From NCBI GenBank assembly GCA_951406725.2, contig OX597821.1:92566001-92630000 (forward strand): a DNA stretch of 64,000 bases. Reading direction: 5' to 3'. A model generated the notes under the pieces. The model saw only the letters and a list, made by a program, of their open reading frames with translations, was not told the origin of the DNA and did not search any database. A program made the translations under genes and the position numbers. Source of the DNA: Octopus vulgaris (lineage: Eukaryota). Shown here in pieces: positions 1 through 64,000 of the stretch (within the stretch, counting starts at the first letter, position 1; each line of letters starts with the position of its first letter).

Positions 1-335
1 ACCACACCACCACATCACACCACCCTGCACACACCAGCACTGACCACTTCCCAGCACCTACACCATCATCCACACACCAACACATGCACACATCCACACG
101 TCAAGGTCACCAGCCCCAACGAATCTAGTCAACGCACAAGACAGCTATTATGCTCCCCACCACAACACAGCACCACGTGGACTCTGTTGAGACTAGTAAA
201 AACAATTATGAACTTTTTTATTACACTTAGCTTTTAAAAATATTTTTGATAAGGTTCGTTTTTTTCAAGAAGAATCGAAACATGTAAAATCTCTCAGAAA
301 ATTAAAATTTATCTTATATAGTGGCGTTTTCAAAC
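1..335 (+). mobile_element. CA-rich repeat end with degenerate HHR-like motif (putative Penelope-like terminal repeat)
   Basis: 1-110 is homologous to the reverse complement of ~23925-24070 (ccacttcccagcacc). 242-290 reads attt-TTGATAA-GGTTC..GAATC-GAAAC-AT-GTA-aaat, with 2 core mismatches. Ends at (TA)n. Confidence 0.4.
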
Positions 336-2195
336 TTCTTATATATATATATATGATATTACAAAAACTGTTGCATTTAACAAGACTACTAAGTGAGTAA
401 ATATATATCGCCTTGAATTATTATATATTTGCCTGCCTGGGTGAAAATCACATGCTCTTCTCCCACTAAACTAGTTGAATAAAATAACCAGTATTTGAGA
501 ACAAAGTTCAGACAAATAACCAATCATTGAATGACTACTATAAGTGACATGTTCAAACCACAGATAAAAATCGTGAAACGATGGAAACTTTTCGTGAGAA
601 GTTATCCTACTCTCATTTTTAGCATACACATACAGAATACCTGGGCGTTTGAAACCAAAGTACATAATGTCTGAAAGGAAAAATTTACCGCAGTTACCGT
701 ATTATTTGCTGTAGTTATGAGAATTAATAATCAATCATTCTTATTTTCATTTTAAACAAAACGCTTCAACTATATTTTACTCTATCCTACTTCTTCTAGA
801 AAACGATGTAACACAATTTTAATGAAAGCATATAATCTAATCTAAAAGAAATTAATTGTGATATAATTAATTATCTATTACTTTGCGTTAGTGAGACACG
901 TTACGCTGAAGCAATCTGCAGATAACGATAATTAAATATAGAGAAAAAATATGTATTTCCTTTAATTATATTTATTTAAATAAAAAAATATGGCTTTCAA
1001 GGTTATTTTCTCCAACACTAGATGAACGAATGTGTGTATATGTGTGCATATGTGTGTATGTGTGTACCTAGAATCTTGATAATCCAAAGAGTTTTGTTAT
1101 TTCCTAATTTAAATTTTCAGCTTACGAATGATAAGTAACACGCCCCTATAAATTCTTAACATTTTCTCTAAATCATTTCATCATTTTATCTTCATATATA
1201 AAACAGAGTTTGCTTTTACGTGTACGCATATGTTCATTATGGATTCGAAAACTGACTTGCCGATTTTAACGTAGGGGGTATGAAAAGGTTCAATAATCTT
1301 TCGGCTACCAAATAAAGTATGTTTTTTTGCGCAACTCTTAATTACAACAAAAATAACCTCACAAACGAGGTTGGGTTGCACAATTTTGAGGTTTTTAGCT
1401 AAAGGAGGCAACTCTACCTGAACAATATGCCTTAGAGCATAATGAGAAAATGTTTAAAATACATGGAGTTTAACCAGTGAATGAAACTTCGAAGATATAT
1501 CGTCAACTTTATTAGTTTTATTTAGTAGATAGTCTTTTAATGTGAAGTATGTTTGTCTGTGTTTTATGTAGCCCAGAGTTTTCTCTGATATAGCAGATCC
1601 ATTGCATAATTTTGGGGGTTTTGTTCCCTGAAATACTGTAAATCTGCGTCTTTCTTTTGATGAAAAAGTGTATTTTAGGAGAGATTTGATTGCTATTTGT
1701 AGTCTGTGTGTGTGAGAGTGTGTATGTGTGTGCGTGTTTTGCAGTGGAAAAAATATTTTTCTCAGAATATTTTGCACAATGATTTTTAAAGAAATCTGGA
1801 CATCTTTCTTACTGCTAGCCATTCATCTTCAAATTACAATTTTTAGTTGTTGGAAGTCAAGTAGACTGAGATGTACATATAGTGTCATTGTATAGAATGG
1901 ACGTTCTATACGAAGTTTTGAACTTATTATCTTGTGGTTTTAAGCACTATTTTACTGGGTTTAGTTTTTCGACTGTCGTCATGATGGGGTATCACCTTCA
2001 AAAATTTAACTGACCTCAGTACGTATTTCAATCTGGTATTTATTTTATAGATCTCTGCTTCATGAACTGCTAGCTTTGAGACATAGTGGCACATAATACT
2101 CAATTTGGCAACAAAGGAAAACACACACACACGCACATTAGGTGCAAGAATGACTGTGTAGTTAAGAAGATACAATGTGGCTGTAGGTCATAACA

Positions 2196-2223
2196 CCCGG
2201 GCAACGCCGGGGTGCATTGCTAG
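2196..2223 (+). mobile_element. Helitron 3' terminus (hairpin + CTAG), 5' end not located
   Basis: cccgggcaacgccgggg hairpin followed by ctag|t; same motif as the ends of the Helitron copies at 8395, 13154 and 19835. Confidence 0.6.
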
Positions 2224-4249
2224 TCTATTATAAACTACATTTAATATTGAATTTTGAGTCAGACAAGTCCATGTCGTATATAGTGTAAACATGTGATGTA
2301 ATCTTTTATACACCGTCACGAGCTTCTCAAATCCTGTTGCATTTCAAATGAACTGTTTGGTCTTTCCGAGTCGTCTCGGTGCATAAGTCGACCTATTATT
2401 TTTGGTTGTAAACTTTGGTTTGAAAAATGTGTCTTGTATATCAGATAATACGATAAATGAAACTCTTGTAATCAAATAAATCCAAAAAGAAAAACTGAAA
2501 CTACATACACACGATTTTGTACACACTTTGTACCGTATGATTACTCTCCCATGATATAATAGGTAATAAAATATTTTGTAATATACGCTCCTTTAGATTG
2601 ATAGTTTACAATGTAAACGTTTACAAATGATTTTGCTTGGAGAGAAATGTTTCTCTCTAAACAAAATTGATACACTTTTATTTATTCGTACGTTATTATA
2701 AATGCGTCCTTTTCTTATATGCTTTATACCAAGAACATCATTTGAAGCAATTACACTTTAATAGTTCCATTTCATTTTTCTAATTATTTATTTAGATCCC
2801 CAGAGAAATATATCTGAGTAACAGCTACTGTTCATTTTCGATCTCCTTAGTTTAGTTTATTTGGTATCTTGTCCTCATATAATATATTATATTTTAAAAT
2901 AAAATATAATAATATATCATTTTAAAATATAAATATTGTATTAATTCCGTTGATCAGAACATTAAGTTACTGCCCCTTATACAACAATATATCGAGAAAT
3001 GTTCTTCATGGTTAATAGCAGCAACTTAAATTTATATGTTATTCATATCCCACGAGCATAAATTCAGAATTTGTCTAGTTTAGTATTCATTCTCTACAAT
3101 TTTATGATACGCTATATTACAGCTTAATATATTATTGTACCTGAAAGAATTTGTAACGAATTAGGAAAACTCTGCTGTTAAAATCTTAGAAAATACATTA
3201 CATCTTAGGTAAATTAATTCCCATTTATATCACCAAAAGGAAATTTAACCTAACTTGTGATCACGACAAATATATAAACCCACTGTGGCAAATATGCAAA
3301 CCATTTCAACCTTTAGACAGCTGTTACAACTGTTTTACGTAAGTTCATCAATGTTATCCAAACGGGACATCGTGACACAAGGTTCGATAAAGAATTTTAA
3401 ATAATCCGGTCACGTGCTAACAACATTCGGATAATAATGATCATCATTAATGAAGTTGATAAATACAGTGAGCCGATGCTGACATCTACTTTGTTCCAAT
3501 CATAAAAGATAGTGTTGCTCCCCGGTTTCGAATTGCCTTCGCGATTCTGCAACTTCTACCTGATAGTATCGTACTGTTCATTAAATTGCTCTGTGGATTA
3601 GCATGATCTAGTACCCTTGGCAGCCTAAGAGATGTTGGCGACTGAATAGAAGAAATAGCTTTTTTGTAGAAATCGTTGATATCGACGTGTTAGTAACATT
3701 ACTACAGAAGATCGTATGATCAAATGGTACTTGTACAAGAATTGGAAAAAAAGCTGGGACATTCATGACATTGTAGTAAGTCCAATCCTAACTGTTCGGT
3801 CAGGCATCGGGAGTGAACCACCACAGTTTCACGTGATTGATCTATAATTGACCAATCAGTATGAAGCTGTAGCGTGATATGGTTTCTCTGATGTTTTAGA
3901 ATTTATCTTCTTGTCGCCCATATAAACAGATTAGCGCCTAATTCTCTAGGCAGACGACCTCTGGCATTCGAGCACACAGCTTCAGATTTTGCGCAGACGA
4001 GTTCGGGTTTTAGGACTGTCCGATTCTGAGCATTCACTATAAGTTGCTTCTACGGACACGGCATGGTGGTTCCCTCTCCTCCCAGTCGACAATTATTGAT
4101 ATTTTTCATTGTATATACCGACACCAAATATCATATCCGTCAATAAATATTATGGTTAAAGGTATGTGAGATTGCTTCAGCTATTATTCACGCCGCCAAC
4201 GACATTCCGTCGTCCATGGTGACTCGGACGTTTAAAAGATATCATCATA

Positions 4250-4660
4250 GGCGCCGGAGTGGCTGTGTGGAAAGTAGCTTGCTTACCAACCACATGGTTC
4301 CGGCTTCAGTCCCACTGCATGGCACCTTGGGCAAGTGTCTTCTTCTATAGCCTCGGGCCGACCAAAGCCTTGTAAGTGGATTTGGTAGACGGAAACTGAA
4401 AGAAGCCTGTCGTATATATGTATATATATGTGTATGTGTGTGTTTGTGTCTCTGTGTTTGTCCCCCCCCCCCAACATCGCTTGACAACCGATGGTGGTGT
4501 GTTTACGTCCCCGTAACTTAGCGGTTCGGCAAAACAGACCGATAGAGTAAGTACTAGGCTTACAAAGAATAAGTCCTGGGGTTGATTTCCTCAACTAAAG
4601 GCGGTGCTCCAGCATGGCCGCAGTCAAATGACTGAAACAAATAAAAGAGTAAAAGAGAGT
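4250..4660 (+). mobile_element. SINE family A (tRNA head + CORE-like domain), full length
   Basis: A box tggctgtgtgg, B-box-like ttcagtccc, CORE-like accttgggcaagt, internal (TA)/(TG) tract, (agtaaaag)n tail; more than 10 copies or fragments in the window. Confidence 0.9.
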
Positions 4661-5380
4661 ATTATCCAGTTCGACACGAGCGACCTTGCAATTCCTCGAC
4701 AACATTAATATGATTAACAATTGTGCATGGGGAATTTTTAAAGTTATTTGTTCAGCAAAAGATAACTCGTTTTCTTACACAGGTTTAATCTAAGCCGGGT
4801 TCCTTTCCGCATGGATTATCCCCACAACCCTGTAAAATGCGTTTGCTACTACTCATTGTCTCCCAAATTCCTTCACTAGCGATAACTTATATGTCCGAAA
4901 TATATTTTGATGAATTTAAAGGGCGTTTTAGGAAATATTGAAATATTCCAAATGATAGAGTATAACATTTTAATGCAGAATTGGTTTTAAAAGTTTTTTT
5001 TTCTTTAACGCTAATAGATTTAAACTGGCACTGTAGGCAGGACTTAAATGTTTTAGCAATCAAGGCGTTTTAATTAGTTCTTTTTGTTAAATGAAGTTTG
5101 GTACAATGCTCATACCACTTTTATTAGAACGCCAAATGAAGAGATGGAAACAAGACATTTCTTTGTTTTCTTGGTTCCTACTGAAATATGAAAACATTTT
5201 ATTTCATCTTGTGTGAGTTTGCTATAACCAACACATTTTCATCCTTATGAATGTTTCACAATGGTATATGTTGGTACTTATTTGGTGTAAGCTGAGCTGC
5301 ATGTAAAATCATAATGAACAGACACAAACATTACTATTTTTACTGTACGATTTATTGAACAAGATAACAATTGAAAATAT

Positions 5381-5761
5381 GGAAGCACTCCGTCGGTTAC
5401 GACGACGAGGGTTCCGGTTGATCCGAATCAACGGAACAGCCTGCTTGTGAAATTAACGTGTAAGTGGCTGAGCACTCCACAGACACGTGTACCCTTAACG
5501 TAGTTCTCGGAGATATTCAGCGTGACACAGAGAGTGACAAGGCCGGCCCTTTGAAATACAGGTACAACAGAAACAGGAAGTAAGAGTGAGAGAAAGTTGT
5601 GGTGAAAGAGTACAGCAGGGATCAGCACCATCCCTGCCGGAGCCTCATGGAGCTTTAGGTGTTTTCGCTCAATAAACACTCACAACGCCCGGTCTGGGAA
5701 TCGAAACCGCGATCCTATGACCGCGAGTCCGCTGCCCTAACCACTGGGCCATTGCGCCTCC
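5381..5761 (-). mobile_element. SINE family C (tRNA-derived), full length
   Basis: A box tggcccagtgg and B box gtttcgattcc on the minus strand; 13-bp TSD caattgaaaatat (5368-5380 / 5764-5776). Confidence 0.9.
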
Positions 5762-6204
5762 CCCAATTGAAAATATATACTACTATTAACTGCCAGTAGA
5801 GAATTTAGAGGTTGGAATAGAGTATAGTAATGGCTAATTAAGTTCGAAATACCGGGAAGGGCTAGTTTGCAAATATGAAGAATTCCTTTTCATCTCTTGC
5901 TGGATTCCGCTAAAGAAAACTTGGAGTTGCCGGGCGAAAAGTGAGGTGTTTGTTTTCAGCTGAGTCTGTCATATCTCAGCGATTGTTCTGGATTTCAAGG
6001 CAAGAGGCGAAGAATTTGTTCTCTAGAGTTCTCTCAAATCCCTCCTGTTTGTTCTTGGCGTGAAACTATTTATAATTAGAGAAAAGCAAATGACTCTCAA
6101 GGGCACTTGAGATGACGTTCAGGATACGACTGCGAGCTGACTGGTCGAAAAGTGTGTGATATACGGGTGACCAACTGTCATCGACTTGGTATCTGAAATA
6201 TGTT

Positions 6205-6437
6205 AGGCGGCGAGCTGGCAGAAACGTTAGCACGCCGGGCGAAATGTTTAGCAGTATTTCGTCTGCTGCTCCGTTCTGAGTTCAAATTCCGCCGAGGTCG
6301 ACTTTGCCTTTCATCCTTTCGGGGTCGATAAATTAAGTACCAGTTACGCACTGGGGTCGATATAATCGACTTAATCCGTTTGTCTGTCCTTGTTTGTCCT
6401 CTCTGTGTTTTAGCCCCTCGTGGGTAGTAAAGAAATA
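6205..6437 (+). mobile_element. SINE family B
   Basis: B box gagttcaaattcc, central gtcgactttgcctttcatcctttcggggtcgataaa domain; ~20-bp TSD ggtatct(g/a)aaatatgttagg (6188-6207 / 6438-6457). Confidence 0.9.
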
Positions 6438-6693
6438 GGTATCTAAAATATGTTAGGTTTGATTCTTGCTCTCACAACAAATATACATCTTGTCTTCATA
6501 TAAAATTTCAAAACAACAGAGAGTGCCTTTGCATATTGTTTTAGCATACGTTTCATTTAAATGGACAAATTCTATTAATATTAAACCACTAGGACTACCT
6601 AGATTAAGCCACCATTGGACTTGTCACGAAAACTGTTAACGTTGGTTTACTGGCTGCCTGTAAATGATGAACAACTATCGTGAACAATTATTC

Positions 6694-7261
6694 TTTTATC
6701 CTTTTACTTGTTTCAGGCATTTGATTGCGGCTATGCCGGAGCACTGCCTTTTAGTCGAACAGAACAACCCCCTTATTCTTTGTATTTATTCTATCGGTCC
6801 TTTTGTCAAGCGATCGGGGGACAAACACAGACACACAAATATATACGTGTACATATATATATATAGTTAGTTAATTCAAACAAGAAAGCACAAAAAAACA
6901 CAACAACGCGAGTACGTGGAACAAATATAGTATTATTGGACGCTCAGGAAAGAAGGAAAGAAGGAGGGTTTAACGTTTCGAGCGGAGCTCTTCGTCGGGA
7001 ACATAGGAGAAGGAAAGATCAAGAGAAGGGAAGACAGAGGGAAAAAAATCGCCAACGGTACACACGCAGTCACATTTTGAATGTGAATATATATATATAC
7101 GAAGGGATTCTTTCAGTTTCCGACTACCAAACCTACTCACAAGGCTTTAGTCGACCCGAAGCTACAGTAGAAGATACTTGCTTAAGGTGTCACGAAGTGG
7201 GACTGAACCCGGAACCATGTGGTTGGGAAGCAAGCTTTTTACCACACAGTCATGCCTGCGC
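6694..7261 (-). mobile_element. SINE family A, older copy interrupted at its (TA)n tract
   Basis: Both halves match family A; foreign insert at ~6866-7085. Confidence 0.8.
6968..7002 (-). ncRNA. Minimal type-I hammerhead-like motif (core variant CCGACGA)
   Basis: Minus strand: gttc-CCGACGA-A-GAGC-tcc-GCTC-GAAAC-GTT-aaac; palindromic ACGT stem III. Confidence 0.6.
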
Positions 7262-7465
7262 TCATTCGGAAGATTTATTAACAGAAGAATTTTTCATGTT
7301 GGTCTTTGAATCAGAATACGGACAACGATTTATAGACATGGAAAAAGGTAAACTCTACAGCTACGACAAAATAGCTGATTAGTTTAGATTCATGGCTACG
7401 CTGCCACCGTTGGAGAAATATGCTCACTACTCGGTTGAAAAAGTCTTTAAAACAACTGTTGACAT

Positions 7466-7634
7466 GCGCAGGAGTGGCTGTGTGGTAAGTAGCTTGCTAA
7501 CCAACCACATGGTTCCGGGTTCAGTCCCACTGCGTTGCATCTTGGGCAAGTGTCTTCTACTATAGCCCCGGGCCGACCAATGCCTTGTGAGTGGATTTGG
7601 TAGACGGAAACTGAAAGAAGCCTGTCGTATATAT

Positions 7635-7674
<40 letters not shown>

Positions 7675-7891
7675 TTGTGTGTCTGTGTTTGTCCCCCTAG
7701 CATTGCTTGACAACCGATGCTGGTGCGTTTACGTCCCCGTCACTTAGCGGTTCGGCAAAAGAGACCGATAGAATAAGTACAGGGCTTACAAAGAATAAGT
7801 CCCGGGGTCGATTTGCTCGACTAAAGGCGGTGATCCAGTATGGCCGCAGTCAAATGACTGAAACAAGTAAAAGAGTAAAAGAGTAAAGAGT
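7466..7891 (+). mobile_element. SINE family A, full length
   Basis: Near-identical to the 4250-4660 copy. Confidence 0.9.
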
Positions 7892-8089
7892 ATACGATTC
7901 CTGCTCGGCTGAATAGAAAGGTGAGAATGTGGTTATCACAGCGATGGTCTCCAACATTCAGAAGTTTAACGCCAAAAAATCGTCTTATTCATAAGTCTTG
8001 TTAGAAGGGTTCTTGAAGATTCTAGAATGTTGCATCACGTGATGGCTTGATACTGATTGGTCAGTTAATTAGGTGATCATATGAAATGG

Positions 8090-9240
8090 TTTAAGTCTAA
8101 GCCGTCAGTTTTATTCGGCTATTTCAGCAACTTGGTTTCGGATCTGCTACAGGCTCTTTTGCCATAAGGAAATTTGGTGAAACCAATACTCTTGCTTTGG
8201 ACATCAGCAAAGATTCCGACCGTGTCAAGCATACGATTCTGGAATCAATAATTCCAACCTACGATCTCCGTCGATCTTTCAGATCGTGCCATCGCAGCGT
8301 GTGTTCGGGAATCTCTTTTTGAACCACTTTTAATCAAATCTGGTGTGATTCAAGCTTCACTTTTGCCGTCACACTCTTCCCTTTTATACTTCAACTAGCA
8401 GTATCGCCCGGCGTTGCTCGGGTTTGTAAGGGAAATAACTATATAAGCATTTTTAGAGAGTTACTTCCCTTATATAAACCAAGCAAAAAATGAGAAAAAA
8501 TGATGGTAAATTTTTTTAAAATCGTAGACTCATCGTAGACGCGCACTAATACCCAGAAGGGCTCGATGTGAATCACGACTAAAAGATATCCGCTTTTGGT
8601 TAAACTGCACCGCAAAATGTGGGAGTAGTTAGGAATCTAAATCGGAGGAGACAGACTCTCACACAACTTCAGTTTTATATATATAAAGATAACCTACTTG
8701 CCATCACTGCTTACAACACCAACTCTTATGCAGATAATATGACGTTCCATTCTTCTCCAAACTTCATCAACTACGCATCATCTACACACACACACCATGA
8801 CACTATCACACGGAATCTGTACTGACTTCATGAGCAGAGACCTCGAATGCATGTTCCTGTTGATCGATGCTGATCTTATCTCTTTGAACAGCAAAAACTC
8901 AAGTACTACAAATATACAGCAACTCCTTAAATATGAGCAACGCTCAACCCGAGCCGTCAGAGTCACTTTAAATGTAAGGCTTCACTATTGCGCTGAGAAT
9001 CCTTCTTGGTGAGAGCAGATGCTTGATATATCTAGAAGTACATCATAAAGAATGGCGCTTCTTTTCAGAGCCAGAAAATACTTCAGTCACTAACAACTGT
9101 TGATATTTTATAAATGTCAAGTGTAGCCAACGATTGAATATTGCACGACATCTGGGACAGTGCAGTGGCTATATACACAGACATTCTACACTGCATTCAA
9201 AGAAGACCTCCTTAACTGAGAGGCATTAAAAATCCCTTAC
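8090..9240 (+). pseudogene. Decayed CR1/Jockey-group LINE reverse transcriptase fragment
   Basis: Translates to GETNTLALDISKDSDRVKH (LDISKAFDRVWH motif), SGVIQAS and NSYADNMT (YADD-like). Split by the Helitron at 8395-8689. Confidence 0.75.
8395..8689 (-). mobile_element. Non-autonomous Helitron
   Basis: Minus strand starts a|TC and ends with hairpin cccgagcaacgccggg + CTAG|t; no TSD; 3 copies in the window. Confidence 0.85.
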
Positions 9241-9399
9241 TTTTTCCAGTGTTTGTTGTACGATTTACACCAATCGTTTTCTGAAAGGTGATTTCATTAA
9301 GCAAGGATAATGGATACATATATAAATTGATATTGTTTTATGACGTCAACTCGCTGAGGATTAACAAAAAATCTATTCGTCATTATCTGTGTTAGAATG

Positions 9400-10940
9400 T
9401 AAAAAAAAAAAATTAAATTAAACTGATATGAACCACATTTTAGTTTTCTAAGCGCATGAACATATCTTATAGTTTTATCAGGCATGTGTATGATTTTGAA
9501 GTCTTATTCAGATAATATGACGGCCCACTTAACAATCCAATAAGAGGTTTGCTTGGAAACATCAATATTCTTTGGAAAAACGAATTCCAATAGCCTTTAT
9601 TCAGCCTCAATAGTGAAAGATTTCCTTAATAATTTCTCCAAACTTTCAATACAACATACTACTGCATACTTTCCGCTTTCTGTTCTTCGTTCGGTTTTTG
9701 AGTTCTGTTAATTGAATGACTAGCTATGCTATAGGCTTTTCCTTTTGAGACATTATTTCTGATACTACAAATCCAGAAGCGCTAACAGTAAAAAATCATT
9801 TTATATGCAGTAGAGAATGTTGCCAAGACAGAGTATTGTGTAAAAAGTTCATCTGTGTTCTTAAAGTCCTGTTTTTAATGCATGCAAGAAGTCACTGAAA
9901 TATGTCTGCAAATTTATGGACGAATCTGAGATAATGGTGTATCAACCCCAAATATTTTTCAATTTCTTCTTTTGATTTAAAAATAATAATGTGTAGGAAT
10001 TTGTCTGTTATAATATATGATAGTTTGATCCCATCCTTTGAAATATTCATTCCTTAGAAATCTATGCAAAATACAGAATAAATGCATTTATTTGGGTTAA
10101 TCGATACATTGGCACCTTTCAATCTAGCAATTTTTCTTGATTCTTCAATTTATTCTGGGTTGCTGCCATGACGAGAACGTTATCCTGACAGATAATTTAT
10201 ACAATTCCTTTCAATATAGACTCCATAAAATGTTGGAAAATGGAGCTGTTATTCTCATGACCCATTAACTAAGGAAAAAACCACTGCTTGCATTTATTAA
10301 AAAGAATCTCATAGAACCCTCATTCAAAGCAATCTGCCACTATGCTATCTTTAGATCAATTGAATATTTGATCCTTGCACACCAGTGGACTTTGTATTAA
10401 GATGAAGCGGACAGATAAATGCTAAAAGGTTTGAATCATATCATCTGAATGTACTTTGTAATTAGCCCATATTCTTAATTAGTCATCTATCTTTTTTCAC
10501 ATAGACAATTGGTAATATATTGTCGATATTTTTACATGGACATGGAGTTAAAATTCCCATTACCTTGAGATTAGGAAGTTCATTTTAGGTCATTTTAAGG
10601 AGTACAGGAACTTGGCATACGGAGAAAATATGAAAATTTAACCTTTCCCAATACTTGGAATAGAGGAACATTCTGCATTATTACCTAATTGCATTTGAAC
10701 TTAATGTCTGTCCAATTTATAATTAAATGTAAGTCGTGCAATGTAAATCATTATTTGTAGTAAAATTAACATTGAAACTGACTTTCTCCTTATCAGACCA
10801 TTTAGGAGTCATATCATTAACATTGATGTTATGGACAAATCTAATAAAATCCAATGATTTTGACCTGCAGAATTTACTGAAATAGGCCAATTCACTACAG
10901 TTAATGCCTTTCTTTTCATATGTTGCAGAACAGAACATAG
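9400..10940 (-). pseudogene. Highly decayed Ty3/Gypsy pol remnant
   Basis: Minus-strand motifs PIVYVKK, DLKIA*WQI, APFFQHFMESILKGI..IICQDNVLV (YQDD-like) and RNase H-like SASGFVVS..QKEKPIA; many stops and frameshifts. Confidence 0.65.
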
Positions 10941-11040
10941 AAGTATATATGATAATTGCTGTAATTTTTAATCTGGTTTCACTCAGTCATTCACTTATGA
11001 CTCTTCTCGCTTACCTCAATAAGAGTCTGTGCAAGTAACA

Positions 11041-11457
11041 TACTCTTTACTCTTTACTCTTTTATTTGTTTCAGTCATTTGACTGTGGCCATGCTGGAGC
11101 ACCGCCTTTAGTCGAGCAAATCGACCCCGGGACTTATTCTTTGTAAGCCTAGTACTTATTCTATTGTTCTCTTTTTGCCGAACCGCTAAGTGACGGGGAC
11201 GTAAGCACACCAGCATCAGTTGTCAAGCGATGTTGGGGAGACAAACACAGACACACACACACACACACATATATATACATATATATACATATATACGACA
11301 GGCTTCTTTCAGTTTCCGTCTACCAAATCCACTCACAAGGCATTGGTCAGCCCGGGGCTATAGCAGAAGACACTTGCCCAAGATGCCGCGCAGTGGGACT
11401 GAATCCGGAACAATGTGGCTGGTTAGCAAGCTACTTACCACACAGCCACTTCTGCGC
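11041..11457 (-). mobile_element. SINE family A, full length
   Basis: Reverse complement of family A. Confidence 0.9.
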
Positions 11458-11741
11458 TTAATATTTTTATATTAGAACATGTCTGTACAACTGATTCAAG
11501 AATATATATTCAATCTGATTGCACCCCCGAAACAAGGTTCAGCAAGTCTGAGGTGGATGATTTAGGTAAAACATTTTGGCATTATTATTTTTGTTTCAGT
11601 ATTATTAATTTAATAAAACAGAAAAAGGTTATATGAGTTCTGCTTCTGTATCATTGCCCCTTCATTTTTATTAGTTTGGCTGGAAAATAGAAACTGCAAA
11701 TGCCATTCACAGACTTTAACATTAGGGAGATTGATGCATTT

Positions 11742-12124
11742 GGAAGCACTCTGTCGGTTACGACGACGAGGGTTCTGGTTGATCCGAATCAATGGAACAG
11801 CCTGCTTGTGAAATTAACGTGTAAGTGGCTGAGCACTCCACAGACACGTGCACCCTTAACGTAGTTCTCGGGGAGATTCAGCGTGACACAGAGAGTGACA
11901 AGGCCGGCCCTGTGAAATACAGGTACAACAGAAACAGGAAGTAAGAGTGAGAGAAAGTTGTGGTGAAAGAGTACAGCAGGGATCACCACCATCCCCTGCC
12001 GGAGCCTCGTGGAGCTTAAGGTGTTTTCGCTCAATAAACACTCACAACGCCCGGTCTGGGAATCGAAACCGCGATCCTATGACCGTGAGTCTGCTGCCCT
12101 AACCACCGGGCCATTGCGCCTCCA
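11742..12124 (-). mobile_element. SINE family C, full length
   Basis: Matches 5381-5761; TSD gatgcattt (11733-11741 / 12130-12138). Confidence 0.9.
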
Positions 12125-12136
12125 CGATCGATGCAT

Positions 12137-12640
12137 TTACAATTTATGCCACTGAAATGTGCCAGGAGAGAATTCAAAATCATCGACTTTCAGGGTCCAT
12201 ATTAACCATCCACAATGTTTAGTGTGGGTCTTGGAGAAGTTTAGATAAGAAAAGAGTTTCAAAGTCTGGGAACAGCATTTGCACAGCCACTTCCCAGACC
12301 AACCTAATAAAATAGAGATGAGAATGAATTTTCTGGTGAAAAAATAATATTGGAATGACTCCCAGAGGACGATGCTTTTATAATCACCAATTAAGGGCTG
12401 AGTAGATACAATATGGGTGCAGGAGGTGATGAAGGAATAAAAAGGAGTATAATTTGCATTAAAACTAGGTATTGTTGGAAGTGACAGTATGTCATTAATA
12501 TACAGGAAGAAGGTGGTGGGGTGTGCAAAACTGAACATTGAGTCACACAGTAGTTGACAAAAGGTGTGTCAAAGAAAGTACTACCTGAACAAACCTCAAT
12601 AGTATCACCTGGGAGGAAACTTCTAATATAAGAGTTGGAA
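12137..12640 (-). pseudogene. Decayed CR1-type LINE RT fragment
   Basis: HPTTFFLYINDILSL resembles the SPTLFLLYINDL RT motif. Confidence 0.5.
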
Positions 12641-13092
12641 GAAGCCTATGTATGTGCAGTTGTCACATACATGGACTAATTCATACATATACACACACAT
12701 ATGTATAAGAATACATACAAACATACACACACACGCAGGCATTTTTTCCAAATACGCCAGCTAAACATGTTGTACTGTTTATTGGTTGTAAGACACCTGC
12801 TGTTTTTGTCCTGTTTTTACCATTATTGTTTTTTGTATTTTATATTCGTGTGGCATCGCCCGTTTTTCTGTCCCTGTTTCGTATACATTCGATCCTTCTT
12901 CCAAGAAATCTAATGCTCGTAGCTTAGTTTTTCCTTGGGGCTGGCCGGATCGGAGCGATCTCAAGATTAATCAGCCGAAATTGATACGATGATCCGGTTC
13001 TTGACTGAAGATTGAAGGCTTCGACTGTCCCGTCCGTGTTTTTTGTATCGTCTTCTAAATGTTTTACGTTCTTGTCCCAGTTTGTATTTTTC

Positions 13093-13153
<61 letters not shown>

Positions 13154-13154
<1 letters not shown>

Positions 13155-13665
13155 TAGCAGTATCGCCCGGCGTTGCTCGGGTTTGTAAGGGAAATAACTA
13201 TATAAGCATTTTTAGAGAGTTACTTCCCTTATAGATGCCAATTCGGGCTTGCTTAGCCATTTTTGCTTTGGTGTCTTCAAGCCATGAAGTCGTTGTTCTA
13301 AAAGAACGCTGGTTTCCTTCACAACGCATTACGACGTTGATTTCTTTACACTCCCTTCCCCACAGCTTCACGAGGGAGGGAAGGGGGAGAAGCAAACAGG
13401 TGCAGCTGTGACCATGGACGCCAACTCCGCCGCCATCGACATACGATGCATTTTATGCATTAAAATTGAATAAAAAATGATGTTAAATTATTTTTAAAAT
13501 CGTAGACTCATCGTAGACGCGCGCTAATAGTCAGACGGGCTCGATATGAATCACGACTATAAGATACCCGAATTTGGTTAAACTGCACCGCAAAATGTGG
13601 GAGGAGTTAGGAATCTAAATCGAAGGGGACAGATACTCACACAACTAGAGTTTTATATATATAGA
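13154..13665 (-). mobile_element. Non-autonomous Helitron (longer variant)
   Basis: Same termini as 8395-8689, with an extra ~230-bp internal segment; inserted in (TA)n. Confidence 0.85.
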
Positions 13666-13814
13666 TATATATACACATATATGTGTCATTGAATGCTCGA
13701 AATGAGGAGTAGATAGACAGCCAATAACTGATGAAGTGTCTTTCTCTGTGTTTACCTGTCCTGTTTTCTTATTTCATGTTGTTTACACAGCTGATGATGT
13801 CCTATACCCACATA

Positions 13815-13874
<60 letters not shown>

Positions 13875-13933
13875 CATTTTGAATCGCTAGCTTCTGCATG
13901 CATTTTTTTCTCTCCGTGTTTCTTTTCTGTGTA

Positions 13934-13971
13934 TCTTTCTGTTGAAGAGCGTAGGCTCGAAACGTAAAAGA
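13934..13971 (+). ncRNA. Minimal type-I hammerhead-like motif (core variant CTGTTGA)
   Basis: tcttt-CTGTTGA-A-GAGC-gtag-GCTC-GAAAC-GTA-aaaga: 5-bp stem I, 4-bp stem II, palindromic ACGT stem III. Confidence 0.65.
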
Positions 13972-14188
13972 CTTGTTTTATTTATATTCCTGAGCGCCAT
14001 ACTAATACAATTGTTTGTTTGTACTCCACCTGCCTTCGTCTTTTGTTTATTTTCATAAAGCTTCCCGTTATATATATATGTATGTATAGTAGATCCCATA
14101 AAACAAAGAACAAGCACAAAAGAAACAACAACGTGAGGACATGGTACATGTAAAGTATTAGCAGACACTCGGAGGAGGAACGGAAGAT

Positions 14189-14224
14189 GTTTTAACATTT
14201 CAAGCAGAGTTCTTCTTCAGAAAC
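14189..14224 (-). ncRNA. Decayed minimal hammerhead motif
   Basis: Minus strand: gttt-CTGAAGA-A-GAAC-tct-GCTT-GAAAT-GTT-aaaac; a decayed relative of the 6968-7002 motif. Confidence 0.5.
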
Positions 14225-14279
14225 AGAGGAAAGTCCAGTAGAAAAATAAGGCAGAGGAAGAAAATCACCAATGATTCAC

Positions 14280-14297
14280 ACACACACACACACACAC

Positions 14298-14374
<77 letters not shown>

Positions 14375-14998
14375 ATAAAACATGCACGCATAATTATTAC
14401 TTTCAATTAGGGGTAAAATATCTAAATTTCGTTGATAAATTTTGATATACAGTCATTAATACATTTGTGTGTGTGTGTGTGTACATAAAGATCACAAACT
14501 AATTGATCAACCTCAATAAAACACACTGTTGGTACTAATTACACTCTCCTTAAGGAAGTATGTTCATGCTAGTATATATATCTAGGGAAGGACAGAGAGA
14601 GAGAGAGGGACAGACAGATAGACACATACATGTGTGAAAACACTTGTCTTATTTTATCGTCAAGAAACTGATAAAATCTAATGCTTTTCTTTATCCCGAC
14701 TTGAACGCAGAGTTATAAAATTTCCATATGTTAGTCTCATGTACACAGAGGAAAACTGCAACAAACAAAAGCAACTTTATAGCAGAATAACAACAAACAT
14801 ATGATAAATAAATAAAAGAATAGAAACATATATAGATGTGTATATATATATGTATGTATACACACACACACACATATATGTGTGTGTGTAAATGTGCGTG
14901 TATAAGTAACTATGACTAGTGTGTATGTGTATATTTATATGCATATATATGCATGTGTGTGATTATATATATATATATGTATATATATATACATATAT

Positions 14999-15045
<47 letters not shown>

Positions 15046-15097
15046 CATATGCATATATATATATATACACACATATATATATGCAAAAACATATACA

Positions 15098-15162
<65 letters not shown>

Positions 15163-15194
15163 CACATATATATATATATGCAAAAACATATACA

Positions 15195-15270
<76 letters not shown>

Positions 15271-15973
15271 AACCAGAATGTAAAAATTAAATTTAAAATA
15301 CATTAAAAGAAAAATGGAAGAAATTGAAGAAATTCTGTGAAAATATTTGAAATTTCACGAACAATTTTCCCTAGAAATGAAAATAAGTCATCAATCAATT
15401 TGTTTTATTTCTAAAATGATCTACAAATTTAAGCGAATGACATCAAATCTAATGGACATTACGTTTGCTTGCATCTATGATAAATTAAGCCTCATTATTG
15501 TCTCCTCTCCCTCTTCCTCACACTCTCTCTCTATATATATATATATGTCTTTCTGATGCACTCTCTCTTCCATCATCCTCATCACTACCTAATCTTTCTT
15601 TCTATGTCTCTCTCTCTCTCTCTCTCTTTTTTCTTTTTCTCTCACACGATGAATGGCATCATGGGAATTGTCTCAGAGATTAAATTTAAAATTATAGATT
15701 AGGTTTCGTCTAATTGTAGGTATCCGAGGAAGGTGTTTAAAAGATTGCGAAAGTTCAGGAGATGCACGATTAGATGTTTTATGCTGCACTGCTGTTTTGT
15801 ACCAACCCGCCACTCCCACGACCACTACCACCACCACCACTACCAACACCAACACCTCTACTACTAATAACAACAATGATGATGATGACGACGACAACAA
15901 CAACAAAGATGATGATGATGATGATGTCAAAATGAAGGAGGAACAGGAGGGGAGAAGGAGGAGATTAATAATG

Positions 15974-16025
<52 letters not shown>

Positions 16026-16060
16026 TAATAATAATAATAATGATAATAATAATAATAATG

Positions 16061-16133
<73 letters not shown>

Positions 16134-16350
16134 TAATAATAATAATAATGATAATAATAATAATAATACTAATTTCTATCATACCACTATTATTGATTAA
16201 AAGATATTCCTAAATCCCATTTTAAATGTAAATTATTGCAAATGTGTAATGATTTATGCAGATAATTATGTGCTGATACATGTGTAGATATGTATGGGTA
16301 CATGTATGTCTTAGTATGCATGTAGGGGTATATGATAGTGTGTATATACA

Positions 16351-16381
<31 letters not shown>

Positions 16382-16604
16382 TATATATATGTATATATAT
16401 ATAATATATATATATATTATATATATGTATATATATATATATATATACATGTATATATATATTAATGTGTATTATTACATATATACTACTGCATATATAT
16501 ACAGTTATATACACTATACACACATGCAGACATGAGTACACACTGAACTACATTTAAATTTAAATATATTCATTGTTGAGCATATACATATATGCATACA
16601 TATA

Positions 16605-16653
<49 letters not shown>

Positions 16654-16720
16654 GCAAAACATGCATGTATGTGTATATACATGTATGTATATAACTATAG
16701 ATGGATACATACATACATAG

Positions 16721-16758
<38 letters not shown>

Positions 16759-16780
16759 GTATATATATATATATATTTGT

Positions 16781-16815
<35 letters not shown>

Positions 16816-17191
16816 AATGCATACACATGCACACACACACATATGTATACATATATGCCCATGCGTATATAAATTACACACGAACAACTTTTGCATATAT
16901 GCATAAAAGCATATGGTGCCTTTAAATGTATTTATTTTTGTATATGTACACACTTATGTGTAACTACATGAATGAATACACATGCCAGATTTTATACAGT
17001 TTTATTTAAACATACATTCATGCATGTGAATGTGTGTGTATGTGTGTGTTTGTGTGTGTATAAAACCATACACACATAACTAAGTTAATTATGCATACAT
17101 GTAATGAGCATATATATAGATATATAAGTAGATAGATAGATAGATAGATACATACATACATAATAGATACATATACATATGTACATATACA

Positions 17192-17244
<53 letters not shown>

Positions 17245-17672
17245 ATGTATGTATATATGCATGCATATATGTTTGTGTGTATGGATGATATTATATAATG
17301 CTGTGTACATATTGTTGAATCTGAAAGCATGTGTATATATACAAATAGTATATACAAAAACATGTACAAGCTAATATAAAATTCACATTTGTGTTTTGCA
17401 TAAATATGCTTCAGTATATGACTTTTTTCCCTATTATTATATGGTGTATACATATATGTGCATAAACTGATATGCTTAGGTGCACTATGTGTAAATTTAA
17501 CTGTCAACTATAATGTACCCGTAATAATGTTATGCCCATCCACCCTTCTAAATGACCCCTAATAGACTCAGTAGACCAGCGAAGGGCAGGACAAGTCAGT
17601 GACACAGCTGAGATTTGCATCCCAATATATGGGTTATGAAGCAAAGCAAGAGACAATTTGTCTCACTAGCTG

Positions 17673-17717
<45 letters not shown>

Positions 17718-18370
17718 TTGTTGTAGCTATTGTTGCTGTTGCTGTTGTTGTTGATGCTATGTTGCTTTTGTTAACATTGTTGTTATTTGTGTTGTTGGTG
17801 TTGTTGCTGCAGTTGTTGTTTTTGATGTTATGTTATATTGCTGCTACTGCTGCTGCTGCTGCTGCTGTTATTGTTACTGCTATTGTTGTTGTAGTTGTTC
17901 TCAATTATGTGCTTCTGTTCTTGTTGTTATTGTTGCCACTGCTGCTGCTGCCCCTCTAAATGACTCTCTTAATGTTGCTGTGGTTACTCCTTTGCTAATA
18001 AATCATGAAGTTTTTTTGTTTTTTTCTTTTGCTAGAAAAGATATAGAGAATTTATCATCCACTACCCACGCCACATCACCGTCACCACCACCACCACTAA
18101 CCATCACCATCCTTATCATTATCATAAACATCATGATCATCACCATCAAAACTATCATCATCATTACCATCATTGTCATTGTTACCAATCATCATGATCA
18201 TCATCGCCTTCATCATCATCATCATTGTCATCATCAGTGACATCCACCTCATCATAGCCATTATAATCACCATCATCAACATCATCATCATCATCGTCTC
18301 CATTGTTGTCATCATCATCATTACCATCTTTATCATCATCAATAACAAGAATATCGATACTATCCATTTC
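14280..18370. repeat. Compound microsatellite field: (TA)n, (CA)n, (AAT)n, (GCT)n, (GTT)n, (ATC)n
   Basis: Seen directly; short unique islands at ~15290-15800 and ~17500-17670. Confidence 0.95.
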
Positions 18371-18602
18371 CTCTAAAAATCATCCATGACTACAGATCAA
18401 TAAAGCTATTCTGTAGTTGTTTGAGCAGCTTCAAGTATTGTAATCAAATCTCTGTCAATGTATTTTACAACCATTTCTAAAATATGGGCCACAGATTCAG
18501 CAAGGGCTCCAAACTATGGACAACATAGACTTCAATGAAACCAATCTTTGGGAAATTTATCACTGGACACCCAGACTTACAAATTATCGGAGGCACGTCC
18601 AT

Positions 18603-18918
18603 GTCGGTGGCACGTAAAAAGCACCATCCGAATCATGGCCGAAGCCACTGCCGCCTCGACTGGCTTCCGTGCAGGTGGCACGTAAAATACAGCAATCCGA
18701 CCGTGGCCGATGCCAGCCTCGACTGGCTCCAGTGCAGGTGGCACGTAAAAAGCACCCACTACACTCACGGAGTGGTTGGCATTAGGAAGGGCATCCAGCT
18801 GTAGAAACATTACCAGATAAGACCGGAGCCTGGTGCAGCCTTCTGGCTTCCCAGATCCCCGGTCGAACCGTCCAACCCATGCTAGCATGGAGAACGGACG
18901 TTAAACGATGATGATGAT
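18603..18918 (+). mobile_element. RTE LINE 3' UTR fragment (5'-truncated)
   Basis: 3x ggtggcacgtaaaa subrepeat and (GAT)n tail; the same sequence follows the RTE ORF remnant at 52921-53455. Confidence 0.75.
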
Positions 18919-19834
18919 TATGGCCATACTGTGAAGTACAGAATCTAAACAACAGCAACAGAAATAGCAATGAAGGTGCTAAAGAAGGAACATCTATGTA
19001 GTCACTTTACCAGCTAGAAACAGTAGCTATAATCTTCCTTAAGTCACACCCTACCATCTTGGAAATGGAAGGACCCATTGGATACTATAGTCCTAGATAT
19101 AGAATATCTGAAATAAAAGATAGAGTGGTCAAAAGTGGGATATATGTCGATTCAGTTCAGTATGATCTAAGCAAAACAAAACAAATATGACATGAAAATG
19201 CAACATCTCACTCAATATTTATGCATTAAATAATCTACCTCTCACTCAAAGCTGAATACCTTTGTTGAAGCAGCAGATTCCTAAAAGTTTTCCACTCTCT
19301 ACCTACCTCTGTTAATATACATATGAAACACTCCTACTACTGATGAAAATCACCTAGTAGAAATCGGAAGACTACTTAACAACTGAAGTACTTTATTTCA
19401 GGGATGATTTTCTAACTAATACATTACATCTCTTCCATAAGAATTTCTTTTCTGTTAACCTGTTTATGATTCTACTGCATCTGCAAGACAACCAAAGTTT
19501 ACATAGATTAAACACAATAGAATTCCAACCTGCACCATTTTTGCAAACTGCGTCTACCTTTTTCCCAGATGGCAGTAGAGTTCTGCATTCCTTCATGTCT
19601 GTTCTCTTTGTTAGGTTTTCCTTTCGACCTCTTGAATCAAAGCATTGCATCAAAGTTGGAACTCTTTCCTCCCATTCTTTGATTGATTCAGCACACAATT
19701 GTCACCCCACGGTGACAGCAGTTTTAAATTCTTTTATTATAAGGAGGGGAATTATAATAAACAAGAGGCTGAAAGAACTGAGCCTTTAGTTCTTAGGGTC
19801 CTCTTCACTGGAGATGACTCTTTCATATATTACA

Positions 19835-20228
19835 CTAGCAGTATCGCCCGGTGTTGCTCGGGTTTGTAAGGGAAATAACTATAAAGCATTTTTAGAGAGT
19901 TATAGCCAAAAAATAGCAAAAAAATGCATTAAAAATGGAAAAACATGATGGTAAATTTTAATTTAAATCGTTGACTCATCGTAGACATTTTTAGAGAGTT
20001 ACTTCCCTTATATAATAGCGAAAAAATGCATTAAAATGGAAAAAATGATGGTAAATTTTTTTTAAATCGTAGACTCATCGTAGACTCGCGCTAATACCCA
20101 GAAGTGCTCAATATGAATCACGACTATAAGATACCCAGTTTTGGTTAAACTGCACTGCAAAATGTGGGAGTAGTTAGGAATCTAAATCGGAGGAGACAGA
20201 CACACAACCTTACTTTTATATATAAAGA
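19835..20228 (-). mobile_element. Non-autonomous Helitron with internal duplication
   Basis: Same TC...hairpin-CTAG termini; catttttagagagtta..gactcatcgtagac is duplicated. Confidence 0.85.
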
Positions 20229-21011
20229 TTTCACTAAGTGAATTTCTGCTTGGCTTGTAATCTTTAACATTCCAGCAACCACTTCAAATGGTCCAGCTGC
20301 TTTCTTTTTCATGTCCATGATAACCCTATTTGACCATACAACAGTCATACTCACCTACTGCGTGGTCCATCTTGGATTAGCCCCCCCCCCTCTCTCTATC
20401 ACGACACTCTCCCCATTCTATAAACTTTCATTGTAACATTTCCATATGCCTTCTTGTTCTCAGTGAAGCTATGTAGCTACATGCATCATTCTCCATTCTG
20501 CATTTCACCAATGATTTTGATGTTCTAACTCATGCTGATATACACCTTTGCAAACTAGGAATACTTCACACAACTATTCATGTCATTGAAGACACATACA
20601 CACTTCAACCAGCACTTAATAAAATATCACACACACCCAAACACACATACTTATATGTGTATGAATGTGTATGAATGCGTGTGTGTGTGTGTGTGTGTAG
20701 TATTAATAATGATAAGGAGAACAGATATTTTTCACATCCATAATTTTATTTATCAGTTAGGATGCTGCAAATAACTAAAAGTAAAATTATGGGTAAGAAA
20801 AAAAATCATTGTTCTCCTTATCATTATTACTTACTCTACGGAAATTATGTGGTCCTGAATAGGACACTCAGATTTACCAAGCAAGAGAAGTTACCTGAGG
20901 CTAGTAACTTATTGTTAACTCTGGTATCACAAAAAGACTGTTGTGGTTAACCAGCATCTGAAACCAGATTAAGAGGAAATACAGTAGCTACCAGGATAAT
21001 ATATCATTTTT

Positions 21012-21059
<48 letters not shown>

Positions 21060-21066
21060 GTTTTTT

Positions 21067-21282
21067 TTTCTTTATTGCCCACAAGAGGGGACAAACAAGG
21101 ACAGACAAAGGGATTAAGTCGATTTACATCGACCCCAGTGCATAACTGGTACTTTATTTACCGACCCCGAAAGGATGAAAGGCAAAGTTGACCTCAGCGG
21201 AATTTGAACTCAGAATGTAACAGCAGACGAAATACGGCTACGCATTTCGCCCGGTGTGCTAACGTTTCTGCCAGCTCGCCGC
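21067..21282 (-). mobile_element. SINE family B
   Basis: Reverse complement of 6205-6437. Confidence 0.9.
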
Positions 21283-21453
21283 ATATATATATATATATAT
21301 GCTTACACACACACACACACACACACACATATAAATATATATATATAGTAGCTGTTTAAAATTATATGAAGCCTTTTAAAACAGTGTCACTGTGACTTCA
21401 GAGTTTCACCAAAGTAGGCTCCTCAGGAGGTATTAAAATAAAGGAGATTGTTA

Positions 21454-22000
21454 TACAAAGGTGAGTCAAAAAGTAATGCCATTTTGTTTAGGACAGGTAT
21501 AATTACCAACACAGGAACATGCATCATACATCAAAATGAAGCTGGTCCTCTGTGGATCACATCCCTACTTCCCAACATAGCCACCATTTCTCTCAATAGC
21601 AATGTTGCACCTTTGAATGAGAGCATGTATCCCTGACCCGTAAAATTCTGTTGACTGTTCTTTGAGCCACTCTTTCACTACAGTTTTCACTTCCTTGTCA
21701 CTGGAATAATGTTTGCCTCTCAAACCCTCTTTCGTGGCGCCGAAGAGATGATAGTCTGAAGGCGCTAAATCTGGTGAGTGAGGAGGTAGTGAAGAAGTGG
21801 CTCAAAGAACAGTCAACAGAATTTTACGGAACAGGGATACATGCTCTCATTCGGAAGTGAAAGATTGCTATTGAGAGAAACAGTGACTATGTTGAGAAGT
21901 AGGGATGTGATCCTCAGGGGATCAGCTTTAGATTGATGTATGTTTTGGTAATTATACCCGTCCTAAACAGAATAGCATTACTTTTTGACTCACCCTCGTA
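21454..22000. mobile_element. Mariner-derived non-autonomous element made of two inverted 3' ends
   Basis: Termini ta-c(a/g)a(a/g)ggtgagtcaaaaagtaatgc; transposase C-terminus KWLKEQSTEFYGTGIHALIRK*..DYVEK* on +, with a homologous copy on -. Confidence 0.85.
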
Positions 22001-23342
22001 CATAAAGTTAAGGTGTATGAGTAAGTGTGATAGATTACTTAAAAAGGTAGAGTGAATTAATTGAATAATATTATACTCAATTGCAAAGACTAGACTAAGG
22101 ATATGTAACAAGACAGAGACAAGTATAGGAAATAGGCTGGATCAAACAGTTATGTGTGTTAGTGGAGATGCGAAAGGTGTTGCACTTGTGATAATATGAG
22201 TTACACAAATGCTTACAATTGTAAAATACAGAATTAAAAGCTCAAATCCCTCAATATCTAAATATTGTGGGAAATTCTAATTGCTATTGGTAATGGACAC
22301 ACATAAAAACTAATGAATAATAATTAGAACAAGTTATTGAATCAGCTTTTTTAGTATGGAGACAGAAGAACTTAACTGTATTTGCTTAATTTAATTTCAT
22401 TTTAGTTACGTAGATAAACAAATAATAATAATTATTGTTGTTAGAGTGTATTATGATGGAAATTTAATGTACTTATAAAGGCTTTTATATAATTTTTTTG
22501 CTCTACTGTAGTATACCTGGTATCTATTTCAAATGAGAAAATTAATGGAAACAGAGAAGACTGTGTTACAATTAAGCCATTAAGTGTGTTTTATTACAAG
22601 AGCATTAGGATTTAAAATAACCAGGGATTACAAGCAAGAATTCCTAATTACGTTTGTATTGAGCAAGTTACTTAAAAGTTTTGGATGGAAAATTCTGAGG
22701 TTGGGATTAATTACAGAAACTGATTGCAAGATGTTTATATATTAATGAAGGAATTGGAAGGATATCTTAATGAAATAGAGAAGTCTGATTAATAGTTATT
22801 ATGCAGTGAGCTTGGCTATGTAGTAAATGCATATATTTATTTCTAAAGACTACAATGGAAATGGGATATTGCTAAATTAGGCTAAAAATTAGATTTTCTT
22901 TTACAACCTACGCTTTGGGGAATAGTCATTCTACTAACTAGATAATGGAAAGATAATGGAAAAATACTCAGTTGCCATTAGTTTTAATGATAACTAGCAA
23001 AGCAGGATTTAGCTAACCGTATCATATTACTAGAGCGTGGGTTAGAATTACTGAAAAGGAGATTTATATTGAAGAAATAACTATTAAATTTACAATAGTA
23101 AGAGAAAGTAAAATGCCCATTGGAAGCTAAGTAGAATTGGTAATAATAAGGGATCTGTGTTGACTAGATTTAAGAGCAGTTTTAGTAAGGTGAAAAAAGA
23201 AAAAAAATCAAACAGAAAACACACTGGAAATACAACGAAATAAAAGTTGTATGCAGTGTCTCTTTGAACGTGCACACATACACACACGTACATACATAAA
23301 TATATGTATATTTATATACATATATATATATATCTTTGTATA

Positions 23343-23533
23343 CATCATCATCATCATCATCATCATCATTTAGGGTCCGCTTTCCATGCTTGCATGTGTT
23401 GGACGGTTCAACTGGGGTCTGAGAAGCAAGAAGGCTGCACCAGGCCCAGTCTGATCTGGCAATGTTTCTAGGGCCGGATGCCCTTCCTAATGCCAGATGC
23501 CCTTCCTAACACCAGATGCCTTTCCTAATGCCA
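23343..23533 (-). mobile_element. RTE LINE 3' end fragment
   Basis: (ATC)n tail plus match to 18603-18918. Confidence 0.75.
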
Positions 23534-23546
23534 TAAATGCATATAC

Positions 23547-23588
<42 letters not shown>

Positions 23589-23614
23589 ATGTGTGTGTGT
23601 GTGTCTATATATAG

Positions 23615-24125
23615 TTAAAATTTACAGAAAAATAAAAGATGAAGACAGGTGTATAAGCAACAAGCAGGTTTGACGCTTGGGAAAGTGAGAAAGCCTTTTA
23701 CATTTCAAGCCTATGTTCTTCAACAGAGAGGAATAAGAGAAAATAAACAGAGAGACAATAAAAAAGTTTGTGGATTTAGTGGTCAAGCATGATGACTGGT
23801 TAGAAAAAAACGGTTTGACAGGAGAGGTAGAAATAAGGGGAGATAATAAAGTATTGGTGATCCCAAAATGAAGGTGCACGCATGTGTGTATGTGAGAATG
23901 TGTAAGTATGTCTGTGTGGATAGGGGCTAGTTACTTTCATGTATGTGGATGTGTGTATGTAAGTGTGTGTGTCTGTAATATGTGGGTGTGTGGATATTGC
24001 TGTGTGGGGTGGGTGCTGGGAAGTGGCCAATGCTTGTGTATGTGGAGTGGTGTGGGGTGGGGTGAGGTGTATGGGGGTGTGGGGTAGGAGGACAGGGATA
24101 TGTGGGTATAGGGGTGGGGTGGGGA

Positions 24126-24130
<5 letters not shown>
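23615..24130 (-). mobile_element. CA-rich repeat ending in a decayed hammerhead motif (23694-23731)
   Basis: Minus strand: cctct-CTGTTGA-A-GAAC-atag-GCTT-GAAAT-GTA-aaagg, same family as 13934. The CA-rich body is homologous to 1-110. Confidence 0.6.
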
Positions 24131-24139
<9 letters not shown>

Positions 24140-24161
<22 letters not shown>

Positions 24162-24321
24162 CGACAGGCTTCTTTCAGTCTCCGTCTACCAAATCCACTC
24201 ACAAGGCTTTGGTCGGCCCGAGGCTATAGTAGAAGACACTTGCCCAAGGTACCTTGCAATGGGACTAAACCCAGAACCAAGTGATTGGCAAGCAAGCTAC
24301 TTATCACAAAGCCACACCTGC
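24140..24321 (-). mobile_element. SINE family A, 5' half
   Basis: Head and CORE-like part, up to the (TA)n tract. Confidence 0.8.
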
Positions 24322-25179
24322 ATGTTGAAACTATTTTTACATTTTTACTTCATAGTAGATTTTGGTGTTTGTCTGCAGTGGTTATATATGCTATTGTCTA
24401 AATTTTGTGTAATATCAAGTAAATTAACTATACTTAAGTTTGTGCCCAACATCACTATATGCACACTTTCAAGGTTATCAAATTTTGTGTGTAATATATA
24501 TACTATTTAGTGACCTAGAGTTACAAAAATCCATCTGAAATATTTCTATCCATCAGCTTATTAAAAAATGTCTAGTTTTCTTTTTCCTAAAAGTCTCAAC
24601 AAATGAAAACAAAGATCTTGAATGCAAAATGAATTTGACTTCATCAGCTGTGCTCATGGTAATGATTTCAAAAGGTAAGTGCTTCTAAACTTTGAAGTTA
24701 ATGAGAAAATACACTCAATTGTGTTCATTTATACAAGTACTTGTTGAAACTAGTAAACAATTTATTGACCAATGAAGTGTTGTTTTATATGGGTAGGCTC
24801 ACTGCTGTTTAATGCTTTATAATGATTTTACTACTGACTTACATCTTGGGTGGGTTTAACAGTTTGATAGGAGAGGTTGTGAAAGAAGTTTTGACTGAGA
24901 TTTTTAAGTGTAATTTGTGGTATGCAGAGTGATATGTGTTCAAATTTGTTGTCTTGGTCTAATCTGGTTACTTGACATTTGGCTTCTAGGTTTATCAAGA
25001 TGACTGTTCTGTTTTGTACGCGTGTTCTGCTATTAGAAAAACAAAATTTTTGACACTGAATGTGTTGGTTGTGTACCAGTTTTATCATTTTGAATAAAGC
25101 ACCAAAAATGTTTTTGTTGAACCTTGAATGAATATTTTATATTGTTCTATATATCTGTACTGCAAAAGCCTTTTCTATG

Positions 25180-25428
25180 AGTATATACACGTGTGTGTGT
25201 ATATGTATCTCTATGTGCATGTGTATGTATATGTGTGTGTATGTACATATATATATATATACATGTATGTATACATATATGCATACACATATGCATGTAT
25301 AGTATATGTTTGTATGTATATGGACATCTATCTAACTACCTCTCTATATATATATTTACATATATATGCATATATATGTACATGTATGTATTGCGTTCTT
25401 GTCCCAGTTTGTATTTTTTTACATATAC

Positions 25429-25469
<41 letters not shown>

Positions 25470-26165
25470 CATACATACATACACATACACACACACACAC
25501 ACAGAGGCATATATATATACTCTACAACCTACACCACAATTATACTCATTTATTCTTACTTCCTGTCAATGACTATATATTTCCTATTCTCTCTCTCGGT
25601 CCCTTTCTGAAAATAAATGCTCGGATTTTGTTTTTTGTTGTTTTTCTCCCCCGCCTTTTTTTTTTGTACCTTCCATAGCAACTTTATTCCATTTATTTCT
25701 CCTCTCTTTCTTCCTTTAAACAAATTTATTTATACGATTAGGTCTAATCTTAGCTCCAACAGTGTGCCAGTATGTAATGTAACATCAAGTCAAAAATACA
25801 TGCCAACAGTCAACCTCAATTCTGGCATCTCTACCTGATGCAGATTCCACTGTTTTTGTTTCTAGGTTTATTGAGTTGAATATGTTCGTCTTTAATTTGT
25901 TATATATGTGTGTTTTTTTTTGTTTGTTTTTTTGTGTGTGTTTGGGAGGTTTTTTTATACAGATAGAAAAGGCTTTTTCGCATGTTTTATTTTTATTGTT
26001 CTCGTAGCAGTTTTAGTTTTGTTCAATAGTACAAAATATTTTTGGGGGTCTTTGAATATTTATATTGTTCTGTGATTTGAAAGTGAAAATACATTGTAAT
26101 GTATGTGTATGTGTATGTGTGTGTGTGTATGTGTGTGTGTGTGTGTGTGTGTGCAAGTGTGTGTG

Positions 26166-26235
<70 letters not shown>

Positions 26236-26640
26236 GAGAGACAGAGAGAGAGAGAGAGAAAGAGAGACAGAGAAAGAGAGACAGAGAGATACATATACAT
26301 ATACACACAGGATATATATAAAACAAGAACTGAACAGAAAGAACACACACACACACACACATATATATATGTGTGTATGTATGTATATATACATGTATGT
26401 ATATATAAACTTATACATACATTTATATATATATATCTGTATATATATATATATATACATATATATACATATATATATACACACACACACACATATATAT
26501 ACACACATACATATATATGCAAATGTATGTATATGTTTATACACACACACACATATATAAACTAAACACATTAAATCATACGTTGATAAGTATATACAAA
26601 TATACATGTATGACTGTAGTGCTGTATGTATGTATAAGTG
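25180..26640. repeat. Compound microsatellites (TA)n/(TG)n/(AG)n
   Basis: Seen directly. Confidence 0.9.
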
Positions 26641-27248
26641 TCTGAATATAATTGTTCCACTCTGTGTTCTTGTTAAAACGTGTATACATCTTTAAAAATC
26701 TTGGCATCCCATCTCCTACGAATTAGTTTACAACTATATTGAGCTTAGCACTTTATGACTCATGTTTTATTACCCATTTCTATTGCTTTATTCTAGAAAG
26801 TAAACAGAGATGTAATCTATTCTATAGGACATGGTGTATAGTGATCAAGTTTTCAACAATCACCCCTTGAACTGATGTCCTGACTCATTGTTTTTCCCTG
26901 GTGAAATAGTTTTTGCAGGTTATGTAATAATCATGCTTAGTAGGAATTATTGAAACAGCTGCAGAATGAATATTTTTCAATATTATGTTGCTTGTTCTTT
27001 CACTTTCATATATATGTATATATATATATATATATATATCGATAGGTGAATGAATTATCCTATGTTTACCGTCAACATGGAAAATTCGATGAACCAATAC
27101 CAGGGTAGCAAATTCATGTCAGAAACACGGTTGAAGTGACCTGTCCAAGGGTAGAAACTCTGGGTTCATGTGTAGAAATCTGTGTGTTATATATGAATAA
27201 ATAAATAAATAAATTGAGTTGAACGAAGATGTTAACAAAATTCCTTTA

Positions 27249-27330
27249 CTCTCGACATATGTTTCGAAGATAACATGGTTTTATTCCAAAGGAATAAATG
27301 GTGCAAGGTGCAATCTTCTCATCAGGAAAG
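27249..27330 (-). ncRNA. Type-I hammerhead ribozyme, canonical core
   Basis: Minus strand: ctttc-CTGATGA-GAAGAT..(tttattcc ttt ggaataaa)..ATCTTC-GAAAC-ATAT-GTC-gagag. 5-bp stem I, 6-bp stem II base, palindromic ACATATGT stem III, GUC cleavage triplet. Confidence 0.85.
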
Positions 27331-27446
27331 AAATAACTTTAATAGCATTCAGTTAATCACTATACATATCCATATATATATATAACAACGTCCTTGCGTT
27401 GTTGTGTTTTTTTGTGCTTTCTTGTTTGGATTAACTATATATATCC

Positions 27447-27502
<56 letters not shown>

Positions 27503-27790
27503 ATAACAAGTGAAGTGGCCAGTTAGAAAATATCAGTAACAGATGAGAGAGGTAAAGTTAATCACCACTGCAATATAGCTGTCTGATGTTACTACCATTT
27601 TAACCCCATGTAGCTCTTCCACCAGCTGCTTATAGGTCTAGTCCATATCCTGTATATATTATAAGCATGGGAGTGAACACCAAACCGCAACTGAGGATAG
27701 TCAGAATTACCCTGAAACCAAGTTGGTCTTGTGAACCTGTTGTCTGCTGAAGGATGGTAAAGGTGTATATATATATATTCAAATTCTTTT

Positions 27791-27879
27791 ACTTCCAACA
27801 CATGTTTCGAAGATATCACTGGTATTATTCCAAAGGAATAAAATGGTGTAAAACAATGTAATCTTCTCTTCAGGGAAAT
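27791..27879 (-). ncRNA. Type-I hammerhead ribozyme
   Basis: Minus strand: atttcc-CTGAAGA-GAAGAT..ATCTTC-GAAAC-ATGT-GTT-ggaagt; 6-bp stem I. Confidence 0.8.
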
Positions 27880-28277
27880 GAAGAAATTTCTATTTTTTAT
27901 TCTTTTTTCTAAAAATCTCCTTGTAGATATTGTTATAGAGCGTGCATACCGATGTAAAGATTGGCAGAAAGACACCTTTAGTTCATATAAGTGATATCTA
28001 TCATTACTTATAATTTAAACATTACTTTTCTTCTTACATTTCACATTCACTAGATATATCTTTTTCCAAGTCTATATGGTCTTATTTAATATACATATAG
28101 TTATATACTTCTCATTTATTTAGTTTTTCTTTCCTTTGTCCTCCTTCTTTCTATAGGCTACTTTTGACGTTATATCCTATTACGTTTTTTTGAAATAATC
28201 TTAATAGTGTTCAGTTAATCACTATACATATCCATCATTTTCTGTTAAGATGTCTTATTGACGAGTTTCCTTTTTTC

Positions 28278-28366
28278 ATTTCCCTGAAGAGAAGATTATA
28301 TTGTATTACACCATTTTATTCCTTTGGAATAATACCAGTGATATCTTTGAAACATGTGTCAGAAAT
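28278..28366 (+). ncRNA. Type-I hammerhead ribozyme (inverted partner of 27791-27879)
   Basis: atttcc-CTGAAGA-GAAGAT..ATCTTT-GAAAC-ATGT-GTC-agaaat; the differences near the core look like CpG decay. Confidence 0.75.
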
Positions 28367-29063
28367 AAAAAAATTTTTAATAACACCTGCGTTTAACTCC
28401 ATTCTACCTTTAAAAACAAGGAGTTGCAACCTTTTTACCTGTGTGATTTTTTGCTACCCTGGTACTATTTATATATTTTTTCCGTGTTAATTTTTAACAA
28501 GGGAAAAATACACACATTTATACATACACACACACGCATGTTCCTGCTATTTGTGTTCTGAGTTCAAATCACTCCATGTTCTATGTAGGAAGTTGAATTA
28601 ATCTGTTGTTCTGTTTAACATCATCATGTAGCATTTTATGTCTTCTTGACAGTTTCCAGTTTCCTCAATGTTGCAAGCATTTGGGTCAATTTTCTCATCA
28701 AATAGCACCATCTATCTTCCCCCACTTTCTTCAGGGTACCCTGGAAAATGCTTCCTATGCTGGCTAAAACCTACCACCATAATACACTTATTCCTATATT
28801 ATCCTTCTCATTAGCCCATTTTTGAAAATAAAAGGTTAACATCAATATTTTCTCTCTACAATGCTTTTATAACCATACACTTTTCTCTCTTTCCTACTCC
28901 TTTTTCTTTATTTATTTAAACTAACTTATGTGTTTATAGGTTTAGTTTTAGTATTATCTCCAAATTGCTTCACATATACATCATACCTTAGAATTTCAAC
29001 AATAGAGGCCAACAATTAACCTCTCATATGCCCACAAATTGAGATCATTTTAACTTGAATATT

Positions 29064-29348
29064 GTTTGTTCCTTCTCGAGCCACATAAGGGCCGGTTTCC
29101 CAGTTTCCTTCGTGTATAAGTTCGCCACCTGGATGGGACGTCAGTCCATCACAGGTGAGCTGCTAGATGCAGGAGGAAAGAGTGAGAGAAAATTGTGGCG
29201 AAAGAGTCAGCAGAAGTTTGCCATTACCTTCTGCCGGAGCTGCGTGGAGCTTAGGTGTTTCGCTCATAAACATACACATCGCCTGATCTGAGATTCGAAC
29301 CCACGATCCCTCGAGCGCAAGTCCACTGCTCTAACCACTAGGCCTCCA
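29064..29348 (-). mobile_element. SINE family C variant (related head, different tail)
   Basis: B box ggttcgaatctc and C-like body; a tail fragment recurs at ~51185-51290. Confidence 0.75.
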
Positions 29349-29393
29349 CAACTTGAACACATATATATATATATATTTGTATATATATATATG

Positions 29394-29450
<57 letters not shown>

Positions 29451-30029
29451 TGTGTGCAGGCCTTAAAGTAAAACAAAAGTTTATTCATTTACTTCTATAT
29501 TTAGACACTTATAAACAAAACCATTGTTATATATAATCCAAACATTTATTCCCCGTTGCTAAAAAGTCTTCTTACTTCTAAATAAATCAACGGGCTACAA
29601 TTATTTCGTTAGCTATTCTTCATTTTTCCATACTGTTTTACATATTGTGTATTTTTTGTGAATTTATCACTGAGGGTTTATAATAATAAATTTTATATAT
29701 ATATATATATAAAAAAAAAGGTACTTTAATGTAGAAGTTTCTTGCAAAAATTTTTTCATAGATGTTTTATATATTTTTACACATTGATACATATCCTATT
29801 GTAGACCATACAATACTCTGCCAAGTTGTTTTAAGCAGAAAATGAACAAGTTCAACAAGATACACTTCAGAAATCCTTTAATCAGATGCCTGAGGATTTG
29901 GAATAAAAGCCACCAAAAACATGCCTCCCAACAATTTAGCCTTAAATAAATATTATTTCACACTACTTCACTGTATGAAGTATATTTTTGCCTTTATTAC
30001 ATTTCACTCCAGTATTATACCACCAATTC

Positions 30030-30343
30030 ATTGCATACATATGCATACACATACAAACACATACACACACTCACACACATACACTCACACACTACACAAA
30101 AACATACACACACATATGCATGCAAATTATAAATTTTATAGAGATTTGTTTGTTAATTTTGTTCATTCACCCACTCGCTTTCTCTGAATGTGATATATAT
30201 ATATATATACATACACATATTCATATGTATATATATTTACACACACACATACACATGTGTCGGTATGTATGAATATACACATCAGAATCATATATGTGCG
30301 TATGTGTATGTAGGCATGTTTGTATGTATATGTAACAAATTTA

Positions 30344-30380
<37 letters not shown>

Positions 30381-30554
30381 TGTTTGTGAGTACCCTCATA
30401 TGATATGCATATATAAATGTATGATTATAATGGCTAGAAAGATGAATGGATGTTTAAATGTATGCCCCATTATATATATTTGTATATATATATACATATA
30501 TATATGTATATATATATACATATATATTTGTATATATATATACATATATATATG

Positions 30555-30587
<33 letters not shown>

Positions 30588-30991
30588 TTATAAACATATA
30601 TATATATATTGTATGTATGTATGTATGTATGTATGTATATATGTATGCCAGAATACACACATAGATTCATGGACTCCTGCAATAAGCAATTAACCTTAAA
30701 ATTTATTACAGTGATAAAATATCACATGACAAAAGTGAATTAAGAAATTGGCAGTAAGTAATATTGAACTGATAGATCATTCTAGACAAACGATCTCTCA
30801 AAGACTTTGCAAAACTCAGAGCTGGCTGGAAAAGGAGAAAGACTAAGCCATTACTGCCAAATTCAGCGCCAGGTTCACCATGAGGTGAAGGAGCATTAGC
30901 AAATTATGTTATTATCACAATGTGAACCAATGCTTTCTCTCATAATGGTTTGAATAACATCTTATTATATGCATGCATATACATACAATAA

Positions 30992-31025
<34 letters not shown>

Positions 31026-31578
31026 GCTTACATTCATACTCAGCTACACACAAACTTTGTTTGGTCATATTCCCTGTATATAAGTGGTTCAATACATGCT
31101 TTTGATAGCAGAGTGGTGAGACCAATATATGATTGTATATGTATAATTATATCTAGACCTATAACTGACTGTTGAACATTTACATACAGTCAGACTAACG
31201 TGGAGACCAGTTGAAACTCGTTCTTGTCATCAAACATATAATTATATAAATAGACAAGTAATATACATAAAAGCATATATGTGTGAGTGTGTAAATATGA
31301 ATGTGTGTAAATATGTTTGTATGTATATATGTTTGTATGTATGTATGTATGTATGTATGTATGTATGAATGTATGTATGCATGTATGTATGTATGTATGT
31401 ATGTATGTGTGCATGTATGTGTTTCTGTAGAGAAGGTGAGATAGAAATAGATAGATAGACAGACATACAGACAGACAGGCAGACAGACAAGCAGACAAGC
31501 AGACAAGCAGACAGACAGACAGACCAACAGATAGATAGATAGAGAGAGAGGGAGATAGATAGATAGATAGATAGATAT

Positions 31579-31610
<32 letters not shown>

Positions 31611-31715
31611 GTAGATAGATAGATGATGGATGGATGGATGGATAGATAGATAGGTAGATAGAGAGATAGAGAGAGAGAGACAGATAGATAAATAGATAGT
31701 AAGAAAGGGACATAC
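30030..31715. repeat. Compound microsatellites (CA)n/(TA)n/(TATG)n/(AGAT)n
   Basis: Seen directly. Confidence 0.9.
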
Positions 31716-31723
31716 ATATAGAT

Positions 31724-32073
31724 CGGGGGTTCTCAACCATTTTTTTATCTGTGAACCCCTTTGATTACTATTTTATTCTGGTGGATCCCCCCCCCCTAGC
31801 CATTCGATATTTACAAACTTGTTTTATAGAAACTTCTTTCAAAATTCCTATTTTGTTTTTTACACATTAACTTAACTTGTCTTGATAGAACTAAGAAAAA
31901 GAAACCTAGCTGTTTTTTTACAATATATACCAATACATACCAATCTGAAGCAAAATTTTTCAGGGACCTTAAAATACCATTGTGGACACTCATTTTACTG
32001 TTTTGTATTGTGGACCACCAAAAATCTTATATGTCTTCTGAGGGGTCATATGAACAGCGGTTGAGAGCCACTG
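31724..32073. mobile_element. hAT (Charlie-like) MITE
   Basis: Imperfect TIRs cgggggttctcaacc / ggttgagagccactg; TSD not resolved. Confidence 0.65.
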
Positions 32074-32299
32074 ATGTATAGAAAGATTGGTAGAAAATTG
32101 ATATAACATGGTTTATGTGATATTTAGAGCACAAGTGGTATGAGAAACTGGCTGAGATCTAATGAAACCAGTTGGTGTCCTGCAAAAGAAATAGTTGCAT
32201 CTTTATGGACATGAAATATGGGTGGATGAAATATGGGTGGATATAAGATTAAAGAGAGAGAGAGACTGATAGTTTAAAAGAACACATGAAAATGAACAT

Positions 32300-32625
32300 A
32301 ATTGTGATAATGATGATGATAATGACGATGATAATGATGATGTTGATGGTGGTGGTGGTGGTGGTGGTGGTGGTGGTGGTGGTGGTGGTGGTGGTGGTGG
32401 TGGTGCTGGCTATTTTCTTTTCTGTTATTTAGCCTTATGTTAGCCTTCTTCCAACAGACATTCAAAGGAAGACATTCTAGTCCTGACCATCCCGCCTCAA
32501 CAGCGATGATGACATTGTACTTTGTATCCATATTTTGTTAATATGTCGTAACAATGATAATGAGCACAACAATGGGGCCGACAATGACAATGGGGGGGAG
32601 GTGATGGTGGTGGTGGCAGTGGTGG

Positions 32626-32683
<58 letters not shown>

Positions 32684-33820
32684 CGATGACGAGGATGATG
32701 ATGATGGTGATGATGGTAATAATGAAGATGATGATGATGATGTAATACAAATGTTTAAATTTTACTGGATTAAAAAATCTATGATTTATGATTTATGATT
32801 TATGATTTAAAGACAACAATGGATATAGAAGTTTATAAAACATATGAGATACAATTGCACAAAAACAGCTCTGCTATTTCTTGTAGAGCGGACGAGCACA
32901 CAGAGGTCTCTTTGTGGTGATATTTAAGATAGTTGTCATGATGATGATGATGGTGGCTTTGTGCATGATGGTGATATCATTGTTGATAATAACGATATAC
33001 TGATGATGATGTTGATAAAATGCATTAATGATCATCTTGATCATGAAGATAGTGGTGATAATGTTGATGCTGTTGCAGTTCATGTTGGTGGTGGTGGTGG
33101 TGGTGGCGGCAGCAGCGGTGAAGGTGGTGGTGGTGGTAATGATGATGATGTTAATGATGGTGGTGTTGGTGGTGGTGATGGTGATGGTGATGATGACGAT
33201 CATCATCATCATCATCATCATCATGGTAGTGGTGGTTGTGGTGGTGGTGGTAATGATGATGATGTTAATGATGGTGGTGATGGTGATGATGAAAATGATG
33301 GCGGTAATGATGACGATCATCATCATCATCATCATCATCATCATGGTAGTGGTGGTGGTGGTGATGGTGGTGGTAGTGATAGTAGTGGTGGTAGTGGTGG
33401 TGGTGGTGTGGTGGTAGTGATAGTGGTGATGGTGGTGGTGATGGTGGAGTTGTCAATGGTAGTAGTGCTGTTGGTGATAACGATGTTGATGTCGATGATG
33501 AGGATGTTGACTATTGCAACGTTGATGATGATGATGATGATGAACAAGAAGAAGAAGCTAGTGGTATTAATGGTGATGATTAAAAATGGGACGGGGAGGA
33601 TGTAGCTGATGGTGGTGGTGGTTATGATAAGAGTTATGTTGTTGATGATGAGAAGTAGTTGTTTTGATGCTGCTGCTGATGATGATGATAATGATGATGT
33701 GGTGGTGGTGGTGATGGTGATGATGATGGTAGTGGTGGTGACGGTGGTTATGGTTGTTTGTGGTGGGGGCTGTAGTGGTGATACCGGTCATGAAGATGAT
33801 GACTGTTATTATTATTATTA

Positions 33821-33884
<64 letters not shown>

Positions 33885-33915
33885 CATCATTATTATTATT
33901 ATTATTATTATTACA
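32300..33915. repeat. Trinucleotide microsatellite field (GGT)n/(GAT)n/(TAT)n
   Basis: Seen directly. Confidence 0.95.
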
Positions 33916-34380
33916 ATATTTACATACATATGTCAACATATTCAAGTTTCTATATTTGAAAGCCAGTATTTTCCAAATTACCGCTCCAGGTGAAGGCAAA
34001 AAGAAACCACACCAATGTTAGTCTCCTTCAAAATTATCCAGTAGATAACATCAGCTAGACTATAGCCTCTGGTGCTCTTTGTGAGAAAATAAATAATAAA
34101 AATTCTAATTAAGTTAAAGAACATCTGAAATTTTATATTTCAAATACATTAACATTTATACATCTTGTTGGTTAGCCCCAGGATAAAATGAATTTTAGCA
34201 TACATATGACTAAAGGTATTCCCACCATGACCATCCTGTCTTGTTTTCCTATGTGTAACAAACACAAGATTATATTAAGCCTACTGTCCTTCATTTAAGA
34301 AGGTTTGATGTGATTTGTAGGGAGATTTTCCTGCTTTTTTGGGGGGGGTGGGTACGAAATCAAAAGAAAAGCTCATTCAC

Positions 34381-35260
34381 ATGGAAGTCTTATTGGTTTG
34401 CATCGTGCAGTTGCAACAACAACAACAACTACTACAGCAGCAACAACATTACCAACAGTTATTGGAAGTAATGCTGAAGAAGTTTGAAAATACTTCAGGT
34501 TCGTTCTCCTCACACAGCGTAGCAAACTCAATCGGAGAATTTATTTATAGACCCAGAAGAAGGTACTTCTTTTTCTGCCTATTTTAGAAGATACAAAGAA
34601 ATCTTCACAGATGAATGTGAAAATTAGAATGACGAGAAGATGGTGCAACTACTTTTAAGAAAGTTATCTCCTGCCGAACACGAAACATACTGTAATTATA
34701 TTCTGCTGAAGAAACCAGGTGAGATTTGTTTCGATGAAACAATTATTTTATTATATAGAATTTTCAGTGAAAGAAGTTTCCTTTTCAATACTCGTTGGCA
34801 GTGTTTAAATTTAGTTAAGAAAGATGATGGAGATTTCGTCACCTATTCTGGGTTCGTCAACAGAGAGTGTGTAAAATTCAAATTAAATTGATTAACCCCG
34901 GATTTGTTCAAATGTCTAATTTTTGTTCAAAGGTTAACTGCAAGAAAAAATGCTGATATACTTTCCTATATATTAACAAAATTAGAACAGGACCAAAAAT
35001 TAACTCTACAGGCAGTGACTGAATAATGCCACAGGATTATAAATTTAAGACATAATGCGGATAAAATTGAAGAAAAAGATTGCTCTCAGATACATTCGTG
35101 TCGACCTGTAACAGTTAAGAGAAAAGAAAAACGAACGTCAAGACCAACTCCATGCTATGGATGCGGAGGTTTACATTTCAGAATTAATTGTCCTTTTAAA
35201 TATCGTAAATGGTTTGAGTGTGGAAAAATCAGGCATAAAAAAGGTCATACAAAAAAAAAA
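34381..35260 (+). pseudogene. gag remnant with two zinc knuckles
   Basis: VQLLLRKLSPAEHETYCNYIL; PCYGCGGLHFRINCPFK..ECGKIRHKKGH; frameshifted. Confidence 0.8.
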
Positions 35261-35309
35261 TTCCAGAAAGAATGTATTGTTACCAAAAATTCTAAGCGAG
35301 ACTCAGAAA

Positions 35310-37990
35310 AGAAAGTTTGTGTCCATAAAATTGAATGTGAATATCAAGTTACAATTGGATACGGGTAGTGATATCACGATAATTAATACAGACACATGGA
35401 GGAAAATAGGGAAACTTAGATTAAAGAAAACTTCGAAAATTGTGCGAGGTGTTTCAGGAAAAAATTGCATTTTATAGGTGAAATGATAAGTGATGTTACA
35501 TTTCGTGGAAAACCTTGAAAGCCAAAGTTTTTGTGTTGAAACATACGACAACTTTATTTGAAATAGACTGGATGGAACTATTTAACTTATGTGACCTTCC
35601 CATGAATATATATTGTAAAAATGTGAATGGTTCTTCCGCCTGTACAAATAAGGCGTCGGATGATTTAAAAAGAGAATTGAAGCAAATTTTTCCTGAAGTT
35701 TTTTCTGATGAATTAGGTCTTTGTACCAAAACAGAGGCGAAGTTTCAAGTGGAAGAAAACGCTATACCGGTATTTAAACCAAAATGAACGGTACCTCTCT
35801 CGGCGCTGAAACAAGTCAACGAAGAATTGGATAGACTTGAAAAGCTTGGTGTTATTGAAAAAATTGATTATACAAAATGGGCATTCACAACAGTTTATGC
35901 CAAGAAAAAAAAATGATAAATTCCGAGGATGCGCTGATTTTTCAGCGGGATTAAACGAATGTTTGATGCCATATAATTACCTGAGGAAATTTTGATGCCA
36001 TATAATTACCAGAGGAAATTTTCGAGAAGTTGAATGGAGGAAATATGTTTCAAAGTTGGACCTATCAGAAGCAAATTTGCAGGTAAAAGTCGATGAGGAA
36101 TGTTCAAAATTATTAAAAATAAATACCCATAAAGGGTTGTATAAATTTAATCGACTCCCCTTTGGTATAAAGGTAGTACCTAGCATTTTCCAACAAGTTA
36201 TAGACTTTATGCTTGCAGGTTCGGAATTCGCTGTAGCTTACCTTGACGACACACTGATAAAAAGTGAAGCTCGGGGTCAGCATGCTGAGCATGTAAAAAA
36301 GGTCTTCGGAGGAATAAAAGATCATGAGTTTAATCTCGGCGAGGAAAAGGGTAAATCTTTTATGCCAAGAATAAAATATCTAGGGCAGATTATTGATGAA
36401 AATGGACACAGACCAAACCTATCTAGGACGAGTGCAATACAAAATATGTCTCCCCCGACAAACACTACAAAATTACAAGCATTTTGGGGACTTGCAAAAT
36501 TACTAGCAGGTATACATACCTAATATGCACGATATAAGAGCACCTCTGAATAACTTGTTAAAAAAAAGACGTTAAGTGGAACTGGTCGGACAAATGCCAA
36601 AAAAATAAGCTTTAGAAGAAATTTAAAAAGTCTTAACGTCGGAATTGTCGTCATCACATTTTGACCAGAATTTAGAAATAGTAGTGGTAGCAGATGCTAG
36701 TGGTGTGATTTTATACAAATATGAAGATGATGGTAGCATAAAAGCAGTACTTCATACTTCGCGTTCATTATTGCCGGCTGAGAAAAGTTAGACTAAAATA
36801 GTAAAAGAGGCATTAGCCATTATATTTGCTGTAAAAAATTCCATAAATTTATACATGGAAGAAGGTTCCATCTGCAGATAGATCACCGCTCATTATTGTC
36901 GATCTATAGATCAAAAGGAGGGTATCTCCACACATGCAGCCAACAGATTTCAGCGCTGGGGAACGATCCTACTGAATTACGACTTCAAAATGGAGTGTTT
37001 GACTTCGAAGAAGTTGGGACATGCAGATGGTTCGTCAAGGTTAATACCAAAATACAGTGAACCACAAGAAGGCACAGACGAAAATGAAATAAAAAATATA
37101 TTGTGCAATGTTGTTGTGCGTGAATTGCCTGTGACAGTGGAGAAAAGAAAACCCAAGGCAGAGACGGATGAGATTATCATAAAAAAAATTTTAAATCATA
37201 GTGAGATCAGAAGAAACAAATAAAACATACACACGGTTGGATGTAACCCAGTTTCGAATTCGTATTCGATAATTGATAATGTGCCTGTATAAGCACAGAG
37301 AGTCGTAATGCCTACCTCACTACAAGGTAGAATGTTAAAGGAATTCCACACTGGACATCCAGGAATTTCTAGGATGAAGTCACTAATGAGGAGTTATGTT
37401 TATTGGCAAAACAATGGATTTGATATTGAGAAGTGGCTAAAATCGAGCAGAGGTTGTACTGTTGCAGCAAAATCACCACCTATAAAATTTCAACTTTGGC
37501 CCAAGACCGATATTCTATGGTCCAGACTGCACATAGACTTCGCAGGACCGTTAAATCGACCTTATTATCTAATAGTGGTAGTTAACTTTTCAAAATGGCC
37601 AGAAATGTGTAAATGTAACAAACCGACATTCAGGGTAATAGTGGAAATTTCTACACGAACTTTTTTCTAGCTATGGTGTCCTTGATACCATAGTCTCCGA
37701 TAACCGTACACAATTCACGGCGAATGAATTTAAGAACTTTTGCAAGATGTACTTAATTGAACATATCACGACTCCTCCGTATCACTCAAGATCAAACAGG
37801 CAAGCGAAAAGTTTCATGGATACATTTAAAAGAGCATTAAAAAAATTAAGAAGCGAGCTAGTTGATAACGAATCATTGATACAGTTCTTGGGGGTTTATA
37901 GGATAGCACTAAACACAAACCATTCTTCAGGCACGTCGCCTGCGGAACTAATGTTTGCTCGAAAAATTAAAGTCAATTTTCGACAAGCTG
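35310..37990 (+). pseudogene. pol remnant (protease, RT, RNase H, integrase)
   Basis: LQLDTGSDITII; YKFNRLPFGIK..AYLDD; ADASG..KEALAIIFAVK; HTGHPGISRMK..WSRLHIDFAGP..PPYHSRSN; multiple stops and frameshifts. Confidence 0.92.
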
Positions 37991-38453
37991 TTAGCAGTAA
38001 AAAAAGACAAAAAGGGAAAACACTAAATATACGACAAAGCATTTTAATATCGGTGACAAGGTGCCTTTAAAAAATTTTTTTTTAATGTAAGACAAGGTTG
38101 GGAAGATGGAGTCGTAGCAAAAAGAATAGGCAAAATGATATATATGATAAGTGGCGAAAATAAGAACACAAAAGAAATTTAAACCAGCTAAAAATAGATA
38201 TAAAGAAAAAAGGAAAAAGATACCCATGGAAGTGTTCTATGACACCTTTGTTGTGCCAAAGCCACAACAAATCGAACCTAGTCGTAGCAGCACAAGAAAG
38301 CGGAAACAAACAAAACGGTTGGAAGTAATACATAAACGGAAGAAATATTTTCCTGGGAAGAAAATCTCAAAAAGAGAGATGTGCTGAAAGAAAAATAAAT
38401 AAATAAAAATAATAATATTAACTTCCAACGGAAGTCAATCTCAAAGGGGGAGA

Positions 38454-38626
38454 TTTTGTGACGAGAGTCATTGACACCCCTGGAGGATTGGAAGAATGGA
38501 CTAGCCGAACTCTTATAAAGAGTAAAGATCAGTAGGAGTTGTTGAGAGGGCATTTTGGAGTCTCGCGAAGTACGTCGTGTGAACACATTGTTTTTACCTT
38601 CGCATCGTTAAATTATATATCCAACA
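38454..38626 (+). repeat. Putative 3' LTR
   Basis: Follows the PPT; starts ttttgtg (possibly a mutated tgttg) and ends caaca; contains tataaa. Confidence 0.55.
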
Positions 38627-38807
38627 ATTGTCAAGGATATAAAAGTAAACATTCGCAGTTGTGCTGTCTATGTGTGTAGACAGGAATGCTTAAGCCTATG
38701 TGTTAATAGATGAATTTTTGGATAGATATACATGTACACACAAATATATATACTACATTCACATACAGACGAGCATATATACACGCACGAATATATGTAT
38801 ACGTATA

Positions 38808-38994
38808 TACGATGGAAGTGGGTGCTAAAACGTTCCTGGCTTTGAATAAAATATAGGAGGATCAGTTAATTATGATTTTATTCAACACATTCCTATCTCA
38901 GATTCCCACACTCATTGCAACAGTCCAAGCCTTGGCCTCCGTCCAGACCTTTCACAATACCCTTAAAGCCAGCAACTTTTCAGTACCCTCTGGT
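38808..38994. mobile_element. Short mariner-type MITE
   Basis: Imperfect inverted ends gggtgctaaaacgttcctggcttt / aaagccagcaactttttcagtaccc, bounded by TA. Confidence 0.55.
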
Positions 38995-39006
38995 ATGTAT
39001 GTATGT

Positions 39007-39390
39007 GGAGGCGCAATGGCCCAGTGGTTAGGGCAGCGGACTCGCGGTCATAGGATCGTGGTTTCGATTCCCAGACCGGGCGTTGTGAGTGTTTATTGAG
39101 CGAAAACACCTGAAAGCTCCACGAGGCTCCGGCAGGGGATGGTGGTGATCCCTGCTGTACTCTTTCACCACAACTTTCTCTCACTTTTACTTCCTGTTTC
39201 TGCTGTACCTGTATTTCAAGGGGCCGGCCTTGTCACTCTCTGTGTCACGCTGAATATCCCCGAGAACTACGTTAAGGGTGCACGTGTCTGTGGAGTGCTC
39301 AGCCACTTACACGTTAATTTCACGAGCAGGCTATTCCGTTGATTCGGATCAACCGGAACCCTCGTCGTCGTAACCGACAGAGTGCATCCA
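39007..39390 (+). mobile_element. SINE family C, full length
   Basis: A and B boxes; matches the other copies. Confidence 0.9.
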
Positions 39391-40007
39391 TCCATGTGTG
39401 TATGTATGCATACAAAAATTAATATAAACACCTATGCGGAATGTGATGTCATAAAAGAAAAATACGATCGTCACTGAATGCAACTAAGGATGTCAAGAAC
39501 CTAAAATGCTAGAAATATGTACTATGATACTCCTAATGCTGTAGGAAAAGCACATAAATGTATATATATATATGCTGACAGGGGCTGTAATTGCCCAAAT
39601 CACCGACTCGAGAATGCCTTAACACCTTGACAACGGTTGACGCAAATATGCGATCACACTTTTGCTTGCCTACCTACCTCCATCACGGTCTTTTTAGTGG
39701 CTGATGTAATTTTACGTTCGCTATCGTGTACTTTATCTCTTGAGGTGCACGTACTCGCCGTCCCGTGGATTATCTTAGCTTTTTTCAGGTTACTTTCAAG
39801 TTATGAGACAAGCAGCAGACCAATGGCATGCGGATACTTTACATACATAATACCGTGTTTTGAGTTGTACCGCACACAAGCTATTTTTTTAACTTGAGCA
39901 GCATATTAAGTGCATATCATATTATGATAAATAGCTTCACATAGTTCGTTTTCATAAACCGGTATACGTAAATGTATAAAAATGTATTTAAAAATTTATT
40001 TTTAAAT

Positions 40008-40231
40008 GAAGGCGGCGAGCTGGCAGAAACGTTAGCACGCCGGACGAAATGCGTAGCCGTATTTTGTCTGCCGTTACGTTCTGAGTTCAAATTCCGCCGA
40101 GGTCGACTTTGCCTTTCATCCTTTCGGGGTCGATAAATTAAGTACCAGTTATGCACTGGGGTCGATGTAATCGACTTAATCTCCTTGTCTGTCCTCTCTG
40201 TGTTTAGCCCCTTGTGAGTAGTAAAGAAATA
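40008..40231 (+). mobile_element. SINE family B
   Basis: Matches 6205-6437. Confidence 0.9.
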
Positions 40232-40370
40232 GGTATACGTAAATGTACGACGCTATGTTATTGTAACGGTGAACGTAAATAGACGCGAGCTCGTTGGCAC
40301 TTGTGTGTTTGTGTAGCCTCATTAGATAAAAAACTGGAGCAGTGTCTCGCATGCTTCGGGTAATACCTCT

Positions 40371-40562
40371 TTCTTTACTAACCCACAAAGGGCTAAGCAC
40401 AGAGAGGACAAACAAGGACAGACAAACAGATTAAGTCGATTACATCAACTCCAGTGCGTAACTGGTACTTAATTTATCGACCTCGAAAGGATGAAAAGGC
40501 AAAGTCGACCTCGGCGGAATTTGAACTCAGAACGTAACGGCAGACGAAATACGGCTACGCAT
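40371..40562 (-). mobile_element. SINE family B, 5'-truncated
   Basis: Reverse complement match. Confidence 0.85.
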
Positions 40563-41003
40563 ACCGGGGTTGAACTGAACGTCAGTTTAGGTTATTTCCT
40601 TAACCTTCACCAGTAAGGACTGATCGTTCAGTAGATTCCCGAACGATACTCCTGTCAGGACATATGTACTTACCATAAAAACTTATGGATGATTTAATGG
40701 ATTGTTATTGTGTACATAAATATTAATATAAACAGCTATGCACAAAGGGATTCCATAAAGGAAAAATACAATCGTCACTGAACGCAACTAAGGGTGTCAA
40801 GACATCTACGTTACTAGAAATACCTGCTAAAATGCACCTAATGCTGTAAGAAAGACACATAAATGTATACATATACATAAACGTATGCATTTATGTGCTT
40901 TTCCTATAACATTAGGAGCATTTTAGCTCTTGTTTCTAGCAATGTAGAAGTCTTGACACCCTTAGTCACCTTCAGTGACAATCGTATATATACATATACG
41001 TGA

Positions 41004-41062
<59 letters not shown>

Positions 41063-41150
41063 TTTCAGTTGAATTAGGTACATAAAATGAGGCACCAAAC
41101 CAGTTAAGTGGACAGAATGTAAATAAGTAACAAGGATGTCCAGGTATCAA

Positions 41151-41237
41151 TACGTTACAACCGTTTCAAGCAGCTCCATTTAATCGATCGATGAAAACAT
41201 TACATCGATTTGAAAGAAACTTCTCTCCTCAGACATA
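41151..41237 (-). ncRNA. Type-I hammerhead ribozyme
   Basis: Minus strand: tatgt-CTGAGGA-GAGAAGTTTC..GGAGCTGCTT-GAAAC-GGTT-GTA-acgta; 5-bp stem I. Confidence 0.75.
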
Positions 41238-41772
41238 GATGACCTTGTAGATTTCCAACATAAAGGATAAACCATTTTTAACAAATTTAGTATTGATATT
41301 TAGCAAATATCAATACTAAGAAACCAAAATAATTACATTGTTTCCTTGTGTTATATTTGTGGCAGAATGAGTTTAGAAAATAATGCATATCTTATGAAGC
41401 CTACTATAATTTAGAGAGCAGCAGAGGAAAATAATGGGAGTCACGGCATAGAAGTGGTGACATAGCTATTCATATGTGGTAGGTTTTATGCAGTATGTAG
41501 TCTACAACCCTTTAGAATTAAATCCATTGGGAATTGACAACTGATTTATCACCATCAACTAGAACACAGTTGTCAACTCCTAATGGATTTAATTGTAAAT
41601 TGTTGCAGACTACATGCTTCATAAAACCTCCTACATATAAATAGCTATCTCACCACTCCCGTATCTTGACTCCCACTATGTTTCCCCTGCTCCTCTCTAA
41701 ATTATAATAGGCTTAATAAGTTATGCCTTTTTTTTCTAAACTCATTCTACCACAACTATAACACAAGGAAAC

Positions 41773-42120
41773 TCTTTTACTTGTTTCAGTCATTTGACTG
41801 CGGCCATGCTGGAGCACCGCCTTTAGTCGAGCAACTCGACCCCGGGACTTATTCTTTTTGTAAGCCCAGTACTTATTCTATCGGTCTCTTTTTGCCGAAC
41901 CGCCAGCTGACGGGGACGCAAACACACCAGCATCGGTTGTCAAGCAATGCTAGGGGAACAAACACACACACACAAACACACACACATACATATATATATA
42001 TACATATATACGACAGGCTTATTTCAGTTTCCATCTACCAAATCCACTCACAAGGCATTGGTCAGCCCGGGGCTATAGCAGAAGACACTTGCCCAAGATG
42101 CCACGCAGTGGGACTGAACC
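41773..42120 (-). mobile_element. SINE family A, 5'-truncated, inserted in the inverted repeat arm
   Basis: Family A match; interrupts the arm sequence caaggaaac|caatg. Confidence 0.9.
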
Positions 42121-42203
42121 CAATGAAATTATTTTGGTTTCTAGTATTGATATAAATTTGTTAAAAATGGTTTATCCTTTACGTTAGAAATCTATATGGT
42201 CAT

Positions 42204-42290
42204 TTCTTCTGAAGAGGGCAGTTTCTTTCAAATTAATATAATGTATTTATTCATCAATTAAATGGAGCCACTCGAAACGGCTGTAGTATA
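42204..42290 (+). ncRNA. Type-I hammerhead motif (stem I decayed)
   Basis: CTGAAGA-GGGCAGTTTC..GGAGCCACTC-GAAAC-GGCT-GTA. Confidence 0.65.
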
Positions 42291-42319
42291 TTGATACCTG
42301 AACATCCTTGGTACTTATT

Positions 42320-42440
<121 letters not shown>

Positions 42441-42799
42441 TCTTTACATGATGTAACTGATTTGTTCGTCAATAAAAAAAAAAACAAGTCTGAAACATAT
42501 GTAATGACCCTCAGCCCATTTGTGTTATTATTTGTACTACATCACACTCAGAATCAGTGGAGCATGGACTGCATACTGGACTATAATCGTGTATAATTTT
42601 GTGTATACATTGTGTTCATTTGACCTATACTTGTGAACGTATGCATAACTGGCAGGACAAGTCTGTATTTTGCTTTAGTAAGTGAGTGTCCATGCACGTT
42701 AGTTTACACAGGTATGATATCTTCAACTCTACCTTGGTGCCTTTGTTATTATGATGCCAGGATACTACTGCATCTTGAAAATAATTATGTATCTCTATC

Positions 42800-43120
42800 T
42801 TTTATATGGCCATGCTGAAGCATCGCCTTGAAAAGTTTTTTTATTCTAACAGTACTTTTTAACTTCTTCTATTGGACATAAACAAACCAACACCAGTTTT
42901 CAAGTGGTGATAGGGGAGTGAACACATACAAAAACACGCACACATGGATATATACATATATATATGACAGACATCTTTCAGTTTCTGTCTACCAAATCCA
43001 CTCACCAGGCTTTGGTCAGCCCAAGGCTATAGTAGGGAACATTTGCCCAAGGTGTCACACAGTAGGTGTGAACCCAAAGTCATGTGGTTGGGAAGCAAGC
43101 TTCTTACCATACAGTCACGC
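42800..43120 (-). mobile_element. SINE family A, degenerate
   Basis: Diverged match. Confidence 0.7.
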
Positions 43121-43189
43121 ATCATATACACACGTACACACATATATCTATATATGTGTATATCCTTCATCTTATATATATATATATAT

Positions 43190-43461
43190 AACGTAAAGTG
43201 TACTAGCCATCTGAATGTGGCTAGCCACTCGGGGTGGGTGTTACTGAAGCTTATAGCCCCAGAAGATCATCGTCTCCAGCTTGCTTTAGAATATCAGAAG
43301 AGCACAGAAAGTGTGTCTAAAGCCAGCTGGAGACGATGATCTCCTGGGGCTATAAGCTTCAGTAACACCCACCCCCAGTGGCTAGCTACATTCAGATGGC
43401 TAGTACACTTTACGTTGTCGAGCGGTTAGTGTTTACATCTCGTTCGGAGATTTATTAATGC
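43190..43461 (+). mobile_element. Fold-back copy of the 63.2-63.6 kb repeat family
   Basis: 101-bp arms (43190-43290 / 43316-43416, 4 mismatches); aligns to 63480-63646; inserted in (TA)n. Confidence 0.85.
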
Positions 43462-43492
<31 letters not shown>

Positions 43493-43616
43493 CCTTTATC
43501 TACTTTTTTCCAGTCGTTAGACTGTAGTCAAATGATTTATCCACAGTTCTAATTTTTGCTTTTAAAGCTTGGTACTTGTCATGCAGTTGTGAGAGACAAA
43601 CATAGACATAAAGACA

Positions 43617-43664
<48 letters not shown>

Positions 43665-43844
43665 TGTCTAAATATCTATATGTCAGAAAAACAGGCACTC
43701 ATATGTTAGGTAACAGAGTGTGTACACTACTGTTATCACTATAATACTATATTCTCATCCCATGATAGTCAAATCTCCAATTGGTTTCATACCAGAAATT
43801 GAGAATATATCCAGCAATCGTCAGAAATAGCTGAGAAGAATAGT

Positions 43845-44330
43845 ATGCTACATGTCTCCTCCACAATTAGAGATTGACACTTCTTGAGGCAACCGTCTTC
43901 ATCCATGCACACCACATGACCACAGCAGCACAGTCTCCTCTCTTGCACACAACATCTGATGCCTCTTATACCCAGTTTTTCTCTCAAATCACTTACACTC
44001 TGTCGTACATGCACACTGACAATACCCATCCAGTGAAGCAAGGTGGTTTCATTTCTTTCAAGCCTTCGCATATCTTCAGTAGCCACAGTCTATCTCACAG
44101 CCATGTACAATAGATGTTCTCACACAAGGATCATACAATCTGCCTTTCACTCTGAGGGAGAGGCACATTGTTACTAACAAAACTCTCTGAACTGCACCCA
44201 GCCTGTTCCTATACTACACTTTCAGAACTGCCTCCTCCACTGCTAACTTGGTTGCCTAAGTAACAGAAACTATCTACTATTTCTAAGAATATCTCTTGAC
44301 ATTTGGGTTAGTCTGCTTTATGTACCTTCC
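43845..44330 (-). pseudogene. RTE LINE ORF C-terminal remnant
   Basis: EDMRRLERNE..LREKLGIRGIRCCVQERRLCCCGHVVCM. Confidence 0.8.
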
Positions 44331-45089
44331 TAGCGTTTATGTACCTTCATATCTGCCACTCACAGTGACTGCTTTTCCTGTTAAACTTCCTGTGATATCA
44401 CTCCCTGAGTTTCCATGATTAATACCTAATGACAGGTTAAAACAAGATCACCAGTAACCTTGTGAAACCACAGTGAAACCATAGTGTTGCTCTCCTTGTG
44501 AAACCATAGTGTTGCTCTCCTTAAAAAGGTTTGTGACAACAGTTAAGGGTTCCTCTCTCCCAGCGATTTTACTGCATGTCCTGACACAAACTAAGGACAC
44601 TTCTGCATTCCAACACTCAGATGGAATGTCATCACATTTGCTAGGTAACCCATTACTAGGACTCTGTCAGGTGCCACAACTCTGGCTCAGAGTGGGCTTT
44701 GGAACTCCCAAATGAGAGCTCCACTACCGGATACAGTTTGAAGTCATTACCCAGGACATGCATACATGCATAAATACAAACATGACTGAATGCATGTGAA
44801 CATACAAATTTGAAAGCATTTCAAGGAAAGAAAAAAAACTATGGAAGGCATGGAATATCATGTTACAATCACATCTTTGAGATTTGGGTTCATCAACCAT
44901 GATGATTCATGGTTGAGAAAAAGGTCAATAACAGTTTGGGAAAATGGACAATAAACAACGATGGTAGTCATGATGATGATGATGATGATGATAATGATGA
45001 TGATGATGCAGACGACGATGAAGAAGAGGAGGGGGATCAATATGAATGTACTGCTTATAATTTATAGTTTCTCAAGAATCCTCTTCACT

Positions 45090-45458
45090 TCAGTGTGTGT
45101 GCGTGTGTGTGGACATGTGTGAATGCATATGAATGTGTGTGTGCATGTCTATCTGTGTGTGTGTGTGAGAGCGAGAGAGAGAGTAGATGTGTGAGCTTGC
45201 GTATATGTGTGTGTATTGTAGTCAATCTCTCTAGAAAAAGCTATGTGCACATATATCTAATAGATTTCATATATGTGAAAGTATGTGTGATCACACATAC
45301 TCACACATGCACACAGATATGTATATGTACATAGATTTTCTTATGTACAACATATCCATATTATGTACATAGGTGTGTGTGTGTGTATCAGTACACATTC
45401 CTGCATAGATAAATGCACATAACATGAAAATCATAAATAATATATAATTACATTCATA

Positions 45459-45550
<92 letters not shown>

Positions 45551-45556
45551 ATATAT

Positions 45557-45617
<61 letters not shown>

Positions 45618-45815
45618 TACATACATATACATTTATATAGAGAGAGATACATATGGATGTCTGTATGTATATGTAGGCATGTATATCTATATATAAATGT
45701 ATATATATGTATAATATATATATATAAATATATATGTATATATATACATATATATACATATATATGTACATACATATGTATATATATATGTATATATATA
45801 TACAGATATAGATAC

Positions 45816-45866
<51 letters not shown>

Positions 45867-46164
45867 TAAATACCTAATATATGCATACATAAACACATAC
45901 ACATATTACATACTTAGTCATGCACATCTTCTAACATTTAAATACACGGTTATATGCTTATCAATATACACATGAATACACATCTCACACATATCTACCC
46001 TCACGGATATATGAAGAATCATATGAATAGATGTTTAATATATATTTATATATGTAAGTTTATGCGTATGTGAGTGCGTGTTCATATGCGTGCATGTATG
46101 TATGTATGTATGTATGTAAGTATGTATGTATGTATATGTGTGTATTTATATATGTATACATACA

Positions 46165-46232
<68 letters not shown>

Positions 46233-46465
46233 GAGATAGAGTGGGGGAGGGAGGGAGTGAGAGGAAGGAAAATAGATAACAGACTTTTAGATATATAAAT
46301 GTACAAAGGTAGATAGATATACAAATTCAAACGAGATTTCATATATATGTATATATATCCATCTATCTATATTTATATATATTTATACACACATACATAC
46401 ATTGAAAATTATTAATGTATATGCACATGCAAACACACAACGCACACACTTATACATACATCATG

Positions 46466-46547
<82 letters not shown>

Positions 46548-46625
46548 TGTATATATATATATACACACACATACATACATACATCATGCATACATTCATC
46601 CTACATACATAACATATATATATAC
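45090..46625. repeat. Compound (TA)n/(TG)n microsatellite field
   Basis: Seen directly. Confidence 0.95.
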
Positions 46626-47724
46626 TTATGAATAATTACATCTAGTAGTGGTGAGAGAGTGAAGAAATGGTAAAGTATCACCATTTAATTGGTGTACATT
46701 TAATTAAACTGTCGTACGTAAGACAAATTATCCAATGTCTGTGAGATGGTTATATATGAAAATTAAAAATTTCCAATACAGCTCTTCAAAAGCAGGCAAA
46801 AGTCTGAAAGCGATATCACTGCTTCATTGCTTATGCAATAAATGGCTTGCAAGAATTACTTTGAAAGATTCTAATCTGATAAATAATATGATTGGCAATA
46901 TCTATGAATATGAAAAAGCAAAAAGGAAAATGTAATTCTTAACTATCGCTGCAAAGAATGTAAAAGCATAAAATAGATAAAACAGCTAAAAACTATTTCA
47001 AGTTGCTAACCAATGAGAAACGCTTCTGTATAACTTAGTTGGTCAGTCATTCTGTTGTCAAAGCATTTATATCATTATATGACATTTGGCTGGCAGAGAT
47101 TGTTGACTCCTCTCACTTGCTGTAGTTATTTCCCCCCCCCACCTCTATTCCAGCAAAGAGAAAAAGAAAGAAAAAAAAGAAACCTTGTTTTACTTATTTA
47201 GTTCACTTTTTTTTATTTTTTTTTTTCACTGTATGAGACCTCACAGCACTTATAGAAATGCTTGGTCAGGATTAAAAGATATTATTGCTAGAAAATATAT
47301 CTGAAGAAATCACTGGTGCAATGAAGGAATCTCTATGTTGTCACTCAATCTGCTTGAAATAGCAGCCAAATTTCCCTCAAATTGCATTAAACCATGTTTA
47401 AAAATCAAAGGACATTGTGGATAATGTATTCCTAAAAGGGTAATTAAGATTGGAATGCCTTTTATAAAATGTCTGCTTGATCAGACCTAAACTATGTCTA
47501 CACACCAATAACAGGTAAAATTATGTGATGCAATGGTGCTAATTGCATGACAGGAAAAATAGGCAAAGGGTTAAAGCCCTGACTCATTCAGCTTTGAATC
47601 ATTAAATTAAAATGATTGTGTTTAGCTTTATAACTATTTTTTTTTTTTTCACTTGTTTCAGTCATTTTGACTGCGGCCATGCTGGAGCACCGCCTTTAAA
47701 AAAACAACTACTTACATGTTGAAA

Positions 47725-47960
47725 GTTATTGATAATTACTTACATTTGACATATTTGTCCTCATCTTGTTTGTTGTTAACACGTTTCGGCTTATATACCC
47801 TCCAGCCTTCATCAGGTGTCTTGGGGGAAATTTCAAACCTGAGTTCTCATTCCTAAAGTATTTTTCGATATTATTTTTATTATTCAGGTCGCTGCCTGGA
47901 ATCGAACTCGGAATCTTGGGGTTAGTAGCCCACACTCTTAACCACTACGCCGTATAACCG
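47725..47960 (-). mobile_element. Short element: tRNA-like Pol III head + hammerhead-like motif
   Basis: A box cggcgtagtggt (47941-47952), B box gagttcgattcc (47898-47909); gacac-CTGATGA-A-GGCT..AGCC-GAAAC-gtgtt at 47778-47820. Confidence 0.7.
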
Positions 47961-48164
47961 GCTTTCATATTTTTCATCTTTACAAGAATATATTGATGCA
48001 AGCCTGGTAACGTGGTTCGGAAGTATGCTTCACAATCGCATATTTCCAGTTTCGATTCTGCTTGGTAACACTTTGAACAAGTCTCTCCTACCATGACCCT
48101 GGGAAGATCATTATGCAATAAATGAATTTTCATATGAAAAATTTGTGGTAACTCACTTTTTACG

Positions 48165-48360
48165 CACAGTCACTGTTGTTTATGGTACCTCTTTCGGACA
48201 TGCCATCAGTTACACAGGGAGCTGATGATGCAAAAATAGCACAAGTAGTGAAGGAACCTTTCAATGCTAATCTTCTACAGAAAGACCTAGATGCCATATA
48301 CGAATGGGCTGAAGAAAACAACATGCAATTAATGCAGGAAAATTTCAACCTCCTGTTCAC
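48165..48360 (+). pseudogene. CR1/L2-type RT fragment
   Basis: GADDAKI..LLQKDLDAIYEWAEENNMQL. Confidence 0.75.
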
Positions 48361-49338
48361 ATTATCCTCTCAAATTTTCTAGACCTGCTAAAAATAACAA
48401 TCCAAGCACTCTCAGACTCCATTCTCTTTATCTTACAGAAAAATATTAGAAAACCAAATTGATATGCATAGTTCTAAATACACTGATTTAAGAAAACAAT
48501 TGGATGATCAAAACTGGAACATCTCTGCTCTTTGGTTTGCTCAATCAATGCTGACCTGGAGCGAAGAACAGCATCTTTCATTCTTCATATATCCTGCACA
48601 GACACACATGAACATATGTACACACACACACACACACTGACAAAGAACCAAAGAACATACAGATGATGCACAGATTCCTTTACAAGATGTGTCAAAAGCA
48701 GTCTTGAATTAATCTTTAAAGGTCTTTGATACTCTGTGACATTCACCTGTATGTTTCTTTCTTCAAAGATTGAAAGAAAACATTGTCCACAAAGCAAGTG
48801 TTACTCAACAACAGAAAACTGTGTTGTGTGCATGTGTGTAACTCGTGTACTTCACGTCTGCTTAAATAACCAAATGGAATTTCTATTAAACGATTTAATA
48901 AGAACAGTTTGTATTCTCCAGTGATGTATCTGGTTAGCATAGGAAATGGACATGATAAGTTTACCTTCTCTTCTTCCTTTAGAATAGGTATTATGAAACA
49001 AAAGCTTTCTTAGACTAATCAGATGCATCATTAGAGAATACAAACTGCTCAACGTTAAATTGGTTAATAGACTTCCAGTCTTTGTTTGTCACAATATGCA
49101 TGTATAAGTAATGTGTAAACATAATGGATTACAATGATATTTTGTAGAGAATTACTGAGTGTTTAAATTATTAGATTTCTGCATATAGATAAGTTACATA
49201 TTATATGCTGAAGCTTATACACAGACAAACTGCCGTTTATATATAGAGAAGATATACGTGTGTGCGTGTATATATGTGTGTGTCTGTGTGTATATATGTA
49301 TGTATGTACATGCATATATGTAAGTACATACATTCTGT

Positions 49339-49552
49339 GAGCTGGCAGAAACGTTAGCACATCGGGCGAGATGCTTAGCGGTATTTCGTCTGCCGTTACA
49401 TTCTGAGTTCAAATTCCGTTGAGGTCGACTTTGCCTTTCATCCTTTCGGGCTTGATAAATTAAGTACCAGTTATGCAGTGTGGTCGATGTAATCGACTTA
49501 ATACTTTTGTCTGTCACCTCTATGTTTAACCCTTTGTGAGTAATAAAGAAAT
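49339..49552 (+). mobile_element. SINE family B
   Basis: Family match. Confidence 0.85.
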
Positions 49553-49579
49553 ATATATATATATATATATGTATGTATA

Positions 49580-49618
<39 letters not shown>

Positions 49619-50065
49619 GTAATGTGGGTGTATTGTGTTTAATAACAAGCAATATTGAAAATAAAGTACACCAGTAAAGCAAAATAGAACTCTGTTTATA
49701 TAAAACAGTATACTTGCATACATACACATGCACACATGCACACACATACACATTCACACATACTTTGCATTCAGCTCACACATCCTTGTTCGTGTTTTTT
49801 TACATAACTCTTACTCCATTTCACATCCAAACATTTCCATCCAGAGACCACCAGATATCTCCACACAATGTTCATACAGCAATTACCTTGTAACTACATA
49901 ACATGCACTCTAAAACACTTGCACTTGCAACTCACGTTACTGCAAACCCCTCTGCACCAAAACAGACATAATACCCAACACACAACATAAACCACCACAT
50001 GCAACAACACATCACTGCAACATCCTTAGAACAAGCCTAGAACAATCACTACTATAAGATAGCTG

Positions 50066-50448
50066 GGAAGCACTCCGTCGATTACGACGATGAGGGTTCC
50101 GGTTGATCCGAATCAACGGAACAGCCTGCTCGTGAAATTAACGTGTAAGTGGCTGAGCACTCCACAAACACGTGCACCCTTAACGTAGTTCTCGGGGATA
50201 TTCAGCGTGACACAGAGAGTGACAAGGCTGGCCTCTTGAAATACAGGTACAACAGAAACAGGAAGTAAGTGTGAGAGAAAGTTGTGGTGAAAGAGTACAG
50301 CAGGGATCACCACCATCCCCTGCCGGAGCCTTGTGGAGCTTTTAGGTGTTTTCGCTCAATAAACACTCACAACGCCTGGTCTGGGAATCGAAACCGCAAT
50401 CCTATGACCATGAGTCTGCTGCCCTAACCACTGGGCCATTGCGCCTCC
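50066..50448 (-). mobile_element. SINE family C, full length
   Basis: TSD actataagatagc (50051-50063 / 50449-50461). Confidence 0.9.
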
Positions 50449-50742
50449 ACTATAAGATAGCATGTACTACATAAATCCAGAAACATTACACAGCAACAAA
50501 CAAATACCATGTTGTGTTGTGTCTGGGGAGAGACATTTTCTTTTTGCGCCTTGATTTAACACGCTCACCAGTAAAATTTCCACTTATTTCTTATTTTCAT
50601 TTTCCTAAAATTTTCATCGCATCTTGCAACCTTTTCAATATTTTTGACCAAATCCAAAAACGAAAAGCAAATGCCAGTTCTACCAACCCAAAACTTGCAC
50701 AACCAATACCAGAGAGAAAAAAAATATTATTTTTGCTCCATA

Positions 50743-51148
50743 GGCGCAGGAGTGGCTGTGTGGTAAGTAGCTTGCTTACCAACCACATGGTTCCGGGTTC
50801 GGTCCCACTGCATGGCATGTTGGGCAAGTGTCTTCTACTATAGCCTCAGGCCGACCAAAGCCTTGTGAGTGAATTTGGTAGACGGAAATTGAAAGAAGCC
50901 TGTCGTATATATGTATATATATATATGTATGTGTATGTTTGTGTATCTGTGTTTGTCCCCCTGGCATTGCTTGACAACCGGTGCTGGTGTGTTTACATCG
51001 CCGTCACCTAGCGGTTCAGCAAAAGAGACCGATAGAATAAGTACTGGGCTTACAAAGAATAAGTCCTGGGGTCGATTTGCTCAACTAAAGGTGGTGCTCC
51101 AGCATGGCCGCAGTCAAATGACTGAAACAAGTAAAAGAGTAAAAGAGT
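50743..51148 (+). mobile_element. SINE family A, full length
   Basis: Family match. Confidence 0.9.
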
Positions 51149-51512
51149 GTGATGATGTACTTGTTACTATGGAATTGATACTGTTACTCTTTGTGATGGA
51201 CCGATGTCCCTTCCATGTGGGGAACCTATATGCCAATGAAACTAGGAAACTGGCCCTTATGAGCCAGGAATGGCTCAAGAAGGAACAAACACACACAACT
51301 GTTATTCATGTTAAATACTAATACTTATTGCAGTGTTGGTTTTATATTCACTGCATTGTTATTGGTGTTATAGATACTACAGTGTTAGTATTATAATTGT
51401 GTGGCTTAGTAGTCAATATATCCAGCTCACAATTATAAGGTTGTTTCTTTGTTGCTGTTCGCCTTTTTTGTGAGCAAATTTAACTAGCCCCTTCATGATA
51501 TCTACACTTCAA

Positions 51513-51813
51513 CCCTTTAGCATTCAGGTTATCCTGTTTCGAACTAATCACGTATTATCTCATGGGTTTGAGATTTCATTCAGGTATATTTGTTGGGTAG
51601 GTGTTAGGGACTAGATCTGGTCAGTTTGAGCATAATACAGGTTATATTTCGAACTAATCATGGTTTATCTCATGGGTTTGAGATTTCAATGATATGATTG
51701 TATATTTTTAGAATGAGATTGTTGGGTAGGTGTTAGGGACTAGATCTGGTCAGTTTGAGCATAATACAGGTAGAATATTTCGGCCAGATATGGCTGGTTT
51801 AGATGCTAAAGGG
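51513..51813. mobile_element. piggyBac-type MITE
   Basis: TIR ccctttagcat / atgctaaaggg; TTAA on the right (tcaa on the left); internal duplication. Confidence 0.6.
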
Positions 51814-52155
51814 TTAAGCCTATTGCTACATGAATCATCACAATATCTTTACATAGTACTTGTAGCATTTAGCACTTTATTATTGCTACACGGCAGCATT
51901 CATAATAACATGACTTGCTAAGAGCTAAAAATTTATGCATATTTCTTTCATAGTATGCATCAGAAGTTAGCTGTTTCTATGTATTCTCTCATTGAATGGA
52001 ACTTATGCTGTAGTCTGAAATGATTCATAATTTGTTCACATAAATTACAATTCATGATTTATATCAATATTTGATGAGCACTCTTCATGAATGGAAAGTA
52101 CCTTGCTAAGACCAGTTATAATGTGCCCCATGCGATACATATGTATTTTATTATG

Positions 52156-52192
<37 letters not shown>

Positions 52193-52340
52193 CAAATTAC
52201 AATGAATGTAAACAAACACATGAAGTTTGCTTTAGAAGCATTGAGATGTCTTAGAAAGTTAAAGAAGTGATTTTAAATTCTCTAATGCAGGATAATGCTA
52301 ATATAACCTGAACAGGATAAGCTACCCCTATTTTGCAAAT

Positions 52341-52658
52341 CATCATCATCATCATCATCGTTTAACGTCCGTTCTCCATGCTAGCATGGGTTGGACGGTT
52401 CGACCAGGGATCTGGGAAGCCAGAAGGCTGCACCAGGCTCCGGTCTGATCTGGCAATGTTTCTACAGCTGGATGCCCTTCCTAACGCCAACCACTCCGTG
52501 AGTGTAGTGGGTGCTTTTTACGTGCCACCTGCACTGGTGCCAGGCGAGGCTGGCATCGGCCACGGTCGGATTGGTGCATTTTACGTGCCACCTGCACGGA
52601 AGCCAGTCGAGGCGGCACTGGCTTCGGCCACGATTCGGATGGTGCTTTTTACGTGCCA
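52341..52658 (-). mobile_element. RTE 3' UTR fragment flanked by a 150-bp direct duplication
   Basis: Duplicates at 52191-52340 and 52659-52808. Confidence 0.85.
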
Positions 52659-52920
52659 TTCAAATTACAATGAATGTAAACAAACACATGAAGTTTGCTT
52701 TAGAAGCGTTGAGATGTTTTAGAAAGTTAAAGAAGTGATTTTAAATTCTCAAACGCAGGATAATGCTAATATAACCTGAACAGAATAAGCTACCCCTATT
52801 TTGCAAATATATATATATATATTTGGTGGCATGAACTAGATATGTAGTGCTCAATGCATAAGAAACTCTACATACGTCACTCATGGGTCAAAAGTTCTAT
52901 GCATTGCACATTTTATAATG

Positions 52921-53455
52921 CATTTAACATCCGTTGTCCATGCTGGCATGGGTTGGATGTTTTGACCAGGGCTGGCAAGCTTGAAGGCTGCACCAGACTC
53001 CAGTCTGATTTGACATGGTTTTCTATGGCTGGATGGACTTTCTAACACCAACCACTCCGGGAGTGTAGTGGGTGCCTTTTACGTGCCACTGGCACAGGTG
53101 CCATTTGTGTAACAATGGTATCTGCCATAACTGTGATTTTGCTTGGCTTGATGGGTCTTCTTCTGAAGCATGACATAATGATAAAGGTCTCAGTCATTGC
53201 CTCCAGCTTGATGGGTCTTCTCAAGCACAGTATATTGCCAAAAGTCTCAGTCACTAGTCATTGCCTCTGTGAGGCCCAAAGTTCGACAGTCATGCTTCAT
53301 CACCTCATGCCATATCTTCCTGGGTCTACCTCTACCACAGCTTCCCTCCACAGTTAGAGATTGATAGTGCTTTACACTACTGTACTCACCTATACACATC
53401 ACATGACCATACCAGCACAGTCATCTCTCTTGCACACCACATCTGATGCCTCTTA
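52921..53455 (-). mobile_element. RTE LINE 3' end (ORF C-terminus + 3' UTR), decayed
   Basis: Links the GRPRK-type C-terminus to the UTR family. Confidence 0.75.
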
Positions 53456-53559
53456 TACTCTTACTCTCTTTTACTCTTTTACTTGTTTCAGTTATTTGAC
53501 TGCAGCCATGCTGGAGCACCACCTTTAGTCGAGCAAATCGACCTCAGGGCTTATTCTTT

Positions 53560-54030
53560 GTCTTTTGTCATTGCCTCTGTGAGGCCCAACGTTCGAAGGT
53601 CATGCTTCACCACCTCATCCCATGTCTTCCTGGGTCTCCCTCTTCCACAGGTTCCTTCCACTGTTAGTGAGTGACACTTCTTCACACATCTCTCCTCATC
53701 CATACACAGCAAATGACCATGCCAGCACACTTTTCTCTCTTGCATACCACATCTGATGTTTCTTGTATCCAGTATTTCTCTCAGGGTGCTCACACTCTGT
53801 TGTGTGTGCACACTGACAATACACATCAAGTGGATCATACTAGCTTCATTTCTTTCAAGCTTACACATGTCTTCAACAGTCATGGCCCGTGTTTCACTGC
53901 TGTGTAGCATGGCAGTTCATACACAAGCATCATACAATCTACCTTTCACCCTGAGTGAGAAGCCCTTTGTCGCACAGTAGAGGTAGGATCTTTCTGAACT
54001 TTGCCCAGGCTATTCTTTTTCTAGTGGCTA
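53560..54030 (-). pseudogene. RTE LINE ORF C-terminal remnant
   Basis: MLHSSET..KLERNEASM..WHGHLLCMDEERCVKK..GRGRPRKTWDEVVKHD. Confidence 0.85.
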
Positions 54031-54057
54031 TGGTCTACAAGCAATATTTATATATAT

Positions 54058-54247
54058 ATCATCATCATCATCATCATCGTTTAACATCCGTTTTCCATGC
54101 TAGCATGGGTTGGACGGTTCAACTGGGGTCTGGGAAGCCAGAAGGCTGCGCCAGGCCCAGTCTGATCTGGCAGTGTTTCTACAGCTGGATGCCCTTCCTA
54201 ATGCCAACCACTCCGTGAGTGTAGTGGGTGCTTTTTATGTGCCACCT
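54058..54247 (-). mobile_element. RTE 3' UTR fragment
   Basis: (ATC)n tail plus family match. Confidence 0.8.
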
Positions 54248-54260
54248 CCACATATATATT

Positions 54261-54780
54261 GTGGAATTGGATCTCAAAGTATGTATAAAACTAAATATCA
54301 GGTTAATAATCCCTTTTGGACAGAAGTTCACGGCTGCTCTTAAAACATGAATTCACATCTTTCACAGATATGACAAGCATTCTACTATTGGACCAAAACA
54401 ATCCTTTGAATTTTTCTATCTGTTTTAGAAACTTCATTCTTACCAGCAAGAGAATGTAGAATAAATCGTTAATGGAATTGAATCTCAAACTATCTATAAA
54501 GTTATAAATAATAACATGTAAATATTGGGTTAAAAAACCGTTTTGGTTAGAAAATTCGAAAGCTACCTGTGGGATTTGAACCTACATCTCCTATAGACAT
54601 GGCAGGCGTCCTACCATTGAACCAAAGCAATCTTTTGAAATTATCCATTTTAGAACTTTTTTTTTTTTACTAGCGAGAATTGTGTGTTGATGGTATCATA
54701 AGAATTTATAAATCTTCAGGAGAATGTGAGATAACTGTTTTTTGAATTGGATCTTGAATTCAAATAAAGTTATAAATAGT
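54261..54780 (-). repeat. Diverged tandem repeat containing a tRNA-like segment
   Basis: Units begin gaattg(g/a)atct at ~54264, ~54475 and ~54744; A box tggttcaatgg and B box ggttcaaatcc at 54562-54630. Confidence 0.6.
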
Positions 54781-54967
54781 AGCAGTAGTACTGCAAGATC
54801 TAATTCCCGAAAAGAAAGAATTATGCAATTTTCTCTCAAAAGTTTATTAATTCTTTTGTTGTCAACACACATGTGTGCACACGTGGGTGCATACAAATGT
54901 GCACATACAAATATGCATACATACATACATACATACATACAAACATACATACATACAAACATATACA

Positions 54968-55007
<40 letters not shown>

Positions 55008-55283
55008 TATATATATCAAACTTTTACATGCAAGTAAATTCAACAAAAAGAATTCCACCTGGTGAGAGATAAATATTGTTTAATGAACACAGTACATATC
55101 TTTATATGTGGAGTTCTTAGATCTGGAAAGAATCTGCCATCTTTCAGCTATGCATAGCTTATATTATTTTGATCCATTGACATATTGATTGCATGTGGCA
55201 TGGCATTAGATTTCAAACCTCATATATGGCTAGCCAACTTAGCGGCTTTACTATGCATATTTATATATATATATATCAGCAAC

Positions 55284-55760
55284 AATTTAGATTCAAATGA
55301 ATATGGTACTTAATTTAGATGCACCAGAATTTTGTATGGTGTTACCCATAAAAATATGTGGGGTGATTATAAAAAAATAAGAAACAAGAATGAATCCGGT
55401 AATTTAGTACAATTGTTTCATACTACAACATTTTATTAAAAGCTGTAAATATTACAGCAGATTTAAGATGCTGAAGATTACTCAGCATCTTAAATCTGAT
55501 GTAATATTTGCAGCTTTTAATAAAATGTTGTAGTATGAAACAATTGTACTAAATTACCGGATCCATTCTTGTGGCTTATTTTTTGAGTATATATATATAT
55601 ATATATCAAAATAAGCAACAGGATATCCAGAAGTGATGCAGTACTCTGGGTATCCTGTTGCTTATTTTTATTTTATTCACCTTTTTTGAAATTGTACAGA
55701 TAATTCTGCACTAATTTTTGGTGCCTCAACTTAAGTACCTAATTCATCTGAATCTCAATT
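55284..55760. mobile_element. Nested palindromes from hammerhead-bearing repeat ends
   Basis: Arms 55372-55474 / 55482-55584; second palindrome 55608-55668; outer diverged pair 55284-55330 / 55716-55760; homologous to 41063-41145. Confidence 0.8.
55470..55555 (+). ncRNA. Type-I hammerhead motif with the 5' arm of stem I lost at the fold-back junction
   Basis: g-CTGAAGA-TTACTCAGCAT..ATGTTGTAGTAT-GAAAC-AATT-GTA-ctaaatt; palindromic ACAATTGT stem III. Confidence 0.6.
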
Positions 55761-56279
55761 ATATATATAAATCCTTAAAAATCCTTAAAAATGTTTTAGC
55801 CCGAAGGCCGCAGCCATGCTGGGGCACCACCATAAATATATATTTATTTATATTTATATATACACACACGTGTATATATTATGAAACTCTATGCAGTTTC
55901 TGTCTACCGGTTCCACTCACAAGACATTGGACAATTCAAGGTTCTTGTAGAAGACAATTAAGCAATGTGCTATGTAGTAAGATCGAACTCAGAACTGCAT
56001 TGTTTCTAAACGCGCCTAACCTCGTAACCGTTCTTGCATCTACAACTGAATCACAAAGTAATTTGACTTATGTAAACTAATAGATTTTGTTTTTATTGCA
56101 CCAGCATTCAGTATAATTTCTGCTACTGCACTTTGTTGCACGTGTTGTTGTATCTGTTACAATTATAGTTGATGTTTATCATTGAAATTATATTCGTTGT
56201 TGCAGAAAATAGGTTAATATAAACTCCATTCTTATATAGTTGTCCTCTCTTATTAAATTTATTTATTTAAGAGCTTGTT

Positions 56280-56894
56280 TATATGCGTGCATGCATGTGA
56301 TATACACACATACAAATATACATGCATACATACACACACACAAATGAAAACACACGCATATATATATATATATATATACATATATGCACACATATACACA
56401 AAGGCACACACACATATATATATATAGATATATGCATATACATATATACATAAATACACGTATATATGCATACTTAGATACATATATGCATAGATACACA
56501 CACACACACATACATATACATACATACTCACATGCATATATGTACATACACAGATACATAGATACATAAATACACATATAAATATGCACACATATACACA
56601 CACAGATACATATATACATGCATACACACATACATACATACATACACACACATATATATACAGACACACACATATACATACATACACACATATATAAATA
56701 CATATGTGCACACCCGTATATACATATATTCACGCTCACACATATATATACATACATACATATGTACACACAGATAGATATATACATGCATATATATGCA
56801 CATACATAAATACATACACGCACACATATATATATACATATATACACACCTGTAAATACATACATAACACACACATATATATATATATACATAA

Positions 56895-56945
<51 letters not shown>

Positions 56946-57687
56946 CAGACACACATACATACATACATGCACACACATATATATATACATATATGCACAC
57001 CTGTATATACATACATACTGGTACACACATATATATACATACATACATGCATACACACAGATACATATATACATACATATATACACACATACATACATAC
57101 ATGCACACATATATATATACATATATGCACACCTGTATATACATACATACTCGTACACACATATATATACTTACATGCATACACACAGATACATATATAT
57201 ACATACATATATACACACATACATACATACACGCACACATATATATATATATACATACGCACCTGTGTATACACACGTATGTGCATTCACAAGCACATGC
57301 ATCCACATTTCTTTTTGTCTTTGTCAATACAACTGCAGCAATTGTTACTGATATGCTGTTCTCATTGCAGCATCTATTGTTATATAAATTGGTTTATATC
57401 AACAGTTGGCTTACATAAGTTGTTGTGTTGTTGTTGCTCTGTGTTGTTGTTGTTGTTGCTGCTGCTGATGATGATCATGTTGTCATTATGGTTAATGCTG
57501 TTTGTGTTGGTGCCTCTTTTGTTGCTGTTGTTGCCACTGTGGTTGTTGTTGTTGTTACCATCTCTTTTGTTGTTTTAACAATTGTTGCTGTCGTTGTTGT
57601 TATGTTGAGGTTGTTGTTGGTGGTGTTGTTGTTGTTGTTGTTGTCGCTGCTGCTACTCTTACCACTGCAGCCGTTGTGTTGTCATTA

Positions 57688-57729
<42 letters not shown>

Positions 57730-57775
57730 GCTATTATTATCATCAATATCATTATTATTATCATTATTATTATTA

Positions 57776-57811
<36 letters not shown>

Positions 57812-57898
57812 TTATTATTATTATTATTATTATATTTATTATTATTATTATTACTATTATTATTATTATTATTTTTATTTTATTATTATTATTATTAC

Positions 57899-57930
<32 letters not shown>

Positions 57931-58100
57931 GTATTAGTATTATTATTATCATTATTATTATTATTATTATCACTATTATTATTACTATTATTATTACTAT
58001 TATTACTATTATTATTATTATTATTATTATCACTATCATTATTACTATTATCATTATTATCATTATTATCATTATCATTATTATCATTATCATTATTATC

Positions 58101-58183
<83 letters not shown>

Positions 58184-58491
58184 CATTATTATCATTATTA
58201 TTATTATTATTATTATAAACTTTATTAATATCATTATTATTGTTGTGGCTGTTGTTGTGGCTGCTGATGTCTCTGTCGTTCTTTTCACGGTTCTTTTTAG
58301 CTCTTAACGTTGTTGATGTTATTATCGTAGCTACAACTTCTGTGGCAGTTATCTCTGTTGTTGTTGTTGTTGTTGTAGCTTGTCATCATTCTAGCTTTTC
58401 TTGATGTTGTTGTTGTTCCCATTATTTTTGTTGCAAGCACTGCAATTGTTTTTATTACTGCCGCTGTTGTTCAACCTATTGTTCCTGTTCC

Positions 58492-58523
<32 letters not shown>

Positions 58524-58680
58524 TCGTTCTTTTACCTGTTGTTGTTTGTATTATAATTTCCTTTGTTTCAAATCTTCATTCACGCAATTATTATACCTGT
58601 GGTTATTGTTTTACAAACATTTTAGAGTTTATTAGCGTTGTTTTGATGATAACAGGAGCAGTGATGGTGGAGATTTTGTA

Positions 58681-58748
<68 letters not shown>

Positions 58749-58810
58749 CTGTTTCATTTTTTTTTGTTTTTTTTTTGTTTTTAGTTCTGCTTTTTTTTTT
58801 TTTGTTTTTT
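56280..58810. repeat. Compound microsatellite field (CA/TA)n, (GTT)n, (TAT)n
   Basis: Seen directly. Confidence 0.95.
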
Positions 58811-59219
58811 TCTTCTATTTCAGTGTATCAGTTTTGCAATCGCAGAGAATTAAACAGCCGCTATTGAAATCAACAGCAGATGTGATGATAATATTACAGC
58901 ACTCCCCTCCATGACTATCACCTCCGTCATTCTTTTAAATAATCTAAATTGTTTCAACAGAATTGTCTTCAACCTGTTTATTTTATTCCACATATTGTTG
59001 TTGATGTATTTCTTGTTATTATTGTAATTTCTTTTACTATTTACAAAACACATGTTTACCTTAATTTTTTTTTTTTTATTTTCGTTTCTCCATCTTTGAC
59101 TACATGGATTTCCTTCAACCGCTTAAGCTTCTATTTTTTCTTTCCTTCATCATTTATTCGCTTGGTTTGTGGGTGGAGCAGGGAGGATCTATTTGTTATG
59201 ATTGTTGTCATAGCTATTA

Positions 59220-59250
<31 letters not shown>

Positions 59251-59486
59251 GTACTTCTAAATCAATGTTAGAGCTCTTTGCTAAGTCAATGTCAGAGGGG
59301 TATTTTGTTTTTGTTTTTGTTTCTTTTTTTGTTTTCTTTTATCCTTTTGGCAAAATAAAGGGCAATACTCATGATACTGTATGACAGTATCCAATTCTGT
59401 CAAGAGAATAGATGGTAGGAATCTTCAGTTTGAGGAATCACCCCAAATGCTTGGATTCTGCTTAAGATTCCAATGGACAAAAGTAT

Positions 59487-59885
59487 GAAGGCAGCAAGCT
59501 GGCAGAATTGTTATCATACCAGGCAAAATGCTTAGCAGTATTTCATCTGTCTTTATGTTCTGAATTCAAATTCTGCCAAGGTCGACTTTGCCTTTCATCC
59601 TTTTGGGGTTGATTAAATAAGTACCAGTTATGCACTGGAGTCGATATAATCGACTTAATCCATTTGTCTGTTCTTGTTTGTCCTCTCTGTGTGTAGCCCC
59701 TTGTGGGTAGTAAAGAAATGAGTATTTCATCTGTCTTTACATTCTGAGTACAAATTCCGCCAATGTCGACTTTGCCTTCCATCCTTTAAGGGTCGATAAA
59801 TTAAGTACCAGTTCTGTTCTGGGGTTGATGTAATCGACTGGTCTCCTACCCTAAAATTTCTGGCCTTGTGCCTAGAATAGAAAAG
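59487..59885 (+). mobile_element. Two tandem SINE family B copies (second partial, alternative tail)
   Basis: The gtatttcatctgtcttta..gtcgactttgcc domain is repeated. Confidence 0.8.
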
Positions 59886-60313
59886 AAAAGATTCCAATGG
59901 AGTAGATAGTAGTGGTGTTAAACTGGGAGATAGATTAAGTGTAGCAGACAAGAAGAGAAAATTGCTCTATACAAACACATTCATGGTTATGCGGTTAAGA
60001 CCTCTCAACCAGATGGTTCTGGGTTCAGCCTCAATGCATTGCATGTTGGAAGAAATAGTTTTCTCTTGTGGATTCAAGATAACCAAAATCTTGTGAGTGA
60101 ATTTGGTAGACTGAAACTGAAAAAAATGATTGTGCGTGTGTGTGAGTGTATATCCTTGCTTTGACATCATGCAATAATTGTAAATGAGCATCATATTCTT
60201 ATAAGCGGTGTCCTTCATTTCCAATCTCCATTCAAAACATGTCACCAATTGGAAAGAGGTGAAGGATGGAAACAAAAAGGGCATCTGATTGTTAAAATGT
60301 ACCCTCCAAATTC

Positions 60314-60549
60314 TTATTTCTTTATTGCCCACAAGAGGCCAAACATAGAGGGGAGAAACAAGGACAGACAAAGAGATTAAGTCGATTACATCGACCCCTG
60401 TGCGTAACTGGTATCTAATTTATCGACCCCGAAAGGACGAAAGGTAAAGTCGACCTCGACTGAATTTGAACTCAGAACATAACGGTGGATGAAATACCGC
60501 TAAGCATTTTGCCCAGCATGCTAATGTTTCTGTCAGTTCACCGCCTTCA
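60314..60549 (-). mobile_element. SINE family B
   Basis: Family match. Confidence 0.85.
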
Positions 60550-60672
60550 AATTCTGTCTAATCCACAGAAAAGCATGTGTTAAAATGGTGATGATGATGA
60601 TGACAATGACGACAACAACAGTGACGACAACAAGTGATGACAACAACGACAGCGATGATTATAATGATGATA

Positions 60673-60705
<33 letters not shown>

Positions 60706-61271
60706 TGATGGTGAGAAAACCCTGATTCTTCATTCAGTTTTTCTTTCCTGTCTGGGGAAATGGAAAGGCATAGCTGTTGCAATGTCTTTATTTCTCTGTG
60801 TAGGACAAGTTAGTTAGAAATTGAGAGTCATACAAACTATTCATATCGTAAAGTCAGTGGTGGCAGTGGTGGTGGTGGAATGGATAGCAAATTGCACAAA
60901 ATCCTTTGCAGTATTTGGTTATAATCCTTTAAATTACGAGCCAGTCTTTCAGGATCCATAAAATAAGTACCAATCAAACTGGTGCAAGTTGGAATAATTG
61001 ACAGTTTCCACCTTCCAAAGTGTGTGACTTTGGCCAAAGTTGGAAATCAACATATAATTTTATGCATCCATATTGTGAATCTAAACCCATTCCAGAAACG
61101 AGAAATCATCCTTATATCCACCTTTCTATCAATATTTTTTTAGTTTTAAGTCTTCTATATTTACTTGTGCTGCTAAGGTTTCCACTATTATATCAAATGC
61201 ATAAGGAATGTTCCTTTATTTTAATTATTACAAGTTTAATTTGTTTTTTATTATTATCAAATAATAGAAGT

Positions 61272-61549
61272 TGCTGAGCTGACAGAATTAACAGTATGCT
61301 GGGTGAAATGCTTACTCTTTTACTTGTTTCGGTCATTTGAAAGTGGCCATGCTGGAGCACTGCATTTAGTCGAAGAAATCAACCCCAGAACTTATTCTTT
61401 GTAAGCCTAGTACTTATTCTATCGGTCTCTTTTGCTGAACCACTAAGTTACGAGGACGTAAACACACCAGCATCGGTTGTCAAGCAATGTTGGAGGGACA
61501 AATACAGACACACAAACATATAAACACACACACACACATATATATTATA

Positions 61550-61591
<42 letters not shown>

Positions 61592-61975
61592 AGAACAAAG
61601 TGTACATACGCCAATTTATAAAATACGATGGGCTTCTTTCAGTTTCCGTCTACCAAATCCTCTCACAAGGCTTTGGTTGGCCCGAGGCTATAGTAGAAGA
61701 CACTTGCTCAAGGTGCCATGCAATTAGGACTGAACCTGGAACCATGTGGTCCATAAGCAAGCTACTTACCACACAGCCACTCCTACACCTATGCCTAAAT
61801 GCTTAGCAGTATGTCATCTGTATTTGCATTCTGAGTTCAAATTCTGCAGGGGTCGACTTTGCCTTTCATCCTTTAGGGGGTCGATAAAATAAGTACCAGC
61901 TGAATACTAGGGTCGAAGTTATCAACTTAACCCCTTCTCTGAAATTGCTGGCCTTGTGCCAAAATTTGAAATCGT
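61272..61975. mobile_element. SINE B (+) interrupted by SINE A (-, 61313-61790)
   Basis: aaatgctta is duplicated at both junctions. Confidence 0.8.
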
Positions 61976-63189
61976 TATTATCTGATAATAATTTGGAGTA
62001 TCTGGCTCTGTGCGGTTCATATCAATTTTTAACTTTTCAACTTGCAAAGGTGTATTATTTGCAATATGTAGGACCATACTGGTTCATTTTGTATATTTTG
62101 AGAGCCATAGGCAACATATCTATAATTTAATTTTTAAATAAGTTTAATTAGATCTGTTTTACACTGTTCAAGGTCTTTTATTATTGATAGAGTAGGGTCG
62201 TAACTCAAAAGTGAATCTTATTGTCTACTATTAGTGTATTCAATCGCATCAGGAATCAATCAATTCAATACCAGCGATATTTTGTGGTTGAAACAATTAC
62301 CTTTATCCACCCTGCCATTAAAAACTGACATGTGTCTCCTGTCAAAAGAAAGGGGGGGGGGGGAAACCCCATTTTTCTTTATCTTTTCTGAATTTCTGAA
62401 AATTTTCTTGTAGGTACCGCAATTGCAATATTTTCTTATATGTACAGATTTATATTCTTATTGTATAGAAAATGATTTATTAGGTTCTTGCTAACCCTTG
62501 CTCTAGAGTATTACCATTTTCTGTCAATTCACCATTCTCAGAGTAACAGTGATCGTGTTGATTCTGAAAAATTACATTATGGTGTTAAGGATAGAAAGAA
62601 AATGAAGGGGGGACTACAAATGAAGTTAGGATATTCTTTTACTTTTAGTTTAGTTTGCTTCATTTTCAATAGTGTTGTTTTTATGTATTACAGTTGAGTT
62701 TAACATGGATGTAATAAACGTGATATATCTCCCTCACACTGGGGGCTGCAGTGTTTATGGCTAAATACTTCAATAACCATGAGTATTGCATATTCTCTGA
62801 AAAAGTTGCATTTTTATATTTATTTATTTATTATTATTTTTTTTTATAATTGATTCATGTTTCGCTTTGAATATTAACCTTTCTGCCACCTTATTTGAAA
62901 GCTTCAATAGATAGACATGTTCTAGTTTTCCACCATAGTCTCCCTAGGTATGCCAGAATGTTCATAAAACTGCTGAAGATCAGTGAAGAGCAGAAAAGCG
63001 ATCTTAAGAAGCTCAGAAAAAAATAGCCATCAAAAGTGCTTGGATGATGAGGATTATTTAATAATTTTATATGGGAATTAAAGAAAACATCATTGTCAGG
63101 AATATGGTAAACTATACACAAATACACTGTCTTCAAGAATACTATGATGATAATAATATTCATTTAATTTTCAGTAAATTATCAATTTA

Positions 63190-63646
63190 ACCCTTAGGGA
63201 TTAACCATACTTAGGGGTTAGCCATACTTAAATGGCAAATATACGTCATGATGTGTTGTAGCTACTGTTTATAACTCGCTCTGAGATTTATTATTGCTTA
63301 TTTACACTTTTTCGATATCAGTATCTATCGATACTGGAAAAAAGTATAAGTAATTGTGAAGGGAACTTACTTCTCATTGAAAACTGTGATTGTCACATGC
63401 CAATGACGGGTCAATACCCAGAAACTCGAGTCCGTGTGTATCATAAGTTGAAGACAGGAAGAATAGCTTCCCTTTGCAAATACTGATAGGACACAGAAAG
63501 TGTGTCTATAGCCAGCTGGAGGAGGTGTCCTCCTGGGGCTACAAACTACAGTAGCATCCACCCTTAGGGGTTAGCCATACTTAAATGGCAAATATACTCC
63601 ACGATGTGTTGTAGCTACTGTTTATAACTCGCTCTGAGATTTATTA
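63190..63646 (+). mobile_element. Partial tandem repeat, 353-nt unit, retrozyme-like
   Basis: 63210-63293 is repeated at 63563-63646; HHR motif inside the unit. Confidence 0.75.
63394..63438 (+). ncRNA. Type-I hammerhead motif, decayed core
   Basis: cacatg-CCAATGA-CGGGT-caat-ACCCA-GAAAC-TCGA-GTC-cgtgtg; 6-bp stem I, palindromic ACTCGAGT stem III. Confidence 0.7.
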
Positions 63647-64000
63647 TATCAATTTATAGTTATTCACAAACTATATTTCAGAAGACGATGTTCCTACCTG
63701 TGTTTAATTTAACATCATTTTTGATCGATTGAAATTTGTGGAGTTCTTCTCTTTGCCTCTTGTGAGATTAATATTTCCTTAACGTTAGTGAATGTTCTTG
63801 TCATTACAGCTACAATTTCATATGATTGTAAATTATTTTCAGCTCACACCATATGGTAGGTTATACTTGACTACATGTTCTTCATGCTTGAGACACATGT
63901 GGGATATTTTCCAATGACGTTTTTAATAAGATATTGTTATATTCTTTCATCAACACAGAGGTAATTTTTTACTCTTGTCTCTTTATATACTCACTCTTGA

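Follow-up and report, generated by a model that had tools for sequence, protein, structure and literature searches.

The window analysed here is a 64,000-nucleotide stretch of an Octopus vulgaris contig (OX597821.1, positions 92,566,001 to 92,630,000), and part of it holds three hammerhead ribozyme motifs embedded in repeat copies that lie among (TA)n runs (Table 1). The copies belong to two related families, F1 (copy A) and F2 (copies B and C). The three hammerheads reported in the first-pass annotation were recovered, with type I cores read directly at all three sites: each has CUGANGA...GAAA and a cleavage triplet ending in H. Motif A is intact as described there, with a perfect core, all stems and GUC, and its predicted cut agrees with the one given earlier, after the C opposite 27254. 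The predicted cut in B follows the U opposite 27797, and B carries U17, still an allowed H. Decay in C comprises G10.1-U11.1 and a C-A mismatch at the first helix I pair, both changes being at CpG sites.

Table 1 Repeat copies, hammerhead motifs and (TA)n runs in the window (positions counted from its first letter)
Feature	Position	Strand	Remarks
(TA)n run, 3' end of copy A	27008–27039		Target microsatellite or tail; matches to other copies of the family continue into the (TA)n of those copies
Copy A, terminal 294 nt (pseudo-LTR part) of F1	27040–27333	-	5'-truncated 9 nt before the hammerhead core
Hammerhead A	27248–27331	-	Core CUGAUGA...GAAA...GUC; predicted cut between 27254 and 27253; RF00163 18.0 bits, model positions 1–45
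F2 3'UTR fragment, head-to-head with copy A	27334–27373	+	91% identical to 28192–28235; followed by (TA)n at 27374–27384
(TA)n run, 3' end of copy B	27766–27780		Matches of loci L086 and L087 begin at 27766–27776
Copy B, short-form F2 fragment	27781–27887	-	Inverted-repeat arm; 5'-truncated about 14 nt before the core
Hammerhead B	27791–27879	-	Core CUGAAGA...GAAA...GUU; predicted cut between 27797 and 27796; RF00163 20.3 bits
5' end of copy C, last 34 codons of the element ORF	27890–27994	+	Translation LFFILFSKNLLVDIVIERAYRCKDWQKDTFSSYK, then stop
3'UTR of copy C	27995–28277	+	Includes the repeated segment 28192–28235; matches the L045 3'UTR; same sequence in 20 F2 loci
Hammerhead C	28278–28366	+	Core CUGAAGA...GAAA...GUC; decayed; predicted cut after C28360; RF00163 20.4 bits
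Long-form tail of copy C	28367–28525	+	Homologous to 27248→27040; then a CA/TA-rich run; L086 and L087 matches stop at 28521–28525

In searches of narrow stretches (about 110–120 nt), the Rfam model RF00163 (Hammerhead_1) aligned over all 45 positions in A, B and C, with E-values of 0.037, 0.007 and 0.0066, respectively, and scores below the gathering score of 34 in all three. The motif was visible to Rfam only at that scale: no hammerhead was returned at E ≤ 10 from 26500–29000 (2.5 kb) or at gathering scores from the whole 64-kb window, where the sole match was tRNA-like. The scores are sub-threshold because helix II holds an insert of 49–54 nt where the model has 10 positions. At the base of this insert are 6 bp, followed by an imperfect extension and an 8-bp hairpin; F1 and F2 share the same 17-nt hairpin tip. 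The window contains the tip three times, whereas 100 shuffles gave 0.07 on average, and the core with the start of helix II has three exact matches in the window plus one match with one mismatch elsewhere, against a shuffled mean of 0.20. The window thus offers a worked example of ribozymes that covariance-model scans overlook, the long helix II insert cutting the score by half.

Across 66 distinct copies, with 29 pairs counted, 92.3% of cells in the three helices around the core (helix I open) were paired, compared with 39–54% for slid partners, a control that is lenient because the structure was derived from the same sequences. Covariation amounts essentially to one compensatory U-A/C-G event between the two families, at pair 13-98 (U-A in 47 rows, C-G in 16). 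Helix III has 2 bp and a palindromic loop, and the predicted homodimers form an extended helix III that is stabler than two monomers (−39.8 versus −32.8 kcal/mol for A, −47.6 versus −37.4 kcal/mol for B). Counting against the motif, the monomeric hammerhead fold of A is not the minimum-energy one (−11.6 versus −16.4 kcal/mol), and single-strand folding of the three motifs was not distinctive (z-scores −0.35 to −1.28). Some contigs from four runs bridge the predicted cut; the RNA nature of these runs is a guess, and contigs carry no information on where an RNA starts or ends.

The family to which these motifs belong is large, its 3' unit having at least 3,898 first-look candidates in the genome. 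Copy A is 91–95% identical to 39 other scored copies, all of which start at the same query point. Every one of the 29 other loci examined extends upstream of the hammerhead, by 37 to 1427 nt, whereas copy A does not. First-look candidates fall from 3,898 for the 3' end to 941 for the middle and 101 for the 5' part, as expected for 5' truncation, and the truncation points vary among copies. Two alternative 3' ends are in use, 66 and 214 nt past the predicted cut, each passing into (TA)n; in a sample of 39 copies picked without regard to tail, 23 had the long form, 15 the short form and one was cut. Both ends of the copies examined lie in (TA)n.

The C-terminal ORF end at 27890–27994 can also be read in the F2 copies L088–L094 and in the F1 copy L045. 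The related loci carry a single ORF with a Penelope-like element (PLE)-type reverse transcriptase (RT) followed by a GIY-YIG endonuclease (EN), and the hammerhead lies about 270 nt downstream of its stop codon; the link to RT and EN rests on these loci, the window itself retaining the last 34 codons only. In L045, where the element is about 3.1 kb long, the RT part (6281–7279) had 181 homologues at E ≤ 0.001, the best of them the 803-aa protein P0001 (E = 1.8e-78, 45% identity, 95% coverage). The frame at 8182–8676 aligned with the C-terminal GIY-YIG part of P0001 (E = 3e-16), and its Pfam GIY-YIG match was weak and sub-threshold (E = 0.011). Pfam returned no RT family from the ORF pieces or their homologues. 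The hammerhead-bearing 294 nt stand directly upstream of the ORF start in full-length copies and therefore form a direct pseudo-LTR; this pseudo-LTR lies directly before the ATG in eight loci, with an inverted copy in three, and contains the hammerhead in the related loci. A tandem array on contig C20 has a period of about 3.2–3.7 kb. PLEs are typified by pseudo-LTRs from partial tandems, by frequent loss of 5' sequence and by inverted copies, themselves 5'-truncated, on the 5' side, and all of these traits are seen here. The PLE identity of the whole region had been missed by the first-pass annotation.

We also read sequence motifs in the ORFs of related copies. DKT was read in five copies (L073, L074, L076, L078 and L082), and the N-terminal motif is RWL in the 12 copies in which the start could be located, RWK in the homologue P0013 and RWR in P0001. 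The linker motif CxCX5C is present in both homologues, whereas the aligned positions are without cysteine in F1 (L031, L045) and F2 (L089, L092); these are decayed copies, yet the two families agree. Near the C terminus, F1 has FCNIC...CKH and F2 has CLLC...CKH, and a long Asn-rich insert precedes the EN domain. Between the GIY-like and YIG motifs we found one Cys only, which we read as absence of the CCHH motif of canonical PLEs.

On this evidence, the two related families are very probably Penelope-like retrotransposons and the three hammerhead motifs their terminal (pseudo-LTR) ribozymes, left in 5'-truncated copies, with the outward-facing pair a likely by-product of insertion into (TA)n microsatellites and not an inherited unit. 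Within this reading, the arrangement is best explained by copy A being a lone F1 end and by B and C forming one head-to-head pair of family F2.

The geometry of that pair bears out its earlier description. Its arms, at 27781–27886 and 28271–28376, are 106 nt long and 92% complementary, with 384 nt between them. The tail beyond hammerhead C, said to be homologous to sequence around A, indeed aligns from 28367 to 28525 with the reverse complement of 27040–27248, a stretch that includes TTGCTACCCTGGTA and of which C lacks about 50 nt. A sequence noted as occurring twice does so, 44 nt at 27330–27373 being found again at 28192–28235 on the same strand with 91% identity. The repeated 26-mer, which the genome matches at 621 places, lies within the F2 3'UTR; in each of 20 other loci, the repeated segment is situated 43 nt upstream of the F2 hammerhead on the same strand. 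A 'spacer' as a separate module was ruled out: the interval is the last 34 ORF codons plus the 3'UTR of copy C.

Similar pairs are found elsewhere in the genome. Nine of 29 loci have a head-to-head hammerhead pair, with spacers of 32 to 1243 nt and different break points. Within the first 100 places of a genome-wide listing there were 17 close pairs (15 divergent, 1 tandem and 1 convergent), and among these matches the spacings of the divergent pairs ranged from 34 to 2232 nt, no two alike. As the outward-facing pairs differ in both break points and spacings, the layout is likely remade with each insertion and not inherited.

The two members of the window's pair have aged unequally. Mean identity to nine F2 copies is 97.2% for B and 91.6% for C, and at least 15 copies match B at 99–100% identity over 88 nt, compared with 88–94% for C's side; B is far less decayed than C, which is a poor fit to one simultaneous event. 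B and C could instead be two separate insertions into one (TA)n tract, a younger B having landed beside the 5' end of an older C because the element homes to (TA)n next to its own copies, and the (TA)n at both ends of every copy agrees with this. We consider such a history possible but somewhat doubtful. It would produce convergent and tandem pairs as often as divergent ones, against the 15:1:1 counted among the matches listed, and the difference between B and C rests on about 106 nt, or roughly 1–2 versus 8 private changes. Moreover, locus L012 carries the private change CCACGTAGG in both arms, so these arms come from one template. Identities between partner arms (95.1–98.7%) were too close to the non-partner means (93.5–97.4%) to reveal joint origin.

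The first-pass annotation had taken the HHR(-)/spacer/HHR(+) layout for a heritable family architecture, that is, a composite element copied whole with a conserved spacer. The part of this claim that stands is that the layout is not a one-off inversion, given the pairs in other loci; the unit with a conserved spacer does not, since spacings and break points all differ. The search for other copies with both hammerheads and the same spacer gave variable inversion points and no conserved spacer, an outcome that the annotation itself had named as refuting it. Matches at L086 (85% identity) and L087 (77–83%) are collinear with all of 27766–28525 and end where a composite would end, but their break points lie about 20–35 nt from those of the window on both arms. 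These are the only 2 of 42 other matches that span the B/C junction, the remaining 40 stopping there, and at best one of the 42, a weak match of 77% identity, bridges copy A and the 44-nt segment. L036, L038 and L039, on three contigs, do have one junction in common within 1 nt. Weighed against 15 divergent pairs with as many different spacings among the matches listed, and spacers of such varied length in the nine paired loci, a composite is very unlikely.

That the units are instead non-LTR retrozymes or a hammerhead-bearing SINE, short non-autonomous repeats yielding circular RNAs separately from any autonomous element, is extremely improbable: copy A alone does resemble a 294-nt SINE with a simple-repeat tail, and animal retrozymes are described as having this type I hammerhead, helix III being short (PMC7229834; 10.64898/2026.07.22.740005), but there are no short head-to-tail arrays within the window, all 29 other copies run upstream into the 3'UTR and ORF, and the one tandem pair among the 17 close pairs in the matches listed has its members 2184 nt apart.

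For truncated PLE copies inserted into (TA)n, a mechanism can be proposed. The element would begin reverse transcription internally, at UA-rich sites of an RNA longer than one unit, with a nicked (TA)n as target, and this internal start would leave a ribozyme near the 3' end of every new copy. Both target strands may be primed, as in vitro for the Anolis PLE, a member of another PLE clade, and priming of both would add a further truncated copy, in inverted orientation, on the 5' side. Cleavage would presumably take place in multimeric transcripts, the ribozyme, which has a 2-bp helix III and a palindromic loop, acting either as a dimer or aided by protein.

A few copies start at the predicted cut. 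The 23-mer that follows the cut has 1,024 exact copies, 1,015 preceded by C and nine by A or G; six of these nine are plain substitutions and three are junctions. Together with L021, L036, L038 and L039, the junctions make seven copies starting at the predicted cut, a count made without a control position, which does not show an excess of 5' ends at the cleavage site.

Back-to-back hammerheads are thus likely the usual scar of Penelope-like insertion. The hammerhead finding in the window is real yet ordinary, and a cluster that is striking in the raw sequence is now explained as ordinary retrotransposon debris. Three leads follow. Both alternative 3' ends fall on UA-rich sites matching the (TA)n target, which bears on how PLEs choose the start of reverse transcription; the families still target (TA)n although they lack the linker cysteines proposed for that role; and in a handful of copies the 5' end coincides with the predicted cleavage site, while the literature still calls the role of the hammerhead in endonuclease-bearing PLEs unclear. 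One joint reading, which we regard as unlikely in its entirety, would make F1 and F2 a derived, cephalopod-type Hydra-like lineage that lost the zinc-finger-like linker and homes to (TA)n through its RNA, whose two internal UA-rich sites would pair with the nicked target so that reverse transcription can begin. In the same scheme, the unusually large helix II, in which the 17-nt hairpin tip does not vary, would serve as a protein handle coupling ribozyme folding to that start, and the few copies whose 5' end falls exactly on the predicted cut would derive from reverse transcription of RNA that had cleaved itself. If true, these copies would prove directly, from genomic sequence, that a PLE hammerhead is active in vivo.

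Known PLE hammerheads resemble those of the window in most respects. As the available part of Cervera and de la Peña 2014 (PMC4209133) describes them, metazoan PLEs carry the type I motif in flanking repeats, with a short helix III and a palindromic loop that imply action as a dimer, in thousands of mostly solitary copies from truncated elements; pairs on opposite strands, 100–700 bp apart, are already in print there. The window's motifs agree in type, PLE repeats, short helix III, solitary copies and opposite-strand pairs. They differ in helix II, with its 49–54-nt insert as opposed to 6–8 bp in the motifs that this part of the paper covers, and, having a helix III, they are not the 'minimal' form. 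Animal non-LTR retrozymes, in the portions available of Cervera and de la Peña 2020 (PMC7229834) and of the preprint of Li et al. 2026, share the same kind of type I hammerhead and are proposed to originate from PLE pseudo-LTRs; retrozymes are short tandem repeats without an ORF (PMC7229834, same portion), whereas the copies here are dispersed, 5'-truncated and derived from an ORF-bearing element.

By motif comparison, the window families are closest to the published Hydra clade of PLEs, which includes Hydra-1_Obim from octopus (Craig et al. 2021, PMC8557442, as far as its available text and supplement go). Inverted 5'-truncated copies and (TA)n targets are known for PLEs from the same source. 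The families share with the clade their small size (about 3.1 kb here, <3 kb there), one ORF, a C-terminal GIY-YIG, DKT, CxxC and CxH near the end, one Cys where canonical PLEs have CCHH, a canonical hammerhead near the 3' end and insertion into (TA)n. Unlike the clade as described in that text, F1 and F2 have the four linker cysteines (CxCX5C and the next C) replaced, RWL in place of RWK at the N terminus and the long Asn-rich insert before the EN domain. They also have direct pseudo-LTRs, whereas the supplement lists 'no pLTR' for Hydra-1_Obim, and the hammerhead given for Hydra-1_oBim, with a 7-bp helix II, an 8-nt loop and a 4-bp helix III, differs from the window motifs.

The Poseidon element PAc of Anolis carolinensis starts reverse transcription inside its RNA, and its protein cuts both DNA strands (Frangieh et al. 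2024, PMC11167929). Judged from genomic sequence, the octopus families appear similar in starting reverse transcription downstream of the hammerhead at two sites, giving two alternative 3' ends, and may likewise resemble PAc in the cutting and extension of both DNA strands, AT-rich targets and a protein-assisted ribozyme. The two 3' ends lie 148 nt apart here and 30–40 nt apart in PAc, and upstream of the ORF start here but inside the ORF in PAc (PMC11167929). Finally, both 3' ends here fall on UA-rich stretches that match the (TA)n target, whereas the start site of PAc is not homologous to its target (PMC11167929).

Searched whole at Rfam gathering scores, the window returned a tRNA-like match only, and a search of a 2.5-kb stretch returned no hammerhead at E ≤ 10. 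In stretches of ~115 nt, all three hammerheads that the first-pass annotation had described aligned end to end with Hammerhead_1 where it had placed them, scoring 18.0, 20.3 and 20.4 bits (gathering score, 34), each with a 49–54-nt insert where the model has 10 positions. These full-length but sub-gathering alignments indicate that the motifs are hammerhead-shaped, outside the curated score range. The tRNA-like sequence (54561–54631, minus strand) lies just over the Rfam threshold (32.2 versus 29 bits), has four non-standard pairs and may represent a tRNA-derived repeat, not a gene.

Read from its sequence, hammerhead A is type I: helix I has 5 bp, the base of helix II 6 bp and helix III 2 bp, the last capped by a palindromic AUAU loop, and the cleavage triplet is GUC. 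Hammerhead C closes helix II with G-U and has a C-A mismatch as the first helix I pair, both changes being located at CpG sites. The 64 kb contain three occurrences of the helix II tip TTATTCCTTTGGAATAA, where 0.07 would be expected. The inverted pair, tail homology and repeated spacer sequence noted earlier were all borne out: the B and C arms are 106 nt long, 92% complementary and separated by 384 nt, the sequence 3' of hammerhead C aligns with that 3' of hammerhead A, and a 44-nt segment is present at both 27330–27373 and 28192–28235.

Across 66 distinct copies, the 29 proposed pairs gave 92.3% of cells as standard pairs, a share that fell to 39–54% with slid partners. At one helix I pair, family F1 has U-A and the related family F2 has C-G; several other pairs vary one-sidedly. 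The counts lend modest support to the hammerhead structure, given how young the copies are and that they also served to derive it. Predicted folding put the monomer hammerhead 4.8 kcal/mol above the minimum for A and within 0.3 kcal/mol of it for B. Predicted homodimers of A and B formed an extended helix III and were more stable than two monomers by 7 and 10 kcal/mol, as expected from the dimer model that Cervera and de la Pena put forward. The 5' end coincides exactly with the predicted cut in seven copies (L021, L036, L038, L039, L097, L099 and L101); one count, made at the cut position alone, identified just 3 of 1024 exact copies as starting there.

A search of the 2.8-Gb genome with the 341 nt around copy A gave at least 3898 first-look candidates; among the 40 scored were 39 other copies at 91–95% identity. 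All 39 matches begin 9 nt ahead of the core, at a single query position, and extend at their 3' ends into (TA)n. This common start is merely the point where copy A stops, since all 29 other loci continue upstream with a common motif, for 37 to 1427 nt. Longer fetches and searches with more 5' pieces gave an element length of ~3.1 kb, with first-look candidates dropping toward the 5' end (3898, 941, 101), a pattern of 5' truncation. The 294 nt with the hammerhead directly precede the ORF, in the same orientation, in 8 of the 16 loci found by the 5' part, followed by ~66 nt and then ATG. Together with the succession of copies at 3.2–3.7-kb intervals on contig C20 of the same genome, this identifies the 294 nt as a pseudo-LTR. 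The C20 array (23330031–23354514) holds at least 8 copies of the element 5' part at ~3.2–3.7-kb spacing, two on the opposite strand; it is a tandem locus of this Penelope-like element (PLE) and could supply multimeric transcripts.

Features of the window read against the element map (A, B and C, hammerhead-bearing PLE copies; / marks the predicted cut)
Feature	Position	Strand	Description
(TA)n of copy A	27008–27039
Copy A	27333→27040	minus	long-form 294 nt, family F1
Hammerhead A	27331→27248	minus	...CUUUC CUGAUGA GAAGAU(45 nt)AUCUUC GAAA C AUAU G UC / GAGAG
Isolated F2 piece, 40 nt	27334–27373		between 5' end of A and (TA)n run
(TA)n of copy B	27766–27780
Copy B	27887→27781	minus	short-form F2 fragment
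Hammerhead B	27879→27791	minus	CUGAAGA, GUU
Copy C		plus	family F2; 5' truncation inside endonuclease domain
Copy C ORF end	27890–27994	plus	last 34 codons + stop (translation)
Copy C remainder	to ~28525	plus	283 nt 3'UTR, hammerhead C, long-form tail
Hammerhead C	28278–28366	plus	CUGAAGA, GUC
~120-nt repeat copies	4538–4656, 6689–6850, 7764–7885, 11048–11164, 41775–41885, 47629–47697, 51028–51146, 53467–53561, 61318–61426

Copy B lies head-to-head with the 5' end of copy C, whose ORF ending recurs in F2 copies L088–L094 and in F1. The repeated 26-mer of the first-pass annotation, with 621 genome matches at up to 2 mismatches (reversed control, 0), belongs to the F2 3'UTR and stands 43 nt before an F2 hammerhead in all of 20 loci. 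The stretch that follows the 40-nt F2 piece, 27385–27455 (aacaacgtccttgcgttgttg...), has high summed depth in contigs of four runs, and is therefore itself repeated. Another short interspersed repeat has nine window copies and also adjoins the element in L045 (9137–9303).

Dispersed copies end in (TA)n at two alternative places, 66 nt (short form) or 214 nt (long form) past the predicted cut, and each place coincides with a UA-rich stretch (TTCATATATAAC and CGAAATATTC). A tally of 39 copies, taken from loci selected irrespective of tail, gave 23 long, 15 short and one interrupted by the end of its locus. Reverse transcription would begin at the two end points, within longer-than-unit RNA, on nicked (TA)n. 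In vitro, an Anolis PLE starts internally at two sites downstream of its hammerhead, and cuts and extends both DNA strands (PMC11167929).

Head-to-head partners were present in 9 of 29 F1 loci, with spacers of 32, 47, 79, 104, 207, 244, 244, 643 and 1243 nt that consist of both elements' own upstream sequence and have differing break points. A genome-wide listing of the 24-mer at the cut had, among its first 100 places, 17 pairs of neighbours within 3 kb: 15 divergent, one tandem and one convergent, the divergent spacings running from 34 to 2232 nt with none alike (manual count). The B/C junction was spanned by 2 of 42 other matches, both collinear with the whole of 27766–28525, their arms breaking 20–35 nt from the window's break points; by our estimate, two such near-coincident junctions are unsurprising given thousands of copies. 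One match, at 77% identity, spanned the junction between A and the 40-nt piece. The layout had been proposed as a heritable family architecture rather than a one-off inversion. It does recur, but the differing spacings and break points mark it as a probable recurrent insertion product, not a transmitted unit. PLEs with opposite-strand hammerhead pairs 100–700 bp apart, and with inverted 5'-truncated copies, are described in PMC4209133 and PMC8557442, respectively.

An exception is the junction common within 1 nt to L036, L038 and L039, on different contigs (C30:20.06 Mb, C31:1.41 Mb and C5:147.5 Mb). All three fuse an inverted mini-copy, starting exactly at the predicted cut (after ..CTCTC), with a direct copy whose truncation falls at one and the same ORF position (CCTTGTTAAAAGC), and the composite may have been propagated whole.

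Copy B may have been added later to (TA)n beside C, rather than with it in one coupled event, as mean identity to nine F2 copies is 97.2% for B and 91.6% for C. However, the strong orientation bias of close pairs favours coupling in general, as does L012, where a private change is common to both arms. The 643-nt spacer between these arms (858–1500) is a near-perfect palindrome, and the locus resembles a product of snap-back or foldback synthesis more than one of two truncations.

In L045 the element is covered by four overlapping frames. Its first 332 aa had 181 protein matches, the best being P0001 (803 aa; E 1.8e-78, 45% identity, 95% coverage); the last frame aligns to the P0001 C-terminus (E 3e-16) and has a sub-threshold Pfam GIY-YIG match. 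Pfam searches of ORF pieces and homologues returned no RT family. P0001 and a second homologue, P0013, carry RW(R/K), DKT, KDHK, YRDD, a CxCX5C linker, a GIY-YIG domain, CxxC and CxH. These motifs, along with hammerheads, (TA)n targets and a small element, are the ones by which Craig et al. (PMC8557442) characterise the Hydra clade. The genome's own copies keep DKT (5 copies), RWL, CxxC and CxH, with the linker cysteines replaced in both F1 and F2: the linker before the GIY-YIG domain is cysteine-free in L031, L045, L089 and L092, whereas relatives have CxCX5C. These copies nonetheless end in (TA)n. Just upstream of the linker is a long Asn-rich (AAT-type) insert, which accounts for the name of the sole named close homologue, 'GATA zinc finger domain-containing protein 14-like'. 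That homologue is from Argonauta hians, which makes a cephalopod host probable. Long AAT-type simple repeats at 15970–16174 and 57679–58216 match this insert in composition only.

The window thus holds a set of truncated PLE copies that belong to a known kind, a Hydra-like lineage. The supplementary entries of PMC8557442 give an octopus Hydra family, Hydra-1_Obim (2507 bp, (TA)n, 'no pLTR'). In its hammerhead, helix II has 7 bp and helix III 4 bp, in contrast to the 6-bp helix II base and 2-bp helix III of hammerhead A, so it is a different family. Only the oversized helix II, the absence of cysteines from the linker and the pair of UA-rich end sites are unusual.
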